A stretch of 64,000 nucleotides of DNA. Origin: an uncultured delta proteobacterium (GTDB lineage: Bacteria > Desulfobacterota > Binatia > UBA9968). Where the stretch lies: positions 704,001 through 768,000 of the forward strand of contig CAVYTU010000015.1 in NCBI GenBank assembly GCA_963771465.1. The letters are read 5' to 3'. The notes beneath the pieces were generated by a model. It had not been told where the DNA came from, made no database searches, and saw only the letters and a list, made by a program, of their open reading frames with translations. Positions 1 to 64,000 of the stretch are shown in pieces. A program made the translations under genes and the position numbers. Every line of letters starts with the position of its first letter. Positions within the stretch are counted from its first letter, which is position 1.

Positions 1-294
1 CCGGATGTCGTCGAGGAGTGGAAGTGGATGGGCACTCCGGTCTGGTCGCACGACGGGATCATCTGCACTGGCGAATCCTACAAGAATGTCGTGAAGCTTA
101 CGTTTGCCAAGGGCGCGTCTCTGAAGGATCCGGCCCGTCTCTTCAACTCGAGTCTCGACGGAAACGTACGCCGCGCGATCGACATCCACGAAGGAGAAGA
201 AGTTCACGAGTCCGCCTTCAAGGCGCTCGTTCGCCAAGCGGTCGCCTTTAACAGTACTGGCAAGTCGAAACCTTCGAAGAAAGCGAAGTCCTAA
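1..294 (+). CDS. DUF1801 (YdhG/YdeI-like) protein, 5'-partial
   Basis: Open frame from base 1: [44 protein letters not shown]...RRAIDIHEG, typical DUF1801 text. Confidence 0.85.
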
Positions 295-477
295 GGGATT
301 CCGCCCCTGAACAGGTCCGACATCGGGCGAGTTCTGTGAAACTCAGGCAATTGCCGTATAATTCAGGCGCTAGGCAGACGCCAGATGCTCCTCATATCGC
401 GCGAGATCACAGCAGAAATTGAGTCACTTCTCGGAATGAAAAAATTTGTCGATATTAATATCGCAAAAGGCAGATCG

Positions 478-494
478 GTATATCATAGTTAGGC
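478..494 (+). mobile_element. Integron-type recombination core site (GTTRRRY), attI-like context
   Basis: GTATATCATA-GTTAGGC; GTTAGGC at 488-494 is the exact complement of GCCTAAC at 906-912 that closes the next gene. Confidence 0.5.
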
Positions 495-528
495 GAGCCC
501 ATTGGGCTTGGTCTGAAGGAGGCTACAA

Positions 529-911
529 ATGGCTGATTTGACGCGTCGCTCCCTGCTGATTCAGTTGGGTGCAGCAGCAGTAGTGGTTGGCACGACCTCC
601 CGCGTATTGGCGCAACAGCAAGATGGCTTGATTCGCGGGGCGGTCAGGAAGTTCCACTCGATGATCCCGGGTTCGCGAATATCACTGTAAACGAGGTGAC
701 ATATCAACCTGGCGCGAAGACGAGCAGAGCTATGCCGAACTCGATGATATGTGAGTGTACGACAGGCGCGCTCGAGGTGTCACAGGACGCCATGACCACA
801 ACGATGAACAAAGGCGACATGTGGACCTGCCACAAGGGAATGGTGGAGACGGTAGTAAACAAGGGAACGATGCCCGCCATCATGCGGTTGATCCAGTTGC
901 TGCCTGCCTAA
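529..911 (+). CDS. Tat-exported cupin-like small protein with one frameshift (~670); probable integron cassette gene
   Basis: AGGAGG RBS at 517-522, ATG 529, MADLTRRSLL twin-arginine signal; adding one base near 670 joins MIPG to FANITVNEVTYQPGAK...MICECTTG...KGDMWTC...IMRLIQLLPA*. Confidence 0.65.
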
Positions 912-930
912 CAGCGCGGTCGAGAGGGAC
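906..930 (+). mobile_element. Left half of an attC site (truncated)
   Basis: GCCTAAC (R'', contains the stop codon)-AGCGC-GGTCGAGA (L'')-GGGAC; no right arm with GTTRRRY follows. Confidence 0.6.
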
Positions 931-934
931 CATC

Positions 935-1060
935 GTGTCGATCCCCGAGCCCGCAAGTGCTCTACTTCTACTTTTCGGCTTGACGTTCGTCCGTGGAGTT
1001 CGGAGTCGTGGCCAAGATGAACCGAAAGAACTCAGCGCGCGGCGACTAACAAACTTTTGA
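935..1060 (+). pseudogene. Orphan PEP-CTERM sorting-signal fragment
   Basis: VSIPEPASALLLLFGLTFVRGVRSR = PEP + hydrophobic helix + basic tail, with no passenger domain. Confidence 0.6.
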
Positions 1061-1076
1061 ATTAGTTAGAAGTAAG

Positions 1077-1112
1077 AAACGGCAGCCCCTCATGGGGCCG
1101 CTGTTTTTGTTT
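1077..1112 (+). terminator. Probable intrinsic terminator
   Basis: AAACGGCAGCCCC-TCAT-GGGGCCGCTGTTT followed by TTGTTT. Confidence 0.6.
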
Positions 1113-1576
1113 CCGCGCACTTGCAGACAGTCCTTGTCCCGATATCCATCAATTCTCCCTACCACTGGTAAATTAATCGGCTGTCACAAATTTAAATAGT
1201 CATGTTATCAAAGTCAGACCCCGGGCGCCGTCCCTGACGATCTCGAAAATTCTTTCGTAAGCATGACGAGATTAGCGGGGACTAACAGGCATCTCAAGTG
1301 GAACGGCTGGCTAAACACGGCAACGCAAGCGATTAAAGTCGCTGATTGAGCTCGACGGAATTCCTGATCCTGTCGCCCAATTGGGACGAATGAAATTCCC
1401 AAAAGTCTGCAAGACTTTCTCTTCCATAATTCAGTTTTTGCACGTGCGAAAGTTAGAGTTATCTAGCATTTACATTTTGGTACGGTGATTGCGTTTAATA
1501 GAAACGGCGGGACGACGACCAGCCCGACGAAAGCAATAGCATAGCATAGCATGGACTTTCTAAACCGGAAATTTTG

Positions 1577-1726
1577 ATGAAACTCGCTGCCTCCACCTTT
1601 CTCCTTTCCCTCGGCGCAGGCTTGCTGCTCATGGCAGTGCAAGACCCGCTGATGGGGCTAGGGTTGCTGGCTTGGACGGTGGGTGTCAATCATTTAGGGA
1701 AACGCATCTTGGAGGAATATCGCTAA
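1577..1726 (+). CDS. Possible 49-aa hydrophobic small protein
   Basis: MKLAASTFLLSLGAGLLLMAVQDPLMGLGLLAWTVGVNHLGKRILEEYR*, read from sequence; no clear RBS. Confidence 0.3.
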   Translation: MKLAASTFLLSLGAGLLLMAVQDPLMGLGLLAWTVGVNHLGKRILEEYR

Positions 1727-1736
1727 ACGGTGCCTG

Positions 1737-1823
1737 ATGACCATGCCATTCCGTCAAATACTTCGCTGGCTCATCATAGCGATCATTGCCGTCGTTCTCT
1801 GGGCCGCCTACATATATCTCTAA
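1737..1823 (+). CDS. Possible 28-aa single-TM small protein
   Basis: MTMPFRQILRWLIIAIIAVVLWAAYIYL*. Confidence 0.3.
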   Translation: MTMPFRQILRWLIIAIIAVVLWAAYIYL

Positions 1824-1932
1824 CAGCAGCCATTGATAGTTGACTATTCGGTAAAGCATGGCTTGTAACGTGGCAATCCAACGCACTGATCCCCTTGAAA
1901 ACTACCCTGCGTAATGGATTTTTACACAAGGA

Positions 1933-2220
1933 ATGCCAGGTGATATGAATCTACAAATCGTTGGTCTCCAGACTCACGCGGACGAGAGCCCTCTAGCTTT
2001 TACGGTCATGTTCGATGACTTGGACCGCGGCCGTCGCATGGTCGCAACAGTCTCAGAAGCCGCTCTTCGCGACTCCGTCGCGCATCCGGATTGTGAAGCA
2101 ATTGATGTCGAGCCTATGGCCCGCGGGACGGTTAACTATGAGAAATACGAGACTGAGGCTGTAGTTCGGGTCATCAAGAAATTTATCCGGGACAAAGCGA
2201 ACCGGGAAAACCCAGAGTAG
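1933..2220 (+). CDS. Hypothetical protein
   Basis: 95-aa ORF with AAGGA just upstream and plausible composition; no family recognised. Confidence 0.5.
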   Translation: MPGDMNLQIVGLQTHADESPLAFTVMFDDLDRGRRMVATVSEAALRDSVAHPDCEAIDVEPMARGTVNYEKYETEAVVRVIKKFIRDKANRENPE

Positions 2221-2298
2221 TTCATAACTTTACTCATTTGATTCGCGGAATTCCCACCGCTCTGGTAGCCTTTCAAGCTCGCCTGTGAGACGGGCACA

Positions 2299-2826
2299 TA
2301 GAGCTCGACGGGATGGTTAGCGCGGCGATACGGCGGGTCGATATTCCGGCCGCGGCGGCCAATCCTGGTCGCGGGTATTCCCAATTCGCTATAAACGTTG
2401 TGTCTGTCCAGTGGGCGCGGTCGGGCTGCGGCGCCCCCGTTGATGATCTCAGCGAGGCGAAAGTGTTTTGTGACGATAAACCGTAAATACTTGTTTATTG
2501 GTTTTATAGATATGTTGTAATTTAAATTGTCATTGTCGAGCGAAACTTGGCGATTTACAGTAGCAATAATGACGATAGCACGACGCGCGTCGACACAAAT
2601 TTCCGATGCGCAACTACCCTGCGGAATAGGAAACTAGATGGCTAATGAAGACCCAATTGCGGCGGCGGCGCTGATCGTCGCCGGGCTGAAGAAGGCAGGC
2701 ATCGATTTTGTCGCGACTCTGCCGGATGAAAAAATGCTCGAAGTGATTCGTGAGGTGGAGAAAAACCGAGAACTCAAACATGTGCCGCTTTGCCGCGAAG
2801 TAGAAGGCCTCGGCATCTGTGCCGGC
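2299..2826 (+). repeat. Direct repeat copy 1 (M20 remnant + promoter + comD 5' end)
   Basis: Aligns by eye with 4281-4809; nearly identical over the comD part, looser upstream. Confidence 0.9.
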
Positions 2827-2853
2827 ATCAGAAAATTGGCAATCCGGTACTAA
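2638..2853 (+). pseudogene. Truncated duplicate of the comD-like gene
   Basis: First ~63 aa almost identical to 4621-5133, then unrelated sequence and an early stop. Confidence 0.85.
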
Positions 2854-3068
2854 TCGCAGCTCTGGATCGGGAGCGGCCTCACAATCTCAACACATAGCAG
2901 GAACAAATCGCGCGCTTTTGCATCCGAACCAGGTGATCAAAATCGCGACTGCGAAAAACTCGCGCGATTGACAGTTCGCCGGTGCGGCGATATGGGTCGC
3001 CCAGCAAAAAAGAGTGTCTAAATTTCCGAGTTGAACCCAAAGCAGAACTATCTCTGGAGAGATCATGT

Positions 3069-4151
3069 ATGAGTTCGTCGAAGGGTGAACGACGGAGTCT
3101 TCAACAAACTCTGAGAGCTTGGTTATTTCTGTCCGTGCTCGCCATAGTCTGTGTTTCCCTCACGACCTCGGTGGTAGCTCAGACCCCATTCTACCATGGC
3201 AAGACGATCACGATGGTTTTTGGCTTTGCTCCCGGCGGAACCGGAGACATGCGCGGTCGCGCGGTCACGGCCGGACTCAAAAAACACATTCCAGGTAGCC
3301 CGGATGTTGTCGTCGACTACCGCCAAGGAGCAGGTGCGCGAGCGGCGGCGAATCAAGTTTACACCAGAGCCCAACCTGATGGACTTACGATCGGGGTCAT
3401 GGGCAGCAACCTCATTCCGGCGGCCATTCTCGGGGAAAGTGGCGTGCTCTACGATATTGATAAGTTTATTTATCTAGGAACCCCTTACAGCGGCCATGCT
3501 CATATCTTCCTGACACGCAAGGGCGCCGGGCTCCGTAATTTGGAAAATCTCCGGGCCGCGAAGGGCGTCCGCGTCGGCGCCCAGGCAGTCGGCCACACGA
3601 TATACTACACCGGTCGGATGTTTGCCTTCCTCATGGGTATGAATGAGCCCAAATTCGTTGTGGGTTATACGGGACAGGAGCTCGACGTCGCTATTCGTAA
3701 CGGCGAAATCGATGCCCGAACCAATCACTGGGAAACGCCAATACGGCAGAAGATGTTCGACGAAAATCTTCTCGACGTCCATGCTCTTACCGAGATACCC
3801 AAAGGAACCAAGCCTCATTCCATTTACAGTCATGTGCCTGATCTCGAGACCTTTGCCCGGTCGGAGAGAGAGCGCAAACTCGTTTCTCTTCACCGAGCGT
3901 TCCAGGCTGGCGGAAGTCCTTACGTGCTTCCGCCCGGCGTGCCTAAGGAGCGCGTGCAGATTCTGCGCGAGGCGATGCGAAAGACGTTTTCTGATCCGGA
4001 ATTTATCGCGGAGTACAAGAAGACGGGCGACGATTCCAGTTCTTTACCTGGGGAGGCGCTTGAAAAAATTATCAAGGATCTGCCGCGGGAGCGTGAGGTC
4101 ATCGATCTCTTCAAAAAGCTGTTCGGTCCCGATCCATTGCCGCCGCGGTAA
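3069..4151 (+). CDS. Bug/TctC tripartite tricarboxylate transporter substrate-binding protein
   Basis: Signal peptide, AQTPFYHGKTIT...PGGTGD, PDGLTIG, PPGVPKERVQILREA; GGAGA RBS before ATG 3069. Confidence 0.9.
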   Translation: MSSSKGERRSLQQTLRAWLFLSVLAIVCVSLTTSVVAQTPFYHGKTITMVFGFAPGGTGDMRGRAVTAGLKKHIPGSPDVVVDYRQGAGARAAANQVYTRAQPDGLTIGVMGSNLIPAAILGESGVLYDIDKFIYLGTPYSGHAHIFLTRKGAGLRNLENLRAAKGVRVGAQAVGHTIYYTGRMFAFLMGMNEPKFVVGYTGQELDVAIRNGEIDARTNHWETPIRQKMFDENLLDVHALTEIPKGTKPHSIYSHVPDLETFARSERERKLVSLHRAFQAGGSPYVLPPGVPKERVQILREAMRKTFSDPEFIAEYKKTGDDSSSLPGEALEKIIKDLPREREVIDLFKKLFGPDPLPPR

Positions 4152-4231
4152 AGAATTTGAGTCGGCGAACCGGAACGGCAATAAAGTTTCGGTGATATTG
4201 CATCGATAAATTACTGGCGCAAAAACCGCTG

Positions 4232-4432
4232 CTGTAATCTAACTTCTCCCCCGTGCAGATAGCCAACACGATCAGCGCGTAGAGCTTCGCCGCGCTGACC
4301 ATCACGTCGATACGTGTCTCCTGATGACGCGGGTCCATACTCCGGTCGCGGCGGCCGATCTTGATCGCGGGTATTCCCAATTCATTATCAGCGTTGGTGT
4401 CTGTCTAGATGTGGGCACGGTCGGGCTGCGGC
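4232..4432 (-). pseudogene. C-terminal remnant of an M20-family metallohydrolase (a second, more decayed remnant lies at ~2299-2430)
   Basis: PDRAHI*TDTNADNELGIPAIKIG...DVMVSAAKLYALIVLAIC resembles M20 C-termini; contains an in-frame stop. Confidence 0.45.
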
Positions 4433-4809
4433 GCGCTTTTGTGATGCAAAACCTCAAAAGCAGTGTTGTTCGTTTTATAAATATGAGCGCAATCTAATTC
4501 TTTATTGTCGAACGAAACTTGACAAGCTTGGGCGATTCACAGTAGCGATAATGACGATAGCACGACGTGCGTCGACACGAATTTCCGGATGCGAAACTTC
4601 CCTGCGGAATAGGAAACCAGATGGCTAATGAAGACCCAATTGCGGCGGCGGCGCTAATCGTCGCCGGGCTGAAGAAGGCAGGCATCGATTTTGTCGCGAC
4701 TCTGCCGGATGAAAAAATGCTCGAAGTGATTCGTGCGGTGGAGAAAGACCGAGAACTCAAACATGTGCCGCTTTGCCGCGAAGAAGAAGGCATCGGCATC
4801 TGTGCCGGC
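4281..4809 (+). repeat. Direct repeat copy 2
   Basis: Matches 2299-2826; retains TTGACA at 4519-4524. Confidence 0.9.
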
Positions 4810-5133
4810 GCGTATCTCGCCGGCAAGAAGACTGCGATCTTCATGCAAAATGCCGGCTTTTTGAATAGCTGCAACGCCCTCACCACGACGTCGTTACAGT
4901 TGCAGATTCCGATCCTCATGCTGATCTACTACGCCGGCGACATCGGCGACCGCGGTTTTACCACCCTCGGGGCGGTGACCGAACCGGTGCTGCATGCGCT
5001 GGGGTTTCGGAGTTACGTCCTGCGCAAGCAAGAGGAGATCGATGAAACTTTGCGCGGCGCACAGATATTGGCCGACGATTCGAAAAAGCCAGTGGCCGTG
5101 TTGCTCACTAAGAGCGTGCTGGGAGTCAACTAA
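4621..5133 (+). CDS. Sulfopyruvate/phosphonopyruvate decarboxylase-like, alpha subunit (TPP enzyme, PYR domain)
   Basis: GIDFVATLPD, PLCREEEGIGICAGAYLAGKK, MQNAGFLNSCNAL, IPILMLI = ComD-like. Confidence 0.85.
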   Translation: MANEDPIAAAALIVAGLKKAGIDFVATLPDEKMLEVIRAVEKDRELKHVPLCREEEGIGICAGAYLAGKKTAIFMQNAGFLNSCNALTTTSLQLQIPILMLIYYAGDIGDRGFTTLGAVTEPVLHALGFRSYVLRKQEEIDETLRGAQILADDSKKPVAVLLTKSVLGVN

Positions 5134-5732
5134 TGCAGCGCTATGATTATCTGAAACGGATCGCCGCGGACGCCAAGGACGCGCTGTGCGTTTCCACCGG
5201 ATGGGGCTCGCGAGAATGGTGGGCTGTGCGGCCAAGCGATGGCAATTTGAAAACCCGCACCTTGGGATTAGTCTCATCGATCGCCGCCGGACTGGCGATC
5301 GCGTTACCGCGCCGCAAAGTGATTGCCATAGACGGCGACGGGGCGTTTTTGATGAATCTTTGCGGCCTGCCAACCATCGCGCAGCAAAATCCGGGAAATC
5401 TTATTCACCTACTTTTCGATAATGAAATCTACGAAGCTTCCGGCGGCACGGCGACGGCGTCGCGCAACTCCGACGCCGTCGCCATCGCTAAAGGCGCCGG
5501 CTACAAGCGCGCGCTGTGGGTCAGGTCGCCGGAAGAATTTCGCGGCGCTTTTGTCAAAGCTTGGGAAGAGAACGAACTCACGTTGATTGCGGTCAAAGTC
5601 GATCCCGGCCAACCGGAAGATTTGCCACCGCTCAAGCTCGACGAGATCGAGAATAAATATCGCTTTATGCGCTATCTTGAAGCGACCGAGAAAAAGGGCA
5701 TCTTGAATCCGGGATTCGATTCGAAGCTGTGA
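5133..5732 (+). CDS. Sulfopyruvate/phosphonopyruvate decarboxylase-like, beta subunit
   Basis: TPP motif IDGDGAFLMN...DNEIYEASGG; TAATG overlap with the alpha gene. Confidence 0.85.
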   Translation: MQRYDYLKRIAADAKDALCVSTGWGSREWWAVRPSDGNLKTRTLGLVSSIAAGLAIALPRRKVIAIDGDGAFLMNLCGLPTIAQQNPGNLIHLLFDNEIYEASGGTATASRNSDAVAIAKGAGYKRALWVRSPEEFRGAFVKAWEENELTLIAVKVDPGQPEDLPPLKLDEIENKYRFMRYLEATEKKGILNPGFDSKL

Positions 5733-5754
5733 CGCACGGCTACTGGCCGCCAGA

Positions 5755-6780
5755 CTAGGTGCCAGTCTTCTTTGCCGCCGCATTCGCTTCTGCGGCGCGG
5801 GCTTTTTTCGACGCTCGCGAGATCCGCGCCAATTCGGCGCGCGACATCGTGCCATTGCGGTTGGGCAGCCCGAGCCAATTCCACTGATCTGGATAACGGC
5901 GAATTGCCGCTTCGAGACAGGCGGTGTACAACGCGGTGGTCGCGACCACGCTGTCTTCCAGTTCGTCCCGTTCAACCGCCGGGATCGGCGCGCCCACCGA
6001 CAACAGTATGGAGTCGTCGGGTTGCACGGTCGCAAACATTGGCAAGGTCACCGCGCCTGTGCGTATCGCCATGGTGGCCGGTCCACGCGGCGCCGGTAAC
6101 TTCATACCGAAAAAATCAACCATCACGTCCCCGGACTTAAACTCATCGGCGACGATCAAGACGATGCGATTTTCGCGCAGCGCCTTTAGGATACCGCGCA
6201 CGGCTTCGCGCCGCGGCTTGGCGGGAATGGTATGGAGCCCCAACCGGCTGCGAAAATCGTCGGTTAAGCGCGCGAAGCGTTCATCGCCAGGATGCTTGAC
6301 CACGACGCTGAAAGGATACCCCGACGCCACCAAACGCGCGCCGATCATGGTAAACCGGCCCAGGTGCGCGCTTATTCCCACCACTCCCTTGCCCAAAGCT
6401 AATGCCCGGCGCAGATGTTCTTCGCCTTCGAATTTGACTCTATCGATGATGTCCCGTTTGGAATAGTGCATCACTGCCGCGGTATCGAGCACGCCAAGAG
6501 CAAAGTTGAGCCAGGCACGCTTCACGAGAGCTTTTCGGTCCTCGGCGCGAGGAATTTCCTTGCCTAAGGCGGCCGCTAAATTATCTTCCATCCGCTGCCG
6601 ATAGCCGCGCGAGACGGCGTAGGTCGCCCAAGCAATAAACGGAGCAAATAGCCCGACCAGACGAAATGGGAGATAGGGCAGTAACGCGATAACGCCGCGC
6701 AGGGAGTATTCGCCGATGCGATAACGCAGAACGTACAGCTGGGAGCGAGTTTTAACTCGACTGGGCGACCTTGCCATCAT
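5755..6780 (-). CDS. Lipid A lauroyl/palmitoleoyl acyltransferase family (LpxL/HtrB-like)
   Basis: EGEEHLRRALALGKGVVGISAHLG, VDFFG, LEAAIRRYPDQWNW. Confidence 0.85.
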   Translation of the reverse strand: MMARSPSRVKTRSQLYVLRYRIGEYSLRGVIALLPYLPFRLVGLFAPFIAWATYAVSRGYRQRMEDNLAAALGKEIPRAEDRKALVKRAWLNFALGVLDTAAVMHYSKRDIIDRVKFEGEEHLRRALALGKGVVGISAHLGRFTMIGARLVASGYPFSVVVKHPGDERFARLTDDFRSRLGLHTIPAKPRREAVRGILKALRENRIVLIVADEFKSGDVMVDFFGMKLPAPRGPATMAIRTGAVTLPMFATVQPDDSILLSVGAPIPAVERDELEDSVVATTALYTACLEAAIRRYPDQWNWLGLPNRNGTMSRAELARISRASKKARAAEANAAAKKTGT

Positions 6781-6898
6781 TTATTATGGAGTCGTTTGGC
6801 GCGATTTTCAAGCAAAGACTATGGCACGGCAAATAAAGCGGCGGTAACGAGTCGAACTCATCAGCGCGCCGAGCGACGGGTAGAACGTCGTGATTGAC

Positions 6899-7354
6899 CT
6901 AGCGGCTAGCGGCTCGCTTTAACCGTTGCGCCGAGCGACGGGACATCGAGACGCCTCGCCGCTGCTTCTTCGGCCGTGGAGTCAGTTGGTAAACCTTGGC
7001 TTTGACGTGTGCCTCCAAAGCGCTCTGCTTCCATTCGGCTAAACCGCGGCGCAGATAATTGGGATCGAATGCTAAGATTTCGCACACGCTATTGAAGGAA
7101 AAAATGCCGTCGCTTTCGTCCAATACCCAAGTTTCGGCTTCACGGAAAAACGTTTTCCCTTTGCCGTCGCGGGCGAATAAGTATTTCTGAAAGCAGGCGA
7201 TACCGTCTTCCAAGATCGCCAGCATTAGCTTCTTCTCAGGCTCGAGATGCTGCTTGCGCCGAAACGTGTCCAGATACTGCTCCGGCAGCAGCGTGTCGGG
7301 CTGGAACAGCGATGTCACGCGTTCTTCCATATTCAGTCCACTATCGTAACTCAT
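6899..7354 (-). CDS. Conserved hypothetical protein
   Basis: GGAGG RBS; SLFQPDTLLPEQY...EPEKKLMLAILEDGIACFQKY...FSFNSVCEIL; basic C-terminal tail. Confidence 0.75.
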   Translation of the reverse strand: MSYDSGLNMEERVTSLFQPDTLLPEQYLDTFRRKQHLEPEKKLMLAILEDGIACFQKYLFARDGKGKTFFREAETWVLDESDGIFSFNSVCEILAFDPNYLRRGLAEWKQSALEAHVKAKVYQLTPRPKKQRRGVSMSRRSAQRLKRAASR

Positions 7355-7416
7355 TTACCACCTCCCGTTGGGTTGCGGCTTGAGACCGGGGACCCGCTCG
7401 ATGCTGATCAACCCAG

Positions 7417-7872
7417 TTAAGCCGCACTCGAAAGAGAAGAGGAGCTTATCAGCTCGTGGCACGGCGTTCGCTGCAACGCAGCGATGGTCGTGCGGCTCAA
7501 TACCTCCGTAATATTACGCTGCACTTCGCTCCAAACACCGATCATGGTGCAACGCGGCATCTGATCGCAGCCCAATTCATGATCCAAGCACGCGTTGACT
7601 GCGATCGGTCCTTCGATCGCCTCAATAACGTCGCAAAAGGATATCGCCTCGGCGGAACGCGCCAAAGTATAACCGCCGGTAGAACCGCGCTTCGATTTTA
7701 CTAGCCCGGCGCGGATCAAGTCTTGAATAATTTTTTCCAAAAACTTTTTCGGCACGCCTTGCTGCTTGGCAATTTGCGCACTCGAGCAGCATTTGTCAGG
7801 CTCTTGAGCGGCGAGATAAATAACTGCTCGTAAACCATAATCGACTCGCCGCGGTATCTGCATGAGCCCCAT
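7417..7872 (-). CDS. Rrf2-family transcriptional regulator (IscR-like, 3 Cys)
   Basis: DYGLRAVIYLA, KFLEKIIQDLIRAGLVKSKRGSTGGYTLAR, C-x6-C-x5-C. Confidence 0.92.
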   Translation of the reverse strand: MGLMQIPRRVDYGLRAVIYLAAQEPDKCCSSAQIAKQQGVPKKFLEKIIQDLIRAGLVKSKRGSTGGYTLARSAEAISFCDVIEAIEGPIAVNACLDHELGCDQMPRCTMIGVWSEVQRNITEVLSRTTIAALQRTPCHELISSSSLSSAA

Positions 7873-7875
7873 GCG

Positions 7876-9096
7876 CTACCCCCTAATTCCCGTCGGACCG
7901 CCGGCACCCCTCGCTTGGGCTGGGGGCCGCTGCGGGCTGCCTAACTGACCCAAAGCCGAAAGTCCCTGCAACCGTTGGACGATCGACGGCATGATTTCGT
8001 TGACATAGGTAATTTCAGCGTCGGTGTTGAATCGGCTCAAACTGAATCGCACCGCGCCTTGCAGCCAATCGGCGGGCACACCCATGGCGCGCAGCACGTG
8101 CGACGGTTCGGAAGATCCCGCCGTGCAGGCTGAGCCGGTGGACGCGCAGATACCGTGCTGATCTAAGAGCACGAGGATCGACTCGCCTTCCAGGTAACGA
8201 AAGCTGATATTCAAAGTATTCGACAGGCGATTTTCGCCGCCGCCGTTCACCCGGCTCTCCGGACATGACCGGAGGAGCAACGATTCGAGCCGATCGCGCA
8301 ATTGCTTGACGTAAGTGCCGTCCACGGCAACACGCGGCATTGCGATCTCCGCCGCCTTGCCCATGCCGATGATACTGGCGACGTTTTCCGTGCCGGCGCG
8401 CCGGTTACGCTCCTGATGGCCACCGATCATAAACGGCGGGAAGGTAATGCCGCGGCGCACGTACAAAGCCCCGACTCCCTTGGGCGCGTGAAATTTATGG
8501 CCAGAGATCGTCAATAGATCGACCGGCAGCTCGCTGACCTGGAGCGGAATCTTGCCCGCCGCTTGCACCGCGTCGACGTGAAAAGGAATCTTTTTAGCGC
8601 GCGTCATGGCGCCGATCTTTTCAATCGGAAAAATCACCCCGGTCTCGTTGTTGGCCCAGAGGATCGACACCACGGCGGTATCATCGGTCAAGGCGCTACG
8701 AAGCTCGTCCAGATCGAGCGCGCCGTCTCGGTTAACGTTGAGCCAAGTGACCCGGTAGCCTTTTTTTTCTAAATGCTGGCACAAACCGAGCACGGCGGAA
8801 TGCTCTACTTTGGTCGTGACGATATGGCGTTTGTCCGGGCGCGCTTCGAGCATGCCGCGGATCGCCGCGTTGTCGCCTTCCGTGCCGCAGCTCGTAAAGA
8901 TCACTTCGATCGGATCGGCCGCGCCGATCAACGCCGCCACTTGAGCGCGGGCATCAGCAACCTTCTGCCCCACGGCGCTGCCGAAACGATGAATGCTCGA
9001 CGGATTGCCGTAGTGCTCGGTGTAAAACGGCAGCATCGCTGCGGCCACCTCCGGCAACACCTTCGTGGTCGCGTTATTATCGAAGTAAACGTCCAT
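7876..9096 (-). CDS. nifS: Cysteine desulfurase, NifS type
   Basis: YFDNNATT, YGNPSSIH, WANNETG, SGHKFHAPKG, STGSACTAGSSEPSHVL. Confidence 0.9.
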   Translation of the reverse strand: MDVYFDNNATTKVLPEVAAAMLPFYTEHYGNPSSIHRFGSAVGQKVADARAQVAALIGAADPIEVIFTSCGTEGDNAAIRGMLEARPDKRHIVTTKVEHSAVLGLCQHLEKKGYRVTWLNVNRDGALDLDELRSALTDDTAVVSILWANNETGVIFPIEKIGAMTRAKKIPFHVDAVQAAGKIPLQVSELPVDLLTISGHKFHAPKGVGALYVRRGITFPPFMIGGHQERNRRAGTENVASIIGMGKAAEIAMPRVAVDGTYVKQLRDRLESLLLRSCPESRVNGGGENRLSNTLNISFRYLEGESILVLLDQHGICASTGSACTAGSSEPSHVLRAMGVPADWLQGAVRFSLSRFNTDAEITYVNEIMPSIVQRLQGLSALGQLGSPQRPPAQARGAGGPTGIRG

Positions 9097-9125
9097 GCGA
9101 TTCACCCAAGCTTTCGGCAAACCTA

Positions 9126-10580
<1,455 letters not shown>

Positions 10581-10600
10581 ATAGTTAATCCTTCACTCGT

Positions 10601-10930
10601 TCAAACCGTGAACGACGCGCCGCAGCCGCAGGCTTTCTTGACGTTGGGATTCTGAAAGACAAAGCCGGACTGCATCAGTTCGTCTTTGTAATCGAGCTCA
10701 GTGCCGGTCAGATAGAGTAAACTTTTCATATCGACCAAAACCTTGGCGCCGTCCTTCTCGAACACCTTATCGGTACCCTTGGGCATATCGAAATCGACTT
10801 TGTATTGTAGCCCCGAACAGCCGCCGCCGACCACCTTCACGCGCAATCCCTGGCCGTCGCGATTCTCCGTATTGACCAACTCTTTAATCCGCGCCGCCGC
10901 CCGCTCGGTGACGCTCACTCCCATCGCCAT
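10601..10930 (-). CDS. iscA: A-type Fe-S carrier (IscA/HesB)
   Basis: GGGCSGLQY, NPNVKKACGCGASF. Confidence 0.93.
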   Translation of the reverse strand: MAMGVSVTERAAARIKELVNTENRDGQGLRVKVVGGGCSGLQYKVDFDMPKGTDKVFEKDGAKVLVDMKSLLYLTGTELDYKDELMQSGFVFQNPNVKKACGCGASFTV

Positions 10931-10957
10931 GATACTTCTCCTCTTGCCCTCATTGAC

Positions 10958-12163
10958 TCAGCCAACGCGTTTTTGCAGCCGCGCTTTCTTAGCTTTGTAA
11001 ACCGGCGAAATCTCTCTCAGCCGGCGCACTTCTTCAACGACGCGATGAATCGTGAAGTCGATCTCTTCCTCGGTATTGAAACGGCCCAAACCGAAACGAA
11101 TCGCGCTGTAAGCCAGCTCGTCGGCCAGACCGATCGCCTTTAATACGTAGGACGGCTCCAAGCTTGCCGACGTGCACGCGGAACCGGTCGATACAGCGAT
11201 CTCTTTCAAGCCCATGAGCAGCGACTCGCCTTCGATATCGGCGAAGCTCATGTTTAAGTTGCCCGCCAGCCGCTCGACCGCATGGCCATTGAGGTAAACC
11301 TCATCGAGCTCGGCGACAATGCCGTCTTTCAGCCGTTCCCGAAGCGCGATCAGCCGCTCGCCTTCCGCGCTCATTTCTCTTTGGGCAATCTCGCAGGCCT
11401 TGCCCAAACCGACGATGCCGGGGACGTTTAACGTGCCGGAGCGCATGCCGCGCTCATGACCGCCGCCGTCGATGAGCGGCGTGAGCTTGACTCGCGGCTT
11501 GGTCGAGCGCACGTAGAGCGCGCCGACGCCCTTGGGCCCGTACATTTTGTGCGCGGTCAGCGACAACAGATCGATGCCCATGGTCTCGACGTTGAGCGGA
11601 ATCTTACCGACGCCTTGGGTAGCGTCAGTGTGAAACAAAATATTTTTCTCTTCCGCCAGCCGGCCGATCTCTTTAACCGGGTTGATCGTGCCGATCTCGT
11701 TGTTCGCCGCCATGAGAGAAATAAGAATCGTCCTGTCGGTCAGCGCTTCTTTGAGCTGCTGCACATCGATCAGACCGTCCGAGCGAACCGGCAGATAGGT
11801 TACGTCAAAGCCATGCTTCTGCAAAACTTTGCAGCTGTCCAAGACCGCTTTATGCTCGGTCACACAGGTGACGATGTGATTACCTTTCTCCCGGTAAGCA
11901 TCGGCAACGCCTTTGATCGCCAGATTGTCCGACTCCGTCGCACCGCTGGTAATGACGATCTCTTTTGCCGCCGCGCCGATCAGTTTGGCGATCTGCTCGC
12001 GCGCCGTATCGACAGCTGACTCCGCTTCCCAGCCGAACGGGTGGCTTTTGCTCGCCGCATTGCCAAAGCGCTCGGTGAAATAGGGCAACATCGCTTCCAA
12101 CACCCGTGGATCGACGGGTGTGGTAGCGTGATTGTCCAAATATATCGGTGTCTGAACGGTCAT
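10958..12163 (-). CDS. iscS: Cysteine desulfurase IscS
   Basis: [71 protein letters not shown]. Confidence 0.95.
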
Positions 12164-12184
12164 GGGAGCCTACGCTTTAGATTA

Positions 12185-12235
12185 CAGACCTTATTGGTCT
12201 GATATCAAAGTAACCAAGACCCAGGCGGGAGTCAA
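12185..12235 (-). promoter_or_regulatory. Sigma70-type promoter and palindromic operator for the Fe-S operon
   Basis: Minus strand TTGACT (12235-12230), 17-bp spacer, TACTTT (12212-12207), then CAGACC-N5-GGTCTG at 12185-12201. Confidence 0.65.
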
Positions 12236-12279
12236 TAGCTAATTTAATCGGCGTAACAGACTGGAATATAAAAAGAATT

Positions 12280-14811
12280 CTAAACGGCGACCTTGCTCAA
12301 TGCCGCTTTCAAATAGGCTCCGGTCGCTGACCGGCTTACCCCTGCGACCTCGGTCGGCGTCCCCCAAGCGATCAACTCGCCGCCTTTTGCTCCGCCTTCA
12401 GGGCCGAGATCGATGACATGGTCGGCGCATTTAATTACGTCGAGATTGTGCTCGACGATGATCATGGTGTTGCCTAAATCGGTTAGACGGTTGAGCAGCT
12501 CGAGAAGTTGCTTGACGTCATCGAAGTGGAGTCCGGTCGTCGGCTCATCGAGAATGTAGAGCGATCTGCCGCTTGAGCGGCGCGCTAGCTCGCGGGCGAG
12601 CTTGACCCGTTGGGCTTCGCCGCCGGAAAGCGTCGTCGCCGATTGGCCCAGGCATAAATAACCCAAGCCGACATCGCGCAGGGTGCGCAGCCGATCGTGT
12701 ATCGGCGGCACCGCATTGAGCAGCTCCAACGCTTGATTGACGGTCAAATCCAAAACATCGGCGATGCTCAATCCCTTGTACTTAACTGCGAGTGTCTCGC
12801 GGTTATAGCGCCGGCCACGGCACGCTTCGCAAGTGACAAACATCTCGGGCAGAAAATGCATCTCCACGCGAGTCACACCGTCGCCGCCGCAGGCCTCGCA
12901 GCGCCCGCCATTGAGGTTGAATGAAAAGCGCTCCGCCTTGTAACCACGCACGCGGGCTTCCGGCAATTCGGCAAAAAGCGCGCGCAAGTGATCGTAAAGG
13001 CCGACATAGGTCGCGGCATTGGAACGCGGCGTGCGGCCAATGGACGACTGGTCGACGGCGATCAGTCGATCGAAGTTTTTCCAGCCGGTGATCTGCGCGG
13101 CGGCGGAATTTTTCGTCCCCGCGCGCTGCAGCCGCTGGTTAATGCCGTGGTAAAGCACTTCCATCACTAACGTGCTTTTGCCCGCTCCCGACACGCCGGT
13201 GACGCAGGTCATGGCGCCGATGGGGAATTCAACCGTGAGATTTTTTAAATTGCGCTGTCTGGCATTGGTAACGCGCAAAAATTCGCCGGTACCGCTGCGC
13301 CTCGACAACGCCGGCGAAATTTTCACAGCTCCGGATAGATAGCGTCCAGTGAGGGATACCGGATCGCGCGACAATTCTGCCGGGGTACCTTGGGCGATCA
13401 CTTCACCGCCGAGCACACCGGCAGCGGGCCCCATGTCGATGACGTAGTCCGCGGCGAGAATAGTTTCGGGATCATGCTCAATCACGAGCACGGAATTGCC
13501 ACCGTCGCGCAGGCGCTGGAGTAGCAAAATCAGCCGCGCATTATCCTTCTGATGGAGTCCGATGCTCGGCTCGTCGAGAATATAGAGCACGCCTGCCAAG
13601 CTGGAGCCAATTTGGGTTGCCAAACGCACGCGTTGCGCCTCGCCGCCAGAAAGCGTTGTCGAGGCGCGGTCCAAACTCAGATAGTCGAGCCCCAATTGCG
13701 CTAGACAAGTGAGCCGGCTGGTAATTTCCCCGGCGATCTTATGACCGACGGTCTTGCGCTGCTCGGCGAGTTCGAGCCCATCGAAGAACACCAAAAGCTC
13801 GGCGATCGATAGCGCAGCTAACCCGGCGATATTTTCGCCGCCGACACGAACCGAGAGACTTTCCCTTTTAAGCCGGCTGCCGTGGCAATCCGGGCAGGGC
13901 GTACTATTATTCGACCGATCGGCGCGCTTGGATTCCGCCGATTTAAAGCCCAAGCCGTTACACGTCGGGCACGCGCCCTGCGGGCTGTTGAAGGAAAACA
14001 AGTTAGGTGTCAATTCCGCCGCCACACTCCCGCACTGAATACAAACAAACTTCTGGGTAAAAATCATTTGGCGCGGCGCGGCAACTTCGTTCTCACCGAG
14101 AACTTCAATCTTGACCATCGCCTGGCCCGCGCGTGACGCGGTTTCCAAGGAATCCGCCAAGCGCCGCGAAATTCCTTCCCGCAAGACTAATCGATCAACC
14201 ACCAGATCGAGTTCCCGGGCGGCGCGCACGGCTGCGGGAATGTCGCCCCCGAGTTCGTGCATTTGACCGTCGACGATGACGCGCGCGAATCCCTGGCGCG
14301 TCAGCTCCTGGAGAACTTTGCCGGCATCTTCGCTCTGGGGAAATCGCAGCGGCGCCAAGACGAGGATGCGGCTTTGCATGGGCAGCGCCATCAGCTGATC
14401 GACGATTTGTTCGATGCTGTGAGCCGTGATCGCATGGCCGCAGTCGGAACAGAATAGTTCGCCGACGCGGGCAAACAACAGCCGCAAATAATCGTAGATG
14501 TCGGTCATCGTGCCGACGGTGGAACGAGGATTGGCAAGCCCAGTTTTTTGCTGAATCGCGATGGCCGGCGAAAGTCCATCGATCAAATCGACGTCGGGTT
14601 TAGCCATTTGCTTGAGCAATTGGCGCGCATCGGCGCCGAGGGATTCGAGATAGCGCCGCTGCCCTTCGGCGTAAAGTAAATCGAAGGCGAGTGAGGATTT
14701 ACCCGAACCGGAGACGCCGGTGATGACGACTAGTTGATCGCGGGGAATCTCCAGATCGATGTTCTTGAGATTGTGAACCCGCGCGCCCTTGATGACGATC
14801 TTGCCCGCCAT
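12280..14811 (-). CDS. uvrA: Excinuclease ABC subunit A, lacking the insertion domain
   Basis: GARVHNLKN, two Walker A motifs (GVSGSGKSS, GVSGAGKST), two LSGGEAQR signatures, Zn fingers; 843 aa. Confidence 0.93.
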   Translation of the reverse strand: MAGKIVIKGARVHNLKNIDLEIPRDQLVVITGVSGSGKSSLAFDLLYAEGQRRYLESLGADARQLLKQMAKPDVDLIDGLSPAIAIQQKTGLANPRSTVGTMTDIYDYLRLLFARVGELFCSDCGHAITAHSIEQIVDQLMALPMQSRILVLAPLRFPQSEDAGKVLQELTRQGFARVIVDGQMHELGGDIPAAVRAARELDLVVDRLVLREGISRRLADSLETASRAGQAMVKIEVLGENEVAAPRQMIFTQKFVCIQCGSVAAELTPNLFSFNSPQGACPTCNGLGFKSAESKRADRSNNSTPCPDCHGSRLKRESLSVRVGGENIAGLAALSIAELLVFFDGLELAEQRKTVGHKIAGEITSRLTCLAQLGLDYLSLDRASTTLSGGEAQRVRLATQIGSSLAGVLYILDEPSIGLHQKDNARLILLLQRLRDGGNSVLVIEHDPETILAADYVIDMGPAAGVLGGEVIAQGTPAELSRDPVSLTGRYLSGAVKISPALSRRSGTGEFLRVTNARQRNLKNLTVEFPIGAMTCVTGVSGAGKSTLVMEVLYHGINQRLQRAGTKNSAAAQITGWKNFDRLIAVDQSSIGRTPRSNAATYVGLYDHLRALFAELPEARVRGYKAERFSFNLNGGRCEACGGDGVTRVEMHFLPEMFVTCEACRGRRYNRETLAVKYKGLSIADVLDLTVNQALELLNAVPPIHDRLRTLRDVGLGYLCLGQSATTLSGGEAQRVKLARELARRSSGRSLYILDEPTTGLHFDDVKQLLELLNRLTDLGNTMIIVEHNLDVIKCADHVIDLGPEGGAKGGELIAWGTPTEVAGVSRSATGAYLKAALSKVAV

Positions 14812-14861
14812 CGCGAAAGCTATTCTGAATTCTTCATGAGGAAAACTGATGACACTCTGTC

Positions 14862-15028
14862 GATCGAGGGGTGATCCTGTATCCTCGCTGACGCTCGGAA
14901 TTTCAAATCGCAAATTTCAGATTTCATATTTGGAATTCTAAATTTGCCATTTGCAATCCCGAAGGGCTTGCCTTCGTTACGGAAGGGTTGCACCTCGATC
15001 TCGGTTTTACTGCGAATAATCCAGGCTA
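14862..15028. repeat. Inverted-repeat intergenic element, copy A, with heptamer cargo
   Basis: GATCGAGGGGTGATCCT...AGGGTTGCACCTCGATC plus a flank ending AGGCTA, shared with 41879-42080. Confidence 0.75.
14897..14959 (+). repeat. Degenerate 7-bp tandem array (9 units)
   Basis: GGAATTT CAAATCG CAAATTT CAGATTT CATATTT GGAATTC TAAATTT GCCATTT GCAATCC. Confidence 0.8.
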
Positions 15029-16381
15029 TTGCGGTTCGAAATCTTTGAGCTTGTTCTCGATCAGCGCGCGATACTCTTTGAGCTTGGCGTCGGATTGCGC
15101 TTCGAAGCGCAGCACCAGCGCCGGTTGCGTGTTGGAGGCGCGAATCAGTCCCCACCCTTCGGCAAACTGCACGCGCACGCCGTCGACGTCAATGACATCG
15201 TAATGCCGGCGAAAATATTCAGTGGCGCGTGCTGCGATAATAAATTTTTTGTCGTCGGGACAATCGACGCGAATTTCCGGCGTCGACACGCTCTTTGGCA
15301 GGTCAGAAAGCAACGATGAAAGCGGCTTACCGGAGTTGGCGAGAATCTCCAGCAGTCGCAGCGAAGCATATATCGCGTCGTCGTAGCCGAAATAGCGCTC
15401 CTTAAAAAACATATGGCCGCTCATCTCGCCGGCCAAGAGCGCGTCGGTCTCTTTCATTTTAGCTTTCAGTAACGAATGGCCGGCTTTCCACATGATCGGC
15501 TTGCCACCGTGCTTGCGAATGTCATCGTATAAGCGCTGCGAACACTTAACTTCGGAGATAATCGTCGCGCCGGGATTGCGTTTGAGCACGTCGCGGGCAA
15601 ACAATACCAACAGCTCATCGCCCCAGAGAATCGTGCCCTTTTCGTCCACCGCGCCGATGCGGTCCGCGTCGCCGTCGTAGGCGATGCCGAGATCGGCTTT
15701 TTCTTTTTTCACCTTGTCGATTAGCATGGTCAAATTTTCCGGCACCGTCGGGTCGGGATGATGATACGGAAAGTTGCCGTCCGGCGTGCACGCAATCTCC
15801 CACACCTGACATCCCAGTTGGCGAAACATCGGCGGCGCCACAGGTCCGCCGACGCCGCTCCCGCCATCGACGACGACTTTCAGCGGGCGTGAAAGCTGCG
15901 GCACATCCGCGAGCAAGTGCTTGTGATAAGGCGGAATGATTTCGTAGCGTTCCACGGTGCCGCCGGATCTTTCCGTGAACACTTTGTGCTCCATCCGGGC
16001 GCGGATATCTTGGATCTGTTCGCCGTAGAGCGTATCTTTGCCCAGACAAATTTTAAATCCATTATATTCCGACGGATTGTGGCTCGCGGTGATTTCAATG
16101 CCGCCATCGACGTCGAGATGAAACAACGAAAAATAGAGCAGCGGCGTTGGGCAAATCCCGATATCGTAGACATGCAGGCCCGCGGCGACCATGCCCGCGA
16201 TCACCGCTTCGGCATAGGCATCTGACGTGGCACGCACATCCCGACCGACAGTGACCCGTTTGCCGCCCCGCGCCGCGATCGCCGTGCCGTGCACTTTGCC
16301 CAGCAGCAACGCGAAATCTTTGTCGAAATCGATTTCCGCCAAACCGCGGATGTCGTATTCGCGAAACACCGATGGGTTCAT
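15026..16381 (-). CDS. Phosphomannomutase/phosphoglucomutase (AlgC-like)
   Basis: FREYDIRG, TASHNP, DGDADR, GEMSGH, RASNTQP. Confidence 0.95.
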   Translation of the reverse strand: MNPSVFREYDIRGLAEIDFDKDFALLLGKVHGTAIAARGGKRVTVGRDVRATSDAYAEAVIAGMVAAGLHVYDIGICPTPLLYFSLFHLDVDGGIEITASHNPSEYNGFKICLGKDTLYGEQIQDIRARMEHKVFTERSGGTVERYEIIPPYHKHLLADVPQLSRPLKVVVDGGSGVGGPVAPPMFRQLGCQVWEIACTPDGNFPYHHPDPTVPENLTMLIDKVKKEKADLGIAYDGDADRIGAVDEKGTILWGDELLVLFARDVLKRNPGATIISEVKCSQRLYDDIRKHGGKPIMWKAGHSLLKAKMKETDALLAGEMSGHMFFKERYFGYDDAIYASLRLLEILANSGKPLSSLLSDLPKSVSTPEIRVDCPDDKKFIIAARATEYFRRHYDVIDVDGVRVQFAEGWGLIRASNTQPALVLRFEAQSDAKLKEYRALIENKLKDFEPQ

Positions 16382-16384
16382 AAC

Positions 16385-17407
16385 TTAGTTGCCCCGCCGC
16401 CGACTCTGCCGCGCCAAGCGCGCCGCTAAAAGAATCGCTTCTTTCATGCTGGTTTCATCCGCTTTGCCTTTGCCGGCGATGTCATACGCGGTGCCGTGAT
16501 CCACGGAGGTACGGATGAAGGGCGGCCCAAGAGTGAGCGCCACGCCGCCGTAAAAATGATGCAGCTTGAGCGGAATCAAACCTTGGTCGTGATACATGCA
16601 CACCACGGCGTCGTAATCGCCGCGCGCCGCATGATGAAACAAACTATCGGCTGGAAACGGACCGAATACACCGACGCCTTTTTTGCGCGCCGCTTTTACC
16701 GCCGGCGCGATGATCTCGATTTCCTCAGCGCCAAAGATGCCTTGCTCACCGCCGTGGGGATTGAGCGCGGCGACCGCGATGCGCGGCCGGGGGATGGCAA
16801 AATACTGTTTCAGACAGCGCTCGGCCAGCACCAGCGTGATTTGAATATTTTCGCGGGTCAAACTGCGCGGAACTTTTGACAGAGCGATGTGACCGGTCAC
16901 CGGCACGACCCTAAGTTTAGCGCCGATGAGCATCATGCGGGACTCCGGCGCGCGGCTCAGTTCGGCGAGCAATTCGGTATGACCGGGATAATCGTGCCCC
17001 GCGTCGATGAGGCTGTGCTTGCTGATCGGCGCCGTAGCGATGGCATCGGCGACCCGCGATAAAGCCAACTTGGCCGCCACGCGAATATAGCTAAACGCGC
17101 CATGGCCGGCGGCCTTGGAAGCGATCGCCGGTCGAGACTCCTTAACGCTCAACGTCGACAGGGAACACACGGTAAACGCGCGCGACTGATCGAGCATGGG
17201 TAACAACCGCTGCCCCGGTTGCCAACAGATGAGCTCGGGCGATTTTTTCAAGCGGCCGCGCGTTCGCTGTAGCACACCCCAATCGCCCAAGATCAGCGGT
17301 CGAGCCGCTTTCCTGATCGCCGGATCCGTCAATGCTTTGAGAATGATTTCCGGGCCGATGCCAACCGGATCGCCCATGGTAACCGCAATGATGGGTTCGC
17401 GAGACAT
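16385..17407 (-). CDS. pdxA: 4-hydroxythreonine-4-phosphate dehydrogenase
   Basis: TMGDPVGIGPE, GHTELL, LNPHGGE, MYHDQGLIPLK, RTSVDHGTAYDIAG. Confidence 0.95.
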   Translation of the reverse strand: MSREPIIAVTMGDPVGIGPEIILKALTDPAIRKAARPLILGDWGVLQRTRGRLKKSPELICWQPGQRLLPMLDQSRAFTVCSLSTLSVKESRPAIASKAAGHGAFSYIRVAAKLALSRVADAIATAPISKHSLIDAGHDYPGHTELLAELSRAPESRMMLIGAKLRVVPVTGHIALSKVPRSLTRENIQITLVLAERCLKQYFAIPRPRIAVAALNPHGGEQGIFGAEEIEIIAPAVKAARKKGVGVFGPFPADSLFHHAARGDYDAVVCMYHDQGLIPLKLHHFYGGVALTLGPPFIRTSVDHGTAYDIAGKGKADETSMKEAILLAARLARQSRRRGN

Positions 17408-17474
17408 GACTATGAGAAAGCTTTATCAAAAGAGCTTGCTCATGATTGCTGCTGACAGTTTATCGAGCAAGCGA

Positions 17475-18842
17475 TCAGGGTTTTGTTGACGAGAACGGAT
17501 TGATCGAGTCGACGATCTTGGAAAAGACACCTTTTTCCGCCGGGGGAGCGGGCGGCGCGAAGATGTCGGGAGCATCTTGCACCGTATCGGTGGTAAAGAG
17601 CGGCATGCCGAAAACACTGACGACGCTCTTCCCGGTCATTGGCCCTTTCTGATCGTCCTCATCGAACGGAGTTTCTTTGACGATGTAAGAAAATGGATTG
17701 AGATAACTGAGCACACTGCGATCTTCCGACCGAATTGGCCGATTGGTCTTGGCCATTAGATTATTGAGCGTGCCGTCTTTGGAGGTTTCCGGCTTGAAAA
17801 CCACGCCTGCCACCTTGATATCGACCCGATGCTTTCGTCGCAAATCGCTTTTGAGCCAACTGGCGAAACGCTCTTCCAAGGACTTTTTGGTCAACTCATC
17901 TTTGATGCGGGGCGCCACGCTGGAGAGTGACAGCGTTGTGCCGGTGTCGCGCGCTTCGAGCTTGACGATATGCACTCCCATACTGGTGCGAAACGGTTCG
18001 CTCACCTGGCCAACGGACAGTTTTTGGAACGCGACATCTTCGAGGCCGGAAATTAACGAGCCGCGATTGACCCAGCCGATGTCACCACCCTGTGCGCGCC
18101 CGGCGCCTTCCGAATACTCACGCGCCAAACCGGCGAAGTCCTCGCCCCCGGCGATGATTTTTTGATACAGCTCTTTGCTTTTATCCATGGCGCCCTGCAC
18201 CTGCGCGGGGGGCGCGCTTTCCGGCACGGCCAAAAGAATGTGGCGGATGCGTGCCCGCTCGGGGCTGCGGTAGTTTTTGCTATTGAGTTTGTAGTAGCGT
18301 TCAACGTCTTCGTCGGTGATGTTGACCTTGCGGCGCACTTGCCGCTCGATGATCTCGGATTTTTCCATTTCCGCTTTAACGTTGGCCCGGTAGCTGGCCA
18401 TGGTCTGCCCTTCGCGGGTGAGCGCGGCATTGAGATCTTCATCGGACAGGCGGTTGGATTTTTTCACCTGTTCGATGTAGCGGCTGACTTCGTCTTCGCT
18501 GACGCCCAAACCGGCTTCGCGCACTTCGACTTCGAGCAACTTGTCAGTGATAAATTGTTCTAACACTTCGCGGTCGGCGCTATTGATCTGCTCCAAGCTG
18601 CCGCTTGGAAACCCGCGCGACATCTTTTCCTTGGCGTAACGGTTCAAGTTGGAGAGCGTGTAGGGTTCCCCGTTGATCACCACGAGAACCTGCTCGATCA
18701 CTCCGGCCGGAGTCAGGTTAGGCGCCGCCACCTGGAGCAACAACGATAGAAAACACGTGTGGAGGGTCTGCCAAATCCTAGATATTTCTCGCCCGTCACC
18801 AACGATCTGCATTGCCAAAATACTTACCACACCCAACACCAA
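17475..18842 (-). CDS. SurA-like chaperone/parvulin PPIase with a long C-terminal tail (start uncertain)
   Basis: VLVVINGEP SurA N-domain, RIRHILL...FAGLAREYSEG...GGDIGW...GVHIVK; mfd-surA-pdxA synteny. Confidence 0.85.
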   Translation of the reverse strand: MVLGVVSILAMQIVGDGREISRIWQTLHTCFLSLLLQVAAPNLTPAGVIEQVLVVINGEPYTLSNLNRYAKEKMSRGFPSGSLEQINSADREVLEQFITDKLLEVEVREAGLGVSEDEVSRYIEQVKKSNRLSDEDLNAALTREGQTMASYRANVKAEMEKSEIIERQVRRKVNITDEDVERYYKLNSKNYRSPERARIRHILLAVPESAPPAQVQGAMDKSKELYQKIIAGGEDFAGLAREYSEGAGRAQGGDIGWVNRGSLISGLEDVAFQKLSVGQVSEPFRTSMGVHIVKLEARDTGTTLSLSSVAPRIKDELTKKSLEERFASWLKSDLRRKHRVDIKVAGVVFKPETSKDGTLNNLMAKTNRPIRSEDRSVLSYLNPFSYIVKETPFDEDDQKGPMTGKSVVSVFGMPLFTTDTVQDAPDIFAPPAPPAEKGVFSKIVDSINPFSSTKP

Positions 18843-18940
18843 AATCCAACCCGATTCGCTGTCGTTTTACCGCATCGTTAAGCGTTCTCGGGTTGTGGTC
18901 TGATAGCCGTTCTCGGGCTGACGGCCATCGGTGGGGCTAC

Positions 18941-22488
<3,548 letters not shown>

Positions 22489-22492
<4 letters not shown>

Positions 22493-22857
22493 GAAAAAAA
22501 GCTGAAGTGCTGCAACTGAATTTTGGGGATCGTTGCCGTCGATGCCGCAGCATTGGCCGCTTCCGTGGCTTTGGCCCAAGCTTCGGCGCTTTGGCAAAGC
22601 TCTGCGACGCGGACTTGCAAGAACGCCGGCTGAAAATTTTCAAAGCGGATCAGCGCCTGGTAAATCATCCGCACCGACCCCTTCACTTCGCCAAAGTCGC
22701 TGTACATGCGAAACGCCGCGGCGAGCTGAATCAAACCTTCGAGAAACGGCTTATTCTCAGCTTCGGTATCCTGATAGAAATGTTCCAAGACTTCGTGGCT
22801 GGCAAAGAATTGCCGGTCGTTAAATAGACGTATACCCTCTCGCAGCCGAGCATCCAT
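22489..22857 (-). CDS. DUF309 family protein
   Basis: GIRLFNDRQFFASHEVLE...FLEGLIQLAAA. Confidence 0.85.
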
Positions 22858-22901
22858 AAGTTTACTTCAACGCTTTAACTTACCAACTTCCCGTCAGAGC
22901 C

Positions 22902-22946
22902 TCAACGGTTTGAACGATTTGAACTGCTTGAATGGATTGGATGGAA
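22902..22946 (+). repeat. 9-bp tandem array, TGAACNNNT family (5 units)
   Basis: TCAACGGTT TGAACGATT TGAACTGCT TGAATGGAT TGGATGGAA. Confidence 0.75.
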
Positions 22947-24185
22947 TTAGTTTTCGTGCGGCCACAGCCGTTTATCGTAGTCGGCAACCCTCGGCACCGA
23001 CGCGAGCCAGATACAAATGTCGGAGAGCGCCAAAAGCAAAGTCGAGAGCGTGAATGAAACCGTATAGCTGCCGGTCCAATCATGAAACGCGCCGCCAAAA
23101 TACGAACCGAGCGCGCCGCCGACGCCCACCGCGACGGTCGAATAGCCGAGGATCGAGCCGAAGCCTTTGCCGGAAAAAATATCCGCCGTCAGCGCCGAGA
23201 AAATCACCGCGCGCGAGCCAAAGCCGATGCCGAAAAAGATTACGTACACGTAGAGCAGCCAAATCTGGCTGGGATCGCTGAGAATCATCAGCGCACCGAC
23301 GCCGACAACGGTCATGGCGACGTTCAGCGTGTAGGCCGCCGGCTTGGACAAACGATCGGCGATGAAACCGAAGATCACCCGGCCGAAACTGCTGGTGATC
23401 CCGGCCAGGCCGAAGATCGACGCCGACAGCAGTTTGCTGAACCCGATATCGACCACGTGGGCGACCTGATGCGTGACGATCACGGTGGTCCCGGACGCCG
23501 CGCCGATACGGGCGATGAAGAGCAGCCAAAATTGCAAGCTTTGCAGCGCTAGCTTGGCGGTCCATTGGTTGGCGTGGTCGACCTTCTGCGCGTGCTGACG
23601 CGGCTGATGTCCGTGCGGTCCATGGGAATAGGTAAACCAAACCACCGGCAACATGGCGATCAAAACAATCGCCGAATAAATCTCAAAGGTGCGCGACCAG
23701 CCGTAACTTGAAATCAGCCACTCGCTCAACGGCGCCAAGAGCATGATACCGACACCGCTGCCGGCGTAAACAATGCCGATGGCGGACGCGCGGTTGGACG
23801 AAAACCACTCCGAGATCAAAAAAATATGCGGCACCATGCCGGTGAAGGTAAATCCGGCGGCGAGCACGAGTCCAAAACAGATGTAGAGCTGCCACAGCGC
23901 GCTCACCCGGCTGCTTAAGAAAAGTCCTAACACCATCGCGGCGCAGCCGGCGGCGCAAATTTTTTTCGTGCCGTAGCGGTCGAGCAAATAGCCGGCGGCA
24001 GGCGACAGCAGTGCGTCCATCGTTAGCACGACGGAAAAGATTCCCGCGGTCGCGCCGCGGCTCCAACCGAAAGTGTCGAGCAGCGCGACATTGAACACGC
24101 CGAAGGAAGTATGCAGTCCGCGGGAAAAGCCGAGAACCCCGAAAGCGATACCTGCGATCAACCAAGGTGTCGGAGAAAAACGCAT
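22947..24185 (-). CDS. MFS transporter (OFA/MCT-like)
   Basis: About 12 TM segments, GYLLDRYG and GFIADRLS motifs. Confidence 0.92.
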   Translation of the reverse strand: MRFSPTPWLIAGIAFGVLGFSRGLHTSFGVFNVALLDTFGWSRGATAGIFSVVLTMDALLSPAAGYLLDRYGTKKICAAGCAAMVLGLFLSSRVSALWQLYICFGLVLAAGFTFTGMVPHIFLISEWFSSNRASAIGIVYAGSGVGIMLLAPLSEWLISSYGWSRTFEIYSAIVLIAMLPVVWFTYSHGPHGHQPRQHAQKVDHANQWTAKLALQSLQFWLLFIARIGAASGTTVIVTHQVAHVVDIGFSKLLSASIFGLAGITSSFGRVIFGFIADRLSKPAAYTLNVAMTVVGVGALMILSDPSQIWLLYVYVIFFGIGFGSRAVIFSALTADIFSGKGFGSILGYSTVAVGVGGALGSYFGGAFHDWTGSYTVSFTLSTLLLALSDICIWLASVPRVADYDKRLWPHEN

Positions 24186-24319
24186 GAATAAAACCAGCTA
24201 CCGTGTTTAGCAGAGCGAGATGACGTCCACAATCACGCAGCTCGCCTTTACCGAAAAAACTGATTGATATATATAAAGTGTCGCCAACTGTAATAGCGTT
24301 CTCACCCAAGCGAGATGTC

Positions 24320-25999
24320 ATGGCCAAAAAAAAATTAACCGCAGCGAAAAATTCGGCGGCGGTTGCGGTCCGTCAATATCCCGACCTGCACGATCACCTG
24401 GAGCGACTCGAAAGCGAAGGCTTGCTGATTCGCGTCAAAGAGCCGGTCTGTAAAGATCAGGAAATGCATCCGCTGGTGCGCTGGCAGTTCCGTGGCGGCA
24501 TTAAAGAAAAAGACCGCAAGGCATTTCTCTTCGAAAAACCGGTCGATGCGCGCGGCAAATCATACGATATCCCGGTCGCCATCGGCATTCTCGCGGCTAA
24601 TCGACAGATCTACGGCATCGGCCTAGGCGCCGATCCTGCAAAGGTGAATGAACTCTGGGCCGAAGCGAAGGCGAATCCCATCGCGCCCGTGGAAATCCCA
24701 TCCGAGGCCGCCCCGGTGCATGAAGTCGTTTACCAGGGCGCGCAATTGCAACGGCCAGGTCAAGGTTTGGACGGCATTCCGGTGCCCATTTCCACGCCGG
24801 GTTGGGACAACGCACCCTATATCAGCGCCGCGCATTTCATCACCCAAGATCCCGACAACGGTATCCAGAACATCGGCACCTATCGCGCGATGATCAAAGC
24901 GCCCGATAGGGTCGGCTGCAATCCGTCATTGGAATTGGGCCAAGGCATCTACATTCACTGGGAAAAATACCGCGCCCGCAAAGAGAAGATGCCCGCGGCA
25001 CTCTGTATCGGCGGCGTGCCGGCGATCTCCTATGTGGCGGCGCAAAAACTCAACTACGACGTCGATGAATTTGCCGTCGCCGGAGGATTGGTCAATGCGC
25101 CGATTCGCGTCGTCAAAGCCAAGACGGTGCCGCTGATGGTGCCGGCCGACGCCGAGATCATCATCGAAGGCTATGTGTCCACGGAGTTTCTCGAACCCGA
25201 AGCGCCGTTCGGCGAGTCGCACGGCCATGTGAATCCGAAAGAATACAATCCCTACATGGAAGTCACGGCCATCACCCGGCGCCATAAAGCGATTCTCTGC
25301 TCGATCATCAGCCAGGTGACACCGTCGGAATCGAGCGTGATCAAAAAGATGGCCTACGAGCCGCTCTATCTCGATCATTTGAGAAATGTTTTGGGCATCA
25401 AGTCCGTCCTGCGCGTCATGTTGCACGAGCCGCTGACCGCGACGCAGAAATTGACCATTATTCAAATGCGCAAACCGAGCCCAGCCGAGGTTTGGCGCGC
25501 GCTGATGGGCGCGGTGACGTTTCGCCCGTCGATGTCGAAGATCGTCATCGCCGTCGACGATGATATCGACCCGGACAATCTCGACGCTGTCTTTTGGGCG
25601 CTCGGGTACCGTTCGCAACCGCATCGCGACGTGCAGATTATTCGCGGCACCGACGTCGGCCACGCGCCGCGCCACGACGCGCGCGGCGGCGCCGACGACT
25701 CCTGTCTGCTATGGGATGCAACGTTGAAAGAAACCTTCCCGCCCATCTCGCTGCCGAAGAAAGAATATATGGAGCGCGCGCGCAAACTCTGGGAGCGACT
25801 GGAACTACCCAAGCTCGAACCTGAATCGCCTTGGTACGGCTACTCGTTGGGTGACTGGAATCCCGAGCTCGACGAGGAAGCCAAACTCGCCATCGCCGGT
25901 GAGTTCTGGCGCACCGGCGAGAAAATCGCGCGCCAGCGCAAACGCACCGACGAAGTCGCGGTCAACACTTCTTACTACGGCCAGCAAAAAGAGAAATGA
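24320..25999 (+). CDS. UbiD-family (prFMN-dependent) (de)carboxylase
   Basis: AFLFEKPV, QNIGTYR, VPADAEIIIEG, EAPFGESHG, VIAVDDDID. Confidence 0.92.
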   Translation: MAKKKLTAAKNSAAVAVRQYPDLHDHLERLESEGLLIRVKEPVCKDQEMHPLVRWQFRGGIKEKDRKAFLFEKPVDARGKSYDIPVAIGILAANRQIYGIGLGADPAKVNELWAEAKANPIAPVEIPSEAAPVHEVVYQGAQLQRPGQGLDGIPVPISTPGWDNAPYISAAHFITQDPDNGIQNIGTYRAMIKAPDRVGCNPSLELGQGIYIHWEKYRARKEKMPAALCIGGVPAISYVAAQKLNYDVDEFAVAGGLVNAPIRVVKAKTVPLMVPADAEIIIEGYVSTEFLEPEAPFGESHGHVNPKEYNPYMEVTAITRRHKAILCSIISQVTPSESSVIKKMAYEPLYLDHLRNVLGIKSVLRVMLHEPLTATQKLTIIQMRKPSPAEVWRALMGAVTFRPSMSKIVIAVDDDIDPDNLDAVFWALGYRSQPHRDVQIIRGTDVGHAPRHDARGGADDSCLLWDATLKETFPPISLPKKEYMERARKLWERLELPKLEPESPWYGYSLGDWNPELDEEAKLAIAGEFWRTGEKIARQRKRTDEVAVNTSYYGQQKEK

Positions 26000-26051
26000 C
26001 CGATTCGCCGCCGTGGCACGGTTCGAAGGAACACGTCCCCGAGGAGCTTCG

Positions 26052-26969
26052 ATGGAATACAAAGCGCTAAAATGGTCCGTACACGATTATCCCCAAAATC
26101 CCGGCGAGCCGTGCATCGGCGTCGTCACGCTCAATCGTCCCGAGCGGCTCAATGCCGTCGACCCGCTCATGCGTCTTGAGCTCGACGCGCTGTGCAACGA
26201 GATCGCGCGCAACTCGATTGTCAAAGTCGTGATTCTCACCGGCGCGGGACGCGGCTTTTGCGCCGGCGGCGATCTAAAATCCGAGGGCGATGTGCTTGGC
26301 GCATTCGACGGCTCCATGGGCATCACCGGTCCCTACAAAGAAATCGCCGAGTATTTTTTCAACGACTTACGTCACAAAGTATTGCAGAGCGCGATGAAAA
26401 AGCTGGAGGACTTGCCGCAAGTCACCATCGCCGCCATCAACGGACCGGCGGTCGGCGTCGGCTTGGAGATGGCGACCCTGTGCGATATGCGCATCGCTTC
26501 GGCCAACGCCCGTTTCGGTGAAGTGGCGGTGCCCGCCGGATTTGTTCCCGAAAGCGGCGGCGCGCGCAACCTACCGAAGCTGGTCGGTATCGGACGTGCT
26601 ATGCGTCTGATTCTCACCGGCGAAATCATCGACGCCAAAGAGGCATTGCGCATCGGTTTGGTTGAAGAAGTCGTAAAGCATGGCGAGCTGATGAATGCAG
26701 CATTCGCGCTCGCTGGCAAGATCGCCGCCAACCCTTATCTCTCCGTGCGTCAAGCCAAGCGCTTGGTAAAAATGTATTGGAATTGGAACCGCACCGATGA
26801 AGGCTATCAACAGGAGCTCGACGCGGTGCTCGAAATCACCCGCACCCGAGATTGCCAAGAAGGCATGCGCGCTTTCGTCGAAAAGCGCCCGCCCCACTAT
26901 ACCGACCCCTACGGCGCGTACTGGCCGTTTCCATCCAAGAGTGACGCCAAGAAAAAGCAGAAAAAATAA
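26052..26969 (+). CDS. Enoyl-CoA hydratase/isomerase family protein
   Basis: VTLNRPERLNA, TGAGRGFCAGGD, IAAINGPAVGVG, EGMRAFVEKR; GAGGAG RBS. Confidence 0.92.
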   Translation: MEYKALKWSVHDYPQNPGEPCIGVVTLNRPERLNAVDPLMRLELDALCNEIARNSIVKVVILTGAGRGFCAGGDLKSEGDVLGAFDGSMGITGPYKEIAEYFFNDLRHKVLQSAMKKLEDLPQVTIAAINGPAVGVGLEMATLCDMRIASANARFGEVAVPAGFVPESGGARNLPKLVGIGRAMRLILTGEIIDAKEALRIGLVEEVVKHGELMNAAFALAGKIAANPYLSVRQAKRLVKMYWNWNRTDEGYQQELDAVLEITRTRDCQEGMRAFVEKRPPHYTDPYGAYWPFPSKSDAKKKQKK

Positions 26970-26975
26970 AGCGCC

Positions 26976-28541
26976 ATGAGCGACGCATCAATCCCCTGGC
27001 CCAGCTATCGAAGCGCGCCTGAGCGACTCAATCTTGCTGCCGAAGTGCTCGACTCCTCGGTCGCTCGTGGTTGCGGGCCACGCGCCGCGCTCGTCGGCGA
27101 GCATGGAGCGATAACCTACCCATCGCTCTTGCAGCAGGTGAACGCCGTAGCCGCCGGTCTCAGCGAGCGCGGCTTACGGCGAGGCGATCAGGTACTGATC
27201 AAGATGGGCAACTCGCCCGAGTTCGCTATGGCGTTTCTCGCCGCGGTGAAACTCGGCGTCGTTCCGGTGCTGGTGAATTCATTACTATCCGCGGGCGAAC
27301 TGCGTCCCGTCCTGGAACAATCGCAGCCCAAGTTGATTTTTACCGAAGCGGCGTGCGCCGACGCGGTGCGAGAATTGCGCGCCAGCGGCTTGATCGATCA
27401 AGTGGTCTGTCGCGATGGCGCCGGCAAGAATGAGATTGCGTTCGAGTCGCTAACCGCGAATCGCGGCGCAACGATCGCTAACGCCGATACTCGGGCAAAC
27501 GAACCGGCCTTCATCGTCTACACCTCCGGCACCACGGGCCAACCGAAAGGCATCGTTCATGCGCACCGCTGGATCATCGCCCTGGGCGATTTGAACCGCT
27601 ACCGCTTACCGCCGCAAGACAACGACGTCGTCCTGGCCACCGGCGAATGGAGCTTCATCAGCGCGCTTGGCCACAATTTGCTTTTTCCGCTGCGCAACGG
27701 CGTCACGGGCGCCGTCTTATCCAGCCGCGCCACGCCGGAAAATATCCTCGCCGCCATCGAGAAATACCGCGTGACCGTGCTTCATTCCGTCGCCACGGTC
27801 TATCGCCGCTTGCTGGCGACGCCGGCCTTCGAAAAGCAGCATGACCTTTCGACGCTGCGCTGCGCTCATTCCACTGGTGAAGCGTTGGGCGCCGCGATTT
27901 ACGAGGAATGGAAACAGCGCGTCGGCTCCGAGCTCTACGAGCATTACGGTGTATCCGAATACCAGCTCGTCATCGGCCATGGCGTGCGCCATGCGGTCAA
28001 ACCTGGGTCGGTGGGAAAACTACTTCCGGGAGTTGGCGTGGCGATTCTCGACGATGAATTCCAGCCCGTGCCGACCGGCGCGCTCGGCCAGTTCGCTATC
28101 TCAACCGAAGATCCGGGTCTGTTTCTCGGCTATTACAAGGATCAAGAACGAACTCAGACCGTCGTCCGACTCGGCTGGTATTTCACCGGCGATCTCGCCT
28201 ATCAAGATAGCGACGGCTACTTCTTCATCGCCGGCCGGCGCGACGACTGCTTCAAAAGCCGCGGCATCTTCATCTCGCCGACAGAAATTGAAGACGCGCT
28301 GCAGAAACATCCCGCCATCGTCGAGGCTGTGGTGGTCGCTCAACCTGACACTGAAATCGGCAACAAAATCCGCGCTGTGGTCGTTTTGGCTGAAGGCTTC
28401 CGACCGTCAGACGATCTCACCCGAACGATCCGCGCTAGCCTGCGTTCGCAAATCGCCCCGTACAAGATGCCGCACAAAATCGAATTCGCCGACAGTTTGC
28501 CCAAGAGCGCGGTCGGAAAAATTGTGCGCACCGCGTTGTAA
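26976..28541 (+). CDS. Acyl-CoA synthetase (benzoate-CoA ligase-like ANL enzyme)
   Basis: YTSGTTGQPKG, YGVSE, TGD, GRRDD, LPKSAVGKI. Confidence 0.92.
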   Translation: MSDASIPWPSYRSAPERLNLAAEVLDSSVARGCGPRAALVGEHGAITYPSLLQQVNAVAAGLSERGLRRGDQVLIKMGNSPEFAMAFLAAVKLGVVPVLVNSLLSAGELRPVLEQSQPKLIFTEAACADAVRELRASGLIDQVVCRDGAGKNEIAFESLTANRGATIANADTRANEPAFIVYTSGTTGQPKGIVHAHRWIIALGDLNRYRLPPQDNDVVLATGEWSFISALGHNLLFPLRNGVTGAVLSSRATPENILAAIEKYRVTVLHSVATVYRRLLATPAFEKQHDLSTLRCAHSTGEALGAAIYEEWKQRVGSELYEHYGVSEYQLVIGHGVRHAVKPGSVGKLLPGVGVAILDDEFQPVPTGALGQFAISTEDPGLFLGYYKDQERTQTVVRLGWYFTGDLAYQDSDGYFFIAGRRDDCFKSRGIFISPTEIEDALQKHPAIVEAVVVAQPDTEIGNKIRAVVVLAEGFRPSDDLTRTIRASLRSQIAPYKMPHKIEFADSLPKSAVGKIVRTAL

Positions 28542-28627
28542 CCTCTCATCGATTCATAGTCACCGCGGATCAGCTTGACAATTCCTACGGCCAAGTAATA
28601 CATCCAACCCAGCAAGGAGGAATTTTC

Positions 28628-29752
28628 ATGCGTGTCATCGATGCCGACGGTCACGTCGAAGAAAATTTAGAAACTTTTAGCGACAAATATCTCGATCCGG
28701 CGTTTCGCTCATCGCGGCCACGCGTCACCGGCGTCGATGGCCTGGCCTACTGGGTGATCGAAGAGCAGCTCTATCCGCGCCGCGTCGGCCCCGGTTGCCA
28801 CAATCTCGGCACGCCGACGAATGTGAATGGCCAGATCGCCGCGCATTCGCAAGGTAAATCCGACAGCATCGGCAGCATGGAGCTCACCGATATCACGGCG
28901 CGCGTGAAAGCGATGGACGATGAAGACATCGCCGTGCAAGTTATTTACACGACGCTGTTTCTCGCCTACCCGCTGACAACCAACGTTCCACTGGCGACCG
29001 CACTCACGTCATCTTACAATCGCTGGATGGGCGACCGGCTTTCGGGCCACCCGAGAATCAAGTGGGCCGCCGTCGTCAATCTCGATGACGTTCAAAGCGC
29101 AGTGCAGCAAGTGCGCGAAGCGAAAAAACTCGGCGCGGTTTCCGTCATGGTTCTCGGCACTGCTGGCAACGACATGCTCGACCATCCGCGCCTCGAGCCA
29201 TTCTACGCCGCGCTCTGCGAAGAAAATCTGCCTCTCGGCGTCCACGTCGGCTGGTCCTGCCCGTCGGTGAATAACCTTTACTCCCATATCTACCCGTCCG
29301 GCGTGATCGCTTTTCACGTCCCGCTGCTCATGGCATTCACCGCGCTCGTCAGCGGCGGCGTGCTCGATCGCTTCCCCGACCTGAAAATCGTCTTCCTCGA
29401 AGCCGGCTGCCAGTGGGTGCCGTTTATACTGGAGCGAATGCACCACCGCTACAAAAACCAAGGCTCGTCCTTGAGAAAATTCTTGCCCCAGACCGCGCCA
29501 ATTCAGAAACAGCCGGTCATGGACTACATCAAGCGCGGCAACATCTATTTCAGCACCGAAGTCGAAGATGAAATCTTGCCGAACGTTTTGAATCTCGTCG
29601 GCGAAGGCCAAGTCATCTTCGGCAGCGACATGCCCCACGGCGATCGCGACCGTTGCGCCGCCGCGATCCTGCAGAAACGCAGCGATATCAGCGAGTCGGC
29701 GAAAGGAAGTATACTCGACAAAAATCCGGCGCGACTTTACGGCTTGCATTAG
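28628..29752 (+). CDS. Amidohydrolase_2 family protein
   Basis: IDADGHV, GVHVG, FPDLKIVFLEAGCQW, FGSDMPHGD. Confidence 0.92.
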   Translation: MRVIDADGHVEENLETFSDKYLDPAFRSSRPRVTGVDGLAYWVIEEQLYPRRVGPGCHNLGTPTNVNGQIAAHSQGKSDSIGSMELTDITARVKAMDDEDIAVQVIYTTLFLAYPLTTNVPLATALTSSYNRWMGDRLSGHPRIKWAAVVNLDDVQSAVQQVREAKKLGAVSVMVLGTAGNDMLDHPRLEPFYAALCEENLPLGVHVGWSCPSVNNLYSHIYPSGVIAFHVPLLMAFTALVSGGVLDRFPDLKIVFLEAGCQWVPFILERMHHRYKNQGSSLRKFLPQTAPIQKQPVMDYIKRGNIYFSTEVEDEILPNVLNLVGEGQVIFGSDMPHGDRDRCAAAILQKRSDISESAKGSILDKNPARLYGLH

Positions 29753-29831
29753 CAGTTACCAGTTGTCGAGTCTCCGTAGTGTAATCTAGTTGTGTTTAGC
29801 GTAATTGACGCTTATTCTATGCAAGAACTGC

Positions 29832-30686
29832 ATGAGACTCGAAAACTCGATAGTTGCTTGTATATTTCTCGCTCTTGTCGGTTGCGCCACATTCGGCACC
29901 GAAACTGAATTTAGTTTCGGGCGGCAAGCGCTCATGCGCGGCGAGCCGGATAACGCCCTGCGCTATTTTGAGCGGACCGCCGCCGCCGATCCGAATTACG
30001 TGTACAAGGTTGGAGCGCTGCACGAAAGCGTTTGGACCTACATCGGCCGAGCACACTACAATTCCGGTAAGTACGCTGAGGCCAAAGTGGCCTTCAACCG
30101 CGCGCTGCAGCAGTTTAACGACGAACATTTGGCGCGGCTGTACGGCGGATTAATATTGCTCCGACCGGCGCCCGCCAAATCCGCTATGCCGGCGAACCCT
30201 TTCACTTTACAGGAGGTGACCTATGCCTTGCGCGAAGGCGTCGAGCCGCGCCGAGTCGCCACACTCGCGCGCCAGCGAGGAGTCGGCTTCGATTTGTCCA
30301 AAGAGACCGAGAGCCAACTAGCCAACGCCGGCGCAGATACCGCGTTGCTCGGCGAAATCAGGAAGATCCGCGCAGAGCTTACCGGCCGAGGAAGCACCAA
30401 CGATGCGCAGATCGCCCAGGGAGCCAAAGAGATTCGCACCGCCTTGGCTGGTCTCGAAGAGTGGATGAATTACACAGTTTATAATACGCCGCAGGGAGCA
30501 TACTGGGATCCCGGCGGAGATATCCGCAAACAGATCAAGAATGGGTTGGCGCTGTTTTCGGCGCGTCAGCTGGATATCCCAACGATCATCGCCAACGGCG
30601 AGATGGTCGCGTATCTATTTATCGAAGAGCCCGACAGGGCACGTCGCGACGAATCGCAAGATATGCGGCGCCGGCAACAGCGCTAA
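29832..30686 (+). CDS. TPR-containing lipoprotein
   Basis: Lipobox LVGC, TPR-like helices (WTYIGRAHYNSGKYAEAK), internal small helical insert. Confidence 0.75.
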   Translation: MRLENSIVACIFLALVGCATFGTETEFSFGRQALMRGEPDNALRYFERTAAADPNYVYKVGALHESVWTYIGRAHYNSGKYAEAKVAFNRALQQFNDEHLARLYGGLILLRPAPAKSAMPANPFTLQEVTYALREGVEPRRVATLARQRGVGFDLSKETESQLANAGADTALLGEIRKIRAELTGRGSTNDAQIAQGAKEIRTALAGLEEWMNYTVYNTPQGAYWDPGGDIRKQIKNGLALFSARQLDIPTIIANGEMVAYLFIEEPDRARRDESQDMRRRQQR

Positions 30687-30723
30687 CATCGAAACTCACC
30701 GCTCCACGCGATCAGAAATAATC

Positions 30724-32037
30724 TCAGCAGTTCACGGATTGGCCGAGATTCTTCTCGGCATTGCAGGCGCGCCGGGTTTGCTCGCTCTCTTGGCGAATCT
30801 CCGCGCTCGACGGGTCAATGGCGCGAGCCCGCTCAAGTTCTGCTAGTGCTGCTGCATAATTGCCGGTGGTCCGATATTCTCTCGCCCGGTTGAGAAAAGG
30901 CGCGATCCTTTGCCGTAATTGCTCCGCTGACGGCGGCGCAACTGGTCTCGGCTCTGGATACTGTTGAACCGCCGGCTCATCCGCTTTGACAGCCGAGGTA
31001 AGCAATTTTGATGGCTTAGTTTCCGGACGGGTTTTTACGGGTGGATCGGGTTTGACGACGGTAATGACCCAAGGGTTACTTATCAAATCGCCATGTCGCG
31101 CCGATATCTTGGCGACCCCGGGTTGGATAGCTCTGACCTGCCCGCCGCCATCCACTCTGGCAACTTTGGACTCCGTGGTATTCCACCCTACTGGAGCTTC
31201 GATCTGACTGCTGGTTCCGTCCGAGTATTCACCTTTCACGACGACCTTCAATGTTTCCCCTGGCTTAAGCTCTGATCTGTCCGCGTTTACGGCCAGCTTG
31301 AGTAAACTCGGTGTGGTCGGTGCGGTTGGTGCCGTCGGTGCGGTTGGTATTTCCACTTTCTCGATTGTTGTCTGCGTGATTTGCGGCACTTGGTGGGGCC
31401 AAAATAAATACACGCCGAACAAAATAATCAGCCCAGCGCCGCCGGCGGCAATTTTCCAGGTGACTTTCCTGGAATCAGCGACCGTTTCCGTCCTCTGCGG
31501 TTCGGTTACCTGAATGGTTGGCTGCGCCACAGGCTCAACCGCCAGCGAGTGGGATGCGCTGACCACTGGTATTTCGCTAGGGGGGTCAATGGCGTGGGGC
31601 TTTGACTCGGGCGATTCTGAACTTTTGTTCTTGACTGGTTTAACTGGTTTTCCTAGACGGGATTCGAGATCACTGATCAAACCGCGCGCGCCTGGAGCGT
31701 CGCTGGAACCGTCCCAATCGATCAGATCGGCGGCTTGGATCGCGCGAAATCCCACCGGCGGTTTCACCGGTTCGATCAGAACCGGCACGAGCTTTTGCAC
31801 CATCCGCGCTTCTTCGGCTTCTTCCTTTACCCAATCGCTGACGATCGAATTGGTCGACCACAACACGACCATACAACGCATCTCATTCAACGCGCCTTCA
31901 ATCACCGAACGCCAGGTGCGTCCGGCGGGGATACGCCGGTCCCACCACACGGTCCACCCGGCCGATTCGAGGAGCGCGGCAACTTGAAGAGCTGTTTCTC
32001 GGTCTTCGTTGGCGTAGCTTAGAAAAATCTCAGCCAT
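30724..32037 (-). CDS. TIR domain - TM helix - Ig-like (Big_2) - TPR protein
   Basis: IFLSYANED, WTVWWDRRIPAG, SDWVKEEA; TM AAGGAGLIILFGVYLFW; WNTTESKVARVDGGGQVRAIQPG; GNYAAALAELERARAIDP. Confidence 0.88.
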   Translation of the reverse strand: MAEIFLSYANEDRETALQVAALLESAGWTVWWDRRIPAGRTWRSVIEGALNEMRCMVVLWSTNSIVSDWVKEEAEEARMVQKLVPVLIEPVKPPVGFRAIQAADLIDWDGSSDAPGARGLISDLESRLGKPVKPVKNKSSESPESKPHAIDPPSEIPVVSASHSLAVEPVAQPTIQVTEPQRTETVADSRKVTWKIAAGGAGLIILFGVYLFWPHQVPQITQTTIEKVEIPTAPTAPTAPTTPSLLKLAVNADRSELKPGETLKVVVKGEYSDGTSSQIEAPVGWNTTESKVARVDGGGQVRAIQPGVAKISARHGDLISNPWVITVVKPDPPVKTRPETKPSKLLTSAVKADEPAVQQYPEPRPVAPPSAEQLRQRIAPFLNRAREYRTTGNYAAALAELERARAIDPSSAEIRQESEQTRRACNAEKNLGQSVNC

Positions 32038-32156
32038 ATGAGGTCAATTATCACCAGCGCGCAAGCGTGACTCTGCACTGTCAAACGGTAAAAATCGCTA
32101 TGAAATGTGATTGTAACAGATCGCACGCTATTTGTAATTGAAATCCGCTTGCCCGG

Positions 32157-33140
32157 CTACGGTTTCCACCCGCTCAATTTCAATTCTTCATTGGTCTTGC
32201 GGACAAAGCTGAAGTCGAAGACATCGGCGAGCTTTAGATCTCTTTGCGATTTGACCGCTAACTTCATTTCATCGATCATCGGTTGAAGAATTTTGGCTTC
32301 GCTGGTGCCGTCGCGCACGGTGAGTCTGACTTCTTCGTCGTAAATGGCTGCTGCCATCTCGCGATCCTTGATGCGCAGAATGTCCATCGAATATTTGATC
32401 GCGGCGTCGCGCTTGGCGAGAAAGAAAGCCAAGCCTTTCATGCTCGCGCGCATGAAACGGGCGATCTTCGCCGGTTGCTGTTTGATCTTTTCTTCCGAAG
32501 TCGCCAGGCCGCCCTGTATCGTGTTGACGTACTCGCCCGCCGACGTGAGCTTAACGAAACCATCTTTCTGAGCGCGCAAACTCGCCGCCGTGTTAAACAG
32601 CGTCGCTTGGATCGCCTTCGCTTTCAGCGCCGGAAAGCGCACGTCGTCGCCACCCATGACGACGAGATTGGCATCCTTCGCCGGGTCGAGACCGTTCTTC
32701 TTGAGAATCTCGCGCGTCACCACCGCCAGGGAACCTTCCGGCGACATGATCGCCACCGTTTGACCGCGCAGTTGCGCGATGGACTTGATATTCGGCAAAG
32801 CGATCAAGTCCCAGCCCGGCTTGTCTTGAAACACCGCGAGGATTTTCACCGGCACGTTGCGCGCTACCGCCGCCAACGCGCTGCCCGCGTTGGTAAAAAA
32901 ATCGATCTCGCCCGCCAGCGTCGTGCGAATCGCGATCTCGCCGCGAATACTCAGGAACTCGACGTTGATCCCTTCTTCCTTGAAATAACCCTCCTTGTTG
33001 GCGATCATCAGACAAAGCACCGACGCCGAAATCGACGGATGCGCCACCCGCATGTTGTCGATGGCCCAAGCAGGGTTGATGTTGGCAGACAGGATCACCA
33101 GAGCCAACCCAAGCAACCGAACGTTGCGCGGTAACTTCAT
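32157..33140 (-). CDS. ABC substrate-binding protein, NMT1/SsuA-like
   Basis: Signal peptide, KEGYFKEEGINVE, AGEIDF, IKSIAQLRGQTVAI. Confidence 0.88.
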   Translation of the reverse strand: MKLPRNVRLLGLALVILSANINPAWAIDNMRVAHPSISASVLCLMIANKEGYFKEEGINVEFLSIRGEIAIRTTLAGEIDFFTNAGSALAAVARNVPVKILAVFQDKPGWDLIALPNIKSIAQLRGQTVAIMSPEGSLAVVTREILKKNGLDPAKDANLVVMGGDDVRFPALKAKAIQATLFNTAASLRAQKDGFVKLTSAGEYVNTIQGGLATSEEKIKQQPAKIARFMRASMKGLAFFLAKRDAAIKYSMDILRIKDREMAAAIYDEEVRLTVRDGTSEAKILQPMIDEMKLAVKSQRDLKLADVFDFSFVRKTNEELKLSGWKP

Positions 33141-33322
33141 GCGAATCCTCCTTGTCGGAAACCGTTTAATCCCGCATACCCAAAGCGCCGCCGATTGGCA
33201 AGCGATAATTATTGCTCCGAAGCCTTTGCAACTCTTTGCGGGTATAATCTTCTCGTGGTTTGACCGCGTCCCAACAACAGTGATAAATCCTCGACCATCG
33301 ACTCGATTCTAAGGAGTTCCCG

Positions 33323-34804
33323 ATGGCCAACTCAACTCGACAAACGGATGTCGTCATCATCGGCGGCGGCGGCGCGGGGATCCCCGCGGCGATCGAAGTG
33401 GCCCGCGCCGGCGGCAAAGCGATCGTGTTGGAAGGCGCGGCCGAATGCGGCGGCACCGCGGCAATTTCCGGCGGCGGCTGCTGCATCGTCGGCACGCCGT
33501 TGCAAAAATCCCAAGGCATCGAAGACACGCCGGACATGGCGTTCGAAGATTGGATCAAGTGGGGCGGCGGCCAGGCTGACGAAGTGTGGGCGCGTTACTA
33601 TCTCGAACATACATTGCACGATCTCTATCATTGGGCCGAAAGCTGCGGCGCCAAGTGGGTCGACATGAAAGTTCAGGAAGGCAACCGGGTACTGCGTTGG
33701 CACAGGCCGGATAATAACGGACTAGGCTTAATGACCGCGCTGATTAAAACCGCCGAAAAGATTCCCAACATCACGATCATGACCTCGACCAAAGGCGGCA
33801 ACCTGCTCACCAAAGACGGCCGAGTCTGCGGCGTGACGGCGATCAAAGGAAACGAAGCCGTCGATATTCACAGCAAATCTGTCGTCGTCGCCACCGGCGG
33901 ATTCAATTCGAACTTGGATATGGTTCTCGAACATCGTCCCGAGTTCGAAAAATTTAAAGTGATGGAAGGCTCGGGCTTCGGCGCCAAAGGCGAAGGCCAC
34001 AAGTTGATCCGAGAGCTCGGCGGCTACTTCACCCACATGGACTGCATCTGGTTTTACGTCTACGCCACGCCGGATTACCGCGATCCGCAGCAGCGGCGCG
34101 GTTTAGTTTTCCGCATGGTGCCGGGCTACATTTGGTTTAACCAGCAGGGTAAACGGTTTCATAATGAATCTCTGACGGGCGGCGCGTCGGCGACTCCCGC
34201 GTTGCTGGCGCAAACGCCCCCACACGCTTGGGCGCTAGCCGACACGCCGATGTTGGCAAAGATCGACGTCGCCGATCCATATTATCGCCGCGGCGATGTC
34301 ATCGACCGGGCCAAAGTCGAAGAGCTTTTGCATAACTCTCCGTACATAAAGATGGCTGACAGTCTCGAAGATCTCGGCAAGCAGTGCGACTTCGAGGACG
34401 TGAAAAACTTTATCGGCGAAGTCGAAGAATACAATCAATGCTTCGCCGCCGGCCTCAAGAAAGATCCGAAGTTCGGCAAGGCGCTCAATGCTTCGAAGAA
34501 GTTCGACACGCCGCCTTATTACGCGATTCAAATTTTTCCCTTGGCGCGGAAAAACTTTGGCGGCGTGAAAACCGATCTGCGCTGCCGCGCGCTGAATAAA
34601 TATTTCGAACCCATCCCCGGTCTTTACGCAGCGGGGGAAGTTTCCGGCATGGCCGGCGGCCACATCAATGGCAAAGCCGGACTCGAAGGCACCATGCTCG
34701 GCCCGTCGATCTTCAGCGGCCGCGTCGCCGGCGCCTGGGCGGCCCATGAAGCCGGCTTCGGTCCCGGCTTCGTCGGCAAACCGAACCGGCCGGAGCTGGA
34801 CTGA
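33323..34804 (+). CDS. FAD-dependent oxidoreductase (fumarate reductase/ketosteroid dehydrogenase flavoprotein family)
   Basis: DVVIIGGGGAG, GGTAAISGG, VVVATGGF, NQQGKRFHNE, IPGLYAAGE. Confidence 0.9.
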   Translation: MANSTRQTDVVIIGGGGAGIPAAIEVARAGGKAIVLEGAAECGGTAAISGGGCCIVGTPLQKSQGIEDTPDMAFEDWIKWGGGQADEVWARYYLEHTLHDLYHWAESCGAKWVDMKVQEGNRVLRWHRPDNNGLGLMTALIKTAEKIPNITIMTSTKGGNLLTKDGRVCGVTAIKGNEAVDIHSKSVVVATGGFNSNLDMVLEHRPEFEKFKVMEGSGFGAKGEGHKLIRELGGYFTHMDCIWFYVYATPDYRDPQQRRGLVFRMVPGYIWFNQQGKRFHNESLTGGASATPALLAQTPPHAWALADTPMLAKIDVADPYYRRGDVIDRAKVEELLHNSPYIKMADSLEDLGKQCDFEDVKNFIGEVEEYNQCFAAGLKKDPKFGKALNASKKFDTPPYYAIQIFPLARKNFGGVKTDLRCRALNKYFEPIPGLYAAGEVSGMAGGHINGKAGLEGTMLGPSIFSGRVAGAWAAHEAGFGPGFVGKPNRPELD

Positions 34805-34824
34805 AGCAAGGGCGTCTCCAATCC

Positions 34825-34851
34825 GAAACGATTTGAACGACTTGAACGACA
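34825..34851 (+). repeat. 9-bp tandem array (3 units)
   Basis: GAAACGATT TGAACGACT TGAACGACA. Confidence 0.65.
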
Positions 34852-34874
34852 CGCATCATCTGCCTGGAGCATAA

Positions 34875-37298
34875 ATGTCGAATGCCGCTGAACAAATAGA
34901 AGATGTTAAGCAAGTGCGCGGTTATTGCGCGCTTTGCACCGCGCACTGCGCGACGATCGCCACTGTGAAGAACGGCCGTGTAACAAAACTTGATCCCGAT
35001 CACGATCATCCCAACGGCGGTGTCATGTGTCTCAAAGGCAAAGCCGCGCCCGAGCTGGTCTACAATTCCGATCGCCTCAATTATCCGCTCAAGCGTACCA
35101 GGCCCAAAGGGGACACCGATCCCGGCTGGCAGCGTGCCACTTGGAACGAAGCGCTCGATGACATCGCGAACAGATTAAAAATAATTCGCGAGCGCGACGG
35201 CGCCAAAGCGATCGCGCTGGGCAAAGGCACCAAGAGCGGCACCTCGGTCGATGACGTCGAGCGGTGGCTCGGCCGGTTTCTCTATCTTCTTGGCAGTCCC
35301 AACTGGATGTCGACCACCCATGTCTGTAACTGGCACAAAGACACCGGCTTCAGCTACACCTTCGGATCAAATATCCCAACTCCCGATCTCGCGCACAGCA
35401 AAGCTTTCTTGCTCTGGGGTCACAATCCCAGTTCGACTTCGCTCATCCTCGCGCACGACATCGTCCAGGCGCGCTCGCGCGGCATGAAAACCGTCGTCGT
35501 CGATCCGCGCCGCATCGGCATCGGCGCCAACGCCGACATTCTTTTGCAGCCGCGCCCCGGCAGCGACGGCGCATTGGCGCTGGCTTTGATTCACTGCCTA
35601 CTGGACGAAGGATGGTATGACGCGGGCTTTGCGCGTCAGTGGACCAACGGAACTTTCTTGCTCGACTCTGTAACGAATAAAGTTCTCACCGAAGCTGATC
35701 TCACGCCAAACGGTGATTCGAAAGTTTATGTCCTATGGGACGAATCATCGAACAAACCGGCGCTCTACGATTCAGCCACGGGACTTCATGAACGAGACGG
35801 CGTGTTGCCTGCCCTCTTCGGAGTGCGAACGATCAAAGACAAGGACGGCAAAAATGTTTCCTGTAAACCGGTCTTCGAACGGCTCGCTGACATCGCGGCG
35901 GAATTCGCGCCGGAACGTTCTGAAAAAATCCATTGGGTACCGGCGGACAAAGTCTGGCAGACCGCACTACTGCTAGCACACAACCGTCCGCTCAGCATGT
36001 ACATGTGGAACGGCGTCGGCCAGCATACCAACGCAACCCAAACCAGCCGCGCCATCGCATCGCTTTACGCCCTGCTCGGCGACTTCGACCACCAAGGCGG
36101 CAATGTGAGTTTTCCGAAAGTTCCGATCAACGATGTCGGCGGCAAAGAGTTTCTGCCGAAAGAGGCCAATGCGATCCGCGTCGGCCGCGAGCGCAAACCG
36201 CTCGGGCCGCCGGCCAAGCCCGGCAACTGCGCGCCCTACGATATTTTCAATGCGATTCTCGACGGCACGCCGTATCCGATCAAAGCGTTGCTCAACTTTG
36301 GGTCGAACACGGTGATGTCCAACGCCGACTCGCGCCGTGGCCGAGCCGCGATGTGCGCGTTGGAACTTGGCGTCGTCGCCGATCTGTTCATGACGCCGAC
36401 CGCCGAACTGTGCGACTACGTATTGCCGGCGACAAGCTTTCTAGAAATGTCAGCGCTCACCACGGCATTCGAACATCGCCCCAACGGCAAAACTCATTTG
36501 CAGTATCGTCGTGGAGTCGTCGAACCATTATACGAACGGCGCTCCGACACCTGGATCATTTTTGAATTAGCCAAGCGCATGGGTTTCACCGAACAATTTT
36601 TCGACGGCGACGTCGAAGCCGGCTACGCCCACGAGCTGCAACCGAGCGGCGTTTCCCTCGATCAGTTGAAGCAGGCCGAGGGCGGCATCTCGCTACCGGC
36701 CGAGCCGACCTACGAGAAACATGCAAAGAAAAATAAAGAAAACGCACCGCGCGGTTTCGCCACGCCGTCAAAAAAAGTCGAACTCTATTGCCATCCCTTT
36801 GCAGACAACGGGATTTCTGCCATGCCGGAATATATCGAGCCCGCGCTAAGTCCCATCAGCCGGCCGGATATTGCCGCCGAGTTTCCTTTGATATTGACCA
36901 ACGCCAAGAACACAAACTACGTACACAGCCAGCAGCGTGCGCTGCCAAGTTTGCGCAAAACGCTGCCCGAACCGAGCGCCGACATTCACCCGGAAACCGC
37001 GCTTCGCTATGGAATAAAGAACAAAGAATGGATGATCGTCGAAAGCCCGCGCGGCGCGATCAAAGTGAAAGCACGGGTGACGACGAATATCGTCGGCGGC
37101 GTCATCTGCTGCCAACATGGCTGGTGGCAAGCATGTAAGGAATTGGAACTGCCAGGCTACAACGCCTTCGAAACCAGCGGCGCTAATCCTGCGATGCTCA
37201 TCGGCACCGACCTCGCCGATCCCGTCAGCGGCTCGCTACCGCATCGCTCCTACCTCTGCCGAGTGCGACCAGCGGAATACGAAACTGACCGCAAATAA
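34875..37298 (+). CDS. Molybdopterin (bis-MGD) oxidoreductase with N-terminal 4Fe-4S, cytoplasmic
   Basis: CALCTAHC...CLKG, RLNYPLKR, WGHNP, VVDPR, DLFMTPTAELCDYVLPA, IHPETA, HGWW; no Tat signal. Confidence 0.93.
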   Translation: MSNAAEQIEDVKQVRGYCALCTAHCATIATVKNGRVTKLDPDHDHPNGGVMCLKGKAAPELVYNSDRLNYPLKRTRPKGDTDPGWQRATWNEALDDIANRLKIIRERDGAKAIALGKGTKSGTSVDDVERWLGRFLYLLGSPNWMSTTHVCNWHKDTGFSYTFGSNIPTPDLAHSKAFLLWGHNPSSTSLILAHDIVQARSRGMKTVVVDPRRIGIGANADILLQPRPGSDGALALALIHCLLDEGWYDAGFARQWTNGTFLLDSVTNKVLTEADLTPNGDSKVYVLWDESSNKPALYDSATGLHERDGVLPALFGVRTIKDKDGKNVSCKPVFERLADIAAEFAPERSEKIHWVPADKVWQTALLLAHNRPLSMYMWNGVGQHTNATQTSRAIASLYALLGDFDHQGGNVSFPKVPINDVGGKEFLPKEANAIRVGRERKPLGPPAKPGNCAPYDIFNAILDGTPYPIKALLNFGSNTVMSNADSRRGRAAMCALELGVVADLFMTPTAELCDYVLPATSFLEMSALTTAFEHRPNGKTHLQYRRGVVEPLYERRSDTWIIFELAKRMGFTEQFFDGDVEAGYAHELQPSGVSLDQLKQAEGGISLPAEPTYEKHAKKNKENAPRGFATPSKKVELYCHPFADNGISAMPEYIEPALSPISRPDIAAEFPLILTNAKNTNYVHSQQRALPSLRKTLPEPSADIHPETALRYGIKNKEWMIVESPRGAIKVKARVTTNIVGGVICCQHGWWQACKELELPGYNAFETSGANPAMLIGTDLADPVSGSLPHRSYLCRVRPAEYETDRK

Positions 37299-37380
37299 CG
37301 CAAAAGATAGGTCGGGTTTGAAACCCGCCCCCCCTGCAAATCCCGATTCATATTTTGTGATTTTTGCGGTCTTTGCGGCC
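37288..37380. repeat. Composite element: inverted CGCAAA-type repeats enclosing a REP-like hairpin
   Basis: ACCGCAAATAACGCAAAAG / GGTCGGGTTTGAAACCCGCCC / TTTTGTGATTTTTGCGGTCTTTGCGGCC. Confidence 0.6.
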
Positions 37381-37441
37381 GATGCAACTCGTAGTTTCAG
37401 CGACAAACCGAAAACAGTTGGGCCAGCTTTCTCGAGACCGA

Positions 37442-38503
37442 CTAATTTCCCGCCAAGATTTTCTGGAATTTCTGCCGAATGCGCGAATGCTCCTCGGCGT
37501 TCTTGACGACTTCGGACACGGAGTACGCCGTGAATTTGACGCCGCGCTTTTCTTGCTCGGCGATGAATTTCTGCATAGGCGTTCCCTTCACAAAATGCGA
37601 GCTGCTGCGCTCGGTTTTGTACAGGAGATCTTGTCCGTCCTTGCTCAAAAGAAAAGCCGCTAGCAACGTAGCCGCATTGGGGTTGCGCGAGTTCGCCGGC
37701 ACCGTCACGTACCAGTAGGAAAGAATTCCCGCGTCGCGAAATACCTGTCCGTCCACCGGGCCGCCTTTTTCTTTGGCTTCCTGAGGTGCGGCGAGATCGC
37801 AGTTGAAAACCAGCATGGCGAACTCGCCGGAAGCGATCCGTTCATCCTCGCCGCAGCGAATCAGTCCAGCCACTTGCTTGACGAATTTGTTGAGAAAACC
37901 CGTCGCCTTCTCCTCGCCCCAGATCATCGCCAGCCGGTCGAACGACGCCGCGTAGGGCGTCGAAGCGATCTTGCCTTTCCATTTAGGCAGGAGCGTGTCT
38001 TCGAGTCTCTGCGGCACTTCCTTGGCGCCGACCAGTTTGGTGTTGTAACTAAAGCCCGGCGTGCGCGTGGTGACAACCAAGACTCTGTTGTCGTAATCGA
38101 TCATCGGCGCGGTGATATGTGGAAATGCCTTGGTCCATTCGATGCTTTTGAGCGGCATGCGCGCAACATGATTTTCCGAACCGACGAAAAGATCGCTCGA
38201 CGAGGGTTGGCCGGCTTTCGCTTCCTGAATGATCCGACTGGCAAACTGCGGCATCGCCGGCCCCGGAGTAAACTTGAATGGCAAATTCAATCCATAAGTT
38301 TTGTTAAATGCCTTCTCCATGGCGTCGGCGCCTTCGATGCCGCCCATCGTCCCGGTGCCCCAGCTGAGAATGAGCTGGCCTTCCTTCTTTGCGCCATCAA
38401 TAAGCTGCGGCAATGTCTGAGCGGAGCCTTTGACGGGTGTCACCATCAGCCCGGCCATTATCAAGCTCATAGCTAACAACCACAATCTCGATTTCACCAT
38501 CAC
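37442..38503 (-). CDS. ABC extracellular solute-binding protein (AfuA/Fe3+-type fold)
   Basis: LIDGAKKEG, YNTKLV...PKWKGKI, PNAATLLAAFLLSKDGQ. Confidence 0.88.
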   Translation of the reverse strand: MMVKSRLWLLAMSLIMAGLMVTPVKGSAQTLPQLIDGAKKEGQLILSWGTGTMGGIEGADAMEKAFNKTYGLNLPFKFTPGPAMPQFASRIIQEAKAGQPSSSDLFVGSENHVARMPLKSIEWTKAFPHITAPMIDYDNRVLVVTTRTPGFSYNTKLVGAKEVPQRLEDTLLPKWKGKIASTPYAASFDRLAMIWGEEKATGFLNKFVKQVAGLIRCGEDERIASGEFAMLVFNCDLAAPQEAKEKGGPVDGQVFRDAGILSYWYVTVPANSRNPNAATLLAAFLLSKDGQDLLYKTERSSSHFVKGTPMQKFIAEQEKRGVKFTAYSVSEVVKNAEEHSRIRQKFQKILAGN

Positions 38504-38519
38504 GATTCTCCTCGTGCCC

Positions 38520-38555
38520 GAAACGACTTGAACGTTTTGAACGGCTGAAACGGTG
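38520..38555 (+). repeat. 9-bp tandem array (4 units)
   Basis: GAAACGACT TGAACGTTT TGAACGGCT GAAACGGTG. Confidence 0.7.
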
Positions 38556-38560
38556 CGATC

Positions 38561-39523
38561 TTATAACTCCATCCGCTTGCCGAGGCCGCGCTTCACCGCC
38601 TCTTCATAGAGCCACGCCGCGAACGCCATATCACCGTAGCCGCCTTGGGATTCACGGAAGATATTGATCTCGTCGTCATTGGCCCGGCCGATGGCTTGGC
38701 CGGTGACGAGTTCTCCCAACTCCGCGATTCGGCTCCAAGAGAGTTTGCCTTCGGCGGCGAGCTCGACCAAAGGCAACGCCGCCGACCTGTCGCCGTAGTT
38801 GCGCTCCTGCTCTTGGCTGCCGACGACGATGCGATTGGCTTTCAAATGCAAGCCGCGGCCGAGCTCGGTCGGTTTCCCCATGCTGCTGACATGCGTGCCC
38901 GGCTCGACCCAATCTTCAGGAAAGATCGGCCTCAACGAATTCGTCGCCGTGAGAATCACATCCATGCCGCGCACCGCCTGTTCCGGTTCGTCGACACCGC
39001 GCACGGTGATACCGAGCAGTTGCGCCGCTTCTTGGCAAAACTTTTTGCGCCGCTCGGGATCGCGGCTTGAAACATACATCTCTTTGATCGGCCGCACCGT
39101 CAGCAGCGCTTTGAGAATGCCGAAGGCATTTCGACCGACGCCGAACAAGCCGAGCTTCTTGGAATCCTGCCGCGCCATATGTTTGGCGGCGATCGCCACC
39201 ACCGCGGCAGTACGCAACGTACCGAAAGGAAATCCCATGAACGATAACAATTCGCCGGATTCCGTATCGAACAATAGCGCATACATTTTGTCGCCGCCGC
39301 CCAGTCCGCTGTTTGGCCCCAAGCGCACGCCGACGCGCCGGTCGCCGAGCACCGCGCCCGAGACGACCCGCAAACCTTTATTCGCGCCGACGGAAATATG
39401 ATAGGGTGCATGCGGCACCACCAGACCGTTGGCTTGTTGCCTATGCGCATGCTCGATCAGCTCGATCGCTTTGGTCAGATCGAGCAACGGTTTCAGTTCA
39501 TCGCGGCTAAGCAGTAACGGCAT
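38561..39523 (-). CDS. Ornithine cyclodeaminase/mu-crystallin family protein
   Basis: LFDTESGELL, TLRTAA, DVILTATNS, PGTHVSSMG, ELGELVTG...GRANDDEI. Confidence 0.9.
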   Translation of the reverse strand: MPLLLSRDELKPLLDLTKAIELIEHAHRQQANGLVVPHAPYHISVGANKGLRVVSGAVLGDRRVGVRLGPNSGLGGGDKMYALLFDTESGELLSFMGFPFGTLRTAAVVAIAAKHMARQDSKKLGLFGVGRNAFGILKALLTVRPIKEMYVSSRDPERRKKFCQEAAQLLGITVRGVDEPEQAVRGMDVILTATNSLRPIFPEDWVEPGTHVSSMGKPTELGRGLHLKANRIVVGSQEQERNYGDRSAALPLVELAAEGKLSWSRIAELGELVTGQAIGRANDDEINIFRESQGGYGDMAFAAWLYEEAVKRGLGKRMEL

Positions 39524-39647
39524 TCATTTCTCCCCGATCATTTTCGCAACGTGCCCAGTTCCGAGGCACCGACAGACCGTCATGCGAACTTTCAACAATG
39601 GGCAGGCATTCCATCTAAAACGTCACCTGAGCCATTCTTCCACTCAC

Positions 39648-40667
39648 TCACTTCGACGCCGATGCCTTGTAAAAGCCGTCTTTCTCCAGCTGTGCGACAA
39701 ACCGGGTGTCGAGAAAGTCTTCCGGCTTGGCGGTCTTTGCTTTCGGCTCGCTCGGCAGCAACTCGCCGATGATCGTTTCCATTCCCCTGCGGGTCACGTA
39801 GGGAACCGTTTCGATGTAAGCGCGTGCTTCGCCGTAGGTCGCTTCAAGAATCTCGGGATCTTTGATGCGCGCGTACTTTTGGATCGCGCGGATGCCAGCG
39901 GTCTTGTTTACTTTGAGCAACTGCACGCCTTCACTGTAGCCACGGATGAATCGTCGGGTCATTTCCTCATTCGCTTTGATAAACGAGCGCGTTGAGCCAA
40001 TGGCAACGGAAACATATTCCGGTCCATCCTTGGTGAGGTCCACCAATTCGTTCAAGCCCGCTTTGCGCGCGCGGAAGTTGGTCGGCGGCGACAGCGCGCC
40101 GGCATCGACTTGGCCGGCAATGATGGCGGTGAAAATATTGGGCACGTCGACCAATTGCAGCATCTGATATTCCTCAGGCTTGATACCGGCTTTACTCATC
40201 ACCCACAGCGTCACGCTGTGCGTCGACGAGCCGAGCCGCGTGATGCCGATCTTTCGTCCCTTCATGTCAGTGAAATTTTTGATCTCCGGACGCGCCATAA
40301 AAGAAAAAACTAAGCGATTGGCCACGCCGGCAAGAATGACCACGTCGGCGCCTTTCAGCGCCGCTGTCACCGAATTGCGCCCGTCCATGTAGGAATAGTG
40401 GAGCTCGCCAGCGAGCATTACTTGAATCGCTCTAGACGTCGACGGAATATGCACCAATTCAACTTCAAGACCATACTTCTTAAACAAACCTTCTTCCTGC
40501 GCCACCCAAGTTCCGCTCATATTGCTGGCGAACGAAGTCCAGGCCACCCGCGCCTTCATCTGCGCTCGGCTATCGAGCGGTGACAGCAGTGTAAATCCAA
40601 GGACGATTAGCGCCGCAATCCAATATCGCAACCGAAGATTCATCAATAGTTCTAGCGATGCGTTCAT
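39648..40667 (-). CDS. ABC substrate-binding protein, NMT1/SsuA-like
   Basis: WVAQEEGLFKKYGLEVELV, MKGRKIGITRLGSST, AGQVDAG. Confidence 0.9.
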   Translation of the reverse strand: MNASLELLMNLRLRYWIAALIVLGFTLLSPLDSRAQMKARVAWTSFASNMSGTWVAQEEGLFKKYGLEVELVHIPSTSRAIQVMLAGELHYSYMDGRNSVTAALKGADVVILAGVANRLVFSFMARPEIKNFTDMKGRKIGITRLGSSTHSVTLWVMSKAGIKPEEYQMLQLVDVPNIFTAIIAGQVDAGALSPPTNFRARKAGLNELVDLTKDGPEYVSVAIGSTRSFIKANEEMTRRFIRGYSEGVQLLKVNKTAGIRAIQKYARIKDPEILEATYGEARAYIETVPYVTRRGMETIIGELLPSEPKAKTAKPEDFLDTRFVAQLEKDGFYKASASK

Positions 40668-40840
40668 AGATCTGACCGAGAACAGTTCGTCGATTTGCGT
40701 TTTCTCGATCAGCTGGAAAAGAGCGGAAGAACCATAGAAATATAAAATTACAATTTGCCGGCGGGCGCCAACCGATCCCTTCCCCCTCGCGACAGGTTAG
40801 GATAGGGGTGCTCACTCAAAGCCCCAAATCGAAACAAATC

Positions 40841-41839
40841 CTAGTTCGGCAGCCAGCACACTGCCGCAATTTCACTCAATTCTCTTCTTAACTTCGTCCA
40901 TGATTGCGCACCGTCATCACTGCGATAAAGATAACCGTAGCGACTGGCGGCAAAAATTGTATTCGGGTCATCCGAATTCGTCCCGAACGTCCACATGGTT
41001 GAATTGGGCTCCTGCGGCAGCGGCAAAAGCTTCCAGCTTTTACAAAAGTCGTCGCTCTGCGCGATGGCGCCGGACGTTCCCGGCGTGAAGTCGCCAAAGC
41101 CCAACAAGATTTTCTTCGGGTTGGCGGGATTGACGGCTATGCCGCGCAGATAGTTTTCTTTGCGCGGATATTCCCACGGCAGACACTTTTGCATGTTGCG
41201 CGGCTCCCAGCTTTTGCCGTTATCGGTGCTCGCATAGATCTCGCGATTGACCATAACGAAAACGGTTTTCGGCGGACCAACGGTTACCGCGACGTTATGA
41301 ATGTCGAGCCGGCCGGTGACCTCGACGATGCTCCAGGTATCGCCACCGTCGCTGCTGTGCCTGGCGCCGTCGACTTCGAGGCTGGCCCAAACATGGTTCG
41401 GCTCCAGCGGATCGACGGCGATGCCGGTAAACCTGGGCGTGCCCACCGCCTCGCATTCCGAAGCCACTTCCACGGGCCGCTTGTCCCAGCTCCGGCCGCC
41501 GTCCTTGGAACGAAACATCATCGCCGGCGTCGGCGTGCCGGTACCGACGAACATGTTGTCTGGATTCACCGGGTCGATGCCGATCGCCCAGACATAGTGC
41601 GGATTGAGCGCGGAGTCGATGTACTGCCAATTGGCGCCGCCATCCTCGCTGCGATAGAGCCCGCGCTCCGTGCCGGCAAATAGACGCTTGTGCTCTTTTG
41701 GGTGCATGGCGATGCAACGCACCGACGCTTCGTAAGCAAATCCGCGCCGCGGTCCGATGCGCGCCCAAGTTTGGCCGTTGTCCTCGCTGCGCATAATGCT
41801 CTGGCCGATGGTGCCGACGACGATCGTTACGTCCTTCAT
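40841..41839 (-). CDS. BNR/Asp-box repeat beta-propeller protein
   Basis: Repeated SxDxGxxW (SEDNGQTW, SEDGGANW, SKDGGRSW, SSDGGDTW, STDNGKSW, SDDGAQSW). Confidence 0.9.
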   Translation of the reverse strand: MKDVTIVVGTIGQSIMRSEDNGQTWARIGPRRGFAYEASVRCIAMHPKEHKRLFAGTERGLYRSEDGGANWQYIDSALNPHYVWAIGIDPVNPDNMFVGTGTPTPAMMFRSKDGGRSWDKRPVEVASECEAVGTPRFTGIAVDPLEPNHVWASLEVDGARHSSDGGDTWSIVEVTGRLDIHNVAVTVGPPKTVFVMVNREIYASTDNGKSWEPRNMQKCLPWEYPRKENYLRGIAVNPANPKKILLGFGDFTPGTSGAIAQSDDFCKSWKLLPLPQEPNSTMWTFGTNSDDPNTIFAASRYGYLYRSDDGAQSWTKLRRELSEIAAVCWLPN

Positions 41840-41878
41840 AATACCTCCTAAAAAGATTTAAACGTTTTGAGCCGCATT

Positions 41879-42080
41879 GATCGAGGTGTGACCCTGGAGG
41901 AACGAAGGCACGGCGCCAATGTTTCATCTTGGATTCGACGCTCGGCACGATGTTTGACCTTTTCGCTGGTGCCCTCATAAGCAACTCTGTCCGCGTACAA
42001 CCCCAAGGCACAACTGATTTGCCTTCGTTCCGGAAGGGTTGCACCTCGATCGCAGTGCTACCGCGAATAAATCGAGGCTA
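41879..42080. repeat. Inverted-repeat intergenic element, copy B
   Basis: 32-bp arms at 41879-41910 and 42020-42051 (27/32 complementary) plus a flank shared with copy A. Confidence 0.8.
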
Positions 42081-43058
42081 AACGTTGACCCGATGCAAAT
42101 CCCTGGTCCGCGGTCCCGCCGCCGCTCCAGTTGGGAAAATCCCATCGAGGCGCGCCAAATCTTCATTGCTGAGTTTGATCTCGGTCGCCTTGATGTTTTC
42201 TTCCAAGTGCGCGCGAGTTTTATTGCTCGGGATCGGAATCACCTCACGTCCCTGCGCCATCAACCAAGCCAAAGCCAACTGCGCGGTGGTACAGTTTTTC
42301 TCGCGCGCCATTGCTTCGAAGCGCGCTAACAGCGCCAGGTTTTTTTCCAAATTGCCCGCTTGAAAGCGCGGATGATTGCTTCGGCCATCGCCGTCGCTCA
42401 TGTCTTTGGCATCGTGCACCGCGCCGGCAAAGAAGCCGCGGCCCAGCGGCGAGTAAGCCATGAAGCCCATGTTGAACTCGCGGCAAGCCTGCACGTTGCC
42501 GCCCTCGGGATCGCGCGACCAGAGCGAATATTCCATCTGCAAGGAAACGATCGGATGAACTTTGCGCGCGCGCCGTATCGAGTTGGCGCTCGCCTCCGAC
42601 AAGCCGATGTAACGCGTCAATCCGCGCTCGACCAGTTTGGCCATCGCGCCAACCGACTCTTCGACGGGAATATCAGGATCGACGCGCGACATGCAGAAAA
42701 CATCCAACGCATCGACGCCCAGACGCTTGACACTCTGTTCGCAATTCTGCGTCAAGTATTCCGGCGTGCTGCCGCTGCGATTGCCACTCGCGTCGGGCGC
42801 GCGCGGGCTGCCCGACTTGGAATGAATCACGATGCGCTCGCGCCGGCCTTTGAGCGCTTTGTTGAGCAACTCGTGATTATGTCCCTGACCATAGCTTGCC
42901 GACGTGTCGAGAAAGTTGATGCCGAGATCGAAGGCTTTGTGCAGCGTCGCGATCGATTCATTATCATCCGCCGGTCCATAGGCGCCGGACATGCTCATGC
43001 AGCCCAACGCCAAGCGCGAGACTTTGAATTCCGTAGAGCCAAATTGAACGTATTCCAT
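42078..43058 (-). CDS. Aldo/keto reductase
   Basis: LALGCMSMSGAYG, GINFLDTS..YG, IGLSEAS, QMEYSLW, YSPLGRG, AQLALAW. Confidence 0.95.
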   Translation of the reverse strand: MEYVQFGSTEFKVSRLALGCMSMSGAYGPADDNESIATLHKAFDLGINFLDTSASYGQGHNHELLNKALKGRRERIVIHSKSGSPRAPDASGNRSGSTPEYLTQNCEQSVKRLGVDALDVFCMSRVDPDIPVEESVGAMAKLVERGLTRYIGLSEASANSIRRARKVHPIVSLQMEYSLWSRDPEGGNVQACREFNMGFMAYSPLGRGFFAGAVHDAKDMSDGDGRSNHPRFQAGNLEKNLALLARFEAMAREKNCTTAQLALAWLMAQGREVIPIPSNKTRAHLEENIKATEIKLSNEDLARLDGIFPTGAAAGPRTRDLHRVNV

Positions 43059-43229
43059 GCTGACCTCCGTATCGCGCCCAGAGTTAGCGCAGGTGGAAGG
43101 AAGAAGTCAAACTTCTTACCTTAGATTAACCGCTAGAATCGAATTTGCGATAACTGACCAGCTCGCCGTCGTCCTAACCCAGCCAAACCGCGAGTGACGT
43201 TAATATAAACCGCAGTGCAACACTCCCAA

Positions 43230-44258
43230 TCATTTCCCCAACAGCTTCTTCATTCGCTCGATCACCTCAGTATCTTTCGTAATCACTTCCTTGGCGAGCC
43301 GTTCCAGTTCCTCACCCGAAGTGTACTCAATATCGATCCGACGTTTCTTCGCGTCCGCCAACACTTCCGGGTCGCTCAGCGTTTTCATGAACGCTTCGCG
43401 AAGAATCTTCACCGGCTCGGCCGGAGTCGCCGGCGGCAAGACGTAGGGACGGCCGAATCCATTGGACGCGATCAACAAATTCGCCAATTTTTTGATCTGC
43501 TCCGGCGCTTTGAACTCATCCAATATCTCGTAAACCGTCGGCACGTCCGCGAGACGCGGATCGCGCTTGCGATGGGTCTGCACGATGGCGCGGGCAAAGC
43601 CGGTCTTACGCCAGTTGGCGTAAAGGTCGCCGGTGAACCAACCGGCGATGGTAAACGCGCGGCACTGAACCTCGTTGCGCTCCGCCGCAAGATCGATCTC
43701 CGGTCCGCCGGGGTAGCCGCTGATAATGTTGAATTTGGCGCCGATGCCGTCGTTTAGAAGCGTCGGCAGATAGTGACTCGTTGAACCGGTGCCGGTGGAG
43801 CCGCACTTGAGTCCGTCCGTAGCCTTGCGCGCATCAGCCATGGTTTTGAACGGCGCGTCGCTACGGAGGTACATCATGTCTTCCGAGCGATCCGGGCTGC
43901 CGACGTAAATATACTTCGACCAGTCGAACTGGACATCTTTGTTGCCGCCGAGCTGGTTGAAATACAGCGCCGCGTTAAGGGTACCGAACGTCAAGCCATC
44001 GGGCTTCGCCACCGAGTAAACATAATTCGCGCCGATGATATTGCCGCCGCCAGGCATGTTCTGCACCACGACCTCAGGCTTGCCTGGAATATGTTTACCG
44101 ATGTACTGCGCCACCAGCCGTCCATAAAGATCGTAGTTGCTGCCCGCAGTGCTGCTGACGATAAGCCGCAGGGTTTTGCCCTGATAGTAAGGAGTCTGCG
44201 CCTGCACGACAGAAACAAGGGCCAAAGAAAAAAGAAATAGTCCGCCGAGACATCCCAT
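43230..44258 (-). CDS. Bug/TctC substrate-binding protein
   Basis: PYYQGKT, VQNMPGGG, AKPDGLT, GYPGG, FGRPYVLPP. Confidence 0.92.
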   Translation of the reverse strand: MGCLGGLFLFSLALVSVVQAQTPYYQGKTLRLIVSSTAGSNYDLYGRLVAQYIGKHIPGKPEVVVQNMPGGGNIIGANYVYSVAKPDGLTFGTLNAALYFNQLGGNKDVQFDWSKYIYVGSPDRSEDMMYLRSDAPFKTMADARKATDGLKCGSTGTGSTSHYLPTLLNDGIGAKFNIISGYPGGPEIDLAAERNEVQCRAFTIAGWFTGDLYANWRKTGFARAIVQTHRKRDPRLADVPTVYEILDEFKAPEQIKKLANLLIASNGFGRPYVLPPATPAEPVKILREAFMKTLSDPEVLADAKKRRIDIEYTSGEELERLAKEVITKDTEVIERMKKLLGK

Positions 44259-44482
44259 CGGTTTCTCCTTTTCCGCGTGTAGAGCTGCTAACCGAACGTC
44301 GTAATATCAAGCCGCCGAGCCGAGTCAAGCAAAAATTTTGCGACCGCGACGCCGATCGCATCAAGCGCACGGTCGGCCGACCGACATCGTCACGGATGAT
44401 TAACGCTAAACTTGGTCGAGAAACGCCGCCCACTGCCTGATACGAAAATCACCAGTTGAAGAATTCGAGCAGGAAGTATGCT

Positions 44483-45559
44483 TTACATCTCACGCGCCGC
44501 CGGCATCACTGCCTCAGCGCACAATCGCATGGACTGCAACACCTTGTCCTGCGACAAGCTACCCGAAGCGATGTTGAGCATGAGCTGCTCGGGATGCATC
44601 GCGTCGACGTAGAATTTTAGCTTTGCGAGGCACTCTTCCGGCGTGCCCCAAACCGCCATGACGTTGGGGCCTTCCGTCTCAACGGCTTGGCGGGCTTTTT
44701 CCGGCGTGCAGAGTTTTTCAAAAGCTTCTCGCGACGTGCTCTTGGTGGTGTAGGTTTGAATCTGTTCAGCTTGTACCGGCCGGCTCAGCCGGCCGCGCAG
44801 AAACACCTCGGCCTGGCTCGACAGCGCAAGCGCGCCGTTCGCGGTCGCTTCTTCGCGGTCGCGCGCGACATGCAGGTGAATGCCGAGCACGACGTCGCTG
44901 TTCCTGCCAGTCGGCAAGTTCTTTCGATACGTCTCGGTCAAGCCGCGCACGAGGTCGAACGGAATACCGAGATATCCAGGCTGAACTAGACCTTGGCCGA
45001 CTCGACCGGCGAAGCTGGCGCTGTCCGGCGTCGTCGCCGCAGCGGTGTAAATCGGCGGATGCGGCTCTTGCACCGGTGGCGGGCTGAGTTTGAAATCGCG
45101 TATCTGCCAGAATTTGCCGTCGAGCTTCTCAATGTAATCGCCTTTAAAACACTCGACGAGCATGCCAATGCCTTCTTCGAAGCGCGCACTGCTCTCGGCG
45201 GGATTGACGTTCATGCGATTGATCACCCAGGGATGGCCGCGGCCGATGCCGAGCATGATCCGTCCCTCGGTGAGCAAGTCCGCCGCCGCGACTTGGCTCG
45301 CCAACATCGCCGGATGATGGATGGGCATGCTGATGATACCGGTGAGAAAGCGAATGCGCCGCGCCCGCTGCGCCGCGGCAACATATAAACCCAAGGGAAA
45401 CGGCGAGCAGGAAAATAAATCCTTGCCGTAGCTCTCCGTGATCGAGAAAAAATCATAACCAAGCTCATCGGCGACCGCGATCTGCTCCAGCACATCGGCA
45501 TAAGTCTGCTGCTCCGACTTTCCGGGATAAGAGAATTCGGTAAATAATCCAATCTTCAT
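44483..45559 (-). CDS. LLM-class flavin-dependent oxidoreductase
   Basis: ADELGYD, HHPAMLASQVAAADLLTEGRIMLGIGRG, PVQEPHPPIY, WGTPEEC. Confidence 0.92.
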   Translation of the reverse strand: MKIGLFTEFSYPGKSEQQTYADVLEQIAVADELGYDFFSITESYGKDLFSCSPFPLGLYVAAAQRARRIRFLTGIISMPIHHPAMLASQVAAADLLTEGRIMLGIGRGHPWVINRMNVNPAESSARFEEGIGMLVECFKGDYIEKLDGKFWQIRDFKLSPPPVQEPHPPIYTAAATTPDSASFAGRVGQGLVQPGYLGIPFDLVRGLTETYRKNLPTGRNSDVVLGIHLHVARDREEATANGALALSSQAEVFLRGRLSRPVQAEQIQTYTTKSTSREAFEKLCTPEKARQAVETEGPNVMAVWGTPEECLAKLKFYVDAMHPEQLMLNIASGSLSQDKVLQSMRLCAEAVMPAAREM

Positions 45560-45563
45560 GTTC

Positions 45564-45608
45564 GCAACGGTTTGAACTGCTTGAACGAGTTGAACATTTT
45601 GAACTGCG
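45564..45608 (+). repeat. 9-bp tandem array (5 units)
   Basis: GCAACGGTT TGAACTGCT TGAACGAGT TGAACATTT TGAACTGCG. Confidence 0.8.
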
Positions 45609-45610
45609 GC

Positions 45611-46564
45611 TTACGCGCCGATCACCATCGTCGTACCGACGCTGTTCGGCGTAAATGCTTGGGGAAATTCCTGCGCGATCAGATGCGTTGCCTTCCAGCC
45701 GGTGCAATGCTGCGGCACGATGATGCTGGGATTGAATTCCTTCAATGCTTGCACGGTCGGTTGAATGATCGGCTCGAAAATCGGTCCTGTGAGATGGAAG
45801 CCGCCGATGACCGCGTGGAGTTGGTTCACACCAGTCATTTCCCGCGCGCATTTCAAAGTATTCACCACACCCGCATGGCCACAGCCGGTCAGCACCACGA
45901 GTCCTTTGCCCGTCACATTCATCACGATCGCCTGATCGTCGTGAATCCACGGATCGGGCTGCCACTTGCCATCGATCAGCGCGACTTGATTGGGACTGCC
46001 TTTTTCGAACGGCGTCGTGCGCGGAATCTGTCCAGTCACCAGCGCGTGCTCGCCGATCAGCATCGTCGGCCCGCACTCCTCGATAATCTCGACATCTTCG
46101 GCTTCGAGATCTTTCTTGCTAGGCGGAATATGCTCCGACTCGTGGCCGTCGCCTTGGATATTCTTACGCTTCAGGTACGCATCGGGGTGCAGCACGATCG
46201 GCACTCGCGGTCGACCAAAGCGTTTGATGAAACCGATCAAACCGCGCGTGTGATCGGTGTGGCCATGGCTTAAAACCACGGCATGTAATTCGTTGCCTTT
46301 GACCTCCAGCACATCCATGTTGTGCAGCACGCCGTCGACGGTGACACCGGTGTCGAAGAGAAAGGAATCCTTGTTGCCGCTGGAATACGTCGTCACCAAC
46401 ATCGACACGCCATGCTCGGCGCGCAACTGCGGCCGGCTGTGCGCGTCGCTGGCACGTTTATGACGCTTGGCGATGGGCGTGTTGCCCATCAGCACATCGA
46501 TGGAGTTGTCCATCACGCTGAGGATTTCCACGCGGTCGACGGGTTTCAGCGGCACCATCGCCAT
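45611..46564 (-). CDS. MBL-fold metallo-hydrolase (AEHG/GCGHAG subgroup)
   Basis: RAEHGVS, LFDTG, SHGHTDH, DDQA, TGCGHAG, GGFHL, PQHCTG. Confidence 0.92.
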   Translation of the reverse strand: MAMVPLKPVDRVEILSVMDNSIDVLMGNTPIAKRHKRASDAHSRPQLRAEHGVSMLVTTYSSGNKDSFLFDTGVTVDGVLHNMDVLEVKGNELHAVVLSHGHTDHTRGLIGFIKRFGRPRVPIVLHPDAYLKRKNIQGDGHESEHIPPSKKDLEAEDVEIIEECGPTMLIGEHALVTGQIPRTTPFEKGSPNQVALIDGKWQPDPWIHDDQAIVMNVTGKGLVVLTGCGHAGVVNTLKCAREMTGVNQLHAVIGGFHLTGPIFEPIIQPTVQALKEFNPSIIVPQHCTGWKATHLIAQEFPQAFTPNSVGTTMVIGA

Positions 46565-46572
46565 TTCGTCTC

Positions 46573-47409
46573 CTATTTCACTTCGTAGAGAAATGGTTTC
46601 TTGAGCATCCAGTTTACGATCTGTTCCACGGTCTCCGATTCCTTGCCGAGAAAGCCATGCTGACTGCGCGCGTCGCAAGGCCCCGACTGCGGCGGCGGCC
46701 CGCCCCACACGGTGATCAGCGGATATTTTTCCGATAGCCGAGCGGCATCACCGTAGGGCGTGAAGCGGCATTGATCGCTGACATGGTGTGCGAATAGAAG
46801 CGGAATGGGAATCGTCGCGAAGTCGAATCGGCTAAGTCCGGGGCCGGGCTCTTTGCTGTTTCGCCCAACCTCGCGAAATATCGATCGCTGTGAGCACAGA
46901 CGCCAGCGATATTCGTTCCGGAAACGCGCGCCGAGCGCAGCCGCTGAGATCGTTCCACGGCTCGTTCCGATCAGGAAAACACCGCAGACGCCGGGAAGCG
47001 CTTGTTGAGATCAGCAACGACCGCACTAATGTCCGTGAAATGATCGCCGCCAAGCCGGAATTCGTCCGTCATACCCCAGCCGCCTTGCTGATCCGACGGC
47101 GCGTCGATGATCGCCGCGATCAACATCGCTCTTGATGAACTCGCTGCGGCTGCGGACCAGAAAGTTACCTCCAGCGAATTTGACCTGGCCGCCCTCGTTG
47201 CGCAATTGAATCGTACCGCCAGAGCCAGCAAACAAAACCGCGATCGCTTGCAGCTGTTTCGCGGCGCTCGGTCAGAAAATAGGACTGCGTGACTTGGGCC
47301 GGGTCGGCAACATGACGATCTCCTGCGCGTAAGCGGAACATGCGCCAACAGTGAGTGGCAACACACGGTGCAAGGATCGCTTGCCGACGGCATGTGTCAA
47401 GTCACACAT
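46573..47409 (-). pseudogene. Secreted alpha/beta hydrolase, multiply frameshifted
   Basis: Pieces in different frames: AQEIVMLPTRP / LFAGSGG..GNFLVRSR / IDAPSDQ..FR / GTSRGTISAA / PLLFAHHVSDQC...SGPCDARSQHGFLGKE...YEVK*. Confidence 0.7.
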
Positions 47410-47411
47410 CG

Positions 47412-48323
47412 TTACTTCTTCACCGCCTTGTACGCCGCGTCGATGTAGAGACCTAAACGGTCCTGGCCACTGCCAGTCGGCGTACTCTGGCATCTTAAGT
47501 TCTGTCTTGATCTCGGCGAGAGATTTCCCCTGTGCCGCCATCTCGCCCACCCGTTTGAGCAGCAAGGTGTAAAATCCTTCGTACTCGTCGAAGGTTTTCG
47601 TCGTGGTTACAGGACCATGGCCGGTAACAACAATTTCCGGGTTCAATGCTTTCATTAGCTTATAGCTGGCGAGCACGTCAGCGATCACAACCGACGGCCG
47701 AAGATTTAGAATCCCTCTTACGTATAGCCGCCGACGCCGCGAACAGCACGCGCTCTTTCGGCATCCATATGGCTGTGTCGGCAATCGCTGTGGACATTCT
47801 TCAAATAGATCAATTCGAAAGTCCGCTCGCCGAGATTGATCGTCATCCGGTCCTTGTACTCGATATGCGGCACGATCAGTCTCTCGCCCTTGACCGCTTC
47901 ACGCAATTCGGCAGACTTCATTGCGAGAGTTTCGGCGCGTTTGGGATTGTACTCCTTTCGCATTGCTGCTCCCGCTCCAGTGTGATTGATGACCGTCGCC
48001 GGCGGCGAAAAGACGTAGTGGTTGGCGGTGTGATCGCCATGGGTCTCGGTGTCGATGAGAAATACAATCGGCTTATCGGTGACTTTTTTGATCGCCGCCA
48101 ACATGTTGCGAGAATGGATCGGGCTACTGCAGCTATCGATCATCACGACGCCTTCCTGAGTGACAATAAAGCTGCACGTCGTCGTGGTCGCGTCCGGTGC
48201 GAAGACATAGATGCCGTCTTTTACCTTGGTGAAACCCGGTCCAAGATCCTGCGCCGAGGCGGAGAACACCAAACCTAAGCATAGCAACGTAAAAAGATAG
48301 GCTAGCTTGAAATGGTTTTTCAT
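47412..48323 (-). pseudogene. Secreted MBL-fold (cyclase-like) protein, frameshifted at ~47790, ~47720 and ~47470
   Basis: Signal peptide, EGVVMIDS, TETHGDH (first His of THxHxDH replaced by Glu), NVHS, VVTGHG, YKAVKK*. Confidence 0.75.
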
Positions 48324-48497
48324 GGTTTTCTCCTTTGGAAATTATTTAATGTCCAGCAGGCTACGCGAAACTCCGCTAAATCGTCAAGCGGCTGCTGACA
48401 AAGGATTTGACCGCTAGCAAGACTTTGTACTAAGACTCCGGCTGCACTCTCACTGGAACGATTCCGAGCGGACCGTTGAAACCGTAGGAGGCGAACG

Positions 48498-49526
48498 ATG
48501 AAGAGTATATTTGCCGCGCTGTTGTGGCTATTGGTCGGTATTGGACCAGCGCTCGCCCAGACGCCATACTTTCAAGGGAAAACAATTCGTATCGTCACCG
48601 GCTACCCTGCTGGCGACGTGAACGACATGTGGCCACGGCTGATCACGCAACACATGGGCAAATACATTCCCGGTAATCCGATTTTCATCGTGCAGAATAT
48701 GCCGGGGGCGAGCTCGATGATCGCCGCCAACTACGTCGCCAGCGTGGCCAAGCCCGACGGGCTGACGCTCGGCTGGATCGCGCCCACGCTTTACTTCGAC
48801 CAACTGGTCGGGCGCAAAGAAGTCCAATACGATTGGGCGAAATACACATTCATCGGCTCGCCGTCGCCGAGCGATCATTTGCTCTACATGCGTGCCGATT
48901 CGCCCTATCAAAATATCGAAGATATCCGGCGCCATGCGGAGCCGCCCAAATGCGGTTCCGGCGGCGCCGCCGGCACGGGCTTTTATTTGCCGAAGTTGCT
49001 CGACGAAACCCTCGGCACCAAGTTCAACATCGTCTTAGGTTACCAAGGCGGCGGGCCCATCGACCTGGCGGTGGAAAAAGGTGAAATCCATTGCCGCGCC
49101 ATGACGATCGAATCATTCTTCGCGCGGGAGCCATTTCACACCTGGCGCAAAAACAATTTTGTCAAAATTCTGGTTCAGTCTTCAAAGAAGCGCGATAGCC
49201 GGTTGCCGGACACGCCGTCGATCCACGAGCTGATGGATCAGTACAAGACTCCCGAACAATCCCGTCGAGTCGCGACAGTGATTCTCGCCGGCGGCGCCTT
49301 TGGCCGTCCGCTGGTCGGTCCCGGCGGTGTGCCAGCGGATCGCCTAAAACTATTGCAAAGCGCGTTTCTCAGCGCGCTGAGAGACCCGGCGCTGAAATCT
49401 GAAGCCGAGAAACGCGGCTACGAGTGGGACCCGGTGAGCGGTCAGGAGCTGGGGAAATTGGCCAAGGAGGTGATGTCGCAACCGCCGGCGGTGATTGAGC
49501 GAATGAAAAAAGTTCTCGGTCAATGA
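48498..49526 (+). CDS. Bug/TctC substrate-binding protein
   Basis: PYFQGKTIRIV, VQNMPGAS, AKPDGLT, GYQGG, FGRPLVGP. Confidence 0.92.
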   Translation: MKSIFAALLWLLVGIGPALAQTPYFQGKTIRIVTGYPAGDVNDMWPRLITQHMGKYIPGNPIFIVQNMPGASSMIAANYVASVAKPDGLTLGWIAPTLYFDQLVGRKEVQYDWAKYTFIGSPSPSDHLLYMRADSPYQNIEDIRRHAEPPKCGSGGAAGTGFYLPKLLDETLGTKFNIVLGYQGGGPIDLAVEKGEIHCRAMTIESFFAREPFHTWRKNNFVKILVQSSKKRDSRLPDTPSIHELMDQYKTPEQSRRVATVILAGGAFGRPLVGPGGVPADRLKLLQSAFLSALRDPALKSEAEKRGYEWDPVSGQELGKLAKEVMSQPPAVIERMKKVLGQ

Positions 49527-49547
49527 GCCGATTAAACTCGGCACAAC

Positions 49548-50336
49548 TCAGGATTCCATAAATCCATGCTTTTTGAGAAATGCGAACACGTGCGCATCGA
49601 AGGTCGCCGGATCTTCGAGACAGCAGGCATGGCCCGCGCCGGCGATCGTTCGATGCTCGGCGCCGGCGATGCGTGTGCTCATGTCTTGGCTGCGTTTTAA
49701 AGAATTGTCGAACTCGCCGTTCATGATCAGCACCGGCATTTTTAGCTCAGTTAAACGTGCGGTCAGGTCACGGTGCTGCAGCGCGTTAAAGATCTCGGCG
49801 ATCGCCGGCGCGTTCAAGCGCGAATCCATTTCGGTGTGCATGCCGAGCAAGTATTTGCCCAAAGGCGATTGCGCAAATTCCTTGCTGACCAGATCGGTCA
49901 AGTGCTGGATGTGAAACTTCTCGACGCCTTGTTGCATGTAGCCGTCGATGCGGCTCTGATAACGGTTGCCGGGCATGCTGCTGCAACCGACTAGAATCAG
50001 CGCCTTGAAAATCTCCGGATGATCGAGTCCCAGTTGCAGTCCCATTACACCGCCGACGCTGACGCCGGCAAAGATCGCTTCGCGTGCGCCTTCCTGGCGG
50101 CACACGGCAACAACGTCCTCGCACAGATCCGCCACGGTAATCGGCATCGCCGGCTTGTCCGAGTAACCGTAAGCGCGCAGATCGATGTTGATGACTTTGA
50201 AGTAAGTCGAAAAATGCGCCGCTTGATAGACGAACATGCGCCGGTCAAACGGATTGGCGTGCATCAAGACAAAGGGAAATCCTTCGCCGGACACTTCGTA
50301 ATAAGTCTTAACGCCGTTCCTGGTGCTGTAGGGCAT
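49548..50336 (-). CDS. Alpha/beta fold hydrolase
   Basis: YYEVSGEG, DLRAYGYSD, GVSVGG, GEFD, GAGHACCLE. Confidence 0.92.
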   Translation of the reverse strand: MPYSTRNGVKTYYEVSGEGFPFVLMHANPFDRRMFVYQAAHFSTYFKVINIDLRAYGYSDKPAMPITVADLCEDVVAVCRQEGAREAIFAGVSVGGVMGLQLGLDHPEIFKALILVGCSSMPGNRYQSRIDGYMQQGVEKFHIQHLTDLVSKEFAQSPLGKYLLGMHTEMDSRLNAPAIAEIFNALQHRDLTARLTELKMPVLIMNGEFDNSLKRSQDMSTRIAGAEHRTIAGAGHACCLEDPATFDAHVFAFLKKHGFMES

Positions 50337-50368
50337 GTGAGCTACGTGGATTAATGAAAAATTCTATC

Positions 50369-50447
50369 TCACCACGAAGGCACGAAGGACACGAAGTGTT
50401 TGGAAAATTTTATCCTTTATCTTCGTGCCTTCGTGCCCTCGTGGTGA
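50369..50447. repeat. Inverted pair of CACGAAG tandem repeats
   Basis: TCACCACGAAGGCACGAAGGACACGAAG ... CTTCGTGCCTTCGTGCCCTCGTGGTGA. Confidence 0.8.
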
Positions 50448-50477
50448 AAATTAACCGTTCGCATTCACCGGTTATGT

Positions 50478-51305
50478 TCAATCATTGGCGTGCGCCGCGA
50501 ACGTCGCCGAGTCTTCGTTGGTAATTTGCAAACGGAAGCCGCTCGGTTCTCTGAAGTAAGTGCCCAATTGGTCATTGCGGCGTCCCTCGCGCTCGCCATG
50601 ATCGTCGCGCTCTTCGATGCCTGCCGCGTGGAGCTTGTCGACGATGGCGCGGAAATTCTCATTGGTGACGTTGAACGCAAAGTGGCGGCCGCGCCAAGTC
50701 GCCTTGGTCACATCGCTGAGCTCGCTCACCTGATTGAGAATCACGCATTGTCCCGAGGGCAAGGTGAGCGTTGCCATGCCGCTCTTCGGTTCCTGCACGG
50801 TGCAATTGAGAAATTTCCGATAGAATTCTGCGCTCGCTTTCAGATCGGTGGAGTCGAAGTGCAGATGATGCAGCCGAGTTTTGGCGATGCCGTTGGCTGG
50901 GGTGATCTCGACGAAGTTGCCTTCGGAATCTTGGAAGACCAGACCTTCATTCCAGCAGCAACCCAAAGAGTCCTCGCTCTGAATGTCGCGCACGAACGGG
51001 CTCGCGGCGCGTATTTTCGCCGCCATAGATTCGTATTCGCCCGCCGGCACCTGAAAGGAATGACGCGGAAACGAGTTGGCGCTCTCTCGTTTCGGCAGGA
51101 CGTTCTTACCTTGAGAAAATAAGCCGACATGGTTCTCGCCAAGCTTCATGAAAATGCGCGTCATATTCGGCTCGTTTTGACTCTTCAATGTCCGCGCGCC
51201 CATGACCTCGGTGTAAAATTTTTCGGCCCGGTCCGGCTGCATCACCGCAATGACAAAATGATCCAAGTGATGCACATCGCCATTTGCTTTTGTATGATCG
51301 CCCAT
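50478..51305 (-). CDS. VOC/glyoxalase family protein, two domains
   Basis: LDHFVI..FYTEVMG, FQDSEGNFVEI, LHHLHF, HFAF, YFREPSG. Confidence 0.88.
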   Translation of the reverse strand: MGDHTKANGDVHHLDHFVIAVMQPDRAEKFYTEVMGARTLKSQNEPNMTRIFMKLGENHVGLFSQGKNVLPKRESANSFPRHSFQVPAGEYESMAAKIRAASPFVRDIQSEDSLGCCWNEGLVFQDSEGNFVEITPANGIAKTRLHHLHFDSTDLKASAEFYRKFLNCTVQEPKSGMATLTLPSGQCVILNQVSELSDVTKATWRGRHFAFNVTNENFRAIVDKLHAAGIEERDDHGEREGRRNDQLGTYFREPSGFRLQITNEDSATFAAHAND

Positions 51306-51327
51306 AACTCTGACTCCTTTCTCTCGA

Positions 51328-52425
51328 CTATTTATGATCCAAATCTCCTTGCGTTGCGGTTTCGGGAAACACAACGATCTTTTCCTTGGGTAAATGGACT
51401 ACAATCGCGCCCGCGGGCTTGGCATCGTCAGGCAGCGTCTTCGCCAGCAACCGTTTGTCTTTGATCTTCACCTCGGAGGTCGCTTGATCGCCAAGAAACG
51501 TTGTCGAAAGCACCGTTGCCGCAAACCGATTCTCCATGTCGACCGCGGCCGGGACCAACTTTACGTCTTCCGGGCGCACACCGACGACGACATTTCCTTC
51601 ATACTGCCGCGAGGCCTGGATGACAAGTGTACCGATCTCGGTCTCGACCCGACCGCCGGCGAGGGTTTGCCCGCGTAGCCAGTTTATCGAACCAAAGAAC
51701 TCGGCGACCAGCGCATTGGCCGGAGCGCGGTATAGTTCGAAGGGATTACCGATCTGGAGAATCTCACCCTGCGCCATGACCGCGATACGATCGGCGAGCA
51801 CCATCGCCTCGACTTGATCGTGGGTCACGTAGAGCACGGTAATGCCCAATTGGCTGGTCAACTTCTTGATGTTCGTGCGCACTTCTTCCCGGAGCCGCGC
51901 ATCGAGATTACTCAATGGCTCGTCCATTAGCAGGAGTGCGGGATTCACCGCCAATGCCCGCGCCAGCGCGACCCGTTGCTGCTGTCCACCGCTAAGTAAA
52001 CGCGCCGGGCGGCTCTCGAAGTCGTCCAATTGGACCAAACTGAGCGCGTGGCGAATCCTCGCGTGCGCCTCGCTCTTGGGCAGACGGAAACGGCCGTGGG
52101 TCAATACCAAGCCAATATTTTCCGCGACGGTGAGATGCGGCCAGATCGCGTAGGATTGAAACACCATGCCGATGCCGCGCGCTTCGGGCGGTTCGGCGAT
52201 CCGTCTGCGGCTGGAAAACATGACTTTGCCGTTGAGCGAAATTTCGCCGGCGTCCGGTTTTTCCAGACCGGCGACGCTGCGCAAAAGCGTGGTTTTACCC
52301 GAGCCGCTCGGTCCGAGCAACACGAAGAACTCGCCTTTGCTCACTTCGAGATCGATACCCTGGAGCGCCGCCACGACGCGATCGCCGGAGTGAAATTTTT
52401 TGCGTAAGCCGACGATCGAAATCAT
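51328..52425 (-). CDS. ABC transporter ATP-binding protein (FbpC/PotA-like)
   Basis: GPSGSGKTT, VFQSYAIWPHL, LSGGQQQRVALARAL, DEPLSNLD. Confidence 0.95.
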   Translation of the reverse strand: MISIVGLRKKFHSGDRVVAALQGIDLEVSKGEFFVLLGPSGSGKTTLLRSVAGLEKPDAGEISLNGKVMFSSRRRIAEPPEARGIGMVFQSYAIWPHLTVAENIGLVLTHGRFRLPKSEAHARIRHALSLVQLDDFESRPARLLSGGQQQRVALARALAVNPALLLMDEPLSNLDARLREEVRTNIKKLTSQLGITVLYVTHDQVEAMVLADRIAVMAQGEILQIGNPFELYRAPANALVAEFFGSINWLRGQTLAGGRVETEIGTLVIQASRQYEGNVVVGVRPEDVKLVPAAVDMENRFAATVLSTTFLGDQATSEVKIKDKRLLAKTLPDDAKPAGAIVVHLPKEKIVVFPETATQGDLDHK

Positions 52426-54122
52426 CCGGCCTCCGTAAACCGCGTGCGCCGGCCAAAATAGAGATAGAGAATCACCACAGGCAGCATGAAGGCGAGGACA
52501 ACGAGATTGGCCGCTGCCGCTTGATTGAGACTACCGCCCAACCAAAGGCCCCAAACGATCATCGGCAACGTCACATTGCCCTGGCTCGTGACCAACACCG
52601 AAGCCATGGTCAGCTCGCGAAAGCACAACAGCGCCATCCACAGCCAGGCGTACACCAACGCGGGTCTTAGCAGCGGCAAAAGTATCTTTCGCATGACGTG
52701 GTAGAGCGGCAAGCCGCCGACAAACGCCGCTTCTTCCAGCTCGGGATGAATTTGTGCCAGCGAATTGTTGATGATGCGGGTTGCGAAACTGATGCGGCTG
52801 ATGGTGTAAACAAAGATAAGGATGGTCAGACTGCCATAGAGCGAAAAAACGCCGGGCAAGAGAAACAGCGCGGCGAACACCGCGGCGATGGCGAGAATCA
52901 GGTGCGGCACGGCGTGGGGCAGGAATGCGACGGCGTCGAAAGTGAGGCGCCACTTCAATCCCGATCGCAATACCGTCCAGGAGATCGCCAAGCAAACGAT
53001 CAAAGTCAACGTCGGCACCGCGATCATCAAGATAACTGTGTTCCAGGCGCCGTGCAGCAACAAATTCCACGGCAGGCCATAAAAATTTCTGAGCGACACC
53101 TGTTCCAGCGCGGCCCACGACGGCGGCTGAAAGAATCGCAGCAGCGATGCCCATAGGAGCAACAAAAACGGCAACAGCTTGGCGACGATGAAGTATGTGC
53201 CCAAGAATATCCAGGCCAACAGCCAACCCTGTTTGCCGAGCTCGATCAGCCGCGGCCGGTAGCCTTTGCCTGTGACAACGGCATAGCGATGAGAAAAACG
53301 CAGCGTGCGAAAATAGCCCCAACTCAATAACAGCGCCAAGACGACGAGAATGCTGCTCACCGCGCCGGCCATACCGTAACTCGGCAGCTCTTCCTGGGGC
53401 TGAATTTTGTAAAAGATAAACGTCGAAAAAGTGAAAATCTTATTCGACATACCGATAATCGCCGGCACTTCGAAGGCCGAAAGCCCGATGGTAAATATAT
53501 AAATCGACGCGGCGATGATTCCGGGGAACGTCAATGGCAGCGTCACGTAGCGAAGAGTGCAAAATATTCCCAAGCCGTGCACCCGCGCCGCTTCTTCCAG
53601 CGCCGGGTCCATGGTGCGGTAGGTCGCCACGATCATGATGAACGCGATGGACGATAAACCTAACCCTTCGACCCAACCCATGCCGAGCAGTGACGCGATG
53701 TTGAACGGCGGCTGCGCCAAGCCAAACCATTCCATCAGCAGTTTATTGACGATACCAATGCGGGGATGGAGCAGAAATACCCAGCCCATGGAGGTAAAAA
53801 ATGTCGGCACCAGTGCGCCGATGGTCATCAGCGCGAAGATCAAGTTCTTTCCCGGCAAGTCGGTGCGCTCGACCAACCATGCGATCGGCACCGCAAAGAG
53901 TAGTGAAATCAAGACTGTGGTCGACGCGAAACCGAGCGTGTTGAGCAGCGTACGATAGGTCGACGCATCGGTGAACAGCTCGCGATAGTGTTTGAGCGTG
54001 TAGACAACCGGCTCGCCCGGACTGCCCTGCCAAAACCCCATCCAAAAAACGATCAAAAGAAACGCGATCACCGGCACTAAGCCGATAGTGGCGATCGAGA
54101 CAAAAAGCCAGCGCCCTTTCAA
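52422..54122 (-). CDS. ABC transporter permease (FbpB-like)
   Basis: Two EAA motifs (DPALEEAARVHG, HPELEEAAFVGG); multiple TM segments. Confidence 0.93.
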   Translation of the reverse strand: MKGRWLFVSIATIGLVPVIAFLLIVFWMGFWQGSPGEPVVYTLKHYRELFTDASTYRTLLNTLGFASTTVLISLLFAVPIAWLVERTDLPGKNLIFALMTIGALVPTFFTSMGWVFLLHPRIGIVNKLLMEWFGLAQPPFNIASLLGMGWVEGLGLSSIAFIMIVATYRTMDPALEEAARVHGLGIFCTLRYVTLPLTFPGIIAASIYIFTIGLSAFEVPAIIGMSNKIFTFSTFIFYKIQPQEELPSYGMAGAVSSILVVLALLLSWGYFRTLRFSHRYAVVTGKGYRPRLIELGKQGWLLAWIFLGTYFIVAKLLPFLLLLWASLLRFFQPPSWAALEQVSLRNFYGLPWNLLLHGAWNTVILMIAVPTLTLIVCLAISWTVLRSGLKWRLTFDAVAFLPHAVPHLILAIAAVFAALFLLPGVFSLYGSLTILIFVYTISRISFATRIINNSLAQIHPELEEAAFVGGLPLYHVMRKILLPLLRPALVYAWLWMALLCFRELTMASVLVTSQGNVTLPMIVWGLWLGGSLNQAAAANLVVLAFMLPVVILYLYFGRRTRFTEAG

Positions 54123-54172
54123 CGGGAATTACCTGCCGAAAAAAAGCATCTGAAGCATCACGGCGTGAGACT

Positions 54173-54586
54173 CTAGGCGCGATAGATTTCCGACTCGGGC
54201 GGTATCTCCATCAGCTCGATGCTGTTGCCGTCCGGGTCTGAGATAAACGCGATGCGCTGCTTGGCGCGGCCGATAAATTTTCGTTCCGGCGTCACGCTCA
54301 GCGTCGCCAGGTGCGCCAGCGCCTGTTCCAGGTTATCGATCACCAGGCAAAAATGAATGTAGCCGATCGGGTCCGGCGGCGATGGCAGGATATTTTTCCC
54401 GCCGGGAAAAAGCTCGACGCACTGTCCTTTGGCGAACTCCAAGAACATCAGCTCCGGACGATCGCCGCTTGGAGCGACGCGATAGATCACTTTCGCGCCG
54501 AAGGCGTCGCCGTACCAACGAATACTTTTTTCTACATCGGCGACTTTGAAAGCCACGTGGCCAAATCGAACCCCGTCAATCGCCAT
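54173..54586 (-). CDS. VOC/glyoxalase I family protein
   Basis: GHVAFKVADVEKSIRWY, HFCL, FISDPDGNSIELME. Confidence 0.92.
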   Translation of the reverse strand: MAIDGVRFGHVAFKVADVEKSIRWYGDAFGAKVIYRVAPSGDRPELMFLEFAKGQCVELFPGGKNILPSPPDPIGYIHFCLVIDNLEQALAHLATLSVTPERKFIGRAKQRIAFISDPDGNSIELMEIPPESEIYRA

Positions 54587-54821
54587 ATGAATTCTCCACT
54601 TCTATTAGCATTCTTATGCAATCAGTCTTGCGCCAAAAGTTTCCATTCGGTGGCGCCGTCCGCCCATCTTGAGATGCCGAATTGGCACCTCAAGTCATGG
54701 ACTGTGATTTACTTTACAGCCATAGGGTCCGGCGATCTTAAGCAATAAAGCCACCAAACGGCAAGACCAAAACGGTCTGCGTGGTCGGTTAAGAATTGGC
54801 GGACGGTCGTGCTAGGGTTTT

Positions 54822-55166
54822 CTACAACCCGACTGCTTTCAAAGAATAGAAATCAATGCAGTTGTCGCGCAGGATTAGTTTCTTTACCCGCTCCGAAAGA
54901 TCTTTCCGCGTGCGAAAGTGGGGAATGTCGGCTAAGAATTGATCCAAGGTCGGGCGCTCATGCGGAAAATCTGACGGGTAGAGAATCTTTCTTTCCAAAC
55001 CCAAACCGACGACGTAGGAAAGAATTTTTTCTTCCAGTTCGCAGGAAAAATAAATCGAACCGTCCTTGACGTACTCGCTCGGCGCTTTGGTAAGCAAAGG
55101 CGCCTGCTGCGGCAGCTTTTCATATTTCTCGTCGAGCCGTTCCATCATATAAGGCACCCAGCCGGC
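54822..55166 (-). pseudogene. 5'-truncated amidohydrolase_2 (C-terminal third)
   Basis: AGWVPYMMERLD...PSEY...YFSCE...YPSDFPHE; a stop codon and unrelated DNA lie where FLEAG should be. Confidence 0.8.
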
Positions 55167-55472
55167 GCGTAGTTAGGGATCATTCCAACGTTCATTCACT
55201 TACCCCAGAGTAAAGACTGTGAGCGGATGCTTTTCACTATTCGATAGAGACTCACAATTTAAGCCTTGACAAGATTTGAGGAACGCAAGAGAATCCCTCG
55301 CGGTAACATGAACTTGCATTACCATACTCCTCCGTCGGGTATTAATTTTCCCCTGAAATATTGCTTCCATCTTTCGTGGCACACTCGACATCGTCGTCAT
55401 GCCAAACAACCCACAGTAGGGTGCGGCACTATACTCCTCAATCGTCAGGATCGTTAAGGCGAAATTCGGAAC

Positions 55473-57727
55473 ATGGGCAATCGTAGAGCGCTATTAATCG
55501 GTCCTCACAAGTACGGCGAAGGGTTCGCTCCCTTGCCGGCGGTAAAACATGACGTTGAACTCATGGGTTCCGTACTGGAGGCCTCTGGATATGAGATTGA
55601 GATTTGTCCACAAGATACACTCAGCAACACCGCCACGTTGGACCAAGCCATGCGTGATTTCTGTTCCACCGCTGGCCCGGAAGATACCCGGATTGTGTAT
55701 TTTACCGGACACGGGATACGCGGAGATGATAACGTGGATTCGATTGTTCCAGCGGGAACGACTCGAACGGCCGCGTTTTCCAGTGCGAGTCAGCGGGTAT
55801 CTACCGACCTCAGCAAAACGGTTGCCGCTTCGAAAGTCGGACTTGTGCTGTTCATTATCGATGCCTGTCGTGACAAAGAAGACGTTCCGATAACAAAGGG
55901 CGGTGCCGCATGGGCCGATCCGGAGCGGCTAGCGACACCAGAGGAACATCGGTTCGTCAGGTTTTTAGGCTGTGCCGCTAACGAGGTCTGTCAAATTCTA
56001 CCTTCCGGCTCAGATGAGCCGTCTTTGAGCCTCTTCACAAAGGCTTTTGCCGAAAGCATCTCGGAGTCAGACTGTGTCTCCCTAGAAGAGCTATTGCCGC
56101 ATGTCGAGAGGCGATGTACCGAGCTGCGATCCCAAAGCATCTCTCTGCAACCTCAAAAGCCCCGATTGAGCTATGGTGAGCTTTCAGTCGAAAAACAAAG
56201 GATGCTGCAAAAGCCCATCTTTGACCCCATCGGTCGGGCTGCTCTATCGACCATCTGGGAATCGTTCGATCCCAACAAATTTCACTGCCTCGTAGTTCTA
56301 TCTGAGTACGAGCATCAGAGAGTCTCCGCGCGAGGATTGGAGGATCTCGTTCGTGACGCGATCTCGGGAGAAACCGGCGAGAGAATCTGGAAATCCTTTC
56401 AAACCGCTTGCAACCTTCGGATCCTTGTCTCGGGCAGGCGGAGGACATTGTCTGACGCATACGACCCGTCAGCGGTATCGTTTGGCTCCTTCTCGGTCCT
56501 CGACGCATTTGCAAGCGCCGAAGCTCTCGATAGGGCGGTGCGCGCCATCGTCGAAGCCGATCTCGTTATTTTCGACGTCACCGGTTTCGAGCCAGGCGTG
56601 ATGATGTTCGTCGGGATCCGGTCTGCCTGCTGTAGGTCGCTCAGCATCTGCAGCCACGGAGGCGCATGGAAGGAAGGGAAGCCGCTCGAAGTGCCGTTTA
56701 ACTTGCAGGACCTCAACATCAATTCGCACACGCGCCCCGACGATCCTTCGGCTGGTATGGATCCCGTGGTGGAGCGATTCGTGCGTCGAGTCGAGACCGG
56801 CTTTCATCAGGTAGCCAAACACCCGCGCTATCTGGATCTTCCGGCTTACGACGCATTGAGGCAATTGGGATCGCCTTACGAAGCTTCGTCCACTATTGAT
56901 GTCAGCGATCGGATACTCGTTCTTTGTTCGTATTCGGCAGAATATTGGGACAATTGGGGGGACGTAAGTTCGCGCCTCAAACGGGTGCTCTCAAACAAAA
57001 AGAATTACAAAACGAAGATCGAAAGAATTATCGATTATGGCACGCCTCAGCTGATTTGGCAGGGTCTATACGAGCAAATCCGCCGGACCGCCGGTTGCGT
57101 AGTTGATTGGTCGGAATACAACGCTTCAGTGTTTTTGGAACTCGGCATCAGGCTAGCAGTCAGCGAGTGGGGAGCACTACAGATCATCGATGAAAGGTAT
57201 CTTCCCGGCGGAACAAAAGCGCCGGCATTGACTCAGGTCGAAAAAATGCGCCGCTTATTTAATCCGATTGATATCGCATTCGGGTTAACTCTTCGGATGC
57301 TATTGAAAAGGCATGCGAGGCTCTGCTACAGCGGACTCCGCACCTGGACGAGAACGCCGACTACAACCGCATTCACCGCGTATTGCTTCCGGTGATCGAA
57401 GAAATACAGGAGGCGCAACCCGGGCTCGTCGACGAGCTTAAAAACAAAGCTGACGCTCTCCATCACCCGCAGCAGGGGCGCATGGGAGCACCGCAGATCC
57501 TGTTCCACCGCAGTCGGATCGTGAAACAGAACAGCGAGAAGGCTGCTCTGGAACTGCGCATTGCTGCGTGGCTCTACCTCGAGCACCGCGTGAAAGGCAC
57601 AAGGGTTAAGGAAGATGCCTCTTCACGAAAGCTGTACCACGATCTTGGTCGCACGGTGATCGACGCCATTTACGATCTTGGCGACGATGAATCTTTGCGC
57701 TGGCTGAATTCATCGAAGACCGTCTGA
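55473..57727 (+). CDS. Caspase-like (peptidase C14) protease fused to two NDT/DRHyd-like domains; frameshift at ~57270
   Basis: RRALLIG...YFTGHG...IIDACR dyad; EADLVIFDVTGFEPGVMMFVGIR..PFNLQD; CVVDWSEYNASVFLELGIR; continues as YRIRVNSSDAIEKACEALL..RIHRVLLPVIEE. Confidence 0.8.
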
Positions 57728-58421
57728 CGCAAGTTGTAGAAACCGCCAGGGAATGGCAGGAGCAGGCAAAGTCGTATCGAAAGAAAGGCGATGCCCTGCG
57801 CAAATTTGGGCGGGAAAAGGCTGCCCAGGATGCATATCAGGCTGGAGTTGCAGCCTTAACGAGCGCGCTGCAAATACTTCGCCCAGAACCCGATCCCGTG
57901 TCGTCAATGATTCTCCCTTTGAGTGGAAAGCAGGAAGCGGCACTTGACGAACTTGTCGAAACCTACGGTGCGCGAGGCGGTATGCTGTTACGCCTAGGAG
58001 CTCCAAAAACAGGCTTTATCCAGCTACCTGGCAGGTGCCGAACTTGAAGAACGATTTGCTCGTTCCGGCACGTATAATCGCTTGCAAGCGATCAAAACCG
58101 CATTGCTTACGGGCGACAAACACTTGGAACAGCTTGAATCACAAATTCAGACGCTCGCCACACTGATCGAAACGAACTACGAACGAAAATACATTGAGCG
58201 ACAGCGGTTGGCATGGGCAGATCTCGGCGATTCCTTCGCCTTGCTCGGCAACCCGGACGATGACGCGCAGGGCCTACACGACTTTCATAGCAAAAGCTGA
58301 GATCAAGTCCCCGGAAAGAACACTCGATGTGCTGAAGGAAATTGCGGTAAAACTCGATGAGTCAAAGGATCCTGATGCAATGCGACTGCGGTTAGCATCG
58401 ATGTTTTGGATAGCCGGCTAG
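57691..58421 (+). pseudogene. TPR-like helical region, frameshifted; may be the C-terminus of the caspase protein
   Basis: Reconstructed: VVETAREWQEQAKSYRKKGD...LVETYGARGGMLLRLG / QALSSYLAGAELE..TYNRLQAIK / AWADLGDSFALLG / RRAYTTFIAKA. Confidence 0.55.
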
Positions 58422-58450
58422 CCGAGAAGAAGTTCTCTCAGGAGGCTTAA

Positions 58451-59704
58451 ATGAACGAAACTGACGAACTGTCACAGGCTATTTCGAACACATGGGACCA
58501 GATAATACCGTTACTTGGCGGAGATCGCGAGCTCTTCGAGTGTCAGCTCACCACACTTTTGCGCCGGCTCGATGCTACGGTCGACCAGGGACAAGCTGCA
58601 GTGATCCGATCAATTATTGATTTATTCCAGAAATATGATGCTGCCCACAAACTGCTCCTTAAAGCGATAAGCCAAGCCACTTCCCATCGAAACAAGGGGG
58701 CGGGCGTCCAGGCAGGATTTGTGAAGAAGGATCGGCACTCGATCGTACCAGTGTTCTACGGCACGGATCGCGCCATATCATCAGATACTTCCGTGTCCTC
58801 TCCGGCCGAACGCGGCGATCTAACGTTCGGCATCGCCGACGTGAGTATACCGGATGATCATCGAATGGGAGAAATCAAAAGCCTAACCTTGAAGCTACAA
58901 TTTCGGGAAGATCCGAATAAACACATCGTTGTGCTCAGTCTCGAACCTCTATCGGCCACTTCGTTCGCCGAGCGCGCACGCAACACCTTGAATCGGAGCG
59001 CCAAGAAGGAGGTTCTGCTTTTTGTTCACGGTTACAACGTCAGTTTCAGTGACGCAATCGCCCGCACAGCACAGATCGCCTACGACTTACATTTTGAAGG
59101 CATTCCAGCGCTTTACAGTTGGCCATCGGAGGGAGCGGTACTTAGGTACGCGGTGGACGAGACGAACGTCACCTGGTCTCGCCCGCGGTTTGCGGAGTTT
59201 CTCGCCACAATTAAAGAGAAGTTGGGAGCTGAAACCGTCCATATCATCGCCCATAGCATGGGGAACCGTTTGGTTGCCGAGACTATCGCTACCATGCCAC
59301 CTGCCGCTTCGAATCGAGGTGCTCGCATAAGACAAATCGTGTTCGCGGCGCCGGACATCGATGCCGCGACTTTCAAAGATTTAGCGATTGGCTTTTTGAA
59401 TAAGGCCGAGCGTTTCACGTTGTACGCGTCGTCAAATGACAAAGCTCTCATGATCTCTCGGGGGATTCATAAACACCCACGGGCAGGTGATTCAGGTGTC
59501 GATCTTGTCGTTCTTGACCCCCTCGATACAGTCGACGCGACAGCCATCGACACCAGTTTGTTAGGACACTCCTATTATGGCGATAATCGATCCGTAATAA
59601 CGGACATCTTTGAATTGGTTCGGCGTGGCACGGCGCCGCATGAACGGTTCGGACTCTCCGCCAAAAGCAAGTACGGCGCACGCTATTGGTTATTCAATCC
59701 ATAG
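58451..59704 (+). CDS. DUF900-type alpha/beta hydrolase with an extra N-terminal helical domain
   Basis: GGAGG RBS; VFYGTDR, VSIP..H, LFVHGYNV, YSWPS, IAHSMGNR, AAPDID, YASSND, GHSYY. Confidence 0.9.
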   Translation: MNETDELSQAISNTWDQIIPLLGGDRELFECQLTTLLRRLDATVDQGQAAVIRSIIDLFQKYDAAHKLLLKAISQATSHRNKGAGVQAGFVKKDRHSIVPVFYGTDRAISSDTSVSSPAERGDLTFGIADVSIPDDHRMGEIKSLTLKLQFREDPNKHIVVLSLEPLSATSFAERARNTLNRSAKKEVLLFVHGYNVSFSDAIARTAQIAYDLHFEGIPALYSWPSEGAVLRYAVDETNVTWSRPRFAEFLATIKEKLGAETVHIIAHSMGNRLVAETIATMPPAASNRGARIRQIVFAAPDIDAATFKDLAIGFLNKAERFTLYASSNDKALMISRGIHKHPRAGDSGVDLVVLDPLDTVDATAIDTSLLGHSYYGDNRSVITDIFELVRRGTAPHERFGLSAKSKYGARYWLFNP

Positions 59705-59887
59705 CCGAGCCGGTATTCGCAACGTTATCAGCGTCCGAGCAACTGGTCTTCCTCCAAGCATCGCGAGGCACTAACACATACATTTAGGAACCGACTCAAC
59801 AATCGCAAGCGTTGATGATAAATATAAACGTGTCTCGTCTCTCGATTTGAAGTCCTTCAAAGCAAAACCGACCTGGTTTTCCGCTAT

Positions 59888-61900
59888 TTATTCCAGCAGC
59901 TTTCGCGCATCGAGATGGACAAACGTAGCGCCCGCTATCTTGGGCTCGTTTAATCGTGTCTTCGGTACCGCCTGGCGCCATCGCCCGTGGCGCCGTTCCA
60001 CAACGCAATCAAAGTCAAATGATCCTGCGAAATAGAAAGCGCGTTGTGGAGCATCCAGAGATTGGAACGCTGCCAAATATCGTAATCCTTCTTCGCCCGA
60101 AGCCAGCGGGGCAATCGATCTGAATCGGAAAGAATCTTTGGCTTGAGTTTGTCGTAGAGGCGATTGAAGCGCTCGACCCAATCCGGCCCGCTGTCGCCAC
60201 CGAGGCCTTAATGTAATCGCTCTTTCGGCAAGCACCAGGTACATCTGGCTTGGTAATGTTTAACTCTTCGCAGACTTCGTGAAACAGAATATCGCCGCCG
60301 GACGCGCCGCCGGAAATACCGAGTAATTTCCGTCTTTGATCGCTTCTGCCTCCTTGTCACTGCTTCGAAAATCATCGCCCGCGCCTGCTTCTCCTTTAGC
60401 CGCAGGAAAGCGCGGGCTTTGCGATCCGGAGCGTCGATCGCGATGGCCAGTAAACAAAATCACTCGCGGCGGCGGCTTCCTGATGGCTTTGCACGGCCAC
60501 CGGCGCGATACTTTCGAGACCCGCTTGAATATTTTCCTTTAGAATTCCCGAGACGCTGATAAAGCAACAGTTGCCGTCGCACGGCATCGCGCGCGTGATC
60601 CGACGCATCGGTGAGAGCTTTGTTGTAAGCCTGCGCGACCCGATTCGGTCGTCGTGGAGGTCAAACAAATCAGATCCGCGGTGCTGATGTCGACCCACAC
60701 GTCGGTTTTATCAGTGCGCTGCAACGCGACTTGTTTCGACTCGATCGCGAGCCGAACGCCGGCAGCGAGATCGTTGCGCAACTCTTTGAGCTTCTGCAAT
60801 CTTTGTTGGCATCTTCTTCAGAATCGAAGTTGTCTTGCCAGATGGTTGCTTGACGTTGAGCCAACTCAACCATCATCGTCACCATCGCCAAAGCGTTCAG
60901 GCCCGAGTAAAAATGATTTCGGTCTTCGATAAACCCGGCGCGGTAAAGCTCGAAAGATTTCTCCAAATACTTCGAGGTCAGAGCCGCCTTCTGTGCGGCG
61001 TCAACATGTCGTCAAATGTCGTCCAGCTCTGCTCCCATTGATTCTTGGCGTTTCGCCCTATCAACGCACGAATTTCCGCGCGTCCATTCGCGGAAATCTC
61101 TTGGTTTTGCAGTGCCCGTTCGACGGCGTGATCGGAGCTGACCAGATCGCCAAGGCGTTGAAAGATCGTTCCCAGCATCGTGTTGGCTTCCACGTCCATG
61201 TCGTCATACTCGCGCACCGCCGTCCAAGTGACCTTGGCGCCAGGCCAGTCTTTGAGGCGAAATTGAGCGTTGGCCGATCAGGCGCAAGCCGGCAATCTGC
61301 CAGGCGAAGCCGTCGACCTCGGCAGCCAACAATTGCAGATCACCGCAATTTCTTCGCTGCCTCGACCCGTTCGATCTCTTCGCGAAAATCGAGCGGAACC
61401 ACCAAAACATCCTCCGGATCAGCTGGCTTCAAGGCGGGCAGCAATTGATAAATCGGGCTGTCGGCTTTTTGCGAATCCATAGTGAGTTTGAGCGCCGCAG
61501 CAAGAATGTCCACAGCCCCGCCAGTTGATTTGGATCGTAGACCAGATAACGGTCGGTTTTCAGATCGAACGGCACGTCAGTATCCTTGGCATCACGTTCT
61601 CCCGGTGTGAGCTTGTTTGGATTTGATAAGAAACGTGCGTTTATCGCGCAATGCGTGACGAATGCCTAGTTCGTAAAATGCATTGGCATTGTGTATCGAG
61701 ATGTCGGCAATCACCAGATCGGCGACGAGCAATTGCTCGAACATATCGGTTCGAATGTTGCCTTGCTGTATGAATTCGACGGTGGTGCCGCCAGTCAAGC
61801 CGGCCTGCGCCATTGCCGGGCGAATGAGATCTTTTTCGACTTGATCAAAGTTGATGCCGCTTTTTGTGCCGAATGGACGAACGATAAAAACGTTCTTCAT
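59888..61900 (-). pseudogene. DRHyd/NDT-like - TPR (MAP3K TRAF-binding-like) - SLOG-like protein, many frameshifts (~670 aa reconstructed)
   Basis: GAGGAG RBS; VFIVRPFG..ADLVIADISIHNANAFYELGIRHALR..VPFDLKTDRY; EANTMLGTIFQR, GRNAK, HFYSGLNA; ILFTGHR..PRFP, GGASGGDILFHE, WQRSNLWML, IALWNG..GGTED..LLE*. Confidence 0.8.
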
Positions 61901-61967
61901 GGTCTCACTCCTCATTCCGCTTAGCCGAGCATCTGCGTCAGTCTTGAGAATTGGCCCCTAATTCCAA

Positions 61968-63146
61968 TTAGCAACCGACGAGATCGAAATTCGACGGAAA
62001 ATCCTCGCCGCGAACTTGCTGCTTTGCCGCCCGCGCGCCGACTTCTTGCAACGTTGCCATGTTGGCGGGATCGTCCATCGCGCTCAAGGTTTCGAGCTTG
62101 TGCATGGGGCAGAGCCATACCAAGCGACGTCAGCGAATCACCAGTTAGCAAACATTGTAACGCAGATAAGTGATCAGCGGCGCCGGCGCGATCGAATCAT
62201 TGCGCAAGTCGCCCATCTCCCGATCGATTTCGCGCGCGGTCCGGCTGCGCGACATCCACTGCAGCAAGAGTTCCATCAGATCGGCGCAATCATCCATCAC
62301 CGAGAATCACGCCTTCAACGCATTGTCCGTCGGCCAAGATTGCCGGCGCAATTTTCGGGTCCGCGGCTGCCAGTGCCGACGGAAACCAGCAAGCAACTTG
62401 TCGGCGCCCATCGGCCAACCAATACGGTAGCCATCGAAAGTCGCATACATAACCGCCTGAAGCGCGGGATTATTAAACGGGCTGACGCCGCCATCGACGA
62501 ACTCGCCTGACGGATCTTGCTGATCCAGTTGCCCTGGAGCGATTACGATTTTTTCCGGATTGAAATAGCGCGGCGCCGCCGTGGAAGCGCGCACCACTTG
62601 CCAGAGTGGATATTCGGAATTGGCGCACGACGCTCTGATTCGGTCGCACATCGTAATACCGGCCGCGCGGATTATTCGAGATCGGCCAGGGGCTGCCGCT
62701 ATCGAGTCGCTTGGTGATCACCAGCAACCCGGTCTGCAATCGACGCATCGCCCATTGTCGTATTGGCTGCCATAGACTTCTTTCAGCTCTTTGATCAGTT
62801 GCGCTTCGTCATAGAACGCCCGGACATAGCCGTCGCGAAACCAGCTTTTTTGAAACACTCTTTGCCCGAGGTCGATATACTTTTTGATGATCTCCGCCAC
62901 GCCATGCCGCAGCGCCAACGCCGCCGCAATAATCGCACCGGTGGACGTGCCGGCGATCAGATCGAAATAGTGAGCCAAGCGAAAATCATTGCTGCCACCG
63001 TGCCGCTGTCTGAGCAGCGACTCGATTTCGGCGAGATACGATAAAGTGAGAATACCGCGCAGGCCGCCACCGTCCAAAGCTAAAATGCGCTTCGGGCCGG
63101 CGTCGTTGAAAAAATGTTCGTCACGGTTTCGGATTTTGTAAGCCAC
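61968..63146 (-). pseudogene. Patatin-like phospholipase, frameshifted in the 3' two-thirds
   Basis: AAGGAG RBS, GTG start; RILALDGGGLRG, AGTSTG, VRASTAAPRYF, VDGGVSPFNNP; ends ...FPSNFDLVGC*. Confidence 0.85.
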
Positions 63147-63321
63147 AGCCGTCTCCTTAACTTTGATGCCCTTAGAATATCACTCTTTGAAATTGTTGCG
63201 CAGCTCAATTCCATCGTCAACGGATCATTTCGATTGACACAGAGCACGTGCGGCGGTATGGAAGTCACGGTTTGATTCGGATGAAGCCAGGAGAAGCAAA
63301 TCGGCAAGGAGGACATATTCA

Positions 63322-64000
63322 GTGAATGCCTCATCACCCACGCGCGGATTGATTTTGGCTTGCTTGATCGCCACTTTTGCGATCGGTCTGGCCGAAGTTT
63401 TTGGCCAGACTCAAATTCTTGGCGGCGCCAAAGAACACCAACCGAGTTATGGTGAGCTGCAGGACTTCACGATTCTCTCCTACAGCGATCTCGACGGCTG
63501 GGATCAAGCCGCCGAGTTTCGCGTCAGCAAGGACGGCAAGCACGCTTACATTTCCAATTATCAAGGTTTCAGCATCGTTGACGTAAGTGACCCGTCAAAA
63601 CCGCGTGTGATCTCGAAAGTCAAGAATGATCCCAGCGTGCAGAGCCAGTACATTGATATCCTGGGAAACACTCTAGTCATAAACCAGGACGGGGTTCGCG
63701 ACGAGAAGATCAAAACTTGGGCCGGCGGTATTCGCCTGTACGATATCAGCGATCCGACAAAGCCGCGCGAAGTGGGTTTCTTCAAAACCGACGTTACGCC
63801 GCGGCGCGGGGTCCATGGGTTTTGGCTCCACGAGGATCCAAAACAAGGAAAATTCGCATTCCTCGCGACGACAAAGGAAGGTTACTACGACAATATTCTA
63901 ATGATCATCGATATTAACGACCCAGCCAATCCAAAAGAGGTCGCAAGATGGTGGTTTCCGGGTCAGTGGACCGCAGGAGGTGAAAAACCCGGCGACAACT
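63322..64000 (+). CDS. LVIVD-repeat secreted protein, 3'-partial
   Basis: AGGAGG RBS, GTG start, signal peptide, FSIVDVSDPSKP, IRLYDISDPTKP, LMIIDINDPANP; open to the window end. Confidence 0.85.
   Translation, partial: MNASSPTRGLILACLIATFAIGLAEVFGQTQILGGAKEHQPSYGELQDFTILSYSDLDGWDQAAEFRVSKDGKHAYISNYQGFSIVDVSDPSKPRVISKVKNDPSVQSQYIDILGNTLVINQDGVRDEKIKTWAGGIRLYDISDPTKPREVGFFKTDVTPRRGVHGFWLHEDPKQGKFAFLATTKEGYYDNILMIIDINDPANPKEVARWWFPGQWTAGGEKPGDN

Follow-up and report, generated by a model that had tools for sequence, protein, structure and literature searches.

The stretch of DNA analysed here, called the window (64,000 nucleotides), carries at positions 55473-63146 two small gene cassettes that are arranged tail to tail, System A on the plus strand (55473-59704) and System B on the minus strand (63146-59888), with 183 nt between the convergent operons. 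In System A, a gene for a protein that joins a caspase to two TIR/DRHyd-class domains, a helical linker and a TPR module is followed by a DUF900 gene. System B combines a CapV-like patatin gene with a DRHyd-TPR-S-SLOG gene, hereafter the sensor gene. A first-pass annotation of this DNA had proposed a conflict-type arrangement in which TIR/DRHyd/SLOG-class nucleotide domains are coupled to protease and lipase effectors, and domain searches and structure comparison bear this out. The left border of the island is an amidohydrolase-2 remnant of about 110 C-terminal residues (54822..55172, minus strand) and the right border an LVIVD-repeat gene (63322..63999, plus strand), which also adjoins System B in syntenic loci. 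Both flanks had been named before, the former as truncated, and both assignments hold. Full-length 361-aa genes in the loci L047, L049, L052 and L059 share 79-82% identity with the remnant at their C-terminus (80% for the syntenic L052 and L059), and the L052 gene matches the PDB entry 'Amidohydrolase 2' (8sm7, E 5.8e-26). The LVIVD gene is 74-80% identical to genes adjoining the patatin gene in L046, L048, L052 and L059, and its L052 copy carries PF08309 (E 1.6e-22). The gene order in L052 and L059 is LVIVD / patatin, sensor / SBP, full amidohydrolase, ABC genes, VOC, while in the window System A occupies the place of the SBP gene and the 5' two thirds of the amidohydrolase gene. These relatives have System B there but no System A. 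The synteny shows that System A was inserted beside a pre-existing System B.

Gene 1 of System A (55473..58421, plus strand) resembles the 988-aa protein P0018. Its caspase (Peptidase_C14) domain (55482..56129, plus strand) matches PF00656 with residues 4-219 of the 640-aa ORF 55473-57395 (E 5.7e-19, 69.2 bits against a cut-off of 21.4). The dyad residues H80 and C132 are invariant in 16/16 aligned homologues and the P0018 caspase model superposes on MALT1 (3v4o; Z 21.8, rmsd 3.2, 222 residues aligned), confirming the caspase-like protease with intact His/Cys that had been read from the sequence. In the window this gene runs through four frames, with changes near 57272-57281, 57697-57700, 57999-58007 and 58182-58300, and the stop-free pieces correspond, in order, to P0018 residues 1-597, 596-737, 739-844, 847-944 and 906-974. 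What had been annotated as a separate TPR gene belongs to the caspase gene, of which it is the 3' part in a shifted frame, as in the fused form of P0018. The TPR module (57700..58421, plus strand) is not recognisable as TPR-S; we rejected it as a member of that family, since homologues give only generic TPR Pfam matches and hhalign relates it to the TPR-S region of System B with a probability of just 1.2. Homologues of gene 1 number 136 at E<=0.001. The N-terminal effector among the 120 listed is a caspase in 99, TIR in 3, trypsin in 4 and TIR plus trypsin in another 3, the remaining 11 having no recorded Pfam domain. System A looks like a form in which the N-terminal effector, be it caspase, TIR or trypsin, is exchangeable, and these natural effector swaps delimit the sensor core.

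The middle part of the protein is formed by the domains D1 (56247..56828, plus strand), with an invariant F-E-P motif and a PFNL motif, and D2 (56889..57290, plus strand), with an invariant E-L-G motif. The DRHyd class is marked by a conserved Glu in an aromatic-E-x-G motif. Three DRHyd domains had been counted at the locus, D1, D2 and the N-terminal domain of the System B sensor, and this assignment stands in part. The three have one motif in common and its Glu is invariant in all three alignments; residue E115 of D1 is invariant in 14/14. In hhalign, the sensor N-domain aligns with D1 (prob 89.6, E 1.9e-6, 63 columns) and with D2 (prob 81, E 1.2e-5). However, the Pfam DRHyd families are reached only below threshold: PF05014 appears sub-threshold in 9/40 System A family members (best E 0.0015) and in 0/27 System B members even at that level, the window pieces match neither PF05014 nor PF20309, and profile searches with the four domains found no match among PDB sequences. 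The link of D1 to the class is through hhalign only. D2 is predicted to adopt a TIR/deoxyribosyltransferase fold, and DRHyd and TIR are tied by fold score: in VIA-align the P0018 model (residues 469-620) gives Z 11.7 with the SfSTING TIR and Z 10.8 with the MyD88 TIR (TIR range Z 10.4-11.7), and Z 10.7 with the 2'-deoxyribosyltransferase 7o62 (rmsd 3.2, 122 aligned).

Gene 2 of System A (58451..59704, plus strand) is an intact 417-aa ORF encoding a DUF900 alpha/beta serine hydrolase (PF05990, E 1.4e-47, 162.6 bits against a cut-off of 20.5). It has a helical N-terminal region of about 95 aa, and its triad of S271 (HSMG), D304 (PDID) and H375 (GHS) is invariant in 10/10, as are Lys81 and Arg94 in the linker. 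The second of the two hydrolase/lipase genes that had been predicted, gene 1 of System B (61968..63146, minus strand), encodes a patatin-like phospholipase with GTSTG and DGG motifs and is interrupted by about 10 single-base indels found only in the window. PF01734 is recovered from two minus-strand window pieces (56.7 and 28.5 bits) and from the intact homologue L052:6763-7929 (86.6 bits). The patatin matches the PADLOC 'Effector Phospholipase' (E 1.3e-29) and PDLC00758 (E 6.7e-44).

Gene 2 of System B (59888..61915, minus strand) is like the 665-aa protein P0121 and is broken into about 15 frame pieces in the window, which are collinear with P0121 and 56-100% identical to it. Since the gene is split, two minus-strand window pieces match the TPR-S family PF20308 only below cut-off (19.6 and 22.6 bits); the unbroken homologue P0121 reaches 33.4 bits against a cut-off of 27.6, and 26/27 members of the sensor family match at E<=10 (best 1.4e-13). 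PF13281 is sub-threshold in 8/27. The comparison of the DRHyd and TPR parts with the N-terminal half of ASK1 is well borne out: the P0121 model superposes on the central regulatory region of ASK1 (5ulm; Z 16.4, rmsd 3.8, 244 aligned, model 167-470) and collinearly on a truncated ASK1 (8qgy; Z 15.1, model residues 6-471 on chain residues 95-555), where the rmsd of 11.2 for the two-domain match points to a domain orientation that is different or poorly predicted. The sensor N-domain is collinear with the N-terminal part of ASK1, and its top Atlas match is a deoxyribosyltransferase cluster (0.90). The SLOG-like domain that had been suspected is likewise found by structure. The C-terminal domain (model 474-665) matches B. 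subtilis YpsA 2nx2 (Z 15.6, rmsd 3.6, 160/178 residues aligned) and DprA 3uqz (Z 11.6), by which modelling places it in the SLOG superfamily, YpsA clade; the Atlas feature neighbours, YpsA-family clusters (score 0.87), serve as a lead only, and no Pfam SLOG family matches any of the 27 sensor family members.

The PADLOC run that had been proposed showed that no PADLOC v2 system model covers the locus, and neither does any NCBIfam one. The view that the locus is undescribed holds for System A, whose caspase-2xDRHyd-TPR plus DUF900 arrangement was not found in the searched model libraries or literature and which is apparently new. It is not supported for System B, whose core agrees by description with the ThsI/BcTpr class (10.64898/2025.12.03.692087; 10.1101/2023.05.26.542521, both as far as their accessible text goes) and which resembles the recently described type VIII Thoeris ThsI / BcTpr anti-phage system. 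According to the accessible part of the type VIII report, the effector ThsI consists of a CMP-hydrolase domain and an Aravind-predicted TIR-signalling TPR, an adjacent TIR gene makes canonical cADPR, and added cADPR is specifically toxic to cells expressing type VIII, from which its authors infer that cADPR activates ThsI (10.64898/2025.12.03.692087). By description, to which the comparison is confined, this order of a hydrolase (DRHyd-class) domain and an Aravind TPR agrees with that of the DRHyd-TPR-S core of System B, but the System B operon has no TIR gene, an extra C-terminal YpsA-like SLOG and a patatin partner. BcTpr, in the accessible part of its report, is a NADase that makes a cADPR isomer and forms the core of an anti-phage operon; Patatin-Tpr and YspA-Tpr are listed there among 'Tpr-centred assemblies', which are credited to Burroughs & Aravind 2020 (10.1101/2023.05.26.542521). 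Again by description, its N-terminal glycosidase domain followed by TPR corresponds to the System B protein, whereas that part of the report holds no counterpart to the tandem-DRHyd caspase protein with DUF900 (10.1101/2023.05.26.542521).

Other known systems share single parts with the locus. The nearest models to the System B patatin are those of CBASS phospholipase effectors, but CBASS membership was rejected: the L052 homologue reaches 111 bits (E 5.9e-32) in NCBIfam CBASS_lipase against a cut-off of 200 and so is not an equivalog, and no CD-NTase was found in the window locus by PADLOC or among 56 neighbours of 11 System B loci. In type IV Thoeris the C-terminal domain of the caspase-like effector is thought to bind N7-cADPR as a dimer, according to the accessible part of the source. 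System A resembles this system and SAVED-CHAT (8tl0, Z 13.2 to the caspase part of the P0018 model) in fusing a caspase-fold protease to a presumed nucleotide-binding module. It differs in its sensor module of tandem TIR/DRHyd-class domains plus TPR, in lacking a TIR partner gene and in the co-encoded DUF900 hydrolase. Type IV membership was rejected, as the conserved operon has no TIR gene and, of the 453 positions in the PADLOC caspase model, only 5-130 align. Among YpsA / ThsA-type SLOG domains, it is YpsA that the C-terminal domain of the sensor matches, but in System B SLOG is fused behind DRHyd-TPR-S and not to SIR2, and the ASK1 (MAP3K5) likeness covers the N-terminal thioredoxin-binding and central TPR region, the System B protein having SLOG in place of the PH and kinase domains. 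This bacterial protein is structurally close to the N-terminal half of ASK1, which bears on the origin of the regulatory region of that animal stress kinase. Neither operon contains a TIR gene or another obvious source of a signal. All genes of the window locus are accounted for, with no TIR gene among them, and no ThsB/TIR model matched among the 56 System B neighbours; tblastn with four TIR queries found none either, a weak test that missed a TIR-like region recognised by eye in L016. At least seven TIR_2 genes are located elsewhere in the source genome.

We consider it most plausible, with a probability of roughly 0.6, that the locus holds two cassettes of two genes each, independent of one another and of the nucleotide-signal, abortive-infection type, which sit at one insertion hotspot and are both probably intact, the frameshifts being assembly errors. 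For both cassettes we infer a role in defence, the nature of the ligands and the order of activation. System B may work like type VIII Thoeris or the BcTpr module, with the DRHyd-TPR-S-SLOG protein as sensor and nucleotide-processing core: TPR-S and the YpsA-like SLOG would sense a nucleotide cue, of the ADP-ribose type or another, the DRHyd domain would cleave NAD+ or nucleotides through its invariant Glu, and the CapV-like patatin would then degrade membrane lipid. This would extend the ThsI/BcTpr class to a TIR-less form with its own SLOG and lipase and raises the question what makes or replaces the cADPR signal, for which the TIR genes elsewhere in the genome could act in trans. System A would do its sensing in a single polypeptide, where TPR and the tandem DRHyd-class pair may build a pseudo-dimeric site, for a ligand or for catalysis, by which the N-terminal caspase is gated; the caspase would then act on cell proteins and possibly also on the linker of the co-encoded, lipase-like DUF900 hydrolase. 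Compact and open to experiment, System A would be a case of a caspase gated by nucleotide domains, with a possible relay from protease to lipase.

A bolder form of this idea, which we rate as less likely than not, takes System A for an unrecognised, self-contained immune or cell-death module. The pseudo-dimeric pocket of its covalent DRHyd tandem would read or make a nucleotide signal and thereby replace the SAVED, CARF, SLOG or Macro sensors of known systems, TPR would restrain the complex, and ligand binding would release the swappable N-terminal effector (caspase, TIR or trypsin). The caspase would cut the DUF900 linker at Lys81/Arg94 and turn a lipase zymogen into a membrane-destroying enzyme, in parallel to protease-activated bacterial gasdermins.

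Cassettes of this kind could also be real but serve ends other than phage defence, such as a regulated programme of self-destruction or dormancy of a social soil bacterium, antagonism between bacteria, or stress-related nucleotide and lipid housekeeping. Genomic neighbourhoods, which had been suggested as a check for defence-island enrichment, speak to both sides of this question. Several System A loci adjoin defence genes (neighbours include ZorA3, 8e-215; PD-T4-6, 3e-127; AbiEii, 1e-71; and MADS genes, in a scan that had no control set). System B lies among housekeeping-like genes with no defence enrichment: PADLOC matches among the 56 neighbours of 11 loci are only mad3 (4 proteins) and mad8 (1 protein), and Pfam finds CopD, NMT1, SBP_bac_5 and glycine reductase. 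Part of these loci are syntenic with one another and for this reason not independent samples. In addition, neither cassette was found in viral contigs, and DUF900 relatives include, in the accessible part of the source, an archaeal secreted bactericidal phospholipase. Against a non-immune role stands the patchy distribution, with no full-length sensor found in 400 other genomes of the phylum (one has a SLOG-part match only). Sensors whose N-domains are 85-98% identical stem from MAGs carrying the labels of different phyla, which likewise argues against it. The exchange of N-terminal effectors within the System A family and the anti-phage activity of the nearest characterised relatives, as given in the accessible parts of their reports, also argue against it. 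We regard a function other than anti-phage immunity as unlikely.

The reading of both cassettes as intact has to account for about 33 small indels in the window, 4 in the 3' third of the caspase gene, about 10 in the patatin gene and 19 in the sensor gene, the DUF900 gene being unaffected. Taken as real, they would make the island a decaying, non-functional one with pseudogenes in three of its four genes. The remainder of the 64-kb window appears to have long intact ORFs, so that errors would need to be local, and damaged relatives exist, with an IS1595 in the L013 copy and split DUF900 matches in those of L005 and L014. The details of the indels nevertheless fit decay poorly. They are mostly one-base insertions with no larger deletions; in the sensor gene, 15 of 19 are insertions, 13 of these one-base and mostly outside homopolymers. 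Among 19 short-read contig records with at most one substitution relative to the window, compared by gap counts, the four that span the caspase-gene frame changes have exactly one gap each and the other 15 have none, so near-identical contigs differ from the window by single gaps at the frameshift sites, an indel-to-substitution ratio that misfits natural mutation. Two further records, which carry 3 and 7 substitutions, cover two predicted sensor-gene indels and show 2 gaps each, and all 4 runs lack the extra base at 61610. Most of the indel rows for the sensor gene trace back to a single contig of 93.5% identity, a relative and not the same strain. Moreover, substitutions in the window lineage fall on codon positions 1/2/3 as 27/11/74, with 66% at third positions as in intact homologues (18/12/45 and 21/14/59). 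Because near-identical contigs differ by single gaps and the substitutions keep a coding pattern, the frameshifts are probably assembly errors and the genes intact in the organism, and we find decay of the island improbable. The locus is an example of how a local burst of consensus indels can give live genes the look of pseudogenes.

The independence of the two cassettes is evident from their distribution. From 38 genome loci found for System A, 15 (L002-L016) match beyond the caspase domain; in all 15, TPR sequence follows downstream of the caspase, and DUF900 is next in 11/15. For System B, 19 metagenome loci with a sensor were collected, and patatin sequence lies directly upstream of the sensor gene in 13 of the 15 with usable upstream sequence. 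The co-occurrence of homologues of both operons, a check that the first-pass annotation itself had named for its one convergent signalling system, was not seen: the System B sensor is found in 0/15 System A loci, 8/15 of which extend at least 5 kb downstream of DUF900, and the caspase, TPR and DUF900 of System A in 0/19 System B loci. An integrated five-gene system, in which the DRHyd domains of both operons make and read one shared signal that activates caspase, DUF900 and patatin together, is very improbable and largely refuted by this absence, by the syntenic relatives and by the unrelated TPR modules, notwithstanding the tail-to-tail adjacency, the motif common to all DRHyd-class domains and the occasional patatin gene near System A. 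The latter was observed, without a sensor, in 2/15 loci, intact in L003 and in two frames in L016, which leaves room for a looser link between patatin and System A. In L016 the third gene is a second caspase, and in L012 it is another gene, of 413 aa.

The convergent locus at 55473-63146 in this uncultured Binatia genome (6.9 Mb in 19 contigs) is composed of two cassettes, each of which is a conserved unit. System A (55473-59704, forward strand) combines a caspase gene that carries two middle domains of the TIR/DRHyd class, here D1 and D2, and a TPR region with a downstream DUF900 hydrolase gene. System B (63146-59888, reverse strand) combines a CapV-like patatin gene with a sensor gene of DRHyd-TPR-S-SLOG architecture. 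The first-pass annotation had described all of these parts as one defence system, and its observation of the locus itself is confirmed. Scanning the genome collection with the caspase protein gave 38 loci. The 23 in which only the caspase domain matched (L017-L039) were left out of the counts, and the 15 in which the match extends through the middle domains (L002-L016) were kept. TPR sequence lies downstream of the caspase in every one of these 15 loci, and DUF900 comes next in 11. Elsewhere the first gene is followed by a second caspase (L016) or by a 413-aa gene of no assigned family (L012). A patatin is found near System A in two loci, intact, divergent and 850 nt upstream in L003 (377 aa), and in two frames adjoining an integrase-like ORF in L016. 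Pieces of the DRHyd-TPR-S-SLOG gene were found in none of the 15 loci, eight of which have at least 5 kb of sequence beyond DUF900. A metagenome scan with P0121, an intact 665-aa homologue of the sensor, gave 19 loci, 15 of them with usable upstream sequence. Patatin sequence lies directly upstream of the sensor in 13 of the latter (the gene body in 11, only the 3' end at the contig edge in two), and is lacking upstream of the sensor in L053 and L060, which have one common context. Caspase, System A TPR and DUF900 are absent from all 19 System B loci. Thus, the sensor is missing wherever System A was found outside the window, as is System A at the sensor loci, and the single-system reading is not borne out.

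Gene 1 of System A opens at 55473 (forward strand) with a 640-aa ORF, whose residues 4-219 form the caspase domain (PF00656, E 5.7e-19), and the reading goes on in three further frames. Stop-free pieces match in order residues 1-597, 596-737, 739-844, 847-944 and 906-974 of P0018, an intact 988-aa homologue from a Verrucomicrobia MAG. Because these pieces are colinear with P0018, what had been annotated as a separate TPR gene is really the 3' part of one caspase gene with four frame changes. The second gene, ending at 59704 on the same strand, encodes an intact 417-aa DUF900 hydrolase (PF05990, E 1.4e-47), in which Ser, Asp and His are invariant across ten of ten homologues. On the reverse strand, the patatin gene (PF01734) runs from 63146 to about 61968 in two pieces, and the sensor gene from 61915 to 59888 in about 15 pieces that follow P0121 in order at 56-100% identity; in P0121 itself TPR-S scores above the Pfam cut-off. 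The locus is bordered on the left by a remnant of an amidohydrolase-2 gene (about 110 C-terminal residues) and on the right by an LVIVD gene.

Natural decay of the genes and errors in the consensus would both account for these interrupted frames. In an alignment with four intact homologues from metagenomes, to which it is 84-89% identical at the nucleotide level, the sensor gene has 19 indels that occur in none of the four: 15 insertions (13 single-base, one of two bases and one of four) and four one-base deletions, most of the 19 outside homopolymers. The patatin gene adds about ten (eight one-base insertions and two deletions), and with the frame changes of the caspase gene the total comes to roughly 33. 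Such a spectrum, rich in one-base insertions and without larger deletions, is unlike the decay of pseudogenes. Contigs from four soil-metagenome runs of one study, which may be the source sample of the window itself, were compared with window 55400-63300 on the basis of gap counts rather than contig sequences. Among the contig records listed, 19 differ from the window by at most one substitution. For the four frame changes in the caspase gene, each spanning record (X3 20, X1 3, X4 26 and X2 14) has exactly one gap, and the remaining 15 of the 19 near-identical records have none. Natural mutation does not give such a ratio (four indels to zero or one substitution within about 1.3 kb). Two indels predicted in the sensor gene, at 61522 and 61610, are spanned by two records (three and seven substitutions) with two gaps each, and the extra base at 61610 is absent in every covering contig of all four runs; most of the sensor-gene indels listed trace to one contig of 93.5% identity, a relative. 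Substitutions in the window lineage fall on codon positions 1/2/3 in numbers of 27/11/74 (66% third-position), those in the intact-homologue lineages in numbers of 18/12/45, 8/7/22 and 21/14/59, and the window lineage shows no relaxed selection on the frame. Contig gaps, codon-position pattern and indel spectrum all argue that the indels are consensus errors, and we put the probability that the genes are intact in the organism at roughly three in four.

A point against consensus errors is that they would be oddly local, since the rest of the window carries long intact ORFs. Over the sensor gene, depth reaches two to three times the flanking level, which is consistent with reads from close homologues of other organisms disturbing the consensus there. 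A screen of the window outside the island for frameshift-like ORF junctions found mostly ordinary gene junctions. Two coding-like forward-strand ORFs at 24224-25996 and 25728-26966 lie in different frames and overlap by 269 nt; the overlap may come from a frameshift beyond the island or from ordinary upstream extension of an ORF. In two Alphaproteobacteria MAGs the DUF900 genes (L005:12974-14228 and L014:4937-6185) give split tblastn matches, which would point to stops or frameshifts in them as well; these assemblies may likewise be long-read.

The primary sources on DRHyd/TPR-S systems are presumably Burroughs et al. 2015 (NAR) and Burroughs & Aravind 2020 (J Bacteriol). In the literature searched, a set without these two papers and the preprint supplementary tables, there was no description of a caspase-2xDRHyd-TPR protein with DUF900, and PADLOC v2 returned only generic matches on the locus (caspase, phospholipase effector and a weak TIR). 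System A has a rare and modular architecture, to all appearances undescribed. For System B, relatives have been reported. Type VIII Thoeris pairs a TIR that makes canonical cADPR with the effector ThsI (TIR-signalling survey, 10.64898/2025.12.03.692087), and BcTir/BcTpr has anti-phage activity, the N-terminal glycosidase domain of BcTpr being an NADase that makes a cADPR isomer (10.1101/2023.05.26.542521). The same source gives a census of 78 operons, including the core Tpr alone (29), Tir-Tpr (28), YspA-Tpr (5) and Patatin-Tpr (4). By its architecture System B appears to be a member or variant of this ThsI/BcTpr class, already predicted and partly tested, and its exact fusion may be among those listed. 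Only the System A half of the locus looks undescribed.

The P0018 model (mean pLDDT 84.7) matches MALT1 over residues 1-250 (Z 21.8). For D2 (residues 469-620) the fold scores are tied between TIR domains (Z 10.4-11.7) and a 2'-deoxyribosyltransferase (Z 10.7), while D1 lay outside the reach of this structure search. Profile comparison by hhalign relates both D1 (prob 89.6, E 1.9e-6) and D2 (prob 81, E 1.2e-5) to the N-domain of the sensor, and the two to each other weakly (prob 37.8). All three domains have an invariant Glu in an aromatic-E-x-G motif, at a position we take to be that of the catalytic Glu of deoxyribosyltransferase and DNPH1-type enzymes. At the sequence level PF05014 is reached by 9 of 40 System A family members, and only below threshold; the D1 and D2 profiles found nothing below E 0.1 among PDB sequences. 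By hhalign the TPR of System A shows no relation to TPR-S (prob 1.2). Whole-model Foldseek searches against the PDB returned caspases or TPR proteins only for P0018 and TPR proteins only for P0121, and do not inform on the small domains. Among 120 listed System A homologues the N-terminal domain is a caspase in 99, TIR in three, trypsin in four, TIR plus trypsin in three and without a recorded domain in 11, hence the N-terminal domain of the scaffold is exchangeable. The gene that follows is exchangeable as well, being DUF900, caspase or unassigned. The predicted catalytic residues are conserved in all enzymes of both cassettes.

Deoxyribosyltransferases build their active sites across a dimer, and by analogy D1 and D2 may form a pseudo-dimer, a pair that together with the TPR would gate the caspase. 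The linker that precedes the DUF900 hydrolase core is variable except for Lys81 and Arg94, which are invariant; both are candidate sites for cleavage by a MALT1-like protease with specificity for basic residues.

The P0121 model (mean pLDDT 79.3) was compared with 48,161 structure chains. Its best match is the central regulatory region of ASK1 (5ulm, Z 16.4, rmsd 3.8, 244 aligned, model residues 167-470), a score only modestly above those of other TPR proteins (Rap regulator, Z 15.2); among helical repeats, a background of Z below about 13 is usual. The second match is the SLOG protein YpsA of B. subtilis (2nx2, Z 15.6, rmsd 3.6, 160/178 aligned, model 474-665), and the fourth a truncated ASK1 that is colinear over model residues 6-471 (8qgy, Z 15.1, rmsd 11.2). 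The ASK1 match agrees with the domains of the family, of whose 27 members 26 carry TPR-S and eight a sub-threshold PF13281 (ASK-type TPR). Nearest to the sensor N-domain among Atlas feature clusters are those of nucleoside 2-deoxyribosyltransferases (0.90, 179 features in common), with an ASK DRHyd cluster at 0.84, all leads only. Searches of PDB sequences with profiles of the sensor N-domain and of SLOG gave no match below E 0.1. Against NCBIfam the patatin has a sub-threshold match to CBASS_lipase, and the sensor and DUF900 have no match.

In System B, TPR-S and SLOG would perceive a nucleotide cue, the DRHyd domain would hydrolyse NAD+ or nucleotides, and the CapV-like patatin would be switched on by the DRHyd product or by the complex. 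The cassette has no TIR gene of its own, so TIR proteins from other loci may supply the cue; it could also stem from the SLOG domain or from the phage. The genome has at least seven TIR_2 genes, which could act as signal generators in trans. Three form a cluster at G000:C9:260101-270512, and one lies in the window about 23 kb from the island, where a 437-aa ORF (30724-32037, reverse strand) has the domain at its start (89.2 bits, over the cut-off). Four TIR queries found no match by tblastn in either locus set, a weak test that also missed a region of L016 judged TIR-like by eye. A second TPR-S match in the genome (L069, G000:C17:413361-413648, 70.6 bits) falls in a 214-aa open frame that is unrelated to P0121 by tblastn.

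Two syntenic metagenome loci, L052 and L059, show the order LVIVD / patatin, sensor / NMT1-type binding protein, full 361-aa amidohydrolase, ABC genes and VOC protein. These loci have in common with the window the LVIVD (74-80% identity) and VOC (86% identity) genes as well as patatin and sensor, and in the window System A takes the position expected for the binding-protein gene together with the 5' two thirds of the amidohydrolase. This synteny shows that System A was inserted next to an already resident System B. In the window (54587-55472) the ABC ATPase, a 588-aa NMT1 fusion gene and the NMT1 binding-protein gene of L052 (10017-14642) and L059 are missing, and so are the 5' two thirds of the amidohydrolase; sequence on either side of the amidohydrolase remnant was deleted when System A was inserted. 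In a Bryobacterales MAG an IS1595-family transposase (PF12762, E 1.7e-30; L013:11549-12496) splits the caspase-2xDRHyd gene between its middle domains. In a Planctomycetota MAG the region upstream of the fused System A gene (L016:4272-9500) encodes a 1004-aa protein, the patatin in two frames and integrase-like ORFs; by eye, the N-terminus of the 1004-aa protein looks TIR-like and its repeats WD40-like.

Among 126 neighbour proteins of 13 System A loci, a set without a control, are ZorA3, PD-T4-6, AbiEii and MADS genes; a 2573-aa ORF (L012:3-7721) was left out of the original 127, and L013 and L015 contribute none. The System B neighbours (56 proteins from 11 loci, after removal from 62 of six L060 neighbours that duplicate the L053 context) yielded mad3 and mad8 matches only. 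Viral contigs had no relative of the sensor and, for System A, only a generic caspase, in scans limited by their search patterns. Of 400 other genomes of the phylum, none yielded a full-length sensor and one a match to the SLOG part only. The case for a defence role of System B is built on its characterised relatives, its patchy distribution and N-domains that are 85-98% identical in MAGs with labels of different phyla. Across the 120 best of 2976 matches, sensor residues 1-100 are 81-98% identical in MAGs labelled Deltaproteobacteria, Verrucomicrobiae and Binatia, which suggests that this region has spread horizontally in recent times or is very strongly constrained.
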